The notes below the pieces were generated by a model. That model saw only the letters and a list, made by a program, of their open reading frames with translations. It was not told the DNA's origin and did no database searches. DNA of 62,936 bases, the filler included. It is 9 parts of 9 records of this genome, joined end to end, with 100 filler letters (N's around TTAATTAATTAA, not from the genome) between each part and the next. Parts side by side here need not be neighbours in the genome. Positions count along the whole stretch, not along the records: positions 34,884 to 40,281 come from SRR31147125_101701; 8 more parts are not named here. One strand, given 5' to 3'. The translations under genes and the position numbers were made by a program. Below are positions 1 to 62,936 of the stretch, piece by piece. Numbering within the stretch: position 1 is the first letter of the stretch; each line of letters begins with the position of its first letter.

Positions 1-675
1 TGGAGTAATGCCGTACCCTGTATAAAGGATAAAAAGGGCTACTTTGTATTGAATAATGACCGTGTAATACAATTACAAAATAATCGGCTGGTAATGTCTG
101 TAGCTCTTCATAAAACCCCCGAAGATTCAGTATTTCACCGAAAAGGAAAGATTTATAGTTATTATTCTGATGACAATGGTAGAACCTGGCAAACATCGGG
201 GGTGCATGTGTCTAATCCTGATAATATAATGCTTCAGGAGCCGGATTTGGTGGAAATGAAAAATGGAAATCTTATGATGTTTATGCGAACCGATATGGGA
301 GTACAATATTTTTCATATTCGGTTGATAATGGAGTTACATGGAGTCCTGTTGAACCAGGCAATGTAATATCTCCACGCTCGCCTGCAACAATAGAACGGA
401 TACCTTCAACAGGTGACTTATTAATGGTTTGGAATAAGAACGGAGATGACCATAAAAGAACGCCTTTAAACATAGCTATTTCGAAAGACGACGGAAAAAC
501 ATGGGAGAGTATAAAAACAATTGAGAATGACCCGGATGGCTGGTACTGTTATACCGCAATGCATTTTGTTGAAAACGATGTTTTGCTGGCTTATTGTGCG
601 GGTAGTCAGTCAGAAAAAACATATTTGTCGGTAACAAATATCAACAGGCTCAACCTTGTATGGATCTATAAATAA
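1..675 (+). CDS. Sialidase-like BNR/Asp-box beta-propeller protein (5' truncated by window edge)
   Basis: Frame is open from base 1. Three Asp-box repeats (SDDNGRTW, SVDNGVTW, SKDDGKTW) plus QEP, RTPL and YCY motifs typical of GH33-like BNR_2 proteins. Confidence 0.8.
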   Translation, partial: WSNAVPCIKDKKGYFVLNNDRVIQLQNNRLVMSVALHKTPEDSVFHRKGKIYSYYSDDNGRTWQTSGVHVSNPDNIMLQEPDLVEMKNGNLMMFMRTDMGVQYFSYSVDNGVTWSPVEPGNVISPRSPATIERIPSTGDLLMVWNKNGDDHKRTPLNIAISKDDGKTWESIKTIENDPDGWYCYTAMHFVENDVLLAYCAGSQSEKTYLSVTNINRLNLVWIYK

Positions 676-937
676 TACCATTTTAACCGGTTGGTTTTAC
701 CTGTGATTTCGCATTGATGATTGTCTCATTATTTAAAGGAGTAGATTGTTCTAAAATGGCTGAGAGATGCATTTAAAATATGTGTTCAGGCTCAACCTTA
801 AAATATATTGGGTTTCACGATTTTTAAACCTCTCACCTTCACGGAAAACTGTTTGAACAGGGTACTATTTATAGGAATATCAAACCAAAAATTGATTTAA
901 TAGAAACCTGATTAACTAAAAGCTTAAACAAACCAAT

Positions 938-1912
938 ATGAAACGAACGTTCTTATTCTTATTCATTTCAATTTTCTTTTTATTAACCGGATGTCAGAGT
1001 TCAAAAAATAAGGAATGGAAGTATCCTCTTGAGAAAGTGGAAAGACTAAATTCCCCATTAGTAGAGGTTGAACCTTTCGTTCTAAATGGAGAATTTTATT
1101 TAGTGGAAAGCTGGCGATCTGACTGGGATTGGCCGGGGCAGCCTGGTAAAGATGCCGGCACGAATAATGAAATATGGATTGCAAAACTTCCCAATGGACC
1201 AGAAAGTTATGATAAGCGAGAATACATTTCCTGTGCAATGAAAGGAAATATATTTGGTACAGCTACAGTTTGGCAAGATCGGGTTTATGTTTTTGGCACC
1301 AATAAAGCAAGCGACCTTCAGCATGTTGAAATGACATGGTCGGAGGATTTAATAAACTGGTCTGACCCGGTGAAAGTTTTTGACAGCCCTGTTGGAAATA
1401 TCTACAATGTATCGTTGACTCGCGATGAGAATGGATTTGTTTTTCAATGGGAAACCAATGAGGTGGGAACCTATTTTACCATGTGCTTTGGGCATATCGA
1501 CAAACTAACCGACAACTGGAACGACAATGTTATTGAGAATGCCATTTACGGGCAGGATAAATATACCGGAGGGCCACAGGTTATTTATGCCGATGGCTGG
1601 TATTATCTGCTTTATTTAGAGCGACTGGAAAATGGCTGGGAAACCCGTGTTACTCGTTCAGAAAACTTAATTGATTGGATTGATGCTCCCGAAAATCGTC
1701 CTTTTATTCCTTTCGATGGTTCCAATGTAAATCTTCCCTTACACCCGGCTGATGTGCCCGAAAAGAATGCCTCCGACCCAGGCTTGACTTATTACAACGG
1801 ACAGGCTGTACTTTATTTTACGGGAGGTATTCAACGGAAAGCTGGCGACCTTCAATGGGCACGCTATAATGGTTCTGTAAGTGAATTGCTGGAGTACTTT
1901 TTTACTGAATAA
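938..1912 (+). CDS. Lipoprotein, probable beta-propeller glycoside hydrolase-like protein of unknown specificity
   Basis: Signal peptide with lipobox LTGC. Repeated blade-like motifs (WSEDLINWS, RSENLIDW) and a C-terminal NASDP. Confidence 0.55.
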   Translation: MKRTFLFLFISIFFLLTGCQSSKNKEWKYPLEKVERLNSPLVEVEPFVLNGEFYLVESWRSDWDWPGQPGKDAGTNNEIWIAKLPNGPESYDKREYISCAMKGNIFGTATVWQDRVYVFGTNKASDLQHVEMTWSEDLINWSDPVKVFDSPVGNIYNVSLTRDENGFVFQWETNEVGTYFTMCFGHIDKLTDNWNDNVIENAIYGQDKYTGGPQVIYADGWYYLLYLERLENGWETRVTRSENLIDWIDAPENRPFIPFDGSNVNLPLHPADVPEKNASDPGLTYYNGQAVLYFTGGIQRKAGDLQWARYNGSVSELLEYFFTE

Positions 1913-1914
1913 TT

Positions 1915-1976
1915 AGAAGCTGTCTAAATGAAAAGGGCGCATAATTAAATGATTTAATAATTTTTAGACAACTTCT
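1915..1976. repeat. Short inverted-repeat element (possible MITE/IS-end relic or terminator)
   Basis: AGAAGCTGTCTAAA (1915-1928) and TTTAGACAACTTCT (1963-1976) form a 14-bp inverted repeat with one mismatch around a 34-nt AT-rich spacer. Confidence 0.45.
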
Positions 1977-1991
1977 TAAAAAACAACATAT

Positions 1992-3572
1992 ATGAATGTT
2001 CAAAATATACCTTTAAGATATCGCATATTATTTCTTATATTTCTTCTGCCAGCCATAGTAGAAGCGCAAAACAATCCCAAATGGGACGATGCTGTTAACA
2101 AAGATTGGCCATCGCAATTTCAGGTAATTGATATACCTTCATCAGTTGATGGTGAAATTCAAAAGGCGTATTATTGTTTTTCAGAAGCAGAAACTCCAAA
2201 GCCATTAATTGTCAGCCTTCATACATGGAGTGGAGGTTATACCCAAAAAGATCCCCTGGTTTCTCAAATTCTGGAAAAAGACTGGAATTATATCCATCCT
2301 CATTTCAGAGGGAGGAACAACAAACCTGAAGCCTGTGGTAGTCGCTTTGTAGCTCCCGATATCGACGATGCTATTTCCTATGCCATAAAAAACGCAAATG
2401 TTGATTTAAACAATATTCATATAGTTGGTGTGAGCGGAGGCGGCCATGCAACGATGCTGGCATATATGAAATCGAAACACAAAATTCGTTCGTTTTCCAG
2501 TTGGGTGGGTATTTCAGATATGAAAAAATGGTATTACGAATCGTTGGGCAGGGGGAACCGGTATGCGAAAGATATTGCTTTGGCAACAACAGGAGATACT
2601 CTATCGATCGATGTTAAAGAGGCAATCTCCAGATCTCCAATATTTATGGAAACACCAGTTGAGGAAAGGGCAAATAGCAAACTGTTTTTATATTGTGGAA
2701 TCCACGACGGGTACGATGGTTCTGTCCCAATCTCGCAAACCATCGATTTTTATAATAAACTGGTTTCTGATACCGATTATAAAAACCTTAAATCGAAAGT
2801 GTCGCCAGAGATAATAGAGCTCATGCTTCGGCAACAGAACCTGAATGGAGTTGTTACCGGGAAAAAAATAGGAGGCCGCGACATTATCTACCAAAACTCA
2901 TTACAAGATAAAATATACCTGACCGTTTTTGAAGGCCGCCACGAGATGATTGTTAATGCAGGGCTAAATCATATCCCTTCAAAAAATATTTTACTGTTGG
3001 GCGATTCTAACGGAGCGTTTGAATATGGCTGGGCAAACCAGTTGAAAGATTTAAGGCCTTTCGATTTTATTGAGAACGCTTGTATTTCGGGTAGCACTGT
3101 AGGTTTTGATAATTTGAACAGGAAAAGTTTGAATACCCTGGAAAATATAGATTCGTATATTGAAAGGTGTACTAAAAATAAAGGTTCGGTTGATTGTGTG
3201 GTTATCCTTTTAGGTACCAACGATTGCAAAACGGTTTTCGACGACCAGTTAAAAGAGGTTCCCAAAAATCTTGAACTCTTAATTGCCCGAATCAGAGAAA
3301 AGACAAATGGAGAACCTAAAATATTTGTGGTTACACCTCCTCCGTGTGGCCCTTCTCATCTACTTCCGGAAAGATACGAAGGAGCGATTGACAGGATTAA
3401 ATTTCTAAGTAAGGAATTCGAAAAAGTAGCCCAAAAAGCAGATGTGGAATTTATTGATATTCACACTCCTCTGGGAAATATTTTTGAAAATCTTACAGGT
3501 GATGGCATTCATTTAAGAGAAGAAGGGCAAATAATTGTTGCTAAAATGATAAACGAAAGATTAAATAAATAA
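1992..3572 (+). CDS. Secreted two-domain esterase: alpha/beta hydrolase (S9-like) fused to SGNH/GDSL hydrolase
   Basis: Signal peptide. GVSGG nucleophile elbow and GRHE in the N-terminal domain; LLGDSN, LGTND and DGIH SGNH blocks in the C-terminal domain. Confidence 0.8.
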   Translation: MNVQNIPLRYRILFLIFLLPAIVEAQNNPKWDDAVNKDWPSQFQVIDIPSSVDGEIQKAYYCFSEAETPKPLIVSLHTWSGGYTQKDPLVSQILEKDWNYIHPHFRGRNNKPEACGSRFVAPDIDDAISYAIKNANVDLNNIHIVGVSGGGHATMLAYMKSKHKIRSFSSWVGISDMKKWYYESLGRGNRYAKDIALATTGDTLSIDVKEAISRSPIFMETPVEERANSKLFLYCGIHDGYDGSVPISQTIDFYNKLVSDTDYKNLKSKVSPEIIELMLRQQNLNGVVTGKKIGGRDIIYQNSLQDKIYLTVFEGRHEMIVNAGLNHIPSKNILLLGDSNGAFEYGWANQLKDLRPFDFIENACISGSTVGFDNLNRKSLNTLENIDSYIERCTKNKGSVDCVVILLGTNDCKTVFDDQLKEVPKNLELLIARIREKTNGEPKIFVVTPPPCGPSHLLPERYEGAIDRIKFLSKEFEKVAQKADVEFIDIHTPLGNIFENLTGDGIHLREEGQIIVAKMINERLNK

Positions 3573-3578
3573 TAAGCC

Positions 3579-5688
3579 ATGTATCGTAAAAATGCAACAG
3601 AACTAATAATAATCATAAGCGTATGTAGCTTGTTGTTATTGCATTCTTGTTCTTCACAACACGAACAAAAATCAGATGAAAATCTGAATCGTTCTTTAGC
3701 AGAAACCGCTGGTAACAGAGATAATAAAATGGAATGGTGGCGAGAAGCCAAATTTGGATTGTTTATTCATTGGGGAGTTTATGCTGTTCCTGGCGGTGTG
3801 TACAAAGGGAAAAAGGTTGACCGAACAGGTGAATGGATTATGCAATATGAACACATTCCTGTAATGGAATATAAAGAATATGCCAAAGAATTTAATCCGG
3901 TAAATTATAATCCCGAGCAATGGGTAGAACTGGCCAAAGAAGCCGGGATGAAATACCTTGTAATAACTGCAAAACATCACGATGGATTTGCTCTCTACGA
4001 TTCCAAAGTTACAGATTGGGATATTGCAGATGCAAGTCCTTATGGCAAAGATCTTCTAAAACCACTGGTAAATTCTTGCCGGGAAAATGATATTAAAGTT
4101 GGATTTTACTACTCGCATTCGGTAGATTATGTGCATCCGGGAGGAGAAGCACAATCACTTGATTTTAAGCCGGGCGGGCATTGGGATCCGGCTCAGAAAG
4201 GGAAAAGCATGGATGCTTATTTTGACGATATTGTTGTTCCACAGGTTAAAGAATTGCTGACAAATTATGGCGATATCGATATTTTATGGTGGGACGGCGG
4301 AGGCTGGTACAATGTGAACAATAAACGTGCTGATAAGATTTTATCTGTTACCGATAATTATCCCAATCTTATAATGAACAACCGCCTTGGGGGTGATTAT
4401 CCGAGCGACCTGAAAACCCCGGAACAATACATTCCTGCAACCGGACTGGATTACGACTGGGAAACCTGCATGACGATGAACGATACCTGGGGCTACCGAA
4501 GTTGGGACCACAATTGGAAGAGTGCAAATACCTTGGTTTTTAATCTTGTTGATATTGTAAGTAAAGGAGGTAATTACCTGTTAAATATAGGTCCAAAGGC
4601 CGATGGAACAATCCCCGAAGCCAGTATTGAACGCCTAAAAACAATTGGGCGATGGATGGCAGTTAACGGAGAAAGTATTTACGGAACTACTGCCAGTCCG
4701 TTTGAAAACGATTCGTGGGGAAGGTGTACAAAAAGATATAGGTAATGGAACCACTCAGTTATACCTGCATATTTTTAACTGGCCCGAGAACGGAAGACTA
4801 AAAATACCGCGCATGAAGAATACCATTATCAAGGCTTCGTTACTTGCTGACAAAGACAGGTTGAGCAGACCGGTAACCGTTGACAATGAATATCTTATTA
4901 TTGATGTTCCGAATCAGGCACCTGACTCCATTTGTTCAGTTGTCAGGCTTGACATAGCTGGGCAGCCAATCGTTTTTAATCCCCCTGAAATAGACGCTAC
5001 TTCCGATATTTTTTATGATGAGATGAACGTTATGCTAAAAAGCGATGTGCCTGGCGTGAAAATTCGTTATACGCTCGACGGGAAAGAGCCAGACCATAAT
5101 TCATTTACTTTTAAAGAAGATGCTTCTTTAAAAGTAAATAACAATACGAAGGTAAAAGCCGCACTATTTATTGAAGAAGAAAGGGTAAGCGAAGTAAGAG
5201 AAAGGCATTTTACCCAAAAAAAGCCTTTGTCTTCAATTCATCCGGGAAATATAAAAAAGGGACTGAAATACAAATGTTATGAAGGAGTTTGGAAAAATGT
5301 GCCGGATTTTAAAAAGTTGCAACCCACAGCGGAAGGACTTGCCTATTTTTTCGATTTAAGTAAAAGTACCAACAATGAGCTGTTTGGAATGAGCTTTTCG
5401 GGATTGATAGATGTACCGGAAACAGGTGTGTACAGGTTTCATGCCTTTCACAACGATGGCTGCATCATAAATATTGACGAACACCAGGTTTTAAAATCTA
5501 AAAACAGGGTTGTTGATGATGCTGTCAAAAAAGAAAGTGATGGTATTCCAATTGTATTGGAAAAAGGTTTGCATCCGATAACTCTTGATTATTTCCAGCG
5601 AATTGACAATGCTGTCCTCGAAGTATTCTGGTCGGGGCCTGGTTTTAAAAGACAGCCTGTAAAAGCACAGGTTTTATTTCAACAGTAA
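3579..5688 (+). CDS. GH29 alpha-L-fucosidase with FN3-associated and PA14 domains (one frameshift near 4730-4734)
   Basis: GH29 motifs WWREAKFGLFIHWG, TAKHHDGF, LWWDG, WETCMT, GGNYLLNIGP in 3579-4745. It continues in frame 4645-5688 with LYLHIFNWP, IRYTLDGKEP and a PA14-like C-terminus. The break is in an A-run. Confidence 0.85.
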
Positions 5689-5717
5689 ACGATTCTTAAA
5701 CAAACAATTTTAATCGT

Positions 5718-6738
5718 ATGAAACAATTGATTTATCGATTATTGGCAGCAAAAAGAATGACTTTTGCAGTATTTACCCTCACTATTTTCATTCTTGTATT
5801 CTCAATGATGGGATTTGCGTCTGAGAAAAATAAACCACTTCGCCGTAGCGAAAGTTTCTTTGGTCTCCATTTCGATTTCCATGCATCGATGAATGATAGC
5901 CTGATCGGAAAGTCGCTTACTTATGAAATGGTGGACAGCCTGTTGGAAATGGTTCAGCCGGATTACATTCAGGTCGACTGCAAAGGACATCCCGGTATTT
6001 CGAGCTATCCTACAAAAGTTGGCAACCCGGCACCGGGTTTTGTTCAAGATCCTTTGAAAATTTTCAGGGAAGTAACAAAAAAACATGGCGTTGCGCTGTA
6101 TGTTCATTATTCGGGTGTTTGGGATAAGGAAGCTGGCAAAACACATCCTGAGTGGGAAGCAATCGACAAAAACGGCAAAAACAGGGAAGGCAAAATGTCG
6201 GTAAAGGGACCGTATGTTGATAGCTTGCTAATCCCGCAATTCAAAGAATTAATTGATAATTACCAAATTGATGGCTGTTGGATAGATGGTGAATGCTGGG
6301 CAGTTAGAAGCGATTATCGACCTGAATTGTTGGAAGCCTTTAAATTGGAAACCGGAATACATACGGTGCCAAAATCGTCGGAAGATCGGGGCTGGTATGA
6401 ATTCTGCGAGTTTAACAGAAAGGCATTTAGGGAATATATCGCACACTATACCGATGAACTCCATACGTATAATCCTGAATTCCAGGTAGCAAGTAACTGG
6501 GCTTTTTCATCTTTAATGCCCGAGCCGGTTGATGTTGATATTGATTTTATTTCGGGCGATTTTTCTCCAACAAACAGTGTGCAAAGCGGACTTTACGAAG
6601 CACGGTGTATTGCCCCTCAGGGAAAGCAGTGGGATTTGATGTCGTGGAGTTTCACTTACGATTTTTCCAGTGGTTTGAAAATTCAGAAATCGGCTGTGCA
6701 GTTGCAGCAATTGGCAGCTACCGTACTATCAATGGGGG
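5718..6738 (+). CDS. Fucosidase-like TIM-barrel glycoside hydrolase (GHL6/GH151-like), 3' truncated
   Basis: Signal peptide; FFGLHFDFH, QVDCKGHPG and DGCWIDGECW motifs; runs into the linker. Confidence 0.6.
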
Positions 6739-6838
6739 NNNNNNNNNNNNNNNNNNNNNNNNNNNNNNNNNNNNNNNNNNNNTTAATTAATTAANNNNNN
6801 NNNNNNNNNNNNNNNNNNNNNNNNNNNNNNNNNNNNNN
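6739..6838. other. Artificial contig linker
   Basis: N44-TTAATTAATTAA-N44, stops in all six frames. Confidence 0.98.
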
Positions 6839-6861
6839 ACACACACACACACACACACACA
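6839..6861. repeat. (AC)n microsatellite at contig end, intronic
   Basis: Perfect AC dinucleotide run ending in an AG acceptor. Confidence 0.9.
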
Positions 6862-6862
6862 G

Positions 6863-9800
6863 GACACAAAGTTCGCCGAGAAAATGCAAATGATCGTATC
6901 CAAACTGTTTCCCAAAAAGACCCAGCTTGTTCCAAGCGAGCGACCCGCCCTACACATGTTGATGACAGCTCTTGTACGGTCTCAGTTCATGTTGAGTTGA
7001 ATCACCCACCCTTGTGCAGGGACACAAATCGGTTGCGCTTCTTGTTCAATACACACGCGACATTTCAATGTCCTCCAACTACTCTGTACGTTCTCATTCT
7101 CGTTCTCATTGTTTTGATTCCATCTCTCATCGTTAGGTGGACCATCGTGTTGTTCCACTTGCCGCTCTTGCCTCTGTGTGCAAAGAACACATTCCACAGG
7201 TATCTCTCCCCAGAGATGTATTACATTCCTTCACCAACCTTGTCTCTCTTCTCCAGGTCCAGACCTATAACAGCGTCTTGCTGCCAATCGTCAACAGTTT
7301 TATCGAACAAGCCGGGAATATCGCCCATACACAAGAGATTGCACTTCTTCGCGTAGCCGTGCAGGTATGTCCCGTTCGTCATGTTCACACACACACACAC
7401 ATTCTCTCTTTCTAGTGTTTCCCAGTTGTGCAAGACCCCAAAGAAGAAAAGGCGTCAGAGGTAGATTTAATCAACGTGTTATCGACGACATCTCATGTTC
7501 CATAGACGGCACAACGTCTCCTAGGCCTGCTTGCCTATGCCGATCGCGAAGTAGTGAACGGGGCCTGCCAATCCGTGGTGGACTACTTGGCACAGGACTA
7601 CAATGGCCGCTTTGTTCGCGTCCTTTCGCTGTTTTTCGAAGGTACAAAGAAACGCATACGGAATGAGGGATTGCTGAGTTGATCGGTGCAACAGTGGCCT
7701 CGCGACTCTCCTTGTATGCCGAGGCTGACAAGGCATCCAAGACGATTACGTTCCTGTCGGTGCTTCTGGAGAGCTTTCTCAAGGGCAACAGTTCTCCACG
7801 GATTGGTGCGATGAGCACACTCGTGGACTGAAGTGACAAATTCCTAGATTCTGTGAAATGGTTGACCGTACGAGTGCAACTAGAGGCCCTTTGTGTGTTC
7901 TGGCTCACACATAATGAAAGCTGGTGCGTGGATGGACGGCCATTATGTTTTTTCTCTCATCCGCCGTGCAGGTTCCGCACACCTGTTTTCGAAGTACTTG
8001 AGCTTCTTGGCCACGGTACATTAATGTTCGTGTGGAGCGGGGTGGTGGTGGTGGTGCTTGTTTGTGTGAGATTGGTTCGTTGGGGACTTGTAGAGAGATT
8101 GAGGAGTCGCAACATGTTGTTCCCGTTCCTCCACGCCTCTGCGACATTATTCAACCTGGCCTGGTTGCAGATGAGGTGTGCTGTGTGCTGTGCACGTACG
8201 GAGCTACTTATCTCACTCTCCCAGGCGTCAATTGTCTCTGTCTTCCTTCCCACCTTGTTTGATCTTATTCGAAACGAGGAAAGCGCAGAGGTTGGTGCAT
8301 CGTGCTGTGTCCCCTCAACCTCACGCACCAAAGGCGTACACCATTGTTCTCAATGGGGCGTGGTCGTTGATTGCATCCTCCCAGTGGAACGTGGTGCGAC
8401 ACAAACCTTCCCTGATCAGTGAATCCCCGGAAAGGTTAGGAATGGCCAATCTCTTCCTTGATGACGAATGATTCTAGGTACGATCTCTGGAAGAATCAAT
8501 TGGCTTTCTTGTGTGAGGTTATGCGCAAGCGTGACATCAACCCAGCGGGGAGCTTTGGTGAGTCTTGGGTGGACAAACACCATATCGTCTCGCATGGTGA
8601 CCTCCGTGGGACTGTAGGCGCTGCGTTTGCCATGAGTCCTGTTTCCGTGCAGCAGGTGTTCAATGAAATTCTAGCGCTCGTCTCTTCCCCTGACGTATCA
8701 CCAAGTGTACGTCTGGTTGGTTTGATCGATGACACTCATGCCATCCGTTTTCAAGGTTCTCGTCGATGCCACCCTTGTAATGGGTCGCCTGCACGTCTCT
8801 GGTGCGAGCTTGTTTCCAGACACTTCTCATGATTTATTCTTGTGGTTTTATGGGATGTAGTTGTAGAAGATCTTCTTCGACAATCAAAGTTTGTGGCGCA
8901 TCGCCCATCAGGGCGATCACAAAAGGCGCGAAAGGAATCCACGGCCACAGACATCTTCGATGATGTACGCCTCCTACGCCCACAGAGCAAGCACATACTC
9001 ACACACACGTGTATAACTAGGAACGGATCTTGGGAATTCTCACGCAGGTATACGGCGGAATGTCCTTTGAGGCCTTTAATGGAGCACCTGAATACGTCCG
9101 AACTATTCTAGAGGGTACGAGGGCATGTTCCACCTTGTCCGTCCGTTCATTCACCCTGCTTGTCGCGGTGTGCCAGAGGCCGTGTCTCACTGGAACCGCA
9201 CAACGCCCCTGTACAATGAGAGCAACCGAGCGATTAAGGCTCACATTGCTCGTCTAATTGAACTCTTCCTCATCTTTGCGGGTACGGAAGGGCAACGCAA
9301 TGGGCTGTTGTATGTGACGTTGTGTGGCACAGGGGTGATGGCCGAGAGGAATATGAAGAATGAACTATACGTCCGTGCCGATAAGAGGTACACAAGCGCA
9401 GATTCTGCGGAGTACTGAGTGGTGCCACATTTCAGCTATCGATCCATGAAACAAGAAATTGGACAGTATCAGAAGGATTCATCCGAGGTGTGCCCGTGTT
9501 GTGTGTCGTGTCGGTTCGTTGATTCCTCCAACCGCGATGTTCCAGGGAGGAGGATACATTGCGTGGTTCTTCCCCAAACTTGTCACGTGGTTCCCTCACG
9601 AGGACGCGACAAGTGGCAAAGTCGGAGGAAAGGTATCCCACGACACGACCGACACGAAGGTCCCATGTCCCACACCCATCACTCCGGGTTCAGGTTGTGC
9701 TCCAGAAGCAGTTGCTACGAACTATCACCGCACTTCTTCATTGTGGTCCATTGTTGGACGATAGCATAGGAAAGCAGGTGGATCACTGCACTCGAGCACA

Positions 9801-12129
9801 GGATGGAATGGATCTGTACCTCACCTTCTGTTTGCCTGTTTGTCTGTCTGTTTGTTTAGGTTGTCGACTTTGTTTCCATGTGCTTTGAACTGGACTCCCC
9901 CCTGCAGGAGGAGCGGGATTCCATTCTCAGCACGCTTTTACGCAATAGGCCCTCGCTTCTCTCGTCCTTCATCCTCCGAAGCTTGCCAGAAGTTCAGAAG
10001 AGGGAACATCCCTCGTTTGCGTGCGTGGGACGATGGAAATTCAAATGGATTCATGAGAGATATGCAGTGAGAAAACGGTTGAACGGGTAGCCATGAACTT
10101 CTTGCACAGTGTGGTCCGTTCTCTCACCAAGGAGATTGACTTCTGGATGTCACACGATCAGAAGGACTTATGTGGCAAAATGTGAGGATTCCCCCACCAC
10201 GACGAAACGGTTTTGTGCGACTCATTCTGCCCCCCTTCACAGCACTCTTATATCTCTTCTGCACCAAGGATCCTACCTTCCCGAAGCACGAGTACTGGCC
10301 GTAGAGCTTGCAGGTGTTCTTTCCAAGCATCCCGATGGACTCAATCCCGGTTTCCATATGCCCGTAGCGACACATATCCATCGTCACATGTTTGTACGGT
10401 CAACCTTCTACTATTCAGAGGCCCTGGCCCTCTCGCATCCACGCCTTTGCGGTATGTGTTCTCATCACCTTTCCCTCTTCTCAACCTTTGCCCAGGGGCA
10501 CTTGTTGGTGAGGTGGTGCGTGTGTTCCAGATTCTCTCGCCATCGAACATCCGAATCATCTTGCAATGTCTCCTCCCATGGATTCGCGGCTTTGGAAAAC
10601 TCACAGTACTCTTGCGTGACCATCTGGAGCCGGAGGAGGCGCCTGATACTGTGCTTCGTGGCCTCCTCGATCTTACCATACTTTGTGAGAAGAACGGATT
10701 CGGGTAGGTCGTCTGTCATCTTTACACGCATACGCGGTGGGTTGATCTTTTTTTTTTTCGTTCACAGGCATTACTTGGTGGAACGACTGTGGCATGAACT
10801 CGCAAGTGATTACGAACATGCAACAGAGATTGCACGCACCGCTGTGGTTTTCTTCATGGACACGTACATCAGAGCCTCAAAAGGGTGTGTCTCGTGCTTC
10901 AGCATCAGGACTTGCTGACTTTGCATTATCAGTGAAACTCCCGATACCACCGTTGCGGAAGGTTGCAAGGAAGTCTTTACGAGTATCCCCCGTTTTATGT
11001 TTCCTGCTTCCTGTTTTTCCTTGACGTTCTCCTAGTGCTTCAACGAGTGGAATTGCGCGAGATGGTACTCTCAAACCGTGCACTGCCACACAGAAATGAA
11101 TTCATGGCGTCTTTCGTAGATGTACAAGATCTTGGCGTCTTACTTGCGTCAGTACCCACTTGACATCCCAGGGAATCTTCGCGAACTGCGAGCACGTGGG
11201 TGTTGGGGTTGGTTGCTTGCCGCTTCACTTGCTTACCGTGGATGCCAGGATCTTCCGTGAGCGAACCCCTCGGACCATCAGAACATGCGGCCATGGAGGT
11301 AGGTGTGAACCCGGGCGTGTAAGAAGAGGGTAACCCGATCCCCCTGCCAGCTGTTTGCTCACTTGGCCTACGAGGGGGACGAGGCCATGGCGGTGCATCT
11401 TCCTCTGCTTCTTCAGAATCTTATTGTGTTCTACGGACCTCCACACCTGCTGAGAGACGTTTGTTCCCTCCTGATGACACCCACAGGATCTTCGCTCACT
11501 GTTTTTCAGGAGGCATGTGGTCGTGAACTTCTTACACAAATTGTGCGATCGTTTGGGATTCGGAGAGGTCCCTCCACCAGCATCCAAAATGCGGCTGTAT
11601 GTTGTCACGGCTGCGTGTGTCACGGCTGTTCACAAGATGTGTGCATCAGATGGAATTCATCAGCATGGATATGGGACATTTACTTGATTGCAATGCATTC
11701 CTTGGTATGTGTGAATGTGTGAATGTGTGGATGCGTGTGTGTGACCCCTCCCTCTTTTTGTGTGTGTGTGTGCGCGCGCAGATACAGGGATTGCGTCGGG
11801 AGACTTTGTTCGTGCTCTTGTTACATTGATCACTGTGCTTTCGTACGATCAGTACGTGAAAAAGAGAGGAGAGATTGATCCGACAAATGAACACCTCGGT
11901 CCACAGCCCCACCCTCCAGTCCGAGTGGGCGACGCTAGCGTTCGCCTGGTGCATCAAGAGCACAGATTCTGCAATTGGTGGGTTGTGGTGGTGTTGTCAC
12001 CTCTTTTCTCAAATTCTTTGACGCAGTAATGCTGTCCATTCGATTGTTTGTATTGCTTGCTGAGTCAATCGACCTTTCTCGCCTCCGTCAGATGACACAG
12101 GTAGTGATGATGATGATGATGATGATGAT
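6863..12129 (+). CDS. fry: Eukaryotic Furry/MOR2-PAG1/Tao3 cell-morphogenesis scaffold gene, internal fragment, multi-exon
   Basis: Removing GT-AG introns (6974-7019, 7086-7136, 7200-7256, 7365-7415, 7461-7505, 7642-7694, 7806-7847, 7924-7971 and more) gives a continuous frame. Furry-like blocks: MQMIVSKLFPKKTQLVP, LLRVAVQCFP, YDLWKNQLAFLC, YSEALALSHPRLC, IILQCLLPWIRGF, VERLWHELAS, LAYEGDEAMAVHLPLLLQ. The downstream exon structure was only partly traced. Confidence 0.8.
12106..12129. repeat. (GAT)n microsatellite at contig end
   Basis: Perfect trinucleotide run adjoining the linker. Confidence 0.9.
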
Positions 12130-12229
12130 NNNNNNNNNNNNNNNNNNNNNNNNNNNNNNNNNNNNNNNNNNNNTTAATTAATTAANNNNNNNNNNNNNNN
12201 NNNNNNNNNNNNNNNNNNNNNNNNNNNNN
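12130..12229. other. Artificial contig linker
   Basis: N44-TTAATTAATTAA-N44. Confidence 0.98.
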
Positions 12230-13219
12230 AAACAGACTCGAGTTCGCAAAATATCTCACAGCCGCAACATCCAGCATTTTATTTACGAGTGTATCATAGT
12301 TGTATCCTGCAACATTGGCTGCGTAGACATAAGAACCCGTTTTGCCAAGACTCGCCATAGAATTAATTTCAAGCAGGTAAATATTTTCATTTTCATCCAT
12401 CCTGATATCCACACGAGCAAAATCGCGCAGTTGTAATGCTCTAAAAGCTTCAATACTTAACCGGATCATCACACTGGACAGTTTTTGTGGGAGACTGGCA
12501 GGACATATCTTTTGACGAGGTTGATACTTTTTATGATCAACACTTTGAATGGCATCTGGATCATTATCCAGATCAAACTCTAATATTGGAAATGTTTCAA
12601 CCGGATTATTCCCCAAAAGTCCGACCGCAAACTCGCGTCCACGTATAAATTGTTCGACAAGCGCCTGTTGATTAAATTCCTCAATGATAAATTTGACTGC
12701 ATCACGAAGATCCTTCTCGTTGTTAACAACACGTAAACCAAAAGACACTGCCTCCATTTTGGGTTTAACAATCACAGGATATTCCACATCCTGCATATCA
12801 TCATCAGGAGTCGAATAAACCCAAAATTGAGGAGTTGGTATGCCCCGTTTTTGCATAAGAATTTTTGTAATGACTTTGTCCAAAGCCAGTGCATGTCCTG
12901 ATGGAGTTGAACCAACATAGGGAATACCCAGCATTTCCAACATGGATGGAATATGTGTATATCGACTTTCACCCTGAATTCCATAAGCCATATTAAAAAC
13001 CATGCCCATTCGCTCTCCCTGCATAACTCTAGGCATAAAATGTTGAAGAGATTCAATCATGTGCATATTTCCATCGATGGTCGCAACATTGTGGCCACCA
13101 CCTGTCAAGGCATCAGAAACAAATCTTACATTTTTAGAACTATATTTTTCTTTATTTTGCATACCAAAAACATTGATAACCCCGGACATATCTTTATTAT
13201 ATATTATTGCCACTTTCAT
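12230..13219 (-). CDS. D-Ala-D-Ala-ligase-like ATP-grasp protein, 3' truncated
   Basis: FNMAYGIQGESRY, LALDKVITK, PVIVKP, VEQFIRGREF, ARVDIR and LEINS motifs. The frame continues past the ATP-grasp domain into the gap. Likely start MKVAIIYN at 13219. Confidence 0.8.
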
Positions 13220-13349
13220 TTTATCAACTCCCAAATTTATGATTACTAGTGCATCCCACGCTTTATTCGCAGCCCTATTATCTGGTCTTTAGAATCGAAT
13301 GGGTTTCGTTTCCATGTTTCATAACGTCAGTCCTTCCTTAAAAAATGAC

Positions 13350-14267
13350 TTATACTGATTCTACAGCGGGTTTTGTTCCAGGTTTTCCTTCGTTATAGTT
13401 ATTATAAAAACGTTGCGTTGGATACGCAAAGTCGATATCATCATTTTCTGCAAAGGCTACTAAAATATCCTCCCAGATTTCCTGTTCAATAGCCCGACGG
13501 CGTCTGGGTTCACAAAGAAAACGAATCGTGAGCATAATACCACTATCCTTAACGCTCGTATAGACGGTCGGGGTCAATTTAGTGAAAAATATCATAAATT
13601 TTTTTGCCGCCAGTTTGACCTTTTTTTCCGCTGATTCACTCAGGGCTTCGCCATGTTTAGCAACAATTTCCAAAAGGATAAGCTTGACCTTTTTCCAGTC
13701 ACTCTCAAACGTCACCAAAACAGGGATTTCGTTCCATATATATTGAAATCCTTTACTGTAATTAGCCAAAACATCTGAAAATATTTTCCCGTTAGGAATA
13801 TGAATGACCCGCCCGGTACTTTGATCAGAATCCACCCAGTTACCAATTTCCATAACAGTGAACATAAAAATTCGTTGATCAATGACATCTCCTTTGTGTC
13901 CATCTATTTCAATTCTGTCGCCTACCGTGAATGGGCGACGCCAGAGAATGAAGGCCCAGGCAGCGAGATTGACAAGAGGAACCTGCATGGCAATGGCTAA
14001 ACCTGCAGATAATAGTCCCAGGTAGGTAGTCAGAGCCTGAAAACCCTCAAACCAGGTTCGTCCGATCAAAAAAACAGCAAAAGTAAAAGCGAGATAAGCA
14101 GTGACTTTTCGCCACCTATAATGAATCCGTATATCCTTTGAGGATTTGATGATTATCAACAGAAGGATTTTCCGGATAAGGAACAAAAAAAGAATTGCCA
14201 GTAAGGAGGTCAGCAGTTTTGTTTGAAACTCATGACTGAAGCCCAGGAGATCTTTAATCCATTGCAT
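13350..14267 (-). CDS. mscS: Small-conductance mechanosensitive channel (MscS family)
   Basis: N-terminal TM helices, GLLSAGLAIA, RPFTVGDRIEI, IPNGKI and IDFAYPTQ. Confidence 0.85.
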   Translation of the reverse strand: MQWIKDLLGFSHEFQTKLLTSLLAILFLFLIRKILLLIIIKSSKDIRIHYRWRKVTAYLAFTFAVFLIGRTWFEGFQALTTYLGLLSAGLAIAMQVPLVNLAAWAFILWRRPFTVGDRIEIDGHKGDVIDQRIFMFTVMEIGNWVDSDQSTGRVIHIPNGKIFSDVLANYSKGFQYIWNEIPVLVTFESDWKKVKLILLEIVAKHGEALSESAEKKVKLAAKKFMIFFTKLTPTVYTSVKDSGIMLTIRFLCEPRRRRAIEQEIWEDILVAFAENDDIDFAYPTQRFYNNYNEGKPGTKPAVESV

Positions 14268-14409
14268 CTGTTTTCACCTTGACGTAAATAGCCAGATTCG
14301 TCGTTATATTATTTAAATACATACAAGTTCAGGACAAAGAATTTATTTTATAACAAATATGCAAGCAATTACCCGTTATCCCAATCTTCGGTCAACCTGT
14401 TTAGCTTTA

Positions 14410-15824
14410 TTATGGAAAAACGCCCAAATCAAGATAAGAAAATGCGATTCCATCAATTGCTTTATAAAAAGCAGCTGTACGCAAATCCATTTTATTATCA
14501 AATTTCTTATAAATATCTCTAATTTCAGCATAAGCAGATATCATGGTTTCTTCCAAACCGGAATCAACCAGATCCTTCTCATCAGCGCCGTGTGCGATTT
14601 GGGCGAAATCTCCTTTATCAACTGTTTTACCAGTCATTTTCTCAATTTCCCGTAGCATCTTGATATTTTCACTCTCTTCAAAACGTTTATTCATTTTACC
14701 AAACGGTACATGAGATAAATTTTTCAGCCATTCAAAATAGGAAACAGTGACACCGCCGGCATTTAAATAGATATCAGGAATAATTATAACACCTTTTTCT
14801 GTCAAAATTTCATCCGCATCTGAGGTTGTAGGTCCATTGGCACCTTCACCAATTATTTTCGCCTTGATTTTTGCTGCATTTTGTTTTGTGATTTGATTCT
14901 CGAGAGCGGCAGGAATGAGAATATCACATTCCAATTCCAGTGCCTCAGCTGTATTTGGAATATCCATTGCGTTTGGAAAGTTTAAAATAGATTTTGTTTC
15001 TTGTCGATGAGCCATAACAGAATCTATATCCAAACCTTTTGCATTATAAATAGCTCCTTCATATTCAGCTAATCCGATCAGAATAGCTCCCCCCTCTTGC
15101 AGGTGTTTGGCAGCATAATATCCCACGTTTCCGAGTCCCTGCACAACCACTTTTTTTCCGGTAAGTCCGGGTGTTAAACCGAGTTTTTTCATATCCTCTG
15201 CATAATTGCAGGCTTCGCGCACGCCAAAAAAAACACCCCGGCCAGTTGCCTCTTTGCGGCCATAAACCCCGCCTTCGGCAATGGGTTTTCCGGTTACGCA
15301 GGCCAGGGAATCCAGTTCGCCTGGTTTGAAGGATTGATATGTATCGACAATCCAGGCCATTTCCCGAGGGCCTGTACCAAAATCCGGTGCAGGAACGTCA
15401 ACACCGGACCAAGCAGATTTTTCCGGGTCAACTCGTATGTATATCGCCGGGTAACACGTTCCAGTTCAGAATCAGAATAGTTTTTTTTATTTATTTTCAC
15501 ACCACCTTTTGCTCCGGCGAATGGCACATCCACCACAGCGCATTTATAGGTCATCAAGGCTGCCAGGGCAATGACTTCATCCTCACCAACAAAATCTGCA
15601 AATCGAATACCTCCTTTTGTCGGAAGTTTGTGATGACTATGCTCTGCGCGCCAGGCATGCAAAACTTCGATGGAGCCATTATCCCTTTTTAGAGGAAAGG
15701 CCATATGATAAATACTATTGCAGGCCTTTATCTGATCTAGAATACCTTTTGGATGCTTTGAATACACCGCTGCTTTATCAAAATAGAGATTGACCTGATC
15801 AAAAAAATTAATTTGTGAAGACAT
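14410..15824 (-). CDS. gdhA: Glu/Leu/Phe/Val dehydrogenase, NAD(P)-dependent glutamate dehydrogenase type (frameshift near 15404)
   Basis: [26 protein letters not shown], (G)[25 protein letters not shown] and [12 protein letters not shown], split over ORFs 15294-15824 and 14410-15360. Confidence 0.85.
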
Positions 15825-16327
15825 TTATAAAACCTCCATTTTGCTGTGAATTGATTATGATTATTTTGGTATTTTATCGTAATGATAGCATTTTTACGAC
15901 ATAACATAATATTTCAACTAGAATAACATTTTAATAATATGGATTTTGTCCATATTAAAAATCAAGATCAAATGATTGAAATATTTTGGTACGATAACAT
16001 TCCTGCCGAATTTATTACGATTATTTTTAACAAATAATTCTGATAATTGGCTATCTCCATGACCACTAAATACCACATTTGGCTCCAAATTGATTCCCAA
16101 AAGTCATGTAACATATCATTATACTCGCCATGCCCGAAAAAATCACCTATATTATCAATTTTTACCCAATTATTGAATTCGTTGGTGAATTTTCACAACT
16201 GGTCTTGCTTTTGAACCAGGTAATCCGCTGAATCCCCTGCCGGATAACAGAATAAAAATTGTATCCTTTGTATTTACCAGTCCTTGTCCCAAAAAACTAT
16301 TTTTCTTTTTTTCTTTATTCTTTTGCT

Positions 16328-17428
16328 TCAAAGTTTTTTACGAATAGTGCTGGCGCGCATTCTACATTTAAACGCAACAGATCTGTGTCCCAACCGGTCA
16401 TGGGCCTCCGCCAAACCTTCCCATGCAGGTGCATACATGACATCAACATCAAGACAAAATTGAAATTGACTGATAGATTCCTCTGCAAATCCTTGTTGTA
16501 AAAGATGTTTTCCCTGACGAAAATGGATCTCAATATCCGCAAGTTCCGAATTCAAACGCAATTGAATGATATCTTCTGATTTGGCGGTTACAACAGAACA
16601 GGGTAATTCTCTCATAACCTTTTCCGTAACTTTACCCATTAAAATTTTGTGAGAATCCGTTGATCCAATGGCTCCCATGACTAACAGTTGGCAATTCAAT
16701 TGATTGCATGCTTGCAAGATTTCTTCATAGGCTTTCCCCCTTTTTATTAATTTGTTCCAGGTAATATTAATGAAATCAAAATCTTTTAAAAATATTTCAA
16801 ACTCGATTTGTTTTTGCCGGGCATATAATTCTTGTTCTTTCATTCTCTTTTTTGTGCTATCGTCCAGATAGTAAGCTGGAATAGGTTGTATTACATGTAA
16901 AACAGTAAGTTCAGCGTGTAAATACCGGGATAAATCGATTGCATTCTCCAATGCCCTTTCTGAAGATGTCGATAGATCAACCGGACATAAAATCCGTTTT
17001 ATGGGAGGCTTATCGCCTTTTTTTACAACCCAGACCGGTTTTTTTGCGTTTTGGACAAGCCTCTCGGTTGTTATTCCTAAAGGGAAATTGCTTTTCACGT
17101 CTTTTTCCCCAGAGCCCATCATGATGACGTTCACATCATTTATTTCTGCCGCCTCAATAATTTTCACATATGGGATTTCTCCGGAGAGAATGGATTCTTT
17201 TACCTGAATCCCCTGTTTGCTTATATCTTGTTTTATTTTTTCTAATCGCTCTATCGTACGATTTTTAAAATACGTAAGATCAACAGAAGATAAGTCAAGT
17301 TCGCGAATTACATGAACTAGAATAATCTCGGAATGAAAAGTCCTGGCGATAAAGACGGCCATATTAATCGCATGATCAGATGATTCTCTAAAATCAACAG
17401 CTAACAGTATTTTCTCAATTAATTTCAT
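16328..17428 (-). CDS. Tandem-domain universal stress protein with C-terminal TPR-like repeat
   Basis: Two USP domains (KILLAVDF...LGITTERL; RILCPVDL...MGKVTEKV) followed by a TPR-like helix pair (HFRQGKHLL...AWEGLAEAH). Likely start at 17428. Confidence 0.85.
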   Translation of the reverse strand: MKLIEKILLAVDFRESSDHAINMAVFIARTFHSEIILVHVIRELDLSSVDLTYFKNRTIERLEKIKQDISKQGIQVKESILSGEIPYVKIIEAAEINDVNVIMMGSGEKDVKSNFPLGITTERLVQNAKKPVWVVKKGDKPPIKRILCPVDLSTSSERALENAIDLSRYLHAELTVLHVIQPIPAYYLDDSTKKRMKEQELYARQKQIEFEIFLKDFDFINITWNKLIKRGKAYEEILQACNQLNCQLLVMGAIGSTDSHKILMGKVTEKVMRELPCSVVTAKSEDIIQLRLNSELADIEIHFRQGKHLLQQGFAEESISQFQFCLDVDVMYAPAWEGLAEAHDRLGHRSVAFKCRMRASTIRKKL

Positions 17429-17627
17429 TTTTTTAAGACTTTTATTATTGATGAATGAGAACGAATATTCGCCATATAGCATACATTGGGCTATTCGTTT
17501 ATGACAGCCTAATTAACCTATCAGATATTATGAAGTTTATGTCAATTTTATCATTTTCTATTAGTTTATTATAATTGAAAGTACTATATATACAAACAAA
17601 TAATGATGTAAAATATTTTACTTTTTC

Positions 17628-18483
17628 TTAATCCGGGGATCGTGCTCCCAGACCCGGTTCCGGATTGGGAAACAAAATTCCATCTCGTAAAATGACAGAA
17701 CCGCTAGCAGGATCGCCAATAAGATCCAGATGGCCGTCGAGATCGGCATAAAGAACATTAGGTCTGGCTAACGCGAATTGAAGCCCTGCAGCGATACCAA
17801 GAGCCGACTCATCCATACAGCCAACCATTACTTCCAGATTTGCCGAACGGGCTACGGCATTAATCTGTAACGCTTCTGAAATACCTCCGACCTTCATAAG
17901 CTTGACATTCACCATATCGACAAATTCACCACGGGCAAGACGAAAAGCATCGCGTAGATTCATCAAACTTTCATCCGCCATAACCGGCAATTGCACCTGA
18001 TTCGTAATTCTGCTCAACAGATCCGGTTTTCCCCTCGGAGTTGGCTGTTCAATTAATTCCAGTTTTTCATTTTTAACGGAATTTACAAAATGTAATGTAT
18101 CCTCCACCGTATATCCCTGATTGGCATCAAATCTCAATTCAATGGACTCACCCACTGTTTCCCGTACACGAATGATGCGTTCAATATCGTTCTGCACATT
18201 TTCACCACCTTTAATTTTAATGGCTCTAAATCCCTGTTTTACAAATTCCCTGGCTTTGCTTATTGTTTCGTTCAATGGGCAAATCCCAATCGTAACACTT
18301 GTTAATATGGAATCCCGAAAGCCGCCCATTAACTTGTATACTGGTAATCCAGCTGTTTTTCCGAGAATGTCATATAGAGCCATGTCAACCATTGCAAAAA
18401 CAGAGGGTTGGTCAATTAATAATTTTTCAAGCTCATCCAATATGGTGGCAATGCGTAATGGATCCGCATTCCTGAGCATTGGT
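17628..18483 (-). CDS. Dipeptide (L-Ala-D/L-Glu type) epimerase, enolase superfamily, 5' truncated
   Basis: KIK, DAN, EQP, DES, NVKLMK, GCM and DLD motifs. Confidence 0.85.
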
Positions 18484-18583
18484 NNNNNNNNNNNNNNNNN
18501 NNNNNNNNNNNNNNNNNNNNNNNNNNNTTAATTAATTAANNNNNNNNNNNNNNNNNNNNNNNNNNNNNNNNNNNNNNNNNNNN
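18484..18583. other. Artificial contig linker
   Basis: N44-TTAATTAATTAA-N44. Confidence 0.98.
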
Positions 18584-19105
18584 CATACAGAAGCGGCAGC
18601 CGATGCAGCGGTGGAAGTCCATCGCGACAATACCGTTCTTCTCAACAACAAAGGTCGCCTTGGTCGGGCACGCCTTCACACAGGATGGGTTATCGCAGTG
18701 GTTGCAGAGCACCGGCAGCTCGCTTTCCTTCACAATCTGCGAGCGGTGGTTCTGCGAATGCTCCGGAAACGCATTCTCGTAACCGGTCTTCCAGATCCAC
18801 TTGATCTCGCTTTTCCGCTCGGGAATCTGCGGGATGTTGTGTGCGTCAACGCAAGCGTTGACCGCAGTATCGAGCAGCGATTGATCCTTGTAGAACGTGC
18901 GCAGGTCTATCACCATGCCGAGCCGCACGCCCGACGGCGCGTCGCCGTGTCCATCGGCACCGTGGCCGGCGGCAGGAGCCTCATGTCCACCACCTGCGGC
19001 AATCGCGTCGGTGGAAGATATCTTGATGACGGCAGGTGCGCTCATTCCGGCAAGTACCGTTGCGCCCGCCATTTTCAGAAACTTTCTTCTTTTGTTATCC
19101 ATCAT
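18584..19105 (-). CDS. dsrO: DsrO periplasmic Fe-S subunit, 3' truncated
   Basis: Tat signal RRKFLK; CNHCDNPSCVKACP and CIGCRFC; follows dsrJ. Confidence 0.93.
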
Positions 19106-19497
19106 TGAGCCTCCTTCTTTGCCAACTCAGTGGGCGTAATATGACAGTCCCAACAGGTGGGCGAAACAGCTGCGTACTCATGACAGGTATCGCAGAACTT
19201 CTCTTTGTTTGAGTGGCACTGCATGCAGGCGATCTGCAGTCCTTTCTGGTACTCCTTGCCGTCGACAGTGATCTTCACCCGGTCGGAGTCGCGCAGAACG
19301 TCATCTCGCCATTCATTCAACAGTTGCATGTGTGTGTCTCTCATCTCCGCAGCAGGAGCGACACACGCTTTTTCACCACCTGGCGGCAGTTCGGGCTTCG
19401 GCAGCGGGCCGGCATCCAAACCGTTGAACCAGACGGGGAACGTTACGAACAGGACGAAAATAACGAGTCCCGAAATTATATATCCCTTGTTGTACAT
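19102..19497 (-). CDS. dsrJ: DsrJ triheme cytochrome c
   Basis: N-terminal TM anchor, MRDTHMQLLNEWRD and three CxxCH motifs (CMQCH, CDTCH, CWDCH). Confidence 0.95.
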   Translation of the reverse strand: MYNKGYIISGLVIFVLFVTFPVWFNGLDAGPLPKPELPPGGEKACVAPAAEMRDTHMQLLNEWRDDVLRDSDRVKITVDGKEYQKGLQIACMQCHSNKEKFCDTCHEYAAVSPTCWDCHITPTELAKKEAQ

Positions 19498-19526
19498 TAT
19501 TCGTATCTCCTCTATTCCGGTCAGGG

Positions 19527-21167
19527 TTAGAATACCATCGTCCGCAGGCCTTCATCGAGCTCACCGCGCGTCTCGCCCTCGAGAACGATCGCATTGCCGA
19601 CAAGCTCGGTTATTCCACAGACCCCGACATTGGGATTCCAGTAATCCATCAGCGACGTCAATGTTGCCCGGTCGATCGCGCAGACACAGGACAGCATATT
19701 GACGTCATGTTTCTCTTCCACGTATTTAACCGCATTGGCCCGCGGCAAACCGGCACGCATCCGGAGTTCCATGATCTCGTCGGTATTGAGGCCGGTTCCA
19801 GATCCGCAGCAGAACGTCTTTTCGCGAATGGTGTTCTCGGGCATCTCTACCCAGTCAACGATGTGATCGAGGATGTAACGCGGTTCATCCAGGAGGCCCA
19901 TCGCCCTGGCCGGGTTGCAGGAATCGTGAAAGGTCGCCTTCACATGGCTGTTGCGGCTCTTGTCGAGATTCAGCTTGCCATGCTTAATCAGGTCCGCTGT
20001 AAACTCGGAGATATGCACCATCTTGGTCGATGCGGCGTTCTCGAACACCGTTCCGGTAATCGGAGATTTCGGTACCTCGAGGAAATCAGCCGGGCCGTTC
20101 ATCGTATCCATGTACTGGTGAAGCACGCGCCACATGTGGCCGCACTCGCCGCCGAGAATATGCTTGACGCCAAGTCGCTTGGCTTCGGCGTACATCTTAG
20201 CATTGAGCTTCTTCATTGCCTCGTTGCTGGTGAACAAACCGAAGTTACCGCCTTCTGATGCATACGTGGACCAGGTGTAATCGAGTCCGATATGCTCGAA
20301 GAGGATAAGGTACCCCATCGCGGTGTAGAGACCGGGCTCGGCGAAGACATCTGCCGACGGGGTGATGAAAAGGACCTCGGCACCCTTGCGGTTAAAGCTC
20401 GGCTCTATTTTGATGCCGGTGAGGTTCTCGACATCCTCGGCGAGGAAATCGACGTTATCCTTGAACGTATGAGGCTGCAGCCCCATATGGTTACCGGTCC
20501 GGTTGGAGTTCGAAACCGGTTCGAGAATCCAGTTGATACCGATGCCGACAAGGTGCAGCAGCTCGCGCATCATCATGGTCACTTCGGCGGTATCGATACC
20601 GTACGGGCAGAATACGGAACAGCGGCGACATTCGGTACACTGGTAGGAATACATGAACCATTCCTTCAGGACACCGACGGTCATCTCCCGCGCTCCCCCA
20701 AGCTTCGCCATTTTCCCGAGGATCTTACCCGCCAGGGTGAAATCGTTGCGGTAGACGGAACGAAGCAGTTCCGCACGCAGGACCGGCATGTTTTTCGGGT
20801 CGCCGGTACCGAGGAAGAAATGACACTTGTCTGCGCAGGCGCCGCAGCGCACGCAGCAGTCCATGAAGATCTTCAGAGACCTGAATTTTCCAAGCCGCTC
20901 GGCGAGCCCCTCTATGATGATATCCTTCCAGTTGTCCGGAAGCTTCCAGTCATCGTCTTCAGGGGACCACTCGCGAGCATTCGGGAAGTGCAGCCCTTTC
21001 TGGGAGTTGAGATACTCTACTTTTTCTTTTTTGGCAGGGTAGGCATAATCCCCCGGTTTGAAGACAACCGGGATATCCATCCAGTCCTTGGTTGGTACGG
21101 CACCTGTAGCCAAGGACGGTCCCTGCACGACGCTTTTGGATAGTTGCTCTAGTTTTGGAACTGACAT
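19527..21167 (-). CDS. dsrK: DsrK Fe-S/CCG-domain subunit
   Basis: CVRCGACADKC, CTECRRCSVFCP, GECGHMWR, HDSCN and FCCGSG; lies between dsrM and dsrJ. Confidence 0.96.
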   Translation of the reverse strand: MSVPKLEQLSKSVVQGPSLATGAVPTKDWMDIPVVFKPGDYAYPAKKEKVEYLNSQKGLHFPNAREWSPEDDDWKLPDNWKDIIIEGLAERLGKFRSLKIFMDCCVRCGACADKCHFFLGTGDPKNMPVLRAELLRSVYRNDFTLAGKILGKMAKLGGAREMTVGVLKEWFMYSYQCTECRRCSVFCPYGIDTAEVTMMMRELLHLVGIGINWILEPVSNSNRTGNHMGLQPHTFKDNVDFLAEDVENLTGIKIEPSFNRKGAEVLFITPSADVFAEPGLYTAMGYLILFEHIGLDYTWSTYASEGGNFGLFTSNEAMKKLNAKMYAEAKRLGVKHILGGECGHMWRVLHQYMDTMNGPADFLEVPKSPITGTVFENAASTKMVHISEFTADLIKHGKLNLDKSRNSHVKATFHDSCNPARAMGLLDEPRYILDHIVDWVEMPENTIREKTFCCGSGTGLNTDEIMELRMRAGLPRANAVKYVEEKHDVNMLSCVCAIDRATLTSLMDYWNPNVGVCGITELVGNAIVLEGETRGELDEGLRTMVF

Positions 21168-21199
21168 CGTATTAATCCTTATAAGCTGTTATTGGCAGT

Positions 21200-22252
21200 T
21201 TATTCCTCTTTCTTTTCAGGTGCTTCATCCACGGGCTCTTCAGCCTGCGGCTCCGGCTCTTTTTCTACCGGGATATTCGCCTCGACCATGAACTCACGAA
21301 ACTCGTCCTCGTAATCCGCGTATGCATGAACCTTGATTTCGGGGTTCCACGGGTTTACATGACGAACCGCACGGGTATTGTTCTTCATATTTCTGGTCGG
21401 ACTCATGAAGACGCCGCCCAGGTGCATCAGTTTGGAGAACGGGAAGTAGATGAGCAGTGTACAGACCAGGAACAGATGGATGTAGAAGATCGACCCGATA
21501 TCGGCGCTGATAACCGGAGAGAACGTCACCAGGCCCACCGCCAGTTCCTTGATTGCCACGATATCAATGCCGTCGCGCAGAAAATGACGCATCAGGCCCC
21601 CAGTGACGGCGATCGCAAAGATCAGGATCAACGGGAAGTAATCGTTGGCGAGCGAAAGGTAATTGACGTGACGGTTGACCAGGCGCCTGCCGAACAGGAA
21701 GGCAACGCCGATAATGAGTCCGGCCGTGGTCATGTACATCGCCGGCGCACCGATCTCAAACATCGAATCGGCCCAGTCGAGGAACGCCAGCGCGTCCGGT
21801 ACCGGATTGAGGAACAGCCGCATGTGCCGGATCACGACAACCAGGAAGGAGTAGTGAAAGATCAGCGCGAACAGCCAGAGCCATTTCGATGATTCATACG
21901 TGATCTTGGGGCCGTCGTAGAACTCAGATTTCGTGTTCCTGAACAGAGATCTGAACGTCAGCACCTCAAGGGCCATCCGGCCTGCGACCTGGAGGGTCGT
22001 TTCCGGACTCTCGAGCTTGTTGTGTTTGATAAAGTCCAGTGATTTCGCCTGTCCGCAAGTGGTCTGAATGGAAAATGGGACCGGAATCTTGCCCCACTGC
22101 ACGACTCGATAGATAAAGCCTCCCAGAAAAACCAGGACCGCCAGATACGGAACCGCAACACCAAAAAAGTATTGCATCCCGGGTATCTGGGAACCGAGCC
22201 AGGCAATCAGGATCAGTACAATGACCGCCAGGAATGAAAAGGCATACTTCAT
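21200..22252 (-). CDS. dsrM: DsrM membrane cytochrome b subunit (NarI-like)
   Basis: Multi-TM protein with QTTCGQ, FRSLFRNT, LIFHYSF, IRHMR, FYIHLFL and PFSKLMH motifs. Confidence 0.95.
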   Translation of the reverse strand: MKYAFSFLAVIVLILIAWLGSQIPGMQYFFGVAVPYLAVLVFLGGFIYRVVQWGKIPVPFSIQTTCGQAKSLDFIKHNKLESPETTLQVAGRMALEVLTFRSLFRNTKSEFYDGPKITYESSKWLWLFALIFHYSFLVVVIRHMRLFLNPVPDALAFLDWADSMFEIGAPAMYMTTAGLIIGVAFLFGRRLVNRHVNYLSLANDYFPLILIFAIAVTGGLMRHFLRDGIDIVAIKELAVGLVTFSPVISADIGSIFYIHLFLVCTLLIYFPFSKLMHLGGVFMSPTRNMKNNTRAVRHVNPWNPEIKVHAYADYEDEFREFMVEANIPVEKEPEPQAEEPVDEAPEKKEE

Positions 22253-22340
22253 TTCTTAACCTCGCTTCTGTGAACTGTTTTGGTTCCGTGAAATTCCCCT
22301 CTCAGGTGAACGTTTCGGAACCGGTTACCTACTATACTAT

Positions 22341-22862
22341 TTACTTTTCTATATTTTTAAGCGCCCGTGAAGGACAGACGCCATCGGTCAGAGCGTGTTT
22401 TCCTGACTTGAGTTCGTTTACACGAATCTGGTACACCTTTTCCCGGCAGTCGACGTAGAGGTCAACGGCGGCGAGAACAGCCAGGTCGACCCTGAACTCA
22501 AAGTCATAGAGTTCGGTAACCAGCGGGGCCGTCTCCTTGTCACCTTTCAGGATATCCCGCGTAATATGCTTGACCGCATTGAGCGGGGCTATCGCCTGGG
22601 AGGGGCTGAAATCCTGAACCGAGCGCAGATGCATCAAACGGGACAGGGGCTCACTGAGAGCGTCACCTTGTGTCTCTTTATCAGTGGCAAGCAGGGCGAA
22701 AAGCTTCTTCAGCGAATCACGCACCGTACCGCCAATGGGGTTTGCGAACGCATCCTTTTCCCTGAGGAAAAACGAGGAGGATTCATACGTGGTCAGGGTG
22801 TATTCCACCCATTTGTCTACAATTTTGTAACGGTTGTTATGGAGGGCTTCCTCAAGGGTCAT
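22341..22862 (-). CDS. dsrT: DsrT (RsbRD N-terminal-like domain protein)
   Basis: KDAFANPIG and LRSVQDFSPSQAI motifs; immediately upstream of dsrM, the known position of dsrT. Confidence 0.85.
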   Translation of the reverse strand: MTLEEALHNNRYKIVDKWVEYTLTTYESSSFFLREKDAFANPIGGTVRDSLKKLFALLATDKETQGDALSEPLSRLMHLRSVQDFSPSQAIAPLNAVKHITRDILKGDKETAPLVTELYDFEFRVDLAVLAAVDLYVDCREKVYQIRVNELKSGKHALTDGVCPSRALKNIEK

Positions 22863-22995
22863 TTCCGCGCCAGTTATTACACTAAGTTATTGTTATTTCT
22901 CACTACAGTTCATACATTCGACATGAATGAATGACCATTCACAAGAGATGATAACTAGCACTTTTACGGGTTATTTTCAAGACTATTTATTTGAC

Positions 22996-23028
22996 AAAGT
23001 GATCCCGCTGGTTATTGGGGATCACTTT
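22996..23028 (-). terminator. Hairpin, likely terminator of the protease gene
   Basis: AAAGTGATCCC...GGGATCACTTT 11-bp stem, 20 nt past the protease stop codon. Confidence 0.6.
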
Positions 23029-23048
23029 ATGGAACAGCGAAGCGGAAC

Positions 23049-25169
23049 TCAGGGGTAAAGCAGTTCCGAGATGTCGTTGATAATCATCTGAGATTCGACG
23101 ATATACGGATCGTTCTCGAGTTCTTTGGCCCAGTCGTCGTCCTTTTGCTCCCCGGGTGAAGGAACAATGGTATCTGACGGGTCTTCAAGATCACGTCCGT
23201 CCTCATCTTCCTCGTAGGTGACGTGATGGTTCTCGATCGATTCCCGTGCTTTTTTTTCTTCCGCCCGTTTGGCCCGCATCACCTCAAGATCGAGTTCGAC
23301 GACCGTCTGTTTTGATCTGACACCGGAACGGTCGGCTTCCGTCTGAATAGCCTGGAGTTCTTCCGACCGCGCAACCCGGGCTCTGCTTTTCCCGATGATA
23401 GTCTGCAAATCCGGGATCATGTCGGAGTAGGTCCGAAAACGGGCGGGATCATCATGATCCCACGGCAGGGAATAGTCGAGGTACTGCTCACCAGACTCGA
23501 GGTTCTGAAACAGGGTCGGCAAAACGATATCCGGTTCGACGCCGCGATACTGTGTCGACCCCCCGTCGATCCGGTAGAACTTCTGGATGGTGGCTTTCAA
23601 TGCACCGAGATCGTCGTAGCGCCGCAGGTGCAGCAATGGAATGTTCTCGTTGAGGTCGATGATGGTCTGTACCGTCCCCTTACCGTGGGTGTGCAGGCCG
23701 CCGACGATAACAGCTCTCCGGTAATCCTGCAGTGCGGCGGCGACTATCTCGGACGCCGATGCAGAAAACTGATTGACCAGCACGACCAGCGGCCCCCCGT
23801 ACACGAGCGAGTCGTCATTGTCATCGAGCACGCGTTTCTGCCCCTGGCTGTTCTTCACCTGGACCACCGGTCCGGAATCGATGAACAGGCCGGTGATATC
23901 AACCGCGTCAACGAGGGAACCACCACCGTTGTTGCGCAGATCGAGGATGATCCCGTCGATACCGGCGCTGTGCAGATCGAGGAGCGCATTCCTGGTATCG
24001 TCAGTGGAGTTGCGTCCCCCGCCTGATCTGCTCTTCTCAAAGTCACGGTAGAAGCTGGGAATATTGATATAGCCGTAGCGTTTCCCGTCCGCATCCATCA
24101 CGCTGTGCTTGACGAATGTTTCCTCTATCTGAACCACCTCACGGGTTATCGCGATGATATCCTTGGAGCCGTCCGGCTTGCGCACGGTCAGCCGCACCTC
24201 GGTTCCCTTCGGCCCGCGGATAAGCCGCACCGCGTCGCGCAACCGCATGTCAGTGATCTCCACCGGCTCCTCGTCGGCCTCCGCGACCGCGAGGATCACA
24301 TCTTCGGCCTGGAGCCGCCCTTCTTTTGCCGACGCGCTGCCGGGGATGATCCTGACAACCTTGATATAGCCGTCCTCCTCGCGGAGCAGCGCACCGATCC
24401 CCTCAAGGCTGCCGCGCATGTGGATATCGAAATCCTCTTTCCGGTCAGGAGCCATGTAATTGGTATGCGGGTCGAAGGCGCGGGCGACCGCGTTGAAATA
24501 CCGATCGTAATGATCCTGCAGATCCTCCCGGTGCAGCCGGTGAAAAAAGTCCGCGAACCGTTTTTTGACCTTCCCGCTGGCTTCAGCCCAGAGCGTGTCC
24601 GGGTCGACCGGCTTCCCGTCCGCTTCGTATTCCTCCTCAAGATCGAGGTAGCGGTTCATGATCTGGGATTTGAGGATCTTGCGCCAGCGCTGCTCGAGTT
24701 CATCGCGATCGGCGGAAAACGAGAATTTCTCCGGATCGGTCTCCATGGATTCCCCGCCGCTCCGGTCGATACCGTTTTCAAGCATCGCGGTCACGCCTTC
24801 TTCGGCCTGACCGATGCGATCGACCATGATATCGTAGCCGACCTTCGGGAGTGCGATCGTTCCGCGCAGCAGGTTATCGTCTATGCTGTCTTCGAAACGG
24901 AGCAAGCGCTCGACGTCAGACTTCAGCAGAAAGCGTTTCTGGTAATCGAGCTGTTTCAGGTACAGATCGAAGATTGCCGCCGCCAGCTCGTCGTCAACCT
25001 GCTTGTCGCTGAAGTGGATCGAGGGAAGCTGCTTGGACAGCATGTACCCGATCAGCTTGTTGCGCTTCTCGTCGATGGTGGCGTCGGAATCGGAAACACC
25101 CGCGGAAGGAAGACTCAGGACTAACGCCAGAGTGAGCAGGAGCGATAAAAGAGATTTGCTGTTTTTCAT
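23049..25169 (-). CDS. prc: Carboxy-terminal (tail-specific) processing protease, S41 family with PDZ domain
   Basis: Signal peptide, FDPHTNY, LEGIGALL (PDZ), DLRNNGGG, SASASEI and HGKGTVQ. Confidence 0.92.
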   Translation of the reverse strand: MKNSKSLLSLLLTLALVLSLPSAGVSDSDATIDEKRNKLIGYMLSKQLPSIHFSDKQVDDELAAAIFDLYLKQLDYQKRFLLKSDVERLLRFEDSIDDNLLRGTIALPKVGYDIMVDRIGQAEEGVTAMLENGIDRSGGESMETDPEKFSFSADRDELEQRWRKILKSQIMNRYLDLEEEYEADGKPVDPDTLWAEASGKVKKRFADFFHRLHREDLQDHYDRYFNAVARAFDPHTNYMAPDRKEDFDIHMRGSLEGIGALLREEDGYIKVVRIIPGSASAKEGRLQAEDVILAVAEADEEPVEITDMRLRDAVRLIRGPKGTEVRLTVRKPDGSKDIIAITREVVQIEETFVKHSVMDADGKRYGYINIPSFYRDFEKSRSGGGRNSTDDTRNALLDLHSAGIDGIILDLRNNGGGSLVDAVDITGLFIDSGPVVQVKNSQGQKRVLDDNDDSLVYGGPLVVLVNQFSASASEIVAAALQDYRRAVIVGGLHTHGKGTVQTIIDLNENIPLLHLRRYDDLGALKATIQKFYRIDGGSTQYRGVEPDIVLPTLFQNLESGEQYLDYSLPWDHDDPARFRTYSDMIPDLQTIIGKSRARVARSEELQAIQTEADRSGVRSKQTVVELDLEVMRAKRAEEKKARESIENHHVTYEEDEDGRDLEDPSDTIVPSPGEQKDDDWAKELENDPYIVESQMIINDISELLYP

Positions 25170-25279
25170 GAATACTCGTAGAATCAGATAGATGATAGAT
25201 GAAGGATCAACCCCGCAGCGTCAATAATCAGCGCCGCCGGGCCAGCATGAATTCATACCAGAAGCACCATACAAATACC

Positions 25280-25600
25280 ATGACAAAGACCGACCCGCAT
25301 GAAAAACTGCTCAGGCTGATCACATCCTTTGCTGACCGGAGAAACTGGCATCGGTTTCACTCTCCCAAGAACCTCGCCATGGCGCTCTCCGTTGAGACTT
25401 CCGAACTGGTGGAAATCTTCCAGTGGCTGACCGAGGAGCAGAGTTACAGGCCTGATGCGGCGACGCGCAACCACATCCGGGAGGAGATTGGCGACATCAT
25501 GATCTACCTGACCATGATTGCATTAAAATTCGATATTGACCCGCTCGATGCCGCCATTGACAAGATGGAGATCAACAGCGCGAAATACCCCGCCCCGTAA
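25280..25600 (+). CDS. MazG-like nucleotide pyrophosphohydrolase
   Basis: RNWHRFHSPKNLAMAL, ELVEIFQW and EEIGDIMIYL. Start uncertain: 25199, 25247 or 25280. Confidence 0.85.
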   Translation: MTKTDPHEKLLRLITSFADRRNWHRFHSPKNLAMALSVETSELVEIFQWLTEEQSYRPDAATRNHIREEIGDIMIYLTMIALKFDIDPLDAAIDKMEINSAKYPAP

Positions 25601-25612
25601 TCCCTTCCCTTG

Positions 25613-26125
25613 TCAGTCACCCCGGGAGCAGCAACGCTCTTTCACGGCACCGGGCAGCCGGTTGCGTTCCAGACCCAGCAGGCGGGCGTACTCGAGCAGT
25701 TCATTCCACGTGCAGTTCAGACACTCACCAGTGTGCATGCGGCTGCCGGTCGTCTCATATTCGAGAAAAGCCTGCAGGGTTTCGGCAACTACCGGCCTGA
25801 GCGGGGTTTCATCAAGCTGAAACCGGCGGCAGAAGAGTACGAACCGCCTCCAGTTGGTCAGTGACCGCTTCACCCCCCGGTACCCGCCGGTGAGCTTGTT
25901 GGCCGGGAGCAGGTCACGCAGAATGATATCGATATAGCGCTGCTTTACCGCGTCGACCAGGTAGTGGTGCTGCTGCATACTGAGTTCGATTCGCGGGCCT
26001 TCTTCGTCCCGCGTCAGATGGTAAATGGCGGAGTGAAACGCGACTTCGGGAATTTCTCCCGAATAACGCACGACATACCACTCGTCTTCCACGAACGCGT
26101 CGCTGTCAGTTGCTGTCGTCATCAT
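25613..26125 (-). CDS. Hypothetical protein overlapping the 3' end of hemA
   Basis: Start overlaps the hemA end. Natural-looking sequence (VVRYSGEIPEVAFH, IILRDL, YRGVKRS). Function not recognised. Confidence 0.65.
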   Translation of the reverse strand: MMTTATDSDAFVEDEWYVVRYSGEIPEVAFHSAIYHLTRDEEGPRIELSMQQHHYLVDAVKQRYIDIILRDLLPANKLTGGYRGVKRSLTNWRRFVLFCRRFQLDETPLRPVVAETLQAFLEYETTGSRMHTGECLNCTWNELLEYARLLGLERNRLPGAVKERCCSRGD

Positions 26126-27383
26126 GTTCCAGCCCGAAAACCGTCCTGACCATATCGATCTTGGCGTCATCCCCCTTGCGGCACGACTCACTCTTCAGGA
26201 ATTTCATCGGGTCGTGCAGCATTTTCGCAGTTATCGCCTGTGCGAGCCGCTCGATTTTTTTCCGGTCGGCGGCCGACAGGTCCATTTTCGCCACCGTTCT
26301 CTCTATCTCCGTACTGCAGATGGTGTCGGCCTTCCGCCGCAGCGCTGTTATCGTCGGGGTAACGGTAAGGCCCTCCTGCCAGTGGGAGAACTTGAGCGTT
26401 TCCTCGTCGACGATCCGTCCCGCTCTCACCGCCTCTTTCTCTCTCTCCGAGCGGTTCATCTCGACCACCTGGCTGAGATCATCGATGTCGTAGAGGAACA
26501 CGTTCTCCAAGTCGTTGAGCCGGGGATCGAGGTCGCGCGGAACGGCAATATCGATAAAGAAGAGCGGGCGGTTTCTCCTGACCCGCATCAACGGTTTCAC
26601 ATCATCGCTCCGGATGATCAGGCCGGAAGCCCCGGTCGACGAGATGATGATATCGACCGTCTCCATCTGCCCCCCCAGTTCATCGAGGCTGCAGGCCGAG
26701 CCGTTGAACCGTTTGGCGAGATCGACCGCGCGGGACAGCGTCCGGTTGGCGACGCTGATACCTGCAACGCCCTGTCCCAGCAGGTGCTCGGCGGCGAGTT
26801 CGGCCATCTCGCCGGCACCGACCAGCAGGACCTGTTTCTCGGACAGGTCGCCGAAAATTTTCCTGGCCAGTTCGACGGCTGCCGAACTGATGGAGACGGC
26901 GGCGGATCCTATGTCCGTCTCGCTCCGCACCCGTTTGGCCACCGAGAAGGACTTGTGAAGCAGCTTGTTGAGCAGCGGGCCGGTGCACCCGTGCTCGGAG
27001 GCATGGCGGTACGCCTCCTTGATCTGGCCCAGGATCTGTGCCTCGCCGACTACCATCGAATCGAGTGACGAGGACACCCTGAAGAGATGATTGACGGCGT
27101 CGCTGTCGTGGTATACGTAGGAGTAACGCTCCCACTGCTCCGGCCCGACCGCATCCCCGAACAGGAAGTTGAGCATTTCGGGGGTAGTTTCCGCGGGATC
27201 CTCGGAGACCCATATCAATTCGACCCGGTTGCAGGTCGACAACACGTAGGATTCGGGCATGCGCCGCTCATGCAGCCGCCTGAGCGCCTCCTCGTAGCCG
27301 CCGGTCAGGGAGATTTTCTCCCGCACCTCCAGCGGTGTGGACTTGTGATTGACCCCGATGAGACTGATGTGTTTTGCTGCCAT
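26106..27383 (-). CDS. hemA: Glutamyl-tRNA reductase
   Basis: GVNHK, LSTCNRVE, SMVVGEAQILGQ, GAGEM and DIAVPRD. Confidence 0.97.
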   Translation of the reverse strand: MAAKHISLIGVNHKSTPLEVREKISLTGGYEEALRRLHERRMPESYVLSTCNRVELIWVSEDPAETTPEMLNFLFGDAVGPEQWERYSYVYHDSDAVNHLFRVSSSLDSMVVGEAQILGQIKEAYRHASEHGCTGPLLNKLLHKSFSVAKRVRSETDIGSAAVSISSAAVELARKIFGDLSEKQVLLVGAGEMAELAAEHLLGQGVAGISVANRTLSRAVDLAKRFNGSACSLDELGGQMETVDIIISSTGASGLIIRSDDVKPLMRVRRNRPLFFIDIAVPRDLDPRLNDLENVFLYDIDDLSQVVEMNRSEREKEAVRAGRIVDEETLKFSHWQEGLTVTPTITALRRKADTICSTEIERTVAKMDLSAADRKKIERLAQAITAKMLHDPMKFLKSESCRKGDDAKIDMVRTVFGLEHDDDSN

Positions 27384-27395
27384 AGCTGTTCCGAA

Positions 27396-28155
27396 TCAGG
27401 CTAACACGAGCCACAGAGTGAGTAGAACGACCCCGAAACCACCGACAATCATCACCGCCGCCCGGCGTCCCCGCCAGCCTACCGTGAAACGCTGGTGAAT
27501 CTGCACCAGGTAGATGAACCAGATGAGCAGCGAGCACACCTCTTTGGGATTCCAGCGCCAATAGACGCCCCATGCCTGTTTCGACCAGAGGATGCCGGCT
27601 ATCATGCCGAGCGTCAGAAAAGAAAATCCGACGGCGAGACAATGCGAGTTAAGCTGATCCAGTGAATCAAGAGACGGCAGGCGGGAAAAGAAATATCCGA
27701 GTTTTCTACTCTTCAGTTCCCGCTCCTGCAGCAGATACATGACACCGCCGCAGAACGCCAGCCCGAGAAAGCCGTAGGCGATCAGCGATATACCGGCATG
27801 AACCGGAAGCCACAGACTCTGCAGTGCCGGCTCGAGCGGAATGATCTCGCGGGAAGCAAACGCTGAAGCGGCCAGGAGTGCGAAGACCAGAAACGATGCG
27901 AAGGTGCCGAAATTCTTAACCGTATAACGCCAGCGAAAGGAAACATAGGCGGACGTCGTTGCCCATGCAAAAAAGAAGACCGCCTCGTGGTACGTGGTAA
28001 TCGGCGTATTGCCGATAGTCAGGTAGCGGCTGATAATATAGGCGCTCTGCAGGACCCAGGAGACGACCAGGAGGAGCCGCGCCGTTTTCTGTACCTGATT
28101 TTTCTGGGTAATAAAGAATGCCGCATACGCCGCACTCGACAAAAAGGCTGCCCCG
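27396..28155 (-). CDS. ccsA: Cytochrome c assembly protein CcsA family, 5' truncated
   Basis: Multi-TM, WLPVH and the tryptophan-rich AWGVYWRWNPKE motif; directly upstream of hemA. Confidence 0.85.
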
Positions 28156-28255
28156 NNNNNNNNNNNNNNNNNNNNNNNNNNNNNNNNNNNNNNNNNNNNT
28201 TAATTAATTAANNNNNNNNNNNNNNNNNNNNNNNNNNNNNNNNNNNNNNNNNNNN
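28156..28255. other. Artificial contig linker
   Basis: N44-TTAATTAATTAA-N44. Confidence 0.98.
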
Positions 28256-28330
28256 CTTCAGGATTTCCTTATTCGTTTGCAAACGTTTATGGCTGCGCAA
28301 CCGTAATCATTTTTAGCAGAGGGTACCAAA

Positions 28331-29425
28331 GTGATGAGACACTTACTAAAGCAAGTCACCGCGTTGTTATCGGTCGTTTTCCTCGTTGCCTGTACATCGG
28401 AAACGCCTCCTCAGGAAGAGATTCTACGTCCTGTACGTTTTCACACTGTCAAAATGCAGACAATCAGCTCAGAGAGAAGTTTCTCCGGTGTATCCGTGTC
28501 TGCAAAAGAGACTAAGCTCAGTTTCCGTTTGAGTGGTTTACTCGAGAAACTTGAGGTCAGGGTCGGCCAGCGAGTAAAAAAAGGGAATTTGATTGCCACT
28601 CTGGATGACTGGGACCTGCAGTTGAAATATGAAGAGCTGACCGCTTCGATACTTAATGCTCAGGTTCTCGCCGGGACGGCGCAGGCGGATCTTGAACGGA
28701 TTCGTGAGCTGTACGAAAACGACAATGTCTCACTGCGGGAATATGAACAGGCCAAAAACGCGTATGCTTCAGCTAAAGCCGGGTATGAAGTCCAGAAAAA
28801 GCAACTGGATCAACAGAAAAGCCAGTTAATTTACACGCGGATCACATCCCCGATGAATGGTGTTGTCACCGAGGTTCCGGTTGCCAAAAATGAGAACATT
28901 ACCGCAGGTGAGGTTGTCGCAGTTCTGACTTCAAGTGAAGCTATAGAGGTCGAGGTCGGCGTTCCAGAGGCTTATATTGCCGCGATCAAACCGGGGATGG
29001 CCACCAGCATTGTCTTTTCGTCTCTGCCAGAAAAAAAGTACGCCGGAGTCGTCAGTGAAGTGGCCTTCGTTGCGGCTGAGTACTCAACGTATCCGGTGAC
29101 GATCCGGCTGAACGAACAGTCACGCGAACTACGTCCGGGTATGCCGGCTGAAGCAAGGTTTACTTTTTCTGATAACAACTCAGCGATCTTTGTTCCGAGC
29201 AACGCCGTTGCCGAGGATATCGAGGGGATTTTCGTCTTTCTCGTCGAGAAGACCGGGAAGGGCGATGAGGCGTTATTGAGGCGCAGAAGAGTCGTCGTCG
29301 GTGAACTGACCGAACTCGGCTTTGTCGTCACTGATGGGTTGCAGGAGGGTGATGACGTGATCACCTCGGGAATCAGCAAAGTCAGCGATGGTATGAAGGT
29401 CCGCACGATGTCTTCTCTCAATTGA
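28331..29425 (+). CDS. RND efflux periplasmic adaptor (MFP) lipoprotein
   Basis: Lipobox LVAC, LSFRLSG, coiled-coil hairpin, ITSPMNGVV and LRPGM. Confidence 0.92.
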   Translation: MMRHLLKQVTALLSVVFLVACTSETPPQEEILRPVRFHTVKMQTISSERSFSGVSVSAKETKLSFRLSGLLEKLEVRVGQRVKKGNLIATLDDWDLQLKYEELTASILNAQVLAGTAQADLERIRELYENDNVSLREYEQAKNAYASAKAGYEVQKKQLDQQKSQLIYTRITSPMNGVVTEVPVAKNENITAGEVVAVLTSSEAIEVEVGVPEAYIAAIKPGMATSIVFSSLPEKKYAGVVSEVAFVAAEYSTYPVTIRLNEQSRELRPGMPAEARFTFSDNNSAIFVPSNAVAEDIEGIFVFLVEKTGKGDEALLRRRRVVVGELTELGFVVTDGLQEGDDVITSGISKVSDGMKVRTMSSLN

Positions 29426-29438
29426 TACGGTCTGACTT

Positions 29439-32400
29439 ATGAATCTCACTCAGATAGCGATTAAATACAAAAGCCTGTTTTTTTCTCTGTTGATTATTAT
29501 CATCGGTGCCGGGGTTGTCTCCTTCAAAGACATGCCGCGCGATGACATGCCACCATTTCTTGTCCGGACGGTGACGGTTGTTTCCAACTTTCCGGGAGCA
29601 TCTCCCGAGCGGGTCGAACTGCTGGTTTCGGATAAAATTGAGAAAGTGGTGCAGGAAATCCCTGAAGTCGACTATATCACCAGCGAATCACGGACCGGGA
29701 TTTCGATTGTAACTGTCAGCATCAAAGAGAGTGAATTCGATCTTCAGCCGATATTCGACCGCATCAGGCGCAAGGTCGAAACGGTACAATCGAGTCTGCC
29801 GAGCGGCGTCGTCCCCACGATCAATGACGAACTTGGCGATGTTTTCGGTATTCTGATCGGTCTTGTTGCCGAAGGTTATACCTATGCCGAGCTGAAGGCC
29901 GTTGCCGATGACGTCAGAGACGAACTGATCAAGATTCCCCAGGCGGCTAAGGTTGACATTGTCGGCGAGCAGGATGAGCGTATCTATCTCGAGTTTGACG
30001 ACATCCGGTTGGCGGATTTCGGGTTTTCAAAAACCGAACTGGAACAAATGCTACAGGCGACAAACACGCTTTTCTCCGGCGGTGATATCCGCATTGGCGA
30101 TGAGCGGGTCATCCTCGAACCGAGCGGGAATTTTGAATCGCTGCGTGACCTTGAGCAGATGGTGTTGTCAAACAGTAGTGGTGAAGTGATCCGTCTCGGT
30201 GATGTCGCAAAGATCCGGCGTGGTTATGTCGATCCTCCATCCAGTCGTGTGCGGGTGAACGGAAAGGCGGCCTGGTCCTTGGTGTCAATCTGAAAAAGGG
30301 CGGTAATATTGTTCAGCTGGGACAAGAGGTTGACCTTAAGTTGGAACACTTCAAGCAGATTTTTCCGATCGGGGTTGAGTTTATCAGGGCTTCATCACAG
30401 GACTACACGGTTGGTAAAACGGTCAATGATTTTATTTCCAACTTACTTCAATCTATTGTTGTTGTCTTGGCAACCATGCTGGTGTTTCTCGGGCTGCGTA
30501 CCGGGCTGGTGGTTGCCAGCCTGATACCATCTACGATGGTGCTGACGATTCTGCTCATGAATCTATTGGAGGTCGGTCTGAACCAGGTGTCACTGGCGTC
30601 GCTGATCATCGCCCTTGGAATGCTGGTCGATAATGCCATCGTCATGTCAGAATCGATGATGGTGAAAATGGAAAAAGGTGAGCAAGCCGCAGAAGCGGCG
30701 ATCAGCTCGTGTAAAGAGTTGTCTGTTCCCTTGCTGATCTCATCTTTGACAACGGCAGCTGCGTTTGTTGCTTTCTATCTGGCGGAGTCAACGCTCGGTG
30801 AGATCATGGGACAGATATTCCTGGTCGTTACCAGCGCCCTTCTATCCTCCTGGGTTATGTCTCTGACCATTATTCCTCTGTTAGGCATCTTTTTTATCCG
30901 GGTAAAGGTTAAAGACGATAACAGTAATAAAAAATCGGGCCTGATGGAACGTGCTCAGGGCGTCTATGAAAAAATGATAGTTGTCTGCCTGAAGCGTCCG
31001 GCGATCCTGATCGTCTCAGTGGTCATTCTGTTTTCGCTGTCACTCTGGGGGATGAAATTCCTCCCTTTCATTTTTATGCCCGATAGTGACAAAGCCGTTG
31101 TTTCAGTCAACCTGGAGCTGCCGATCGGTCTGGCCATTGAAAGGACGGATCAGACCGTCGCCCACATCGAAGATTTTATCCGGGATGAATTGTTGATTTC
31201 TTCTGACCGTAGCGAAGGGGTTGTCAGCTGGTCGACCTATGTCGGCGAGGGAGCCCCAAAGTACGATCTTGGTTATAATCCGCCGGAAGCGAACTCCTAT
31301 TCTGCACACATCTTGCTGAACACAACGTCTGATGCATCGAACCAGGCGGTCATCGATAAACTTGACGCTTACTGCTTTGATCATTTTCCTGACCTCAAAG
31401 CGACGATCAGCCGCTTGAAGACCGGTGGTGGGTCGGCTGATCCGATCTCGATCCGCGTCACCGGCAAAGATCCGATGATCCTCGATCCGATTATTGCTGA
31501 GGTGAAAGAACAGCTGAGACAAATCGACGGCTCGAAAAATATTGCTGATGACTGGGGGATGCGCGTTAAAAAGATCATCGTAAAAATTGATCCACTCAAA
31601 CTTCAGCGAGCCGGAATCACCAATCAGGATGTCGCACTTTCGCTGCAGACTCTGTTGATCGGTGCGAATGTCGGAGATTTTCGTGAGGGAGACCAGATCA
31701 TCCCGATTATCATGATCAACAGTGATTCCAAGAATTTGACCGTAGAGCAATTGGAAAGTCTGCCAATCAACAGTCAGGGCGGAGCTGAGAATGTTCCTTT
31801 GAGGCAGATTGCCGATATGAGCATTGCCTGGCAACCAGCGAAGGTTCTCCGACGCGATCTATACCGGACCGTGACGGTGACTGCTGGTCTTGAAAGCGGT
31901 TACACTGCTCGCGATGTCACTTCGGCTCTGTTGCCCTGGCTGGAGCAGGAGCAGCAGAGCTGGCCTTACGGCTACAGCTTCGAAGTCGGTGGTGAATCGG
32001 AAGACAGCGCCGAGGCAATGGGGGCGGTTATCGATAAACTACCGATTTCAATTTTTGTCATCGTGCTGTTGCTGATCGGCCAGTTCAACTCGGTCAAGAA
32101 GGCGGCCATTGTTCTGCTCACCATTCCGCTTGGCCTCATTGGGGTTGTTGGCGGCTTGCTGGTGACCAATTCATTCTTTGGCTTTATGGCTTTCTTGGGC
32201 GTTATCTCCCTTGCTGGGATTGTCATCAATAACGCGATTGTTTTGATCGATAGGATCAAAATAGAAATGGACGAATATAAGCGTGAACCCGGAGACGCAA
32301 TCATTGCAGCTGGAGTGCAGCGCTTTCGGCCGATTATCCTGACCACCGCGACGACTTCGTTAGGATTAATTCCGTTATGGGTCAGCGGTGGATTAATGTG

Positions 32401-32506
32401 GGAACCGATGGCCATCGGTATCATTTTCGGATTGTTGTTTGCGACAATTCTGACTCTGCTATTTGTGCCAGCCCTATACAAGGTGTTTTTTCAAATCAAA
32501 TTCTGA
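29439..32506 (+). CDS. RND efflux permease, AcrB/AcrD/AcrF family (frameshift near 30265)
   Basis: FPGASPERVE, LGMLVDNAIV, GIVINNAIVL and RFRPIILT, split over ORFs 29439-30293 and 30341-32506. Confidence 0.92.
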
Positions 32507-32533
32507 AAAGTGACACTTTAATAGGATGAAAAT

Positions 32534-32892
32534 ATGGAATTTACTATTATTTTTTCCAAAGTTTTTTTATTGTCATTCATTTGCTTAGCCCATTATTGAT
32601 CTCTTTTCTGTTCGCAATCTCTGTTCTGGGTTATGGGGTTGGAAGGCTGGAAAAGTGGTCGGTGGTTGATTCTTTCTATTATGCCTTTATCACTGCGACA
32701 ACCGTTGGATATGGTGATTTCAGGCCGAAAAAACGCTGCTCAAAAATATTAGCTATCGTGATTGCGGTTTTCGGTCTGCTCTGTACGGGAATAATTGTCG
32801 CTGCCGGATTGAAAGCAGCGGAAATTGCATTTGCCAATAGTTATGATGTGGGTCTGATCAGTCAGAAGGTTAAAATACTTCTCAAGGAATAA
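32534..32892 (+). CDS. Two-TM potassium-channel-family (Ion_trans_2) protein, probable frameshift in T-run near 32550
   Basis: Selectivity filter TTVGYGD. The upstream ATG at 32534 joins the 32581 frame if one T is added. Confidence 0.8.
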
Positions 32893-32949
32893 GCCTATAC
32901 ATAAGTCTAAATTCATTTTTGTCGCTGGGTTGAAGTGGACGTATAAAGG

Positions 32950-32990
32950 AAGCAGGTCGACGGGTTTTGTTAATCTCCCGACCTGTTTTT
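32950..32990. terminator. Hairpin between convergent genes, probable terminator
   Basis: AAGCAGGTCG...CGACCTGTTT stem followed by a T-run. Confidence 0.55.
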
Positions 32991-33085
32991 ATCTTCACTG
33001 TTACATTCTGGGGATACAGCACGGACGTGCCTGATGCCCTTGAGCCACACAATCCCCATTTCTTCTTACGGTGATTATAAGGGTG

Positions 33086-34783
33086 TCACTTGGCGCTGAT
33101 ATTGAATTCAACCCGGCTGTTGACACTGTCTTCAGCCGGTTGAAAAATATCAGTTTTCTTCAGAAAAAGACGAGATTTAATGTCTTCGTTCACGGTCACC
33201 AGGGCATCACGGACAGCCAGAGCCCGATTTTTCGCCAGTTCAGCTAACTCCTCGTCACCAACCAGAATGTTCGCTAGCAGTAGCTTCTCCATTTCTTCCA
33301 GGGGAAGTTCTTTCAACATCCCGACAAAGTTTTGTGGTCTTGGGAAATCGGCCTTTTTGTACACAGCCAGGAGAAGCTCGGGGTATTCCTCGTCACTGTA
33401 GGTGATATTGTCACCGACGGGGGATTGCCCATCGTCTTTGAGTTGGTTCTGTTTTTCTATAGTGATCATTTGTCTCAACTGATTGCGACGATACCCTTCG
33501 GGATCCTTTTCCTGATCGGCAAAGGGACTGATTTCAAGAATTAAAGAAGGACGTTTGCTCAGTGCTTCCGCAAGTTTTGTCAATGTGCCCTGCTGATCGT
33601 CAGGCAGAGAAGAAAGGCCGTAATCAAAAGAGATACCCGAGAAATCCTGCCCCCCTTGACCGATGACGGAGGATAACAGTGAAAAGGGGGATGTCGCTGC
33701 TTTGACAAAGAAATTCTTGATCACGGTAAAAATAACCCCGGCAATACTGAAATCGGGATCATCGAAACTTCCACGGACTGGAATATTAAGATGTATTTCG
33801 TCGTTGCTATCCTTCAGAAGTGCGATTGCCAGAGGTAGAGGCAAGGACATGGCCTTGTCACTTTTTACCGTGTCACCCAGGGTAAATTGATCAATGAGCA
33901 CCTTATTGCTCGCGGCAACCGTTCTTTTTTCAATATGGTAGCTCAGGTCGAGGTAGAGCTTCCCTTTATCGATAATATATCCGAGATAAGTCCCGGAGTA
34001 AGGCGTCATTGGGGCCAGATCGATGTCCTTGAAGCTGATGGTCAGGTCCGCAAAAAGGTCTTCGCTTAAGGGGTTGAGCTGACCACTGATGGTCAGGGGA
34101 GAGTGGTTTTCCAGTTGGCCGCGGAGGTCGACATCGGCCAGCATCTGCGCGTCGGACGCCATGCCAGTGACGCGACCGCCGAGCTCATACATCGTCGTGC
34201 TGAACAACGAGTCCATGGAGCGATCCACAAAGGAAACAGTTCCCCCTGCAAGGTCAATGCATCGATGCGGATATCGGGGCGTGGTGCAGAGGATTTGTCC
34301 TGAGGGAGAGGCTTTGAAACCGTTTCTTCCTTGATATCATCCGCGACCTGTTCGCCCTCACTTGTAATGCTGGCCAAATTGACACGGCCATCAGCGCTGA
34401 TCTGGATATTGGCGAGATAATTGCCCAGAGCGACTTCTTTGATATGCAATTTGAAGGGATCAAGAGTGCCGCTGATCCCGTCAATGTTGAGGCTGTCCCA
34501 TTTCAGCAGCTGCCCTTTGCCAAGGGGATCACGCAGGTTGAATTGGCTGACGTCGGTTCTGCCGGAAAACGTCCCCACAAACGTCTCTTCCTGTTGCTCT
34601 AAAGACAGGTTCATTTCGCTAAAGAAGGTACCGTCTTCGACGCTGAGGTTGACCTGCTCCGGGATGAAATCATTAAAATCGGACAGGGGGAAGTCAGTGA
34701 TCAAGGTTTTGGCGTTCAGCGTCAACGGGGTGTGGACAACGTCGCCAGCAATTTTGATTTTCCCTTTCTTGCCGATTGAAAAA
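33086..34783 (-). CDS. DUF748 domain envelope protein with OmpA-like C-terminal region, 5' truncated, frameshift near 34244
   Basis: PYSGTYLGY, LAIALLKD and KAATSPFSLL motifs; split in a C5 run. Confidence 0.8.
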
Positions 34784-34883
34784 NNNNNNNNNNNNNNNNN
34801 NNNNNNNNNNNNNNNNNNNNNNNNNNNTTAATTAATTAANNNNNNNNNNNNNNNNNNNNNNNNNNNNNNNNNNNNNNNNNNNN
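34784..34883. other. Artificial contig linker
   Basis: N44-TTAATTAATTAA-N44. Confidence 0.98.
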
Positions 34884-34911
34884 GCGGGTTCGAATCCCGC
34901 TGGGATCACCA
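34884..34911 (+). tRNA. 3' end of a tRNA (probably tRNA-Glu); likely att core of the adjacent integrative element
   Basis: T-arm GCGGG-TTCGAAT-CCCGC, acceptor strand TGGGATC, discriminator A and CCA. The anticodon is lost in the gap, so the isotype is inferred from the acceptor stem only. Confidence 0.8.
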
Positions 34912-34956
34912 AGTAAAAACAAAGGGTTGCTGGTTTCATTATTAGAAATCACCCCT

Positions 34957-35220
34957 TGGACATAAATCCTGGACATAAAAAAACCCTCAAAATTCACGTT
35001 CTGAGGGTCTTTTTTTGTATAGACACCATCATTTTTAGTCCTCCCATTCCAAGGTTTGCTGTATTTTCGAATCGATTCGTCTTGTGACTTGTCGCCTGAA
35101 GATCATGGTACAATATGGAATCAAAAAATCCAAAGCCGGTCTTGTCATTCCTTGCATCCCCAACTTTTGATCTGAGTGAACTCATCGATAAACCCTCTGG
35201 ACATAAATTTTGGACATAAC
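34957..35220. repeat. Two tandem pairs of TGGACATAA(A/C) direct repeats, putative integrase arm-type sites
   Basis: Copies start at 34957, 34970, 35198 and 35211. Both pairs have a 13-bp period and are preceded by ACCC. Confidence 0.7.
34977..35016. terminator. Bidirectional intrinsic terminator-like hairpin
   Basis: A-run, ACCCTCA...TGAGGGT stem, T-run; lies between the tRNA and the convergent integrase. Confidence 0.65.
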
Positions 35221-35226
35221 AACGCA

Positions 35227-36330
35227 TCAGTTTGGAGGCAATTCATCGTCGCCGGACGGGTTGAATGTCATTTGAAGCGATTTTCTGATCGTCTCAAGCC
35301 CCAAGGATTTGAGATATCGTTCCGTGGTCCGCGGACTCTGGTGTCGTAAAAGTTGCTGGATATGACCGAGGGAAACATTTTTTCGCCATAACCGGGATGC
35401 AAACATGTGACGGATCGAATGAAACCCAAATGGTCTTACTCCAGCCTTATTACATAGCTTCTCCATGAAATGCTGGCGCTTCTGAAATGGTTTCCCATAA
35501 TAGTCATCACAAAAGGCGGTTTGTGACAAACAGACAAACACATGATCTTGATCCAGGCCCGCCATCGTCCTGCGTTCTTTTAACCATGCCGTTAGATCCC
35601 GGCAGAGTTGTTTAGTCATGGGTATCCAGTCACCTTCCAAACCACCGTCCCGCTTACGGGTTTGCAGATAAACCTGCTCCCTGACAAAATCGACGTCGGA
35701 CCATTTCAGGTTGAACAATTCGCTTCGACGCGCACCGAGATGGAAAAAAGCCAGCAGCATCACCTGGTCCTGCCTTTCGCAAATGGCATAGACTTCCCAG
35801 AAATCCACTTCAGGAGGAACGTATCGTACGTTTTTTTCCACCTTGAATCTTTCGCATGTCAAAAAGAGGTTGGGCATATGGGGCCAATCCTCAATATTGC
35901 GTTCTCCCCAGCGCCAGGCCGCCCCTAAATTCTTTCTTGCTTTGTTGGCTGCGTGACCGCTGATCGTTGTTGATATGTGACGAAGGAAGTTACGAACCGC
36001 ATCTCGTTTAATCTCCTCGACAGGTGTTTCCATGGAATAGCCGCTATGATCGATAAAGCGGGAGAACGCCTTTCTTTTTTCTTCATAGGTTTTTTGGGAA
36101 TAGCGGGCTTTCACTTCATCGAGGTATTCATTGATCCAGACGATGATTGACAAACATTTGGTGGCGATCGATTCCTGTTCGAGACGCTTTCTGGTCTCGA
36201 GTTCCCACTGCATGGCGGCTTGTTTTGACGCCTTGCTGGTATCCGGGAACAGTTTGGACCTTTTCACGCCGTTCACCATTATCTGGCTGATGTAGCGCCG
36301 CTTGCCCCTTTTCACGATGATTGTAGGCAT
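35227..36330 (-). CDS. int: Tyrosine recombinase / phage integrase
   Basis: Catalytic residues in order: GARRSEL, TRKR, FHSIRH, LRHQ, TERY. Basic N-terminal arm-binding-like region. Confidence 0.93.
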   Translation of the reverse strand: MPTIIVKRGKRRYISQIMVNGVKRSKLFPDTSKASKQAAMQWELETRKRLEQESIATKCLSIIVWINEYLDEVKARYSQKTYEEKRKAFSRFIDHSGYSMETPVEEIKRDAVRNFLRHISTTISGHAANKARKNLGAAWRWGERNIEDWPHMPNLFLTCERFKVEKNVRYVPPEVDFWEVYAICERQDQVMLLAFFHLGARRSELFNLKWSDVDFVREQVYLQTRKRDGGLEGDWIPMTKQLCRDLTAWLKERRTMAGLDQDHVFVCLSQTAFCDDYYGKPFQKRQHFMEKLCNKAGVRPFGFHSIRHMFASRLWRKNVSLGHIQQLLRHQSPRTTERYLKSLGLETIRKSLQMTFNPSGDDELPPN

Positions 36331-36511
36331 GGCTGAATACTTGCTTGATCAATTTTTCAAAGAACCGATACCGGTTCGGTGACACTTCGACGCCGCCCCA
36401 TCTGCTTGCATACCGGTTGACGGTGCGGGGATCGATCCGCAACAGTTGGGCGAGTTCCTTTGCAGTCAACGATCTTCCGAATTCTTTTTCAAGTTCATCG
36501 ACGACATCCAT
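36128..36511 (-). CDS. Excisionase-like HTH protein, overlapping the integrase 5' end
   Basis: LTAKELAQLLRIDPRTV HTH and a YRF wing; AGGGA RBS upstream; directly upstream of int. Confidence 0.7.
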   Translation of the reverse strand: MDVVDELEKEFGRSLTAKELAQLLRIDPRTVNRYASRWGGVEVSPNRYRFFEKLIKQVFSHAYNHREKGQAALHQPDNGERREKVQTVPGYQQGVKTSRHAVGTRDQKASRTGIDRHQMFVNHRLDQ

Positions 36512-36868
36512 TTTTTCCCTACGCTGTTTTTATTTAATAAAAATTGAAAAGCTGCCATCGTAATAGGATTTGATTCCGTTTCCGTATTAATGTAATTTGA
36601 GTGTAGACCTGTCTATGATTTCAGCATTATTGAAACCCTCGAACGTTGAAACCCTATTGCGCGTCAATTTGCGATAATAAATTACATAAATATTTAATTA
36701 ATGGAACATGCTTCTGAATTCTTGGCGGAAAACCAAAATGTGATGTAAATCAGGCGAGTGTGAGGTGCTGTCGTTCGTATTTCAGAGGGAAATCAGGCTC
36801 AATTGTTGGGCTTTAGGCCATCGTTACATAAAAAAATTACTGGTTGTCAAGAAAAAAATTCATATAAA

Positions 36869-37447
36869 ATGAAAAATAATCATGGTAACATCGATTTTCA
36901 TGAAGTCCTCCAACGTATCGAAAAAGAGATGGAAGGCTATTCCAGGACGGAATGGGCGAATAAAGTGGGGGTGAGGATCAACGTGGTATCCAATATTCAC
37001 GGTGCCAAGGCCAGGCAAAATCCTTCGTTAAATTACATACTATCTGTATCCGTGGCGACCCGGAAGCCAATGGACTATTTTCTATGGGGACGAATATCCT
37101 ACATTCCATCTGAACTGCCCGACCCGATGATAAAAGAGGATGAAAAAACATACTCGGATCCCGATACCAGCAAAGATATGATTGATTCGGCGACCCAAGA
37201 CCCTGAGATGGGCAAACGGGTGCGCTATTGGCGTGAAGATATTGGATTCAGTATAGCGGAAGTTTCGAAACGTTCCGGCTTATCTGTCGATCTAATCAAA
37301 AGCATCGAAGCTGGCAATCACACAAGTACGGATGTGATCGTTAAATTGGCCGATACTTTGCGGTGTTCCATCGATTTTTTGTTAGGATGCGGTAGTGCAT
37401 CTGTTGCTCACCAGGCACCTTTAGACAGGAGTAGGGAAGGGCAGTAA
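36869..37447 (+). CDS. XRE-family repressor with two HTH domains
   Basis: Domain 1 SRTEWANKVGV...MDYFLWG; domain 2 GKRVRYWRE...SIDFLLG. Divergent from xis. Start at 36869 (ATG) or 36803 (TTG). Confidence 0.8.
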   Translation: MKNNHGNIDFHEVLQRIEKEMEGYSRTEWANKVGVRINVVSNIHGAKARQNPSLNYILSVSVATRKPMDYFLWGRISYIPSELPDPMIKEDEKTYSDPDTSKDMIDSATQDPEMGKRVRYWREDIGFSIAEVSKRSGLSVDLIKSIEAGNHTSTDVIVKLADTLRCSIDFLLGCGSASVAHQAPLDRSREGQ

Positions 37448-37747
37448 ACCTCACTTTGCCACCTTATTCTCGAATCACAAGCTTGGCGCGACTTATGATA
37501 TTTTTTAATATCATAAAATATTGACTTCATAAATTATTTAATATTTCGTATTGTTATCTGTATCGAGATGGCAATTCGGCTGGCACAATATATAGTGGTG
37601 CTTCGAATTGGCCCACGCTCCACGTATTCGACAACCTGTGGCTATATATCGCAAAAGTTATAACCATCAAAAAAATGCTGGTTACATCCAAACCAGGTAT
37701 CTATTTACCACATTATTACCGAGATCTCTATTCGTGGCCTCCAATAT

Positions 37748-38578
37748 TCATTCTTCGATGCTGCCTTGACTTTCATCCAGCTTTACTGGCAGTTGCAATA
37801 TAAAGCAGGCTCCTGTCTTGCATTTGGTGTCTATGGTGATGTCGCCGCCTAAACGGCGGGCCAATATCAGTGAACCGGCCAATCCAAGCCCATGCCCCTT
37901 CTCCCGGACCTTCCTATTGCATGCCTTGATTTGAGTGTAACATCGAAAAAGCTCAACCTGGTCTGCGGGTGCGATACCTTCGCCGTCATCACTGACACGG
38001 ATCTCTATGTTCGATCGTTTTAAAGCCACATGAACGTCAACCCGAGATTTCTTATGCTGCAATGCATTTCGCAATAAATTATTAATAATATGGACGAATT
38101 TGACCTCATCTTGATATAGAACCAGCCCATCAACTTCTGGGGAAATATCCAGAATGATTCCATTGTCCATAAGATATTTATGTCGTCGATCGAACTCATC
38201 GACGTCCGTCTTCAATTCATCTATTAGCGGGTGGAACTCGGTTTGCCGGAAATCGACCAGAATTTTTTTGATGGAATGAACAGCGTCAAATCGTATAGGG
38301 CATGTACGACCGCTCTCACTGCTTCCCACCTCTAATAGCGTATGAATGATATTTTTCAGCTTGGCCGAACAGCGCAAGGACCGCCCGAGGACGTGTTGCT
38401 GGGCTTCATTCAATCGTCCAAATTTGTTCTGCTGTTCAAGGAGAAGTCGATTGCTGCTTTCAATCACACTCAAGGGGCCTTTGAGTTCATGAATAAGAAA
38501 CTGAATGTCGATTTGGCGAAAAAAATCATCCGACTGTTTCCGGGAGGGCAGCGGGATACTTGGAGTGATGTCAGTCAT
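37748..38578 (-). CDS. Sensor-less histidine kinase (HisKA + HATPase only)
   Basis: IHELKGPL, NLLRNA, DDGEGI and GHGLGL boxes; only about 25 residues precede the H-box. Confidence 0.88.
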   Translation of the reverse strand: MTDITPSIPLPSRKQSDDFFRQIDIQFLIHELKGPLSVIESSNRLLLEQQNKFGRLNEAQQHVLGRSLRCSAKLKNIIHTLLEVGSSESGRTCPIRFDAVHSIKKILVDFRQTEFHPLIDELKTDVDEFDRRHKYLMDNGIILDISPEVDGLVLYQDEVKFVHIINNLLRNALQHKKSRVDVHVALKRSNIEIRVSDDGEGIAPADQVELFRCYTQIKACNRKVREKGHGLGLAGSLILARRLGGDITIDTKCKTGACFILQLPVKLDESQGSIEE

Positions 38579-40281
38579 GTACCGCCTCCTTCATCATTCT
38601 TCGACAATTTATTGTTGTCACTGTCTGCGTCAACGAATTGTATGCGAAAAGTGGTACCGCCGGATCGGTGACAATGTTCGACCGAGTCACAATGATTACA
38701 TTTATTCGTGCTGCCCGGGCATTTATCTGCACTCGTCGGAATATGCCGACACCGTTTGGATGTTAACAGGAGTCTGATCGGGTAGCGTTCTGCAAAGACA
38801 CGCATGCGCAACAGATCCAGGCCGCGGCCACCCGAATCGAAGTTAAACGGTTTTCCCGTACTATATTGGTAGGCGTCTGTGGCGGTGAAAAAATTACCTT
38901 TTATTAATTGCTGATTTTCATCTGTAATGCCAATGCCGGTATCAGATACGATTAGTTCGGGTCCGACATCTCCCGTCTGTACCAAGACCTTGACCATTCC
39001 GCCATCCGGCGTATATTCAACGGCATTGCGAACCAGTCCGGTGATAATTTTATCCAGGATTTCTAACGGTAAATGGACAAACCCGACATCCTCTTCAAGA
39101 TCAGTTTGAAAATCGAGCCGTCGATGGGCGAACATGGGGGTGAGTTCAATGATTTTGTCCGCCACGAATCGGTGTAGGCGAATCCGCTCCTTCGGCAATG
39201 TCCCGCGACTGAAAAATGAATCGATGTGCTGGCGAATTCGCCGTACTACTGCCGAACTGGTTTCTATTCCGACAAGGGCCTCGAATTCATCGATGCAGAG
39301 TGCCAATAATGCAGAAAGGGACTGTTGAATCTGTTGATCCGGTTCGCTGACGATGTCTTCCAATTTAAACTGCATGTCGATAATGCGTTCAATGTTTCGC
39401 TGACAACGCTCTAACAATCGCGAGGTTGATCGCTTGTCGGAAGATTGATTGCCGGCTAACATTTCAAACGATGCCGCCAATACGGAGATGGGCGTTCTTA
39501 ATTCGTGTGATAGGCGATCGATAATACGATCCTTTGCTTGGTTGAGGATTTGAACTTTTTCGTATGATTTGCGCAGTGATTCATTGATGCTGGCGTTTTC
39601 AACGGGCATCGCCACCATGCTGGCAATGCTGCTTAACAGGGTCATATCACCCTGATCGAAGTTTCCATCGACTCTGTCAGTCATGACCATGACACCCATG
39701 ATTCGCTTATCCACCTGCATGGGGGCCGCAATCAAATTCCGGAATCTATTGGTAGAGGGTTTCAATCGCCAGACTTTGAATTCACCCTCATCATTGATAT
39801 TATTGTTAATGTATGAACTACCGGAAAGAACAACTTTTCCAGCTATGTCATCGTTCAGAGAAACGAGGGATTCGGAAAATGTATCATCAAATTCGCAATC
39901 CCCTGCCATGCCTGTACGGGAATAAATTTTATCGCCCCCTCCATTAATGAGGACAATATAGGCATTTCGGACATTCATCAGATGTTGCGCCTGACGAGTA
40001 ATATAAATCAAGCAGCTTTTTAAATCGCTTTTGTGATGCAATGCTTTGGCTATTTTAAAAAGCGCCTGAGTGGTTCGGGCATCTTTTTGGGACTGGGTAA
40101 TATCCCGCATGGTAGTGATCAGACCGTTTGGCTGATCGTCTTGATCGTATAACGCGGATCCATCGTAAATAACATCCAGTACGCGGCCATCCTTGGTTAA
40201 ACGCTTGGTTTCCAAGCCGTAGAACACACCATTGGTCAACAGGCTCGCTTTTCCGGTGCGGGTCTTTTTTACCTGATCCGC
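38575..40281 (-). CDS. Cytoplasmic PAS-GAF histidine kinase with cysteine-rich insert, 5' truncated
   Basis: PAC motif (TKDGRVLDV...RDIT), GAF (LIAAPM), SHELRTP, LVRNA, DTGIGI, GRGLDL, then C-x9-C-x6-C-x2-C-x5-C before GGTTF. Confidence 0.88.
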   Translation of the reverse strand, partial: ADQVKKTRTGKASLLTNGVFYGLETKRLTKDGRVLDVIYDGSALYDQDDQPNGLITTMRDITQSQKDARTTQALFKIAKALHHKSDLKSCLIYITRQAQHLMNVRNAYIVLINGGGDKIYSRTGMAGDCEFDDTFSESLVSLNDDIAGKVVLSGSSYINNNINDEGEFKVWRLKPSTNRFRNLIAAPMQVDKRIMGVMVMTDRVDGNFDQGDMTLLSSIASMVAMPVENASINESLRKSYEKVQILNQAKDRIIDRLSHELRTPISVLAASFEMLAGNQSSDKRSTSRLLERCQRNIERIIDMQFKLEDIVSEPDQQIQQSLSALLALCIDEFEALVGIETSSAVVRRIRQHIDSFFSRGTLPKERIRLHRFVADKIIELTPMFAHRRLDFQTDLEEDVGFVHLPLEILDKIITGLVRNAVEYTPDGGMVKVLVQTGDVGPELIVSDTGIGITDENQQLIKGNFFTATDAYQYSTGKPFNFDSGGRGLDLLRMRVFAERYPIRLLLTSKRCRHIPTSADKCPGSTNKCNHCDSVEHCHRSGGTTFRIQFVDADSDNNKLSKNDEGGGT

Positions 40282-40381
40282 NNNNNNNNNNNNNNNNNNN
40301 NNNNNNNNNNNNNNNNNNNNNNNNNTTAATTAATTAANNNNNNNNNNNNNNNNNNNNNNNNNNNNNNNNNNNNNNNNNNNN
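40282..40381. other. Artificial contig linker
   Basis: N44-TTAATTAATTAA-N44. Confidence 0.98.
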
Positions 40382-42179
40382 GCTGAAACAGATCAATGAG
40401 ATCACATCAGCTCTGACTGACATTCCTACACTTTTTCCCATTGAATTTACCCGGGATTCGTCCGAGTTTAACAAGTTGTGGGACGTTCGCAAAGGACTCT
40501 TTCCTTCTGTGAGTGCGGACCGGGAAGCTGGCACCACTGTTTTAATCGAAGATGTTGCCTTTCCAGTGTCCCGCCTGGCTGAGGCAACAACTGACCTGCA
40601 ATTACTTTTCAGAAAACACGGTTTCGATGATGCCATCATCTGGGGACATGCTCTGGAAGGGAATTTACACTTTGTGTTGAAACAGGATTTTAATGTGCCT
40701 AAAGAGATTACGCGTTATGAGAATTTCATAAATGATCTCACTCATATGGTCGTGAAGAAATACGATGGTTCTCTCAAGGCAGAGCATGGTACGGGCCGCA
40801 ACATGGCCCCATTTGTCGAGTATGAATGGGGAAAAGAGGCCTATAACATCATGCTGGACATAAAAGCGATTTTTGATCCAAAGTCGCTTTTAAATCCGGG
40901 TGTTATAATAAATCAGGATAAAAAAATACACCTCAAAAACCTGAAACCCTTACCTGTTGCACATGAACTGGTGGATAAATGTATCGAGTGTGGATTTTGT
41001 GAGGTTTTTTGTGTTTCCAATCAGTTGACGTTATCTGCCCGGCAGCGAATTGTAGTTTACCGCGAGATCGCCCGATTAAAAGCCACAGGCACGGAACCGC
41101 ATCGCCTGGCACAACTATTAACGTTCTATGATTATTATGGCAACCAGACCTGCGCGACCGATGGATTATGCGCACTTGGGTGTCCGGTGGATATTGATAC
41201 CGGGCAACTCATCAAAGCACTTCGACACGAGTCTGTTTCACCCAGGGCGAATCGGATAGCAGCCAGGATTGCAAAAAATCTCCATAAAGTCACCGCATTG
41301 GCTCGTGTTTGCTTGAATGTGGTACACGGAATCCATTTGATCCTTGGCTCTAACTTATTGGTAAATATTGCAAAAGGAATCCGAAAGCTATCAGGCAACA
41401 GAATTCCTCTTTATACACCTTTTATGCCCAGAGGTGCAAAACGAATTACAAAGCTGCCTGTCAATCATAATCCATCGCCAAAAGTCGTCTATTTTCCATC
41501 CTGCATCACTCGTTCCATGGGCGTTTCAAAGGATTATAATAATGAAATGGACCTTACCCGTAAAACAGCTGAACTTTTGCGGAAGGCTGGTTATGAAATT
41601 CTCTATCCGGACAACATGAATAATCTGTGCTGTGGTATGGCCTTTTCCAGTAAAGGATTTAAGGAAACAGGCGATGAAAAAGCACAGGATTTAAATGAGG
41701 TTCTGTTAAAGATAACGAATCAGGGAGAGATACCCGTGCTATGCGATATGAGTCCCTGTTTGTATCGGATGAAAGAGACGCTCGATGAACGACTCAAACT
41801 ATATGAACCGATCGAATTTAGCCTCGAATATTTATCCACACGTTTAAGGTTTGAAAAAAAGGCAGAAACCATTGCCATTCATTCTGTGTGTAGTGCCAAA
41901 AAGATGGGACTGGAAGAAAAGTTTTTGCAGCTGGCAAATATGTGCGCAGAGAATGTGGTGGTAACTGAAGCCAACTGCTGCGGATTTGCCGGAGACAGGG
42001 GATTCAGTTTTCCGGAGCTAAATGAACATGGTCTGAGACATCTCAAAACTCAAATACCGGAAGATTGCCAGCAGGGATATTCAACCAGCCGGACGTGTGA
42101 GATTGGCATTTCTCAATATAGTGGGATTACGTATAAATCCATATTATATTTGGTGGACGAATGCACACGGCCTCGTTGA
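40382..42179 (+). CDS. FAD/Fe-S D-lactate dehydrogenase (Dld-II type), 5' truncated
   Basis: GHALEGNLHF, GSLKAEHGTGR, LNPGVI, CIECGFCEVFC, CATDGLCALGCP and CCG domains. Confidence 0.88.
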
Positions 42180-42599
42180 AAAATTAAAGTACACAACACA
42201 TATAAAAATAGAAATTTGAATTTTTCCAGATTTTTAAACAACATGCGATTCTAAGCGAGTTAAGGGCTATATGAATGTCATTTAAAAATCGTAGGGATAT
42301 TTTAGTATTCAAGTAGTATTTTTTTAAAATAATTGGCACTATTTTAAAGAAAAACTTGATATTCATTTTCTGGTGTTTTATATTATAGGGTCTAGATGTT
42401 AAAAAGTGATATCGAAACTATTTTCTGAAATACCTTGTCGAATTTTATGCTTCCCTGAAGCCGTACTACCCATTATAATGAATAATCAGCTATTTAGCTG
42501 TTTTTTTAAGTTCAACCTTGTATATATGTCTGTACATTTGCCACGTTTTATTGATAATTATAAACTCGACAACAATTTTTTTATTACAAGGAGTAGATT

Positions 42600-43988
42600 A
42601 TGCCGGTATTAAAAGTTATATCACCAGTCGATGGTCGTGTTTATGTCGAATGTGAACGACATGGTCATAAAGAAATTGATCAGGTTCTGGATAGAGCACA
42701 AAAATCACAAAAAGAGTGGAAAACAGTTCCGGTTAAAGAACGAATTCCTTACATCAAAAAATTTATTAAAGCTTTTGTGGAAGATACGGAACGAATTAGT
42801 ACGGAATTGGCCTGGCAAATGGGTCGTCCGGTACGATTCGGCCCTGGTGAAGTAAATGGTACAAAAGAACGTGCTACTGGCATGCTCGATCTTGCTGAAT
42901 CATCGCTTTCGGATATTTTTGTCGGTGAAAAGGAAGGTTTTCGTCGCTTTATTCGCCGTGAACCTTTAGGTACTGTTTTTGTCGTCCCTGCATGGAATTA
43001 TCCCTACCTCATTGCTATTAATTCTATTGTTCCGGCTTTGTTGTCAGGCAATTCCGTGGTTTTAAAACATTCGGCTCAGACTCCACTGGTCGCCGAACGT
43101 TTTGCGAATGCTTTTCAGAAGGCAGGCCTTCCGGATGGTTTATTTCAGGTTCTTCACTTGAATCATGAAAACACGGCTGCGGTTATTCGGGATTCCCGGG
43201 TTGATTTCGTCGCTTTTACCGGCTCTGTTGGTGGGGGATATCAAATACAAAAAGTTGTTGCTGAAAGATTTATAGGTGCCGGTTTAGAGCTGGGTGGCAA
43301 AGATCCGGCTTATGTTGCGGCAGACGCAAATCTGGCATTTGCTGTTGAAAATCTTGTTGATGGATCCTTTTTTAATTCCGGTCAATCCTGCTGTGGTATA
43401 GAGCGGATTTATGTGCATGAATCTCTCTATTCCGATTTTATTGACCAATTTGCTGAACTAACAAGACAATATAAACTTGGAAATCCACTTGATCCGGAAA
43501 CAAATCTTGGGCCTGTTGCGAAAAAAAGTGGTGCTGATCTTGTTCGTCAACACATTGAAGCTGCACTCAAGGCTGGTGCGAAATCACTGATTGATCCGGC
43601 ATTATTTCCACAGACTAGTATGGGTACAAACTATCTGGCACCTCAGGTTCTTGTCGATGTCGATCATTCAATGGATGTTATGACTGAGGAAACTTTTGGC
43701 CCGGTAGTAGGCATAATGAAAGTAAAAGACGATCAGGAAGCATTAAAGTTAATGAATGATAGTCCCTATGGACTAACAGCCTCAATCTGGACTGAAGATG
43801 AAGATAAAGCGTTGGCCATTGGAGATAGTGTTCAAACTGGTACTTGGTTTATGAACCGATGTGATTATCTTGATCCATATCTGGCCTGGGTTGGTGTAAA
43901 AGATTCGGGTCGTGGTTGCACGTTGTCTTCGGTTGGGTATGAACATGTAACACGTCCTAAATCATTTCACTTACGAATCAAGATATGA
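42600..43988 (+). CDS. NAD(P)-dependent aldehyde dehydrogenase
   Basis: AWNYP, FTGS, LELGGKDP, GQSCC and EETFGP. Confidence 0.95.
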   Translation: MPVLKVISPVDGRVYVECERHGHKEIDQVLDRAQKSQKEWKTVPVKERIPYIKKFIKAFVEDTERISTELAWQMGRPVRFGPGEVNGTKERATGMLDLAESSLSDIFVGEKEGFRRFIRREPLGTVFVVPAWNYPYLIAINSIVPALLSGNSVVLKHSAQTPLVAERFANAFQKAGLPDGLFQVLHLNHENTAAVIRDSRVDFVAFTGSVGGGYQIQKVVAERFIGAGLELGGKDPAYVAADANLAFAVENLVDGSFFNSGQSCCGIERIYVHESLYSDFIDQFAELTRQYKLGNPLDPETNLGPVAKKSGADLVRQHIEAALKAGAKSLIDPALFPQTSMGTNYLAPQVLVDVDHSMDVMTEETFGPVVGIMKVKDDQEALKLMNDSPYGLTASIWTEDEDKALAIGDSVQTGTWFMNRCDYLDPYLAWVGVKDSGRGCTLSSVGYEHVTRPKSFHLRIKI

Positions 43989-44260
43989 TGAAATATATCC
44001 GTTATTACTTTGCTGCTTAATCCCGTGTTTTCAGAGCGTGCAATCTTTTTTGAACAATTATCAATTGCATTTAACTCCTGGATTTTGACCTGGAATGAAC
44101 AACAGAGTTTATGAAAACATGCTGCTTTTCTATTAACCTTGTAAATAACTGTAAAACGGATTGTGATAAAATATTTTTTATAGATTAAAGGTAGAAAATA
44201 AAAAGATATTCCTTTTAAAAACATCATTTAGATTAGTGACTCATTTTAAGGAGTTTAATC

Positions 44261-45412
44261 ATGCCTGAATCCAGACATACATATTCATTCCCGACACGTA
44301 TCGAATACGGTCCGGGAGCTGTTAAAGATCTTGTTAACATTATTAAAGAGAGCGGTTATAAGAATGGTTTGCTGGGCACGGATCAGGGAATTGAAAAAGT
44401 AGGTACACCTGATTTGTTACGCGGTTATTTTCAAGATGCAGGTATCAAGATAACCACATTTGATGGTGTACGATCAAATCCAACGGACGATAATGTTTAT
44501 AAAGGTACGGAATTGTATAAAAGTTCCGGTTCTGAATTTATTGTTGCTCTTGGCGGTGGCTCACCAATTGACGTGGCTAAAACAATTAAATGTCTGGCGA
44601 CTCATGATGGCCCCCTGGAAAAGTACGATGATATGAAAGGTGGAGATAAATACATAAAAGACAATATGCCTCCTTTTTATGCAGTACCTACGACAGCAGG
44701 AACAGGTAGCGAGGTGGGCAGGAGTAGCGTTATTACCATCGAAAAGACAAATACAAAAACAATTATTTTTTCCCCCTTTTTAATGCCGACAATCGCTGTT
44801 CTGGATCCGGATCTGACAGTATCCATGCCATCCAAATTAACGGCTGCTACAGGTGTGGATGCATTTGTTCACAATCTCGAAGCTTATATTATTGATGCTT
44901 TTCATCCATTTGCCGATGGTATCGCCAGGCAGGGTATTGCCATGTGTGTCGAATATTTGCCAATTGCTGTGAAGAATAGAAAAGACATCTCTGCCCGGGG
45001 AAATATGTTAATGGCCTCTGCTATGGGTGCTACAGCTTTTCAAAAAGGACTCGGTTTGAATCATTCAATAGCACATGCCCTGGGTGTCTTGTTTGATACA
45101 CATCATGGTTTAGCTAATGCCGCAATTTTATTACAGGTTATGAAATTTAATGCAGCGGATGCACATGTAAATAAAAAGCTTGCATCACTGGGATCCGTTT
45201 TTAACACGGAAAACAATGCGGATGCTGTGTTGGCGAAAATGGAGGATTGGCTTGTATCCCTTGATATGCCAGTGACTTTGGAAGGTTTGAACATTGAAAA
45301 GGAACGAGTGCAGGAAATTGAGGACTATGCTTTAAAAGATCCATGTTGTCCTTTAAATCCGCGTAAAGTACAAAAAGGGGATGTAGTTAATTTGATAACA
45401 CAAATTCTTTAG
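44261..45412 (+). CDS. Iron-containing alcohol dehydrogenase
   Basis: GGGSPIDVAK, PTTAGTGSE, DAFVH, HSIAH and HHGLAN. Confidence 0.93.
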   Translation: MPESRHTYSFPTRIEYGPGAVKDLVNIIKESGYKNGLLGTDQGIEKVGTPDLLRGYFQDAGIKITTFDGVRSNPTDDNVYKGTELYKSSGSEFIVALGGGSPIDVAKTIKCLATHDGPLEKYDDMKGGDKYIKDNMPPFYAVPTTAGTGSEVGRSSVITIEKTNTKTIIFSPFLMPTIAVLDPDLTVSMPSKLTAATGVDAFVHNLEAYIIDAFHPFADGIARQGIAMCVEYLPIAVKNRKDISARGNMLMASAMGATAFQKGLGLNHSIAHALGVLFDTHHGLANAAILLQVMKFNAADAHVNKKLASLGSVFNTENNADAVLAKMEDWLVSLDMPVTLEGLNIEKERVQEIEDYALKDPCCPLNPRKVQKGDVVNLITQIL

Positions 45413-45426
45413 AAGCGAGCTCTGAT

Positions 45427-46176
45427 ATGATAAAAGCCATTACGTTTGATTTATGGGATACTGTATTTATTGATGATTCAGATGAACCCAAACGAAAGGC
45501 ATCAAATCGTCCCACAAAAACGGTTGAACGACGTGATCTGGTGGAAAAGTTTGTCAATAAACACAACACTATACCACGAGAGATCATTGATGTTGTTTAT
45601 AATACAACCGATGCGGCTTTCCGAAAAGTATGGCATGATACTCATGTCACATGGACCGTACGGGAAAGACTTGACATAATCTTTAAAGGTCTGGACACGG
45701 AACTTCCGGCAGAGGATATGTCTGAAATTGTACGTTTGCACGAAGAGATGGAGCTGGAATTTCGTCCAAATTTCGTTCCAGGTGTGCACGATGCGATAAA
45801 AAAGTTAAAACAAAACTATAAACTCGGTGTGATTTCCGATGCTATTTTTAGTCCGGGCCGTGCATTGCGGCAACTGTTGGATGGCGAAGGATTAAAAGAG
45901 ATGTTTGACGTATTTGTGTTTTCCGATGAAGTAGGTCACTCAAAACCTCATCCAACGGTATTTGAGGCGGCATGCAAGGGGCTCGATTCAGAGCCGCATG
46001 AAATCGTCCATATTGGAGATCGCGAACATAATGATATATTAGGTCCCCTTAATGCTGGTTTTGGTGCGGTTTTGTGTACTGCTGCTCTCGATCGGGACAG
46101 TGCAAACACAAAAGCGAACGCTATTTTCAGTGATTATAGTGAACTCTATGATATTATGGAATCTTTGCAAAAATAG
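45427..46176 (+). CDS. HAD-superfamily hydrolase
   Basis: FDLWDT motif I, SKPHP and HIGDREHND. Confidence 0.9.
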   Translation: MIKAITFDLWDTVFIDDSDEPKRKASNRPTKTVERRDLVEKFVNKHNTIPREIIDVVYNTTDAAFRKVWHDTHVTWTVRERLDIIFKGLDTELPAEDMSEIVRLHEEMELEFRPNFVPGVHDAIKKLKQNYKLGVISDAIFSPGRALRQLLDGEGLKEMFDVFVFSDEVGHSKPHPTVFEAACKGLDSEPHEIVHIGDREHNDILGPLNAGFGAVLCTAALDRDSANTKANAIFSDYSELYDIMESLQK

Positions 46177-46185
46177 GCGAAAAAA

Positions 46186-46761
46186 ATGGAAGAAGCGATA
46201 CGATTTTTAATTCTCGATGGTTATCCACAAAAAAGTCGGGAACAGTTTAATCAGGTTGGTATGACACTGGCGGGCCAGTTATATGCTGATCTGTTATTAA
46301 AACACTTACCAGATGCTCAGGTTGATATTCTTTATACAAGCGATCCGGAAACGGAAATACCAGAGGATGTGAGTCAATATAGTGGTATTTTATGGCCAGG
46401 ATGTAACCTGACAGTGTATCATACCGATGATGAACGGGTTACTCGAATGCTCCGAATTGCTGAATTGGGTTATGAGACTGGAGTACCTCAATTCGGGAGT
46501 TGTTGGGCCGCTCAGGTTGCCGTTTTTGTGGCTGGTGGTAAAGTTGAACCAAATCCCAAAGGCCGGGAGATGGGTGTTGCCAGAAAGGTTTTTCTGACTG
46601 ATGAAGGTAGAAATCATCCTATGTATGATAGTAAACCACCTGTATTTGATGGGTTTATAAGTCATGATGATCACATAACCGGGCTGCCAGCCGGAGCTTT
46701 GCATTTGGCAGGAAACAGTTTTACCAATGTGCAGGCAGTGGCCGTTAATTATAAAAAGGGG
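46186..46761 (+). CDS. Type 1 glutamine amidotransferase-like protein, 3' truncated
   Basis: FGSCWAAQ nucleophile elbow, GREMG and SHDD. Confidence 0.85.
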
Positions 46762-46861
46762 NNNNNNNNNNNNNNNNNNNNNNNNNNNNNNNNNNNNNNN
46801 NNNNNTTAATTAATTAANNNNNNNNNNNNNNNNNNNNNNNNNNNNNNNNNNNNNNNNNNNN
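46762..46861. other. Artificial contig linker
   Basis: N44-TTAATTAATTAA-N44. Confidence 0.98.
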
Positions 46862-46985
46862 TTTTTAACCAAAACCAATAACCTACAGCTATATAAAAAC
46901 ATGCGTAAGCTTGTGTTTTTTATCGTACTAATTTTTGCTGTTGGTAATTCAAATACTTCAAAAAAAGATTTAAACCGACATAAAA

Positions 46986-48977
46986 ATGAGCTTAGTCAGC
47001 AGCGTATTAAAAGCATTAATTTTAAAAAAATTGCAAAGGCTATTTAAGCTAACAGTACTCGTATGTTTTGTTCTTGGTTTTTGTGCCGGAAATGTTTTTG
47101 CACATTCTAAAGAATATTCTTCAGAGATAGATAAGTTGTTTTCAAGATTAAACCTCAACACAAAAGAACTTGCACAAGTAAAAGCCAATTCTCAAAATAA
47201 ACAGAAAGCAGTTCAGGAACTATTAAAATATTATAAAGCCCGCACCTCAGTAAAACATCCTTCTGTTGAAATTTTAGATGAAGAGTTAGCCGAAAAAGAT
47301 ATAAAATACGCCAACGATGCTCTCCGCCATATTTTTGTAGGACAACCGGCTTACGATTCGCATTTCTGCGGAGAAAATATTAATTGGAGTTCAAGCCCGG
47401 TTCCGGATAAGGAATGGGTTTGGCAATTGAACCGAATGTACTTTTGGAACTCGATGGCAAAAGTTTACACAAAATCGGGCGATGAAAAGTATGCCAAAGA
47501 ATGGAGTAAACAAATTGTACACTGGGTAAAAAACAATCCTCGCGATAAGGAGCATAAATATGCATGGCGCTCCATTGAAACAGGTATTCGCGGAAGAAGC
47601 TGGATAGATTTATTTTTCCGCTTTTATCAATCAACGAATTTTGATGAGGAAACCCTCGTTTATTTCTTAAACAGTTTATTCGATCATGCCGAGTTTTTAA
47701 TGACTCAATATCGCTCGAAAAGCAACTGGGGTTTAATGGAGGCCGAAGGAATGGCATTTATTGCAATTACTTTTCCCGAATTTAATAATGCCGAAACGTG
47801 GAAAACAGAAGCCTTCAGAAGATTAAATAACGAAATAACATTGCAGGTTTATCCCGACGGGCACCAGCGCGAGTTGGCAATCGGTTATCACATTGGTTGT
47901 ATTCGGTGGTTTTATCGTACATACGAATTCGCTAAAATGAACGGACAAGAAAATGCATTCTCTCAATCGTACCTCGAAATGATTGAGCGAATGTGTGAAG
48001 TGCCTATGAAAATAGGTTTTCCAGATGGCACCAACGTTCAGTTTGGCGATGCCTGGCAAGGAAAATCCGGGCAACACGCAGATCTGTTTTCAGAATGGGC
48101 CGAAATGTTTAATCGTAAAGATTTTTTGTATTTGGCTACCGATGGTAAAAAAGGGAAAGCTCCGGAACAAACGGCTTATGCATTACCCGAAAGCGGTATT
48201 TTTTCGATGCGAAGTGGCTGGAATAAAGATGTAATTTGCCTGGTTTTAAAATGTGGTCCCGATGGTGGCGGACATTGTCAGCCCGATAACGGAACATTCT
48301 CGCTATATGCCGGAGGCAGAAACTTAATGCCCGACGCAGGCAGTTACATATACAGCGGTAATCCGGAATGGCGTAATTGGTTTCGCCAATCTAAAATCCA
48401 TCAAACATTAACTTTAAACGGCGAGAATACAGAATACGCACCCAAACTGTTAAAATGGGAACCCGGAGAAAAGCTGGATATTCTGGTTGTTGAAAATAAA
48501 AGCTACGAAAACTTAACCCACCGCCGTTCTGTTTTTTTTGTTGATAAAAAGTATTTCGTAATAGTTGACGATGCAACAGGAAGCGGAACCGGCAATGTCG
48601 ATATTCATTTTCAGTTGGCTCCCGGTGGAGGAATGGTACTAAACCACGATGAATACTCTGTTCGTTCCGATTTTAAAGAAGGCTGGAATGTTTATGTAAA
48701 AACATTGAAACAAAAACAATTAGAAGTAACAGAACAAGAAAGTTGGGTGTCTTTTGAATATACCAAAAAAGAACCTCGTCCGGCTTTTAGTTTTCGATTG
48801 AAAAAAGAACAGGAAAATCAGCCGGTTCGGTTTGTTACTGTTGTTGCTCCATACAAAAAAACTATTCCTAAAATAGAAGTTAATGTACTGGAAAACAAGG
48901 GGCTAAATTATTCAGAGCTTCAGATTCGGGTTCTGGAAAATGAAAAAGAAAATATAATAGGATACAAATTATTTTAA
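46986..48977 (+). CDS. Heparinase II/III-family polysaccharide lyase (PL12-like)
   Basis: Signal peptide, WRSIETGIR, SNWGLME, PDGHQRE, MRSGW, HCQPD and HQTL. Exact start uncertain. Confidence 0.85.
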   Translation: MSLVSSVLKALILKKLQRLFKLTVLVCFVLGFCAGNVFAHSKEYSSEIDKLFSRLNLNTKELAQVKANSQNKQKAVQELLKYYKARTSVKHPSVEILDEELAEKDIKYANDALRHIFVGQPAYDSHFCGENINWSSSPVPDKEWVWQLNRMYFWNSMAKVYTKSGDEKYAKEWSKQIVHWVKNNPRDKEHKYAWRSIETGIRGRSWIDLFFRFYQSTNFDEETLVYFLNSLFDHAEFLMTQYRSKSNWGLMEAEGMAFIAITFPEFNNAETWKTEAFRRLNNEITLQVYPDGHQRELAIGYHIGCIRWFYRTYEFAKMNGQENAFSQSYLEMIERMCEVPMKIGFPDGTNVQFGDAWQGKSGQHADLFSEWAEMFNRKDFLYLATDGKKGKAPEQTAYALPESGIFSMRSGWNKDVICLVLKCGPDGGGHCQPDNGTFSLYAGGRNLMPDAGSYIYSGNPEWRNWFRQSKIHQTLTLNGENTEYAPKLLKWEPGEKLDILVVENKSYENLTHRRSVFFVDKKYFVIVDDATGSGTGNVDIHFQLAPGGGMVLNHDEYSVRSDFKEGWNVYVKTLKQKQLEVTEQESWVSFEYTKKEPRPAFSFRLKKEQENQPVRFVTVVAPYKKTIPKIEVNVLENKGLNYSELQIRVLENEKENIIGYKLF

Positions 48978-48987
48978 ACCAACTAAT

Positions 48988-50857
48988 ATGAAACTAAGAA
49001 CTAACTTAATTATTGGAGTGCTTTGCCTGGCAATTTTGTTACCGGCAATGGCACAGGAAAATGAAACTCCCATGCTCGACAATCCCATGTCGGTGCAATA
49101 CCTGAAAAAGAATCTTCGGAAATCGCAACCACGTTTGGTTTTCAATTCAACTATTGAGAAAAATCTCAAAAAGAAAATGAAAACCGACCCGGTATTGCAG
49201 AATATGTACGCTGCCATAAAATTAAATGCCGAATCGGTTTTCGAAGAATCGTTGCTTACAAGAAATGTGGTTGGCCGCCGTTTGCTCGGAACTTCGCGCG
49301 AAATGTTGTGGCGTGTTAATATGCTGGGATTTGTTTACCGAATGGAGAAAGACCCGAAAGCTTTACAGCGAATTAACGATGAACTTATTGCTGTTTGTAA
49401 TTTTTCAGATTGGAATCCGTCGCATTTTCTCGATGTGGCAGAAATGAGTATGGCAGTGGCTTTTGCTTTGGACTGGACAGCCGGGGCACTTCCTAAATCT
49501 ACACAAAATTTAGCTGTAAAAGCATTAGTCGAAAAAGGAATAAATCCAAGCTGGCGCGAAGATGGAAAACATCCGGGTTGGGCGTATGGACACAATAACT
49601 GGAGCTAAGGTTTGTAACGGAGGAATGATAGCAGCTGCAATTGCTGTTGCCGAAGTCGATCCGGACCTGGCTGCCAAAACCATTCATCGTTCTTTAGATG
49701 GAATTCCACAGGCACTTGTTCAATATAGTCCCGATGGTGTTTATCCCGAAGGTTCAACCTACTGGAGTTACGGCACCCGCTTTTCGTGCGTTACCGCAGC
49801 CATGTTAGAAAGTGCGTTTGGTACCGATTTCGGTCATACCGAATATCCAGCTTTTGTTGAAAGTGCTATGTATCGTTCGTTAATGAACACACCTTCGGGC
49901 TGGTACTTTAATTTTGCCGATTGTGGCGATAAAAGAGGCGAAGCCGGCGATATTGCTTTGGCCTGGTTTGCAGCAAAAACAGGCAATAAAACCTTTTTCG
50001 AAAAAGAACGTTTTTTAATGCCTGCCGAAGAGATGGGAAAACTTTCGCGTTTGGCAGGTGCCGGAATGGCATGGCTTTCGCAATACAAAGAACAGGGCGA
50101 AGTGAAAATGCCAACGGCCTGGAAAGGCGACGGTTCGAATCCTATTGTTGTTTTTAAAGGTGATGAAAACGATTCGCGTAATTATTATTTTGGCGGAAAA
50201 GGCGGACGTGCAACTACCAGTCACGGTAATATGGATGCGGGCTCGTTTATTTTCGAATTGAATGGAGTTCGCTGGGTAGTCGATCCGGGGAATCAGCCTT
50301 ATCATGAGTTGGAAAAAACAGGTTTTAATTTGTGGAGCAGCTGCCAGGATTGCCAGCGTTGGACTCTTCTTACAAAAAATAATTATGGGCACAGTACGAT
50401 AACGGTTAACGATGAATTGTTTGTTAATGATGGAACCGCGACCCTCGAAGATTTTAAAGATGGTAAAAAGCCTGAAGCAAGTTTTGATATGACTGCCGTT
50501 TATGGCGAAAATATGAAAAGTGCCAAACGTAAATTTTTGAAGGACAGCCCAACTTCTGTTGTTATTGAAGATGTTTTGGAAACTTCGGAAAAAACCGAAT
50601 TAATTACATGGCAACTTATGACCACCGCCGAAGTAGATTTGGTTGATGGAGGCGCAATTTTAAAACAGGATGGAAAAGAACTGAAAGTGGAAAACCTTTC
50701 TCATCCGTACCTCGAAATATCTGTTGTTTCGCTTTATCCGGCACCAATGAAACTCGACCGCCAAATTGAAGGCTTAAAACGTTTGGAAATTCGCATACCT
50801 GCCTGGATAGTTAAAGACGGAAAAGCTACTTTGAAAGTACGTCTTTCAGGAGAATAG
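48988..50857 (+). CDS. Heparinase II/III-domain lyase, paralog A (frameshift near 49603)
   Basis: WNPSHFLDVAEM, HNNW/VCNGG, PDGVYPEG.TYWSYG, HGNMDAGSF and HSTI, split over two ORFs. Confidence 0.82.
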
Positions 50858-50882
50858 TATTTAGAATCGAACTCAGATTATT

Positions 50883-50965
50883 AGCCCCAACGGGGCGACA
50901 TGTAATAGCACAGGGCGCTAGCCCTGTGTTATTAAGACCAAATTTGAATTAGCCCTGAAGGGGCG
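50883..50965. repeat. REP-like composite palindromic element
   Basis: AGCCCCAACGGGGCG and AGCCCTGAAGGGGCG units flank the hairpin TAATAGCACAGGGC-GCTA-GCCCTGTGTTATTA. Confidence 0.7.
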
Positions 50966-50981
50966 AAACAATTACACCGCA

Positions 50982-52031
50982 ATGAAAAGCTTAAACCAAT
51001 TTAAAAATACGGTCTGTATGCTCATCATTTTTGTGTTAAGTTCACAAGTATTTGCACAAAATGAAAATGAGCCTCAAAAACTCGATAATCCCATCTCTGT
51101 CGAATATCTGAGAAAGAACCTGGCAAAAAAATCTCCACGCCTGGTTTTGAATAAGCACTTAGAAAAAAATCTTAGGAAGAAATTAAAAACAGATCCTGTT
51201 ATTCAAAATATGTACAAAGCCATTAAACTGAATGCCGAGGCGGTCTTCGAGAAACCAATCATCAACCTCGATATTCCAATGGAGGAGAGATCACAGAATA
51301 ATCAGTTGGATATTTCGAGAGATTTGCTTCATCGAATTAGTATGATGGCGATGGTTTACCGGATTGAAAAAGATCAACGAATGTTGGGTCGAATCAACGA
51401 GGAGGTAATTGCTGCATGTAATTTTCCAAGTTGGTTTCCAAAACATTTCCTCGATGTTGCCGAAATGTCGCTGGGGATAGCCCTTGCTATTGACTGGACA
51501 GCCGGAGACTTGCCAAAATCTACCATAGAACTGGCTAAAAAATCGCTGGTAGAAAAAGGGATTAAACCAAGCTGGCCGGAAAGTGGAAGACGCGGTCCTT
51601 TTTATGGACACAGCAACTGGAATCAGGTGTGTAACGGCGGAATGGTTGCGGCTGCAATTGCCGTTGCCGAATACGAACCCGAACTGGCGGCAAAAACACT
51701 GCACCGTGCACTCGACGGGATGGGAAACGCGCTGGATAAATACGGACCCGACGGAGTTTATCCCGAAGGTGCCACCTACTGGAGATACGGGACTTCGTTT
51801 ACAGTTACAACAGCAGCCATGTTCGAGAGTGCATTTAATACTGATTTCGGAGTTTTTGAATATCCCGGATTTAAGGAAAGTGCGGTGTTCAGTATCCTTT
51901 CAGTTGCTCCATCGGGGTTGGTCTATAATTTTGCCGACTGTGGCGAGCGGCGAGGCAAAAATGGCAACATCACCTTAGCCTGGTTTGCATCAAAAACAGG
52001 CAATAAAAGTTATTTCGAAAAAGAGCTTTTT
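50982..52031 (+). CDS. Heparinase II/III-domain lyase, paralog B, 3' truncated
   Basis: Closely similar to paralog A (LDNPISVEYLRKNL, HFLDVAEMS, NWNQVCNGG, PDGVYPEG). Confidence 0.82.
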
Positions 52032-52131
52032 NNNNNNNNNNNNNNNNNNNNNNNNNNNNNNNNNNNNNNNNNNNNTTAATTAATTAANNNNNNNNNNNNN
52101 NNNNNNNNNNNNNNNNNNNNNNNNNNNNNNN
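52032..52131. other. Artificial contig linker
   Basis: N44-TTAATTAATTAA-N44. Confidence 0.98.
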
Positions 52132-53033
52132 GGGGTCATCATTTGATCAAATTCCCAATATCGCAGGATTGCTTCATAAGTGCTGAGTTCTCTTGGGGGA
52201 CGGTTTCTTGTCTCTTTTCTGATGATTCTGGGGAGTACACCGAAATCACCACAAAGTTCTGAAGCAAATACACGGACAATTTTATCTTTGAATGAATAGA
52301 GATCCGGCAGTTTGTCAAGTGAACGACAAATGTCACTCCAAACCCGTATGTTGGTTTTGGTATCAACAAGATAAACAAGAAGTTTAATCGTCTCGTTCTC
52401 CTGGCAGACTTCTCCCTCGAGAATAAATCTTGGAGAATTATTCACCTCAGTACGTTTTGCCCCCTCAGGTGAGTGGTAAACCCTGAAGTTCTCGAATTGC
52501 GAGATTTCGATTGCCAGTTCAGCAGATATTCCGGTGCCGATATAGTCTTTCTCAGGATCTCCGGTGCTATTTGTAAAAGAATTAATCTGCAGGATAGGCC
52601 AAGCTTTTCGAGGACTCGCTACCGCTTCCTTAGCGGCGACGTTCTTCGGAGTATGCGGGGTAAATGTCGGGACATAGGTGCCTTTGGGGATGTCGATTAC
52701 GATTGGATCGGATTTGCCTTCAAGCAGATAGTACCTCTCTAGTGCTCGTCTCAGTTTATTGGCCTGAATACTGACAATGGGATCATAAGCGGCGTCAAAA
52801 TTTTCAGACCTACCGAAGACCTGGGTCGCGACAGTATACCCTTTGATATTGCCAGTTCTGTCGGCCAAAACCTCATGTACAACATAACTCAGAAATTTTC
52901 GCTGCTGTTCCGTAGCGGTAAAATCAGAACTGGCAAGAACTTTCCGGGTTTCCTCTCGAATGAGATCGTGATACCCTTCAGGTACGGTGGAAAAACCCTT
53001 TTCCTGGTACGTTTCTGAATCCAGCTTCATCAT
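52132..53033 (-). CDS. Putative regulator: N-terminal winged-helix-like domain plus TolB-N-like domain, 3' truncated (TPR expected)
   Basis: KGYTVATQVFGR, DPIVSIQANKLRRALERYY and IPKGTYVP, then FTNSTGDPEKDYIGTGISAEL. Confidence 0.75.
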
Positions 53034-53250
53034 TGGAGAGACGCTCCCTGGTACACTTGAAAACCAGTCATTTTACGGCACTATGAGTCCCGGCTCCTGT
53101 ATCTAATTTAACCTATATTAGGTACCGGCTATGGATGGAAGTGCTGTATTGTTATCTGGATGATTTTTTTGTTAAAGAAGCAGGTTGCTCCTCAGATTTT
53201 CTTATAACATTAACATCAACTTCACTCAAGGCTGAACACAGTATCAGGCT

Positions 53251-53541
53251 ATGGCTAAGATCCACCCGCTGATCCATCCAATCTTGATTCCGATCATTGA
53301 GTGTTATCCTGAATACAAGGATATCGTCTATGGGCATTTCAGAGAAAATCAGTCTTTTTATGAAATATGCCTGGACTACGAACTATGTCAAAAAACGTTG
53401 CTTTACTGGCGAAACCAAGTCAGTGAAGAATCGATAATACGGATTGCGGAATATGAAGACCTTCTCAGCAGTCTTGAACGGGAAATTTTACAATATCTGG
53501 CTGATTGTTATTCGGTAATACGTAGAGAAAGTGCAGGTTAG
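53251..53541 (+). CDS. Small helical hypothetical protein
   Basis: 96 aa with F.EICLDY and RIAEYEDLL..LE.EI pattern; first gene of the + strand cluster. Confidence 0.65.
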   Translation: MAKIHPLIHPILIPIIECYPEYKDIVYGHFRENQSFYEICLDYELCQKTLLYWRNQVSEESIIRIAEYEDLLSSLEREILQYLADCYSVIRRESAG

Positions 53542-53578
53542 GATGAACATCTGGAAATAATACCAAGGAGATCCTGTT

Positions 53579-54985
53579 ATGAAACCAGGCAGAATAGTAC
53601 TCATCGCTTTGACGGTTTTTTTGTCCTTGGGGGGCGTCTCCATGGCGCAGGTTGAAAAAGAAATTACAGCCAAGGAAGCCCGTGCCATTGCCAAGGAGAC
53701 CTATATCTATGCAAACCCGATGGTGGACAGCTACCGGGTGATCTACGGCTACTTCCTGGACCCTGAAGACCCCGAATTCAAGGCGCCTTTGAATGAGATC
53801 AAGAACATCTCACGGGTCTATACGCATGAAGACAAAGCCGTCCAGACACCCAATTCCGACACGCCATACAGTTTTTTGGGGCTTGATCTGCGATCAGAGC
53901 CGATCGTGCTCACTGTTCCTGTGATCGAAAAAAATCGCTATTTCAGCATCCAGCTCATCGATCTCTACACGCACAACTTCTCGTATATTGGCAGTCGCTC
54001 CATCGGTAATGAGGGGGGCAATTTCCTGATAGCCGGGCCCGGCTGGGACGGCGAGGTTCCCGAAACCATCACGAAAGTTTTCCGTCCGGAAACCGAGCTG
54101 ATGCTTGCGATCTATCGGACACAGCTCTTCAACCCCGATGACATGGAAAAGGTGAAAGCCATCCAGGCCAACTACAAGGTACAACCCCTCTCTGCCTTTC
54201 TGGGCAAACCGGCACCCAAGGCGGCGCCTAAGGTAGACTTCATCGAGCCGGTTTCACAGGAGGAGCTCCGGAAGTCACCCAAGGTCTTCGAACAACTGAA
54301 CTTCGTACTGCAGTTCTGCCCGACACATGCATCCGAAGAGGAACTGATGGCCCGTTTCGCCAAGCTCAACATCGGTGCCGGCATGACCTTCGACAGGGAC
54401 TCCTTCTCGCCGGAAATTCAGGCGGCAATCGGCGAGGGCATCGGCGATGCCTGGGCAGAATTTAAGGAACTGAAGAAAAAGGCAGACACAGGTGAACTCA
54501 GTTCCGGAGATGCCTTTGGCACGAGAGAACACCTTAATAACAATTACCTCTACCGCATGGCGGCTGCAGTACTCGGTATCTGGGGCAACAGCGAGGAAGA
54601 AGCCATTTACCAGTCCTACTATGTGGACGCCGACGGGGAGAAACTCGACGGCTCCAACAGTTACACGCTGCGCTTCGAGCCGGATCAGCTACCACCTGTA
54701 AACGCGTTCTGGTCACTGACCATGTATGAATTGCCGTCCAGCTTGCTGGTGGAGAACCCCATCGACCGCTACCTGCTCAACTCTTCTATGCTGGACGAAT
54801 TCGTGCGCGACGACGATGGCGGTATCACCCTGCATCTACAGCACGAATCCCCTGGCAAGGACAAAGAACCCAACTGGCTTCCAGCCCCCGCTGGACCATT
54901 TTCCGCAAACCTGCGTCTCTACTGGCCCAAGAAGGAGGCGCTGGACACCACCTGGACACCACCGCCGCTGAAGCGGGTTAACTAA
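53579..54985 (+). CDS. Exported DUF1254/DUF1214 domain protein
   Basis: Signal peptide, TPNSDTPYS, PPVNAFWSLTMY, NWLPAP and LRLYWP. Confidence 0.9.
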   Translation: MKPGRIVLIALTVFLSLGGVSMAQVEKEITAKEARAIAKETYIYANPMVDSYRVIYGYFLDPEDPEFKAPLNEIKNISRVYTHEDKAVQTPNSDTPYSFLGLDLRSEPIVLTVPVIEKNRYFSIQLIDLYTHNFSYIGSRSIGNEGGNFLIAGPGWDGEVPETITKVFRPETELMLAIYRTQLFNPDDMEKVKAIQANYKVQPLSAFLGKPAPKAAPKVDFIEPVSQEELRKSPKVFEQLNFVLQFCPTHASEEELMARFAKLNIGAGMTFDRDSFSPEIQAAIGEGIGDAWAEFKELKKKADTGELSSGDAFGTREHLNNNYLYRMAAAVLGIWGNSEEEAIYQSYYVDADGEKLDGSNSYTLRFEPDQLPPVNAFWSLTMYELPSSLLVENPIDRYLLNSSMLDEFVRDDDGGITLHLQHESPGKDKEPNWLPAPAGPFSANLRLYWPKKEALDTTWTPPPLKRVN

Positions 54986-55007
54986 TCATAATCCAAGGAG
55001 AACTACA

Positions 55008-56036
55008 TTGAACATCAAGAATTTATACACATTGATCATCACCGTTTTCTTTTCGTTTCTCGTTCCTTTTTCGGCTTCCGCGGAAGAGAAGATGGAACCG
55101 GTCACCGTCGCCAACTTTGTGCGGGCTGAATCGGATCACATGATCCGCTCCAACATGAAAATGATGGGCGTTGACTTCGGCAAGTTCACCCACCTGCGCG
55201 AGCCCACAACGCCGGACAACCAGCCGGTGATCAGAATGAACCAGGATACGCTGTACTCCGGGACCGTGTTGGACATGTCCAAGCCTGCCATCATCACACT
55301 GCCGGAGGTCGGCGGCCGTTATATGTCCATGCATGTGGTTAGCCAGGATCACTACATGTTCGTGGAATCAAAACCGGGCACATATACGTTGACAGAAAAA
55401 AAGGTGGGTACACGTTTTGCGCTGGTGACCATCCGAACCTTCTACAATGCCGGCGATCCCGATGACCTGGCCAAGGCCCACGCGGCTCAGGACAAACTGG
55501 AGATCAGCGGAGGAGGCACCGGCCCATTCGAGGCACCGAACTGGAACCTCGACGACCTCGCCAAGGCACGCAAGGCCCTCAGCGATCTTGCCACCCTTGG
55601 CTTTGACTCCACTTACGCATTTGGTAGCAAGAAAGAGGTCAGGCCGATCGATTACCTGGTTGGCGCCGCAGCCGGCTGGGGCGGTTTGCCGGTCAAAGCC
55701 GCCTACTACGAGCTGGGTAACGTTGATCAGAACGATGGTAAGACCGCCTACGTGGTGACCGTCAAGGATGTGCCGGTCGATGCGTTCTGGTCCATCACTA
55801 TCTACAACGCCGACGGATATCTCGAAAAGAACGACCTCGGTCGCAACAGCCTCAACCAGTCCTCAGCCAAGAAGAACGAGGACGGCTCCTACACGATCCG
55901 TTTCGGCGGAGATCCCAAAAGCGAGAACTACCTGCCCATCACCAAGAGCTGGAACTATGCCATCCGCATGTATGAACCGGGAAAGGAAATTCTCGATGGA
56001 TCCTGGAAGTTCCCGAGTATAGCGCCCGTGAAATAG
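55008..56036 (+). CDS. Exported DUF1254/DUF1214 domain protein (short type)
   Basis: AAGGAG RBS and TTG start, signal peptide, RMNQDTLYS, VPVDAFWSITIY and IRMYEP. Confidence 0.88.
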   Translation: MNIKNLYTLIITVFFSFLVPFSASAEEKMEPVTVANFVRAESDHMIRSNMKMMGVDFGKFTHLREPTTPDNQPVIRMNQDTLYSGTVLDMSKPAIITLPEVGGRYMSMHVVSQDHYMFVESKPGTYTLTEKKVGTRFALVTIRTFYNAGDPDDLAKAHAAQDKLEISGGGTGPFEAPNWNLDDLAKARKALSDLATLGFDSTYAFGSKKEVRPIDYLVGAAAGWGGLPVKAAYYELGNVDQNDGKTAYVVTVKDVPVDAFWSITIYNADGYLEKNDLGRNSLNQSSAKKNEDGSYTIRFGGDPKSENYLPITKSWNYAIRMYEPGKEILDGSWKFPSIAPVK

Positions 56037-56148
56037 TCCAATTGACTGAGATCTTCAATATGTTCGATAGGCTCCAACTGACCAAAGACTAAACAGTTCC
56101 GCGGGTCATACATTATTGCAGGTATTGAAGGGAAAGAAGGAGGATGAG

Positions 56149-56981
56149 ATGACAAAAGCGTTTTTTGGGCATGTAAAACGGTTGTGTGTTCTGGCAGGCT
56201 TTCTTTTTCTATTTGGCTGCACATATGCCAACACCATAAAAATTCCTAAAGACGTCGCGGAAATCCATCCCGGTATGCTGGCCGGTTATTTGGATACCAA
56301 GACCCTGCCCAACAGTCTTGAACTGATTCCACCGCCACCCGGCGAAGGATCTACCGCATTTACATTAGACGAAGAAGTCAGCCGGAAAGCGATAACGCTG
56401 AGGAATACTTCCCGCTGGAACCTGGCGATCGAGGATGCAAATCTTCATTATCCTGAGGCGGCCACCACTTTTTGCTGTGCCTTGGGTATTGCGATTACCC
56501 GGGAAGCCACGCCCCATCTCTACATGCTTCTGCGGCGCTCGACCGCAGATGCCGGGCTTTCCACGTACACGGCCAAAAAGCATTACCAGCGCAACCGCCC
56601 GTTCATGATGAACAATGAACCTGTCTGTACGCCGAAAGAGGAAGACGGTTTACGCAAAGACGGGTCTTACCCTTCCGGGCATACCGCCATTGGTTGGGCA
56701 TGGGCGCTGATTTTAACGGAGATCGCTCCGGACCGGGCCGATGCGATTTTGGCAAGGGGCGGGCATTTGGCGAAAGCCGGAATGTCTGCAACGTCCACTG
56801 GCACAGCGATGTGGTTGAGGGTCGATTCATGGGGGCTGCCACGGTGGCGAAACTGCACTCGGATCCTGTTTTCTGTGCCGAACTGGAGGCAGCCAAAAAA
56901 GAATATAAAAATGCTGTCACAAAAGGCCTGACACCTTCGCGGAATTGCAAGGCAGAGGCAGATGCGCTCGCTCAATGGTGA
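56149..56981 (+). CDS. Class A non-specific acid phosphatase (PAP2 superfamily) lipoprotein, frameshift near 56758
   Basis: Lipobox LFGC, KKHYQRNRP and SYPSGH; the third motif SRNVCNVHWHSD lies in the shifted frame after a G-run. Confidence 0.85.
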
Positions 56982-57008
56982 CATAGCGCCGGGAGGAAAT
57001 AACACGAC

Positions 57009-57371
57009 ATGAAATCAAATAGAATAATTCTCGCTCTCACGTTTGTTATTTTCATGGGCATCCTATCCATGGCCAGCGCACAGAAGAGTGTCAGACTCAG
57101 CGATGGCCAAATTGAGAACATCGTCAAGCGCTCCTGCCAATACGTGGCCATGTACCCGGCAATTATCACGGAAGATGGCGCTCCAAAACGGCCCGGAACG
57201 ACTATGTTATCAGCATGACGAAAGATGAGTTGCCTCCGGCTAATGCGTTCCCACTGAAAATTGGCTGCCCATCGAACGAAAGGACCTGGAGTTGAATGTC
57301 TGCCTGCGGATCTATGCTCCAGATTTGGAGAAAATGAAGACTGGCAGGCGCCTATGGCGGAGAAGCTCTAG
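57009..57371 (+). pseudogene. Internally deleted DUF1254/DUF1214 gene remnant
   Basis: Signal peptide and IVKRSCQYVAMY start, then fragments MTKDELPPANAF and LRIYAPDLEKMK / WQAPMAEKL* in changing frames within about 360 nt. Confidence 0.65.
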
Positions 57372-57396
57372 TAAACAGAGACAAAGGAAAAATACC

Positions 57397-58851
57397 ATGA
57401 AAATGAAACAGATCATCTTAACTTCATGCGCCGCACTGTTGCTCCTAAATAGCGGAGCGATAGCGCAAACCGACCCGTTGGGTGGAAAACCTGCCCCCGG
57501 TTCAAAACCTTCTGTGACCGACTTTGATTACCAGATGAAATACCAGCGTGCCTTTGAAGCTGTTCTGTGGTCGATGCCGGCAGTGGCCATTTATGGTTTG
57601 CACCGTGGTGCCGAACAATTGGGCGCTGGCCCCAATGTGATTCTCGCCTTTTCGGAGCCAGCCAAGCCGAATCTTGAAGCGTTGACAGGCAATAACCAGA
57701 CTCCCTACATCGTATCCCAGACCGACCTGCGGCAAGGGCCTGTGGTTGTTGAAATTCCTGCTGCGTCGGAAAAGGCCAGTCTCTATGGGCAAATTGTTGA
57801 CCACTGGCAACTCACCATTGCAGATGTGGGGCCGTCGGGTGTTGACTCAGGCAAAGGGGGAAAAATCCTGTTGACTCCTCCCGGTTACGACCAACCGGTT
57901 CCAGAAGAATATATTGAAGTCAAGAGCCCCAGCTACCGGGTCGCCTTTGCCTTCCGATCTGTACCCGGATCGGAAGCAACAACCGCTCAAGCCTACGAGT
58001 ATGCACAGACCCTGAAGATGTACTACTACTCAGAGGTACCGACACCAAAAGCGACTAAATTTATCGATCCGAGTGATAAGCGTTTCTCAACCCTTCCTTA
58101 CTATGACGAACGCTGGTTCGAGGAACTCTACGAAATCGTCAGCGTAGAGAAGGTGATGCCCCGCGACAAGGTGATGATGGGCATGCTGGCCTCCCTCGGC
58201 ATCCAGAAGGACAAGCCCTATGCCCCGGATGAGAAAACGAAGAAGGCGATGAAGCAGGCCGTCGTGGATGCCTACTTTTACATGCAGCAGCGCTTCCTGA
58301 GCATGGATAAGATGGAAAGGATTTGGTGGAAGGACAAGCACTGGTATAACGGCCTTTTCGCTGATGAGAATCAGGAATTTTCTTATGAATATGCTGACCG
58401 GATTGATCTTGAGGAGCGTGCCGAACGGTATTTCATCGGAACCTATTATCCCAAGAAGATCGGCCCTAAACCAGCAACCCAGTATCTGTTTGCGTTGGCC
58501 GACAAGAACGGCAACCCGCTTGAGGCAGGAAAAACCTATTCGTTTACCATGCCTGCCGAGGTCCCAGTGGAACAATTCTGGTCATTGATCATCTACGATG
58601 TGGAAACCTTTGCCTTTATCTACAATAAGCAGCAGCGAGCAGGCCTGTCCTCGTTTGACCTGCCGAATATGCAAAAGAACAGCGACGGCAGTGTCACCAT
58701 GTACTTTGGTCCGGAGGCCCCGGAAGGGCTGGAAAGCAACTGGATTCCCACTGAAGGGAAAAGGGGTTCACCCACCATTCGCTTCTATGGAGGGACAGAG
58801 GAATTCTGGGATAGGTCCTGGGAAATGCCGGATGTTGAGTTGGTGAAGTAA
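57397..58851 (+). CDS. Exported DUF1254/DUF1214 domain protein
   Basis: Real start is probably the ATG at 57397 (RBS plus signal peptide). TGNNQTPY, VPVEQFWSLIIYD, NWIPT and IRFYG. Confidence 0.88.
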   Translation: MKMKQIILTSCAALLLLNSGAIAQTDPLGGKPAPGSKPSVTDFDYQMKYQRAFEAVLWSMPAVAIYGLHRGAEQLGAGPNVILAFSEPAKPNLEALTGNNQTPYIVSQTDLRQGPVVVEIPAASEKASLYGQIVDHWQLTIADVGPSGVDSGKGGKILLTPPGYDQPVPEEYIEVKSPSYRVAFAFRSVPGSEATTAQAYEYAQTLKMYYYSEVPTPKATKFIDPSDKRFSTLPYYDERWFEELYEIVSVEKVMPRDKVMMGMLASLGIQKDKPYAPDEKTKKAMKQAVVDAYFYMQQRFLSMDKMERIWWKDKHWYNGLFADENQEFSYEYADRIDLEERAERYFIGTYYPKKIGPKPATQYLFALADKNGNPLEAGKTYSFTMPAEVPVEQFWSLIIYDVETFAFIYNKQQRAGLSSFDLPNMQKNSDGSVTMYFGPEAPEGLESNWIPTEGKRGSPTIRFYGGTEEFWDRSWEMPDVELVK

Positions 58852-59073
58852 TTAACTCAAATGACACTGTCTGAAAGGATGAGGGTATGAGTATTGCAGG
58901 TACGAACATGAAAATCAACAGGTTCAACCTGAACATTTTAATCGAAGGTTAAGAGTAAATATTTGCTTAACAACTCTGGATGGTTCATGGATCTCATACA
59001 CGCTTGAGTAAGAAAAAAATCCGCTTCAAAAATTAGCATTGAAAACTGAGACTTCAAATTAGGAAATACCATT

Positions 59074-60927
59074 ATGAGAGTTACCAGATTACTATCAATG
59101 GCACTGACGCTTGTCGTGTCCATGGGTATCATCTCCACGGCTCAGGCAAAAGAGTCTGAAAAAACCGTTTTGCCTCCAACCCCTTATATGGGTGGACCGG
59201 TGGAGTTGGTGGAAGCACCCAACGGAGCTATTGCCCGCGCAGAGGTGTTGGAGACCGCCTCCAAAATCCTGTATACAGAGCCCACGACGGAAAAACTGGC
59301 CGAGGGCGTCTGGTGCATCGGCGGATATTCGCTTGCCAATTCCACGGTGATCGAGGCGGAAGACGGCTTGATTGTCTATGATGCCGGCGATACCAAAGAG
59401 GAGGCCGAGCATATCCGGGAGGCAATCGAAAAGATCAGCGACAAGCCGATCAAAGTGATAATCTACAGTCACTCCCACTATGCCCTGGGGGCAGGTGCGT
59501 TGGTGGACAATCCGGACGATGTATTGATTATCGGGCACCCCAAGGTCAATGAAACCGTCGAAGCCACCCTGCAGGGCGGCGGTTCGCCGTCGGCTATTCC
59601 CGAGGTCGGTCCCTACATGACCTCCAGACTGCTGATCCAGTTCAACAACTTCCTGCCCAAGGAGGGGCCGGATGGGGCCTTGGCGGGGGAGCTGGAGGTC
59701 GGCAAGCCGATCGCCTTTCTGCCGGCAAACAAGACGGTTGAAGATGGTGAAGAGCTGGATGTGCTGGGGATCAAGATGCAGTTCTTCACCGAGTATATCT
59801 CTGACGACTACAACCTGACGGTCTACCTGCCGGAGAAGGGGCTGGTGATGAATAACTTCTTCTGGCCGGGCACACCCAATATTTACACTCTACGTGGCGG
59901 TGTTTTCCGCGATCCCCTGCAGTGGCGCAATGGACTGAAGGTGATTCGTGACCTGCAGCCGGAAATCCTGGCCAACACCCATACCCGTGCCATTGTGGGA
60001 AAAGATGAAGTTACAAGGCGCCTAACGGGTTACATGGACCAGCTGACTCTGACCTATGACCAGACCCTGCGAGGAATTCTGGGCGGCTTGACCCCGTCGG
60101 AAATCCGTCATGCTATTTACATTCCGAAGCACATGCGGGAGATTCCTGAGAACGCGCAATCGTATGGTGAAACCATTCATTTTCCCGAGGCCATCTATAA
60201 CTATGTGATCGGGTGGTTTGACGGCGATGTGACCAAGCTGTTCAAGGTTGCGCCCCAGCCTGAGGCCGAGCGCATGGTGGCACTCATTGGCGGTAAAGAA
60301 AAAGTTGTGAAAGCGGCGCGGGAAGCCCTGGAAACGAAAGAATATGCCTGGGGAGCTCAGGTGGTCCAGTATGCCTATATTCTCGATCCAACGGACAAAG
60401 AGGTGCGCCAATTGAAGGCGGACCTTCTGCGGGCAATGGGACACCGCACGACGGGGTCGATCGCCCGGGCATTTCTCCTCACCGAGGCCCTGGCCCTTGA
60501 AGGAAAAGTAACCTACCCCAAGCTCATCCCGCCCTCCAGGGAGATCATTGCAGGCTTACCCGAAACCTTTGTGGATTACTTCCGGGTGCGCATCGACCCG
60601 ATAAAAAGTGCAGAGATCGATGACGTCATCGAGTTCGTTTTCACCGACAAAGGCAACCTGACCGTCGCCCTGCATGTACGTAGAGGCATTGCCGAATTTG
60701 TTCCGGTTCCTGCAGATCACTATAAGCCAAGCACCTTCACCATGAAGCTTGATTCGGAAACCTGGGCGAACCTCTACCTGAGTTCGATATCGTTGAACGA
60801 TGCGATCAAGCAAGGGAAAGTCACCCTCGGCGGAGATGCAGAAGCGGCCCAACAGATTTTCGCGCTATTCGACCTGTTCGAACCGACAAAGAACTATCGG
60901 GTGCCTCCTGTAGACGTGAACCATTGA
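59074..60927 (+). CDS. Alkyl-sulfatase-like (SdsA1/BDS1 family) metallo-beta-lactamase-fold protein with dimerisation and SCP2-like domains
   Basis: Signal peptide, YSLANS, IYSHSHY, NIYTLRG, DQTLR and GWFDG; the metal motif is atypical. Confidence 0.82.
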   Translation: MRVTRLLSMALTLVVSMGIISTAQAKESEKTVLPPTPYMGGPVELVEAPNGAIARAEVLETASKILYTEPTTEKLAEGVWCIGGYSLANSTVIEAEDGLIVYDAGDTKEEAEHIREAIEKISDKPIKVIIYSHSHYALGAGALVDNPDDVLIIGHPKVNETVEATLQGGGSPSAIPEVGPYMTSRLLIQFNNFLPKEGPDGALAGELEVGKPIAFLPANKTVEDGEELDVLGIKMQFFTEYISDDYNLTVYLPEKGLVMNNFFWPGTPNIYTLRGGVFRDPLQWRNGLKVIRDLQPEILANTHTRAIVGKDEVTRRLTGYMDQLTLTYDQTLRGILGGLTPSEIRHAIYIPKHMREIPENAQSYGETIHFPEAIYNYVIGWFDGDVTKLFKVAPQPEAERMVALIGGKEKVVKAAREALETKEYAWGAQVVQYAYILDPTDKEVRQLKADLLRAMGHRTTGSIARAFLLTEALALEGKVTYPKLIPPSREIIAGLPETFVDYFRVRIDPIKSAEIDDVIEFVFTDKGNLTVALHVRRGIAEFVPVPADHYKPSTFTMKLDSETWANLYLSSISLNDAIKQGKVTLGGDAEAAQQIFALFDLFEPTKNYRVPPVDVNH

Positions 60928-61097
60928 GGACTATTAGCTTTTGCCAGGCCGTTTTTGCAGTGGATTCAGACTCTGTATAGCGATGACCGGCAAGCCAAGC
61001 CTGAAAAGTTCAAGAATTGAGTACAGCATGAAAGTCATATCTTAAAACAACATTTTACAATTATCTCTATTGTAACAGCAACCTAAAGGGTGACATC

Positions 61098-61706
61098 ATG
61101 AAACATAACAAAGCCGTCTTCTGTGGAATTGCTTTCACTGCTCTGTCCTTGATAAGTTTTCTCATCCCAGCATACTCACTGGGCGCACCACCTACCAAGG
61201 AACAGATCGAGCAGCAAAAGGTGGATATCCGCAAGATGGCAGACGAGACTCTCGCGCGACTCTATACAACCCAGCCATCAGCCAAGGAAGCTGTCAAAAA
61301 GGCCGCCGGCTATGCGGTGTTCAGCAATTTTGGCATGAAGATCTTTTTCGCTGGTGGTGGTTCAGGGAAGGGTTTAGCGGTAAACAATGCAAACAAAAAC
61401 AGTACATTCATGAAGATGATTGAAGTACAGGCCGGTTTAGGAATTGGAGTGAAGAAATTCAGACTCATCTGGGTATTTGAGAATAAAGGTGACCTCGACG
61501 AATTTATCAATTCCGGTTGGGAATTTGGTGGTCAGGCAACAGCAGCCGCTCAGGCAAGTGGCGAAGGGGCATCTCTAGCCGGCGCCATGTCAATTAAGCC
61601 TGGTGTCTGGCTCTACCAGCTTACCGATGACGGACTGGCCGCTGAGCTGACTGCTAAAGGGACGAAATATTACAAGGACGACAATCTTAACTCACCTGCT
61701 GAATAG
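61098..61706 (+). CDS. YSC84/SYLF-related exported protein
   Basis: Signal peptide, AAGYAVF, GGGSGKG, GWEFGGQATAAA and GTKYYKD. Confidence 0.8.
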   Translation: MKHNKAVFCGIAFTALSLISFLIPAYSLGAPPTKEQIEQQKVDIRKMADETLARLYTTQPSAKEAVKKAAGYAVFSNFGMKIFFAGGGSGKGLAVNNANKNSTFMKMIEVQAGLGIGVKKFRLIWVFENKGDLDEFINSGWEFGGQATAAAQASGEGASLAGAMSIKPGVWLYQLTDDGLAAELTAKGTKYYKDDNLNSPAE

Positions 61707-61815
61707 GACAATGACTCTGTTGTTGCTTGGGGTATATCCCAGCCGAAGGCTGAGAAGTGAAGAGAGAGGCAAATGCTCTACGCTGCCGGAATCGATCAAT
61801 TGAAACAAAAAGGAG

Positions 61816-62835
61816 ATGGGAATGACAATCGTTAACCATAACGATGCGACACAGGCTAGTGTGAGCGCAGATATCAAAAGATCATTATCGCAGCAGCTCA
61901 AAGCGGCAGCGATGATAGGCTTGATGGGATTGACAATACTCTGCACGGCATCCGCCACATACGCGGCCGAAGGGGCTTCGAGCCACTATCTACCCGGTGC
62001 AGTTGGCGATATGTTATTCGCCCTGCCGCCCGAACCCGGGCTCCAGATCGCTGATATGCTCTGGTACCAGACGGGAAGCACTAATACAGCGGTGCTCGAG
62101 GGGCTGGTCACCTTTGGCGCTGACCTTGACCTTTTCCTCAATCTTGTCTCGCTGTCGTATACCTTTGAAAAGCCTATACTGGGTGGACGATACACCATCG
62201 GTGCTGCCATTCCCTTCGGCTATGGTGATATGGAAGGTAAGGTCACCGAACCGCGCGGCGGGCGTATTGAGTTTTCCGGTGATAGTTTTAACCTGAGCGA
62301 TATCGCCATCATCCCCTTCCAGATGAACTGGAACTCTGGCCGGTGGTCGTTCAAGCTCTGGGAGTCGATTGTCGCACCTACGGGAGGATACGACACCTCT
62401 GGTTCCAACCTCCTCAATCTCGGACGCAACTACTGGAGTTTTGACACCATAGGAGCCGTGACCTGGTATAACCCCGACTCAGGAACCGAAGTTTCACTCG
62501 CACCGGGCGTGATGTTCAACACCGAGAATTCGGACACCGACTACAAGACCGGAACTGAATTCCATGTGGACTTTGTTGCCAACCAGTTCCTCTCCGAGAC
62601 ATTCGCCCTTGGTCTCCGCGGGTACTACTACAGACAGCTTTCGGGTGACAGCGGCGCAGGTGCCACACTTGGCGACTTCGAGTCCAAGTCCGTTGCTGCC
62701 GGTCCGGGGTTCGTCTGGATTCCGGCGTTTGGCAACAGCCGTTTGACGGTACTGGGCAAGTGGCTGCATGATTTCAGTGCCGACAACCGATTTGAGTCCG
62801 ACTATATAACACTCACTGCTGCCTGGAAGTTCTGA
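61816..62835 (+). CDS. Outer-membrane beta-barrel transporter (MetA-pathway/SphA-like family)
   Basis: AEG..SHYLPG N-terminus, APTGGYD, NLGRNYW, TDYKTG and C-terminal aromatic WKF. The start may be later than 61816. Confidence 0.8.
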   Translation: MGMTIVNHNDATQASVSADIKRSLSQQLKAAAMIGLMGLTILCTASATYAAEGASSHYLPGAVGDMLFALPPEPGLQIADMLWYQTGSTNTAVLEGLVTFGADLDLFLNLVSLSYTFEKPILGGRYTIGAAIPFGYGDMEGKVTEPRGGRIEFSGDSFNLSDIAIIPFQMNWNSGRWSFKLWESIVAPTGGYDTSGSNLLNLGRNYWSFDTIGAVTWYNPDSGTEVSLAPGVMFNTENSDTDYKTGTEFHVDFVANQFLSETFALGLRGYYYRQLSGDSGAGATLGDFESKSVAAGPGFVWIPAFGNSRLTVLGKWLHDFSADNRFESDYITLTAAWKF

Positions 62836-62936
62836 TGATTTGGTATTCAAGATAAGCCGAAAAACAGAATACGAAGGAATGAATATTAAGATCAAGCCCT
62901 GTTTCCTGATTATACTACTGCTGCGTATTCTCCCCC

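Follow-up and report, generated by a model that had tools for sequence, protein, structure and literature searches.

Does the cysteine cluster inside the ATP-binding domain of a sensor histidine kinase form a metal or iron-sulfur site, and could such a site act on catalysis from the place it occupies? This question is raised by a gene in the 62,936-nucleotide stretch of DNA analyzed here (the window), which consists of nine short contigs and eight linkers, each made of an N run, TTAATTAATTAA and a second N run; the kinase contig spans positions 34884..40281. An earlier note on this DNA had located the pattern C-x9-C-x6-C-x2-C-x5-C at 38671..38751 of the window, within the ATP-binding domain of a histidine kinase, and it lies exactly there, on the minus strand and within the HATPase_c domain (Table 1).

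Table 1. Features of the kinase locus, with positions counted along the window.
Feature	Position	Strand	Basis or remark
Sensor-less histidine kinase (HisKA + HATPase_c, 276 aa)	37748..38578	minus	Pfam
5′-truncated sensor histidine kinase gene	38575..40281	minus	PAS tail, GAF, HisKA, HATPase_c
HATPase_c catalytic domain	38641..39057	minus	residues 395-533; N box N405, G1 D433/G435/G437
SGGTTF, start of last strand	38647..38664	minus	directly after insert; G527 in 105/110
Cysteine insert	38659..38754	minus	residues 496-527, replaces turn between last two strands
F box, ATP lid and variant G2 box GGRGLDLLR	38806..38889	minus	sequence; low model confidence in lid
HisKA (DHp) domain	39376..39534	minus	residues 236-288; H box SHELRTP, phospho-acceptor H245
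GAF domain	39610..40026	minus	residues 72-210; Pfam, above gathering score
Contig-joint linker (N run, TTAATTAATTAA, N run)	40282..40381		cuts kinase gene

Kinase Gene and Its Domain Organization

The reading frame of the kinase stays open upstream of a TTG codon at 40239 as far as the contig end, and because it runs there into the contig linker at 40281, the gene lacks its 5′ end. The protein analyzed, P0001, is the 554-residue product of the open reading frame 38575..40239 on the minus strand, numbered from that TTG. About 50 residues at its N-terminus resemble the tail of a PAS domain, and one to several such domains are present in full-length relatives. The scores of P0001 exceeded the Pfam cut-offs for both HisKA (30.7 bits, cut-off 26.9) and HATPase_c (38 bits, cut-off 26.4). 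The catalytic residues are intact, with H245 kept in 104 of 105 representatives of the family, N405 in 111 of 112, and D433, G435 and G437 in all 116, so that the members of this cysteine-insert family are predicted to be, probably, active kinases. A hydrophobic 19-mer (mean hydropathy of at least 1.6) was detected in 6 of 91 full-length-like relatives, in all six as an intra-domain strand, and the predicted proteins are soluble and cytoplasmic.

Structure of the Catalytic Domain and Position of the Insert

The catalytic domain is unusually long for its profile, as residues 395-533 align to HATPase_c profile positions 6-105 (139 residues per 100 positions), compared with 110 residues on 109 profile positions in the neighboring kinase. 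The insert adds about 31 residues to the turn between the last two strands of this CA domain and contains C497, C507 (followed by Pro-Gly), C514, C517 and C523, the stretch from C497 to C523 corresponding to 38751..38671. The motif that follows it, SGGTTF, corresponds to the G3 box or GHKL motif IV, with its Thr at the adenine pocket. That the cysteines are inserted after a variant G2 box and before the terminal GGT strand, as had been proposed, was borne out by Pfam and by the sequence. So was the extended ATP lid also claimed at the outset: counted in the sequences, 38 residues separate the G1 Asp from the first Gly of the G2 box, against 30 in the neighboring kinase, an extension of the lid by about 8 residues. 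The G2 box itself reads GRGLDL, not the canonical GxGLGL. This variant is found family-wide as GGxGxD (consensus GGxGxDLLR), the third Gly of the textbook motif being replaced across the family by a near-invariant Asp.

An AlphaFold2 model of P0001 residues 374-554, built on a 66-row alignment, reached a pLDDT of 83.9 overall, with a poorly defined lid (block means of 52 and 55). The best structural match of this model was DivL (4q20_B; Z 13.3, rmsd 2.0, 117 aligned residues), and further matches to CA domains included RetS (Z 12.8), ZraS (12.5), WalK (12.4) and many others. The predicted fold is the canonical alpha/beta fold of CA domains, and since 117-128 residues align, the lid and the insert fall outside the structural matches. 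Within the model, the insert is confident (block means of 91, 87, 90 and 94) despite little regular secondary structure, consisting mostly of coil with two short helices. High confidence together with little secondary structure is typical of metal-held loops.

Translated in six frames (125,868 residues), the window contains the pattern C-x6-C-x2-C-x5-C once, at the insert; the pattern arose in 4 of 200,000 shuffles of P0001, while five or more cysteines within 27 residues arose in 363 of 200,000. A chance origin of the cluster is unlikely, and the conservation of the cysteines in relatives is a stronger argument for this than the shuffles.

Conservation of the Cysteines

The query cysteines were mapped onto relatives by phmmer, with counts given for 120 closer proteins and for 144 of 150 representatives (50% identity), the other six being without coverage of the region. 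C497 and C514 were cysteines in all 120 closer proteins and all 144 representatives, C507 in 117 and 142 of them, and C523 in 118 and 140, respectively. The corresponding figures for C517 were 84 of 120 and 79 of 144, and the residues replacing it among the representatives were I (29), V (23), L (6), A (5) and Y (1). Another alignment, made with a DHp-CA query, gave C497 in 114 of 114, C507 in 110 of 113, C514 in 112 of 112, C517 in 57 of 111 and C523 in 108 of 111. In both alignments, C497, C507, C514 and C523 are conserved at about the level of the catalytic residues H245, N405 and D433. The earlier note had made its reading depend on the invariance of the cysteines among homologs; near-invariance holds for these four and fails for C517.

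The same picture was obtained with strict patterns, as 69 of the 150 representatives carry C-x9-C-x6-C-x2-C-x5-C, 62 carry only C-x9-C-x6-C-x8-C, and 7 keep the last four cysteines but have no Cys at x9, the remaining 12 being fragments, frameshifted tails or variant spacings. Fragments excepted, the insert or a variant thereof is present in all 150 best representatives. The state of C517 changed at least nine times on a FastTree phylogeny of 133 CA domains (73 with C517 and 60 without), a tree built with the trait column itself still in the alignment. Next to C507, P508 is present in at least 90% of the alignment rows and G509 is invariant. Rare members are without C507 (four proteins) or without C523, and three of those without C507 retain four cysteines. 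Because C517 is variable and C497, the other three cysteines and P508/G509 are kept, the conserved unit is C-x9-CPG-x4-C-x8-C, and C517 is an optional fifth cysteine at an otherwise hydrophobic position.

Outside the insert, the GAF cysteines C76 and C115, together with C279, showed no conservation among the relatives, and C315 is conserved only in a close subfamily. A cluster based on the GAF or DHp domain was rejected on these grounds.

Distribution of the Family

A search with residues 380-554, which covered protein lengths of 304-970, retrieved 370 proteins at E ≤ 1e-3. The best 120 of these 370 were 46-79% identical, and the named records among them were Deltaproteobacteria, Thermodesulfobacteriota and Desulfobacteraceae MAGs. 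An exhaustive scan of 1.84 billion representatives yielded 4021 matches at E ≤ 1e-3, corresponding to kinases in general, 264 at E ≤ 1e-10 and 78 at E ≤ 1e-30 (50% identity clusters). Among species genomes, 185 stretches encode relatives of the cysteine-insert kinase, and 80 of these 185 belonged nearly all to MAGs of Desulfobacterales, Desulfatiglandales, Syntrophaceae and Syntrophorhabdus. The exceptions among the 80 were Desulfosarcina alkanivorans PL12, a cultured organism in which the gene is single-copy (L008/L081), one Candidatus Vecturithrix, and a MAG that is labelled Pseudomonadota and falls into the same phylum sample as D. alkanivorans. Genome sampling covered two phyla, that of D. 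alkanivorans and that of Vecturithrix. In the former, a match to the CA-domain profile (E ≤ 1e-25) was detected in at least 43 of 301 sampled genomes, with at least 1 to 5 copies each, both figures being lower bounds as 12 candidates per genome were scored; in the latter, 2 of 9 genomes matched the profile.

The named records of the family are almost all Desulfobacterota, and among them the family is restricted to anaerobic lineages. The cysteine-bearing CA module is also joined to other N-terminal domains, such as PilJ and PAS_10 (by Pfam, among the relatives listed). The family comprises hundreds of sequence clusters, and genomes of sulfate reducers and syntrophs often contain several of its paralogs. 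The cysteine insert, which present Pfam and NCBIfam models miss, marks the family cleanly.

Neighboring Genes

The start codon (ATG) of the sensor-less histidine kinase overlaps the stop codon of the cysteine-insert kinase. Of the 74 loci with room for it, 17 have an ortholog of this second kinase (about 40% identical) no more than 400 nt downstream, and a similar kinase gene is located 400-500 nt downstream at two loci (L005 and L030). At one locus (L028) a single frame encodes both kinases, a fusion suggesting that the two may form a heterodimer, and at another (L063) the second kinase carries a fused receiver. Eight loci (L001, L004, L008, L009, L012, L019, L021 and L037) continue with a receiver protein of 180-185 residues, made up of its receiver domain plus a tail with no domain assigned; no such receiver was found in the window by tblastn with the receivers of two relatives. 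By comparison of the loci, the sensor-less kinase is a conserved partner in a subset of the relatives. Since the neighbors of other family members are unrelated, the cysteine CA module is not confined to the kinase-pair operon. Below the sensor-less kinase, the window contains an HTH_3 gene, an HTH_17-like gene and a tyrosine recombinase gene.

Nature of the Cysteine Site

The four near-invariant cysteines probably hold a metal or iron-sulfur center. A putative Cys4 metal center is argued for by the cytoplasmic location of the proteins, their anaerobic hosts, the fixed spacing of the cysteines, conservation at the level of catalytic residues, and a confidently modeled loop with little secondary structure. 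Structural disulfides are unlikely because the relatives are soluble. In the mechanism proposed here, the insert would be a family-defining tetra-cysteine metal-binding module in the CA domain of soluble PAS-GAF kinases of anaerobic Desulfobacterota, with C497, C507, C514 and C523 as the candidate ligands and C517 as an optional fifth.

Searches for a known relative of the insert returned little. Pfam gave no match on the insert alone at E ≤ 10, NCBIfam on the kinase gave generic kinase models far below their cut-offs, none extending past residue 462, and ESM Atlas gave only generic HATPase_c clusters. A PDB profile search with the insert produced chance rows alone (E 2.6-7.1). The insert folded alone (53 residues) reached a pLDDT of 87.5 in the best of five models and 55.6-74.5 in the other four. 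Comparison of this insert-only model over 48,161 chains with VIA-align found one chain at Z 2.2, and Foldseek found no match at E ≤ 0.001, both with the low power that a model of 53 residues affords.

An iron-sulfur cluster is tentatively the most likely occupant of the putative module. The core is without a CxxC knuckle and has a Pro after C507, about half of the members carry C-x2-C-x5-C, a spacing known from FNR, WhiB-like proteins and endonuclease III, and the family is restricted to anaerobes. Against an iron-sulfur cluster stand the dispensability of C517, the cysteine that completes the classic iron-sulfur spacing, and the failure of sequence, profile and fold searches to connect the insert with any known metal site. 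Small inserts with a Cys4 site, moreover, often hold structural zinc, and the restriction to anaerobes may simply reflect phylogeny.

The location of the module suggests how such a cluster could matter for the kinase. Since the loop ends at SGGTTF, motif IV, the state of the metal site may reach nucleotide binding. The module directly precedes this strand, whose geometry, like that of the nucleotide pocket, would be set by whether metal is bound or by its redox state; in that case autophosphorylation would depend both on the cluster and on the PAS/GAF inputs. We infer that a metal is bound, what kind of metal it is, and that it is coupled to activity. The fuller claim, that an iron-sulfur cluster on the catalytic domain, by the strand that closes the pocket, lets O2, NO, sulfide, or redox or iron status switch the kinase core apart from PAS/GAF, is conceivable and rather doubtful as a whole. 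If it is true, the kinase would have two inputs and two-component signaling would gain a new site for a cofactor, present in about one in seven sampled Desulfobacterota genomes, and strict anaerobes would, if the cluster is bound, couple phosphorylation signaling to redox or iron-sulfur status.

Structural zinc is the next possibility, and it too is held tentatively, as something that may well turn out to be wrong. The four invariant cysteines would bind Zn(II) and rigidify a lineage-specific loop with no sensory role, onto which a partner, for example the downstream kinase or a receiver, may dock. A compact, confidently modeled loop with four near-invariant cysteines is consistent with this, as is the replacement of C517 by hydrophobic residues, which is expected of a buried position that is not a ligand. 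The base rate of structural Cys4 sites is generally high, Cys4 zinc sites being the commonest small cysteine clusters, and a precedent exists in some bacterial adenylate kinases, whose lid holds a structural Cys4 metal site. Most Zn(Cys)4 sites, however, have a CxxC or CxxxxC knuckle, and the core spacing of 9/6/8 has neither; in addition, the searches matched neither a zinc-ribbon nor a zinc-knuckle family or fold, which is a weak argument given the small model. A bound zinc would make the insert a structural elaboration of the Bergerat fold that we found described nowhere.

Redox-active thiols without a metal are an unlikely explanation, in which reversible disulfides or persulfides would tune the kinase, as in the catalytic domain of SrrB. 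The SrrB disulfide can tune autokinase activity, according to reviews, and the hosts of the cysteine-insert family are exposed to sulfide and redox stress. Four invariant cysteines with a fixed spacing nevertheless look more like a coordination sphere than like one or two disulfides, and the SrrB site occupies another position of the CA domain.

That the insert is a true homolog of the iron-sulfur cluster loop of endonuclease III or MutY, placed in a kinase domain, is highly improbable, and common descent was rejected: E. coli Nth does have C-x6-C-x2-C-x5-C at residues 187-203, with the same spacing as P0001 residues 507-523, and the exact motif preceded by C-x9 occurs in the window and in the 69 representatives mentioned above, yet hhalign of the insert profile (35 rows) against E. 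coli Nth gave a probability of 0.9% (E 0.06, 25 columns, 20% identity) with no similarity beyond the cysteines, Pfam was empty on the insert, the third cysteine of the motif is absent in about 45% of the representatives, and the additional cysteine upstream of the motif is invariant. Of the endonuclease III motif invoked in the earlier note, the spacing is indeed identical, whereas the motif includes the variable C517 and leaves out the invariant C497; the alignments are evidence against C507, C514, C517 and C523 as an obligatory ligand set. The small remainder of probability beside these four readings goes to some other explanation or to none.

Comparison with Known Kinases and Signaling Proteins

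The histidine kinases NreB, AirS and CSK/Hik2 resemble the proposed system in that their activity depends on an iron-sulfur cluster. The AirS cluster is located outside the catalytic domain. The insert kinase differs from these proteins in having unconserved GAF cysteines and conserved cysteines in HATPase_c, its N-terminal PAS region being judged through relatives aligned to the portion present in the window. The cluster of NreB is assigned to a PAS domain, that of CSK/Hik2 to the N-terminal Cys19, and AirS is listed under "Oxygen / Redox sensing". The initial statement that iron-sulfur kinases such as NreB and AirS carry their clusters in PAS or GAF input domains, and not in the catalytic domain, is supported for NreB, and the CSK/Hik2 site likewise lies outside the catalytic domain.

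Endonuclease III and MutY share an identical cysteine spacing with the window protein and with about half of the kinase family. Their cluster, however, is located in an HhH glycosylase and the insert in a GHKL ATPase, and it is in the kinase family that the third motif cysteine is dispensable and the upstream one invariant.

Reviews place the perception of signals by histidine kinases in their sensor domains and list, as exceptions on catalytic domains, the SrrB disulfide and the binding of cyclic-di-GMP by the CA domains of RavS and CckA; the SrrB disulfide is there called unique among redox sites of catalytic domains. A search of the full-text literature, which covered few subscription journals, found no description of a Cys4 or iron-sulfur site in the CA domain of a kinase.

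SrrB of Staphylococcus aureus (PDB 6paj) shares with the insert kinase a redox-relevant cysteine site in the CA domain of a HisKA-type kinase, as described in reviews, and its CA fold resembles the model (Z 9.7, rmsd 2.2, 102 aligned residues). The sites differ, as SrrB has two cysteines that form one disulfide and are not conserved throughout the staphylococci, whereas the insert has four near-invariant cysteines. The SrrB cysteine visible in the alignment is located in the strand after the N box, and the insert before the last strand. With 102 residues aligned, the CA range spans 128 residues in SrrB and 166 in the model; because the SrrB range is too short for such an insert, the two sites are not equivalent.

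FixT of Caulobacter offers a likeness of another kind, since a four-cysteine iron-sulfur site is likewise grafted onto a core two-component domain and not onto a sensor; in FixT this domain is the receiver, whereas in the cysteine-insert kinases the putative site would be carried by the catalytic domain of the kinase itself.

Organization of the Kinase Locus

The sensor-less second kinase is kept directly downstream of the main histidine kinase in 17 of the 74 loci of relatives. What usually comes next is a receiver protein of 185 residues, whose C-terminal tail is unassigned (L001, L004, L008, L012, L019, L021, and L037). This conservation of the second kinase, the receiver that comes after it, and two fusions, one joining the main and second kinases in L028 and the other joining the second kinase with the receiver in L063, suggest that the three proteins form a module with two kinases. 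Whereas the receiver gene sits below the second kinase in relatives, that place is occupied in the window by a tyrosine recombinase and two reading frames of helix-turn-helix (HTH) type. The receiver may have been displaced or separated by an integrated element.

The window (46% GC overall) comprises nine short contigs joined by eight linkers, and genes flanking a linker are therefore not neighbours. The contig following that of the main kinase carries a 5'-truncated gene whose product resembles a lactate or glycolate dehydrogenase.

Features of the window and of locus L044
Feature	Position	Strand	Remarks
Linkers 1-4	6739-6838, 12130-12229, 18484-18583, 28156-28255		N-run/TTAATTAATTAA/N-run
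Linkers 5-8	34784-34883, 40282-40381, 46762-46861, 52032-52131		N-run/TTAATTAATTAA/N-run
Tyrosine recombinase (Phage_integrase), overlapping HTH_17-like ORF, HTH_3 gene	35227-37447		In the receiver's place
Sensor-less second kinase	37748-38578	-	Immediately downstream of main kinase
C315, sixth cysteine of main kinase	39295-39297	-	Helical region past HisKA match
5'-truncated gene	40476-42179	+	FAD-oxidase_C, 4Fe-4S dicluster domain, CCG cysteine-rich domain
Tandem pair of cysteine-insert kinases	L044:2071-7395

Cysteine Conservation, Copies, and Variants

C315 is kept in 116 of the 120 closer relatives but in just 29 of the 87 broader representatives, which marks it as a subfamily feature. 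The cysteine-insert stretches of the tandem pair, as printed, are identical letter for letter, and the pair looks like a recent duplication. Several further genomes hold two to five copies of the cysteine-insert kinase on separate contigs. A Desulfobacula/Desulfotignum-type subgroup (L065, L070, L072, L074, and L077) retains C-x9-CPG-x4-C, after which the tail is shorter: where C-x2-C-x5-C or C-x8-C is usual, it has just one cysteine, flanked as P-C-(D/N)-G.
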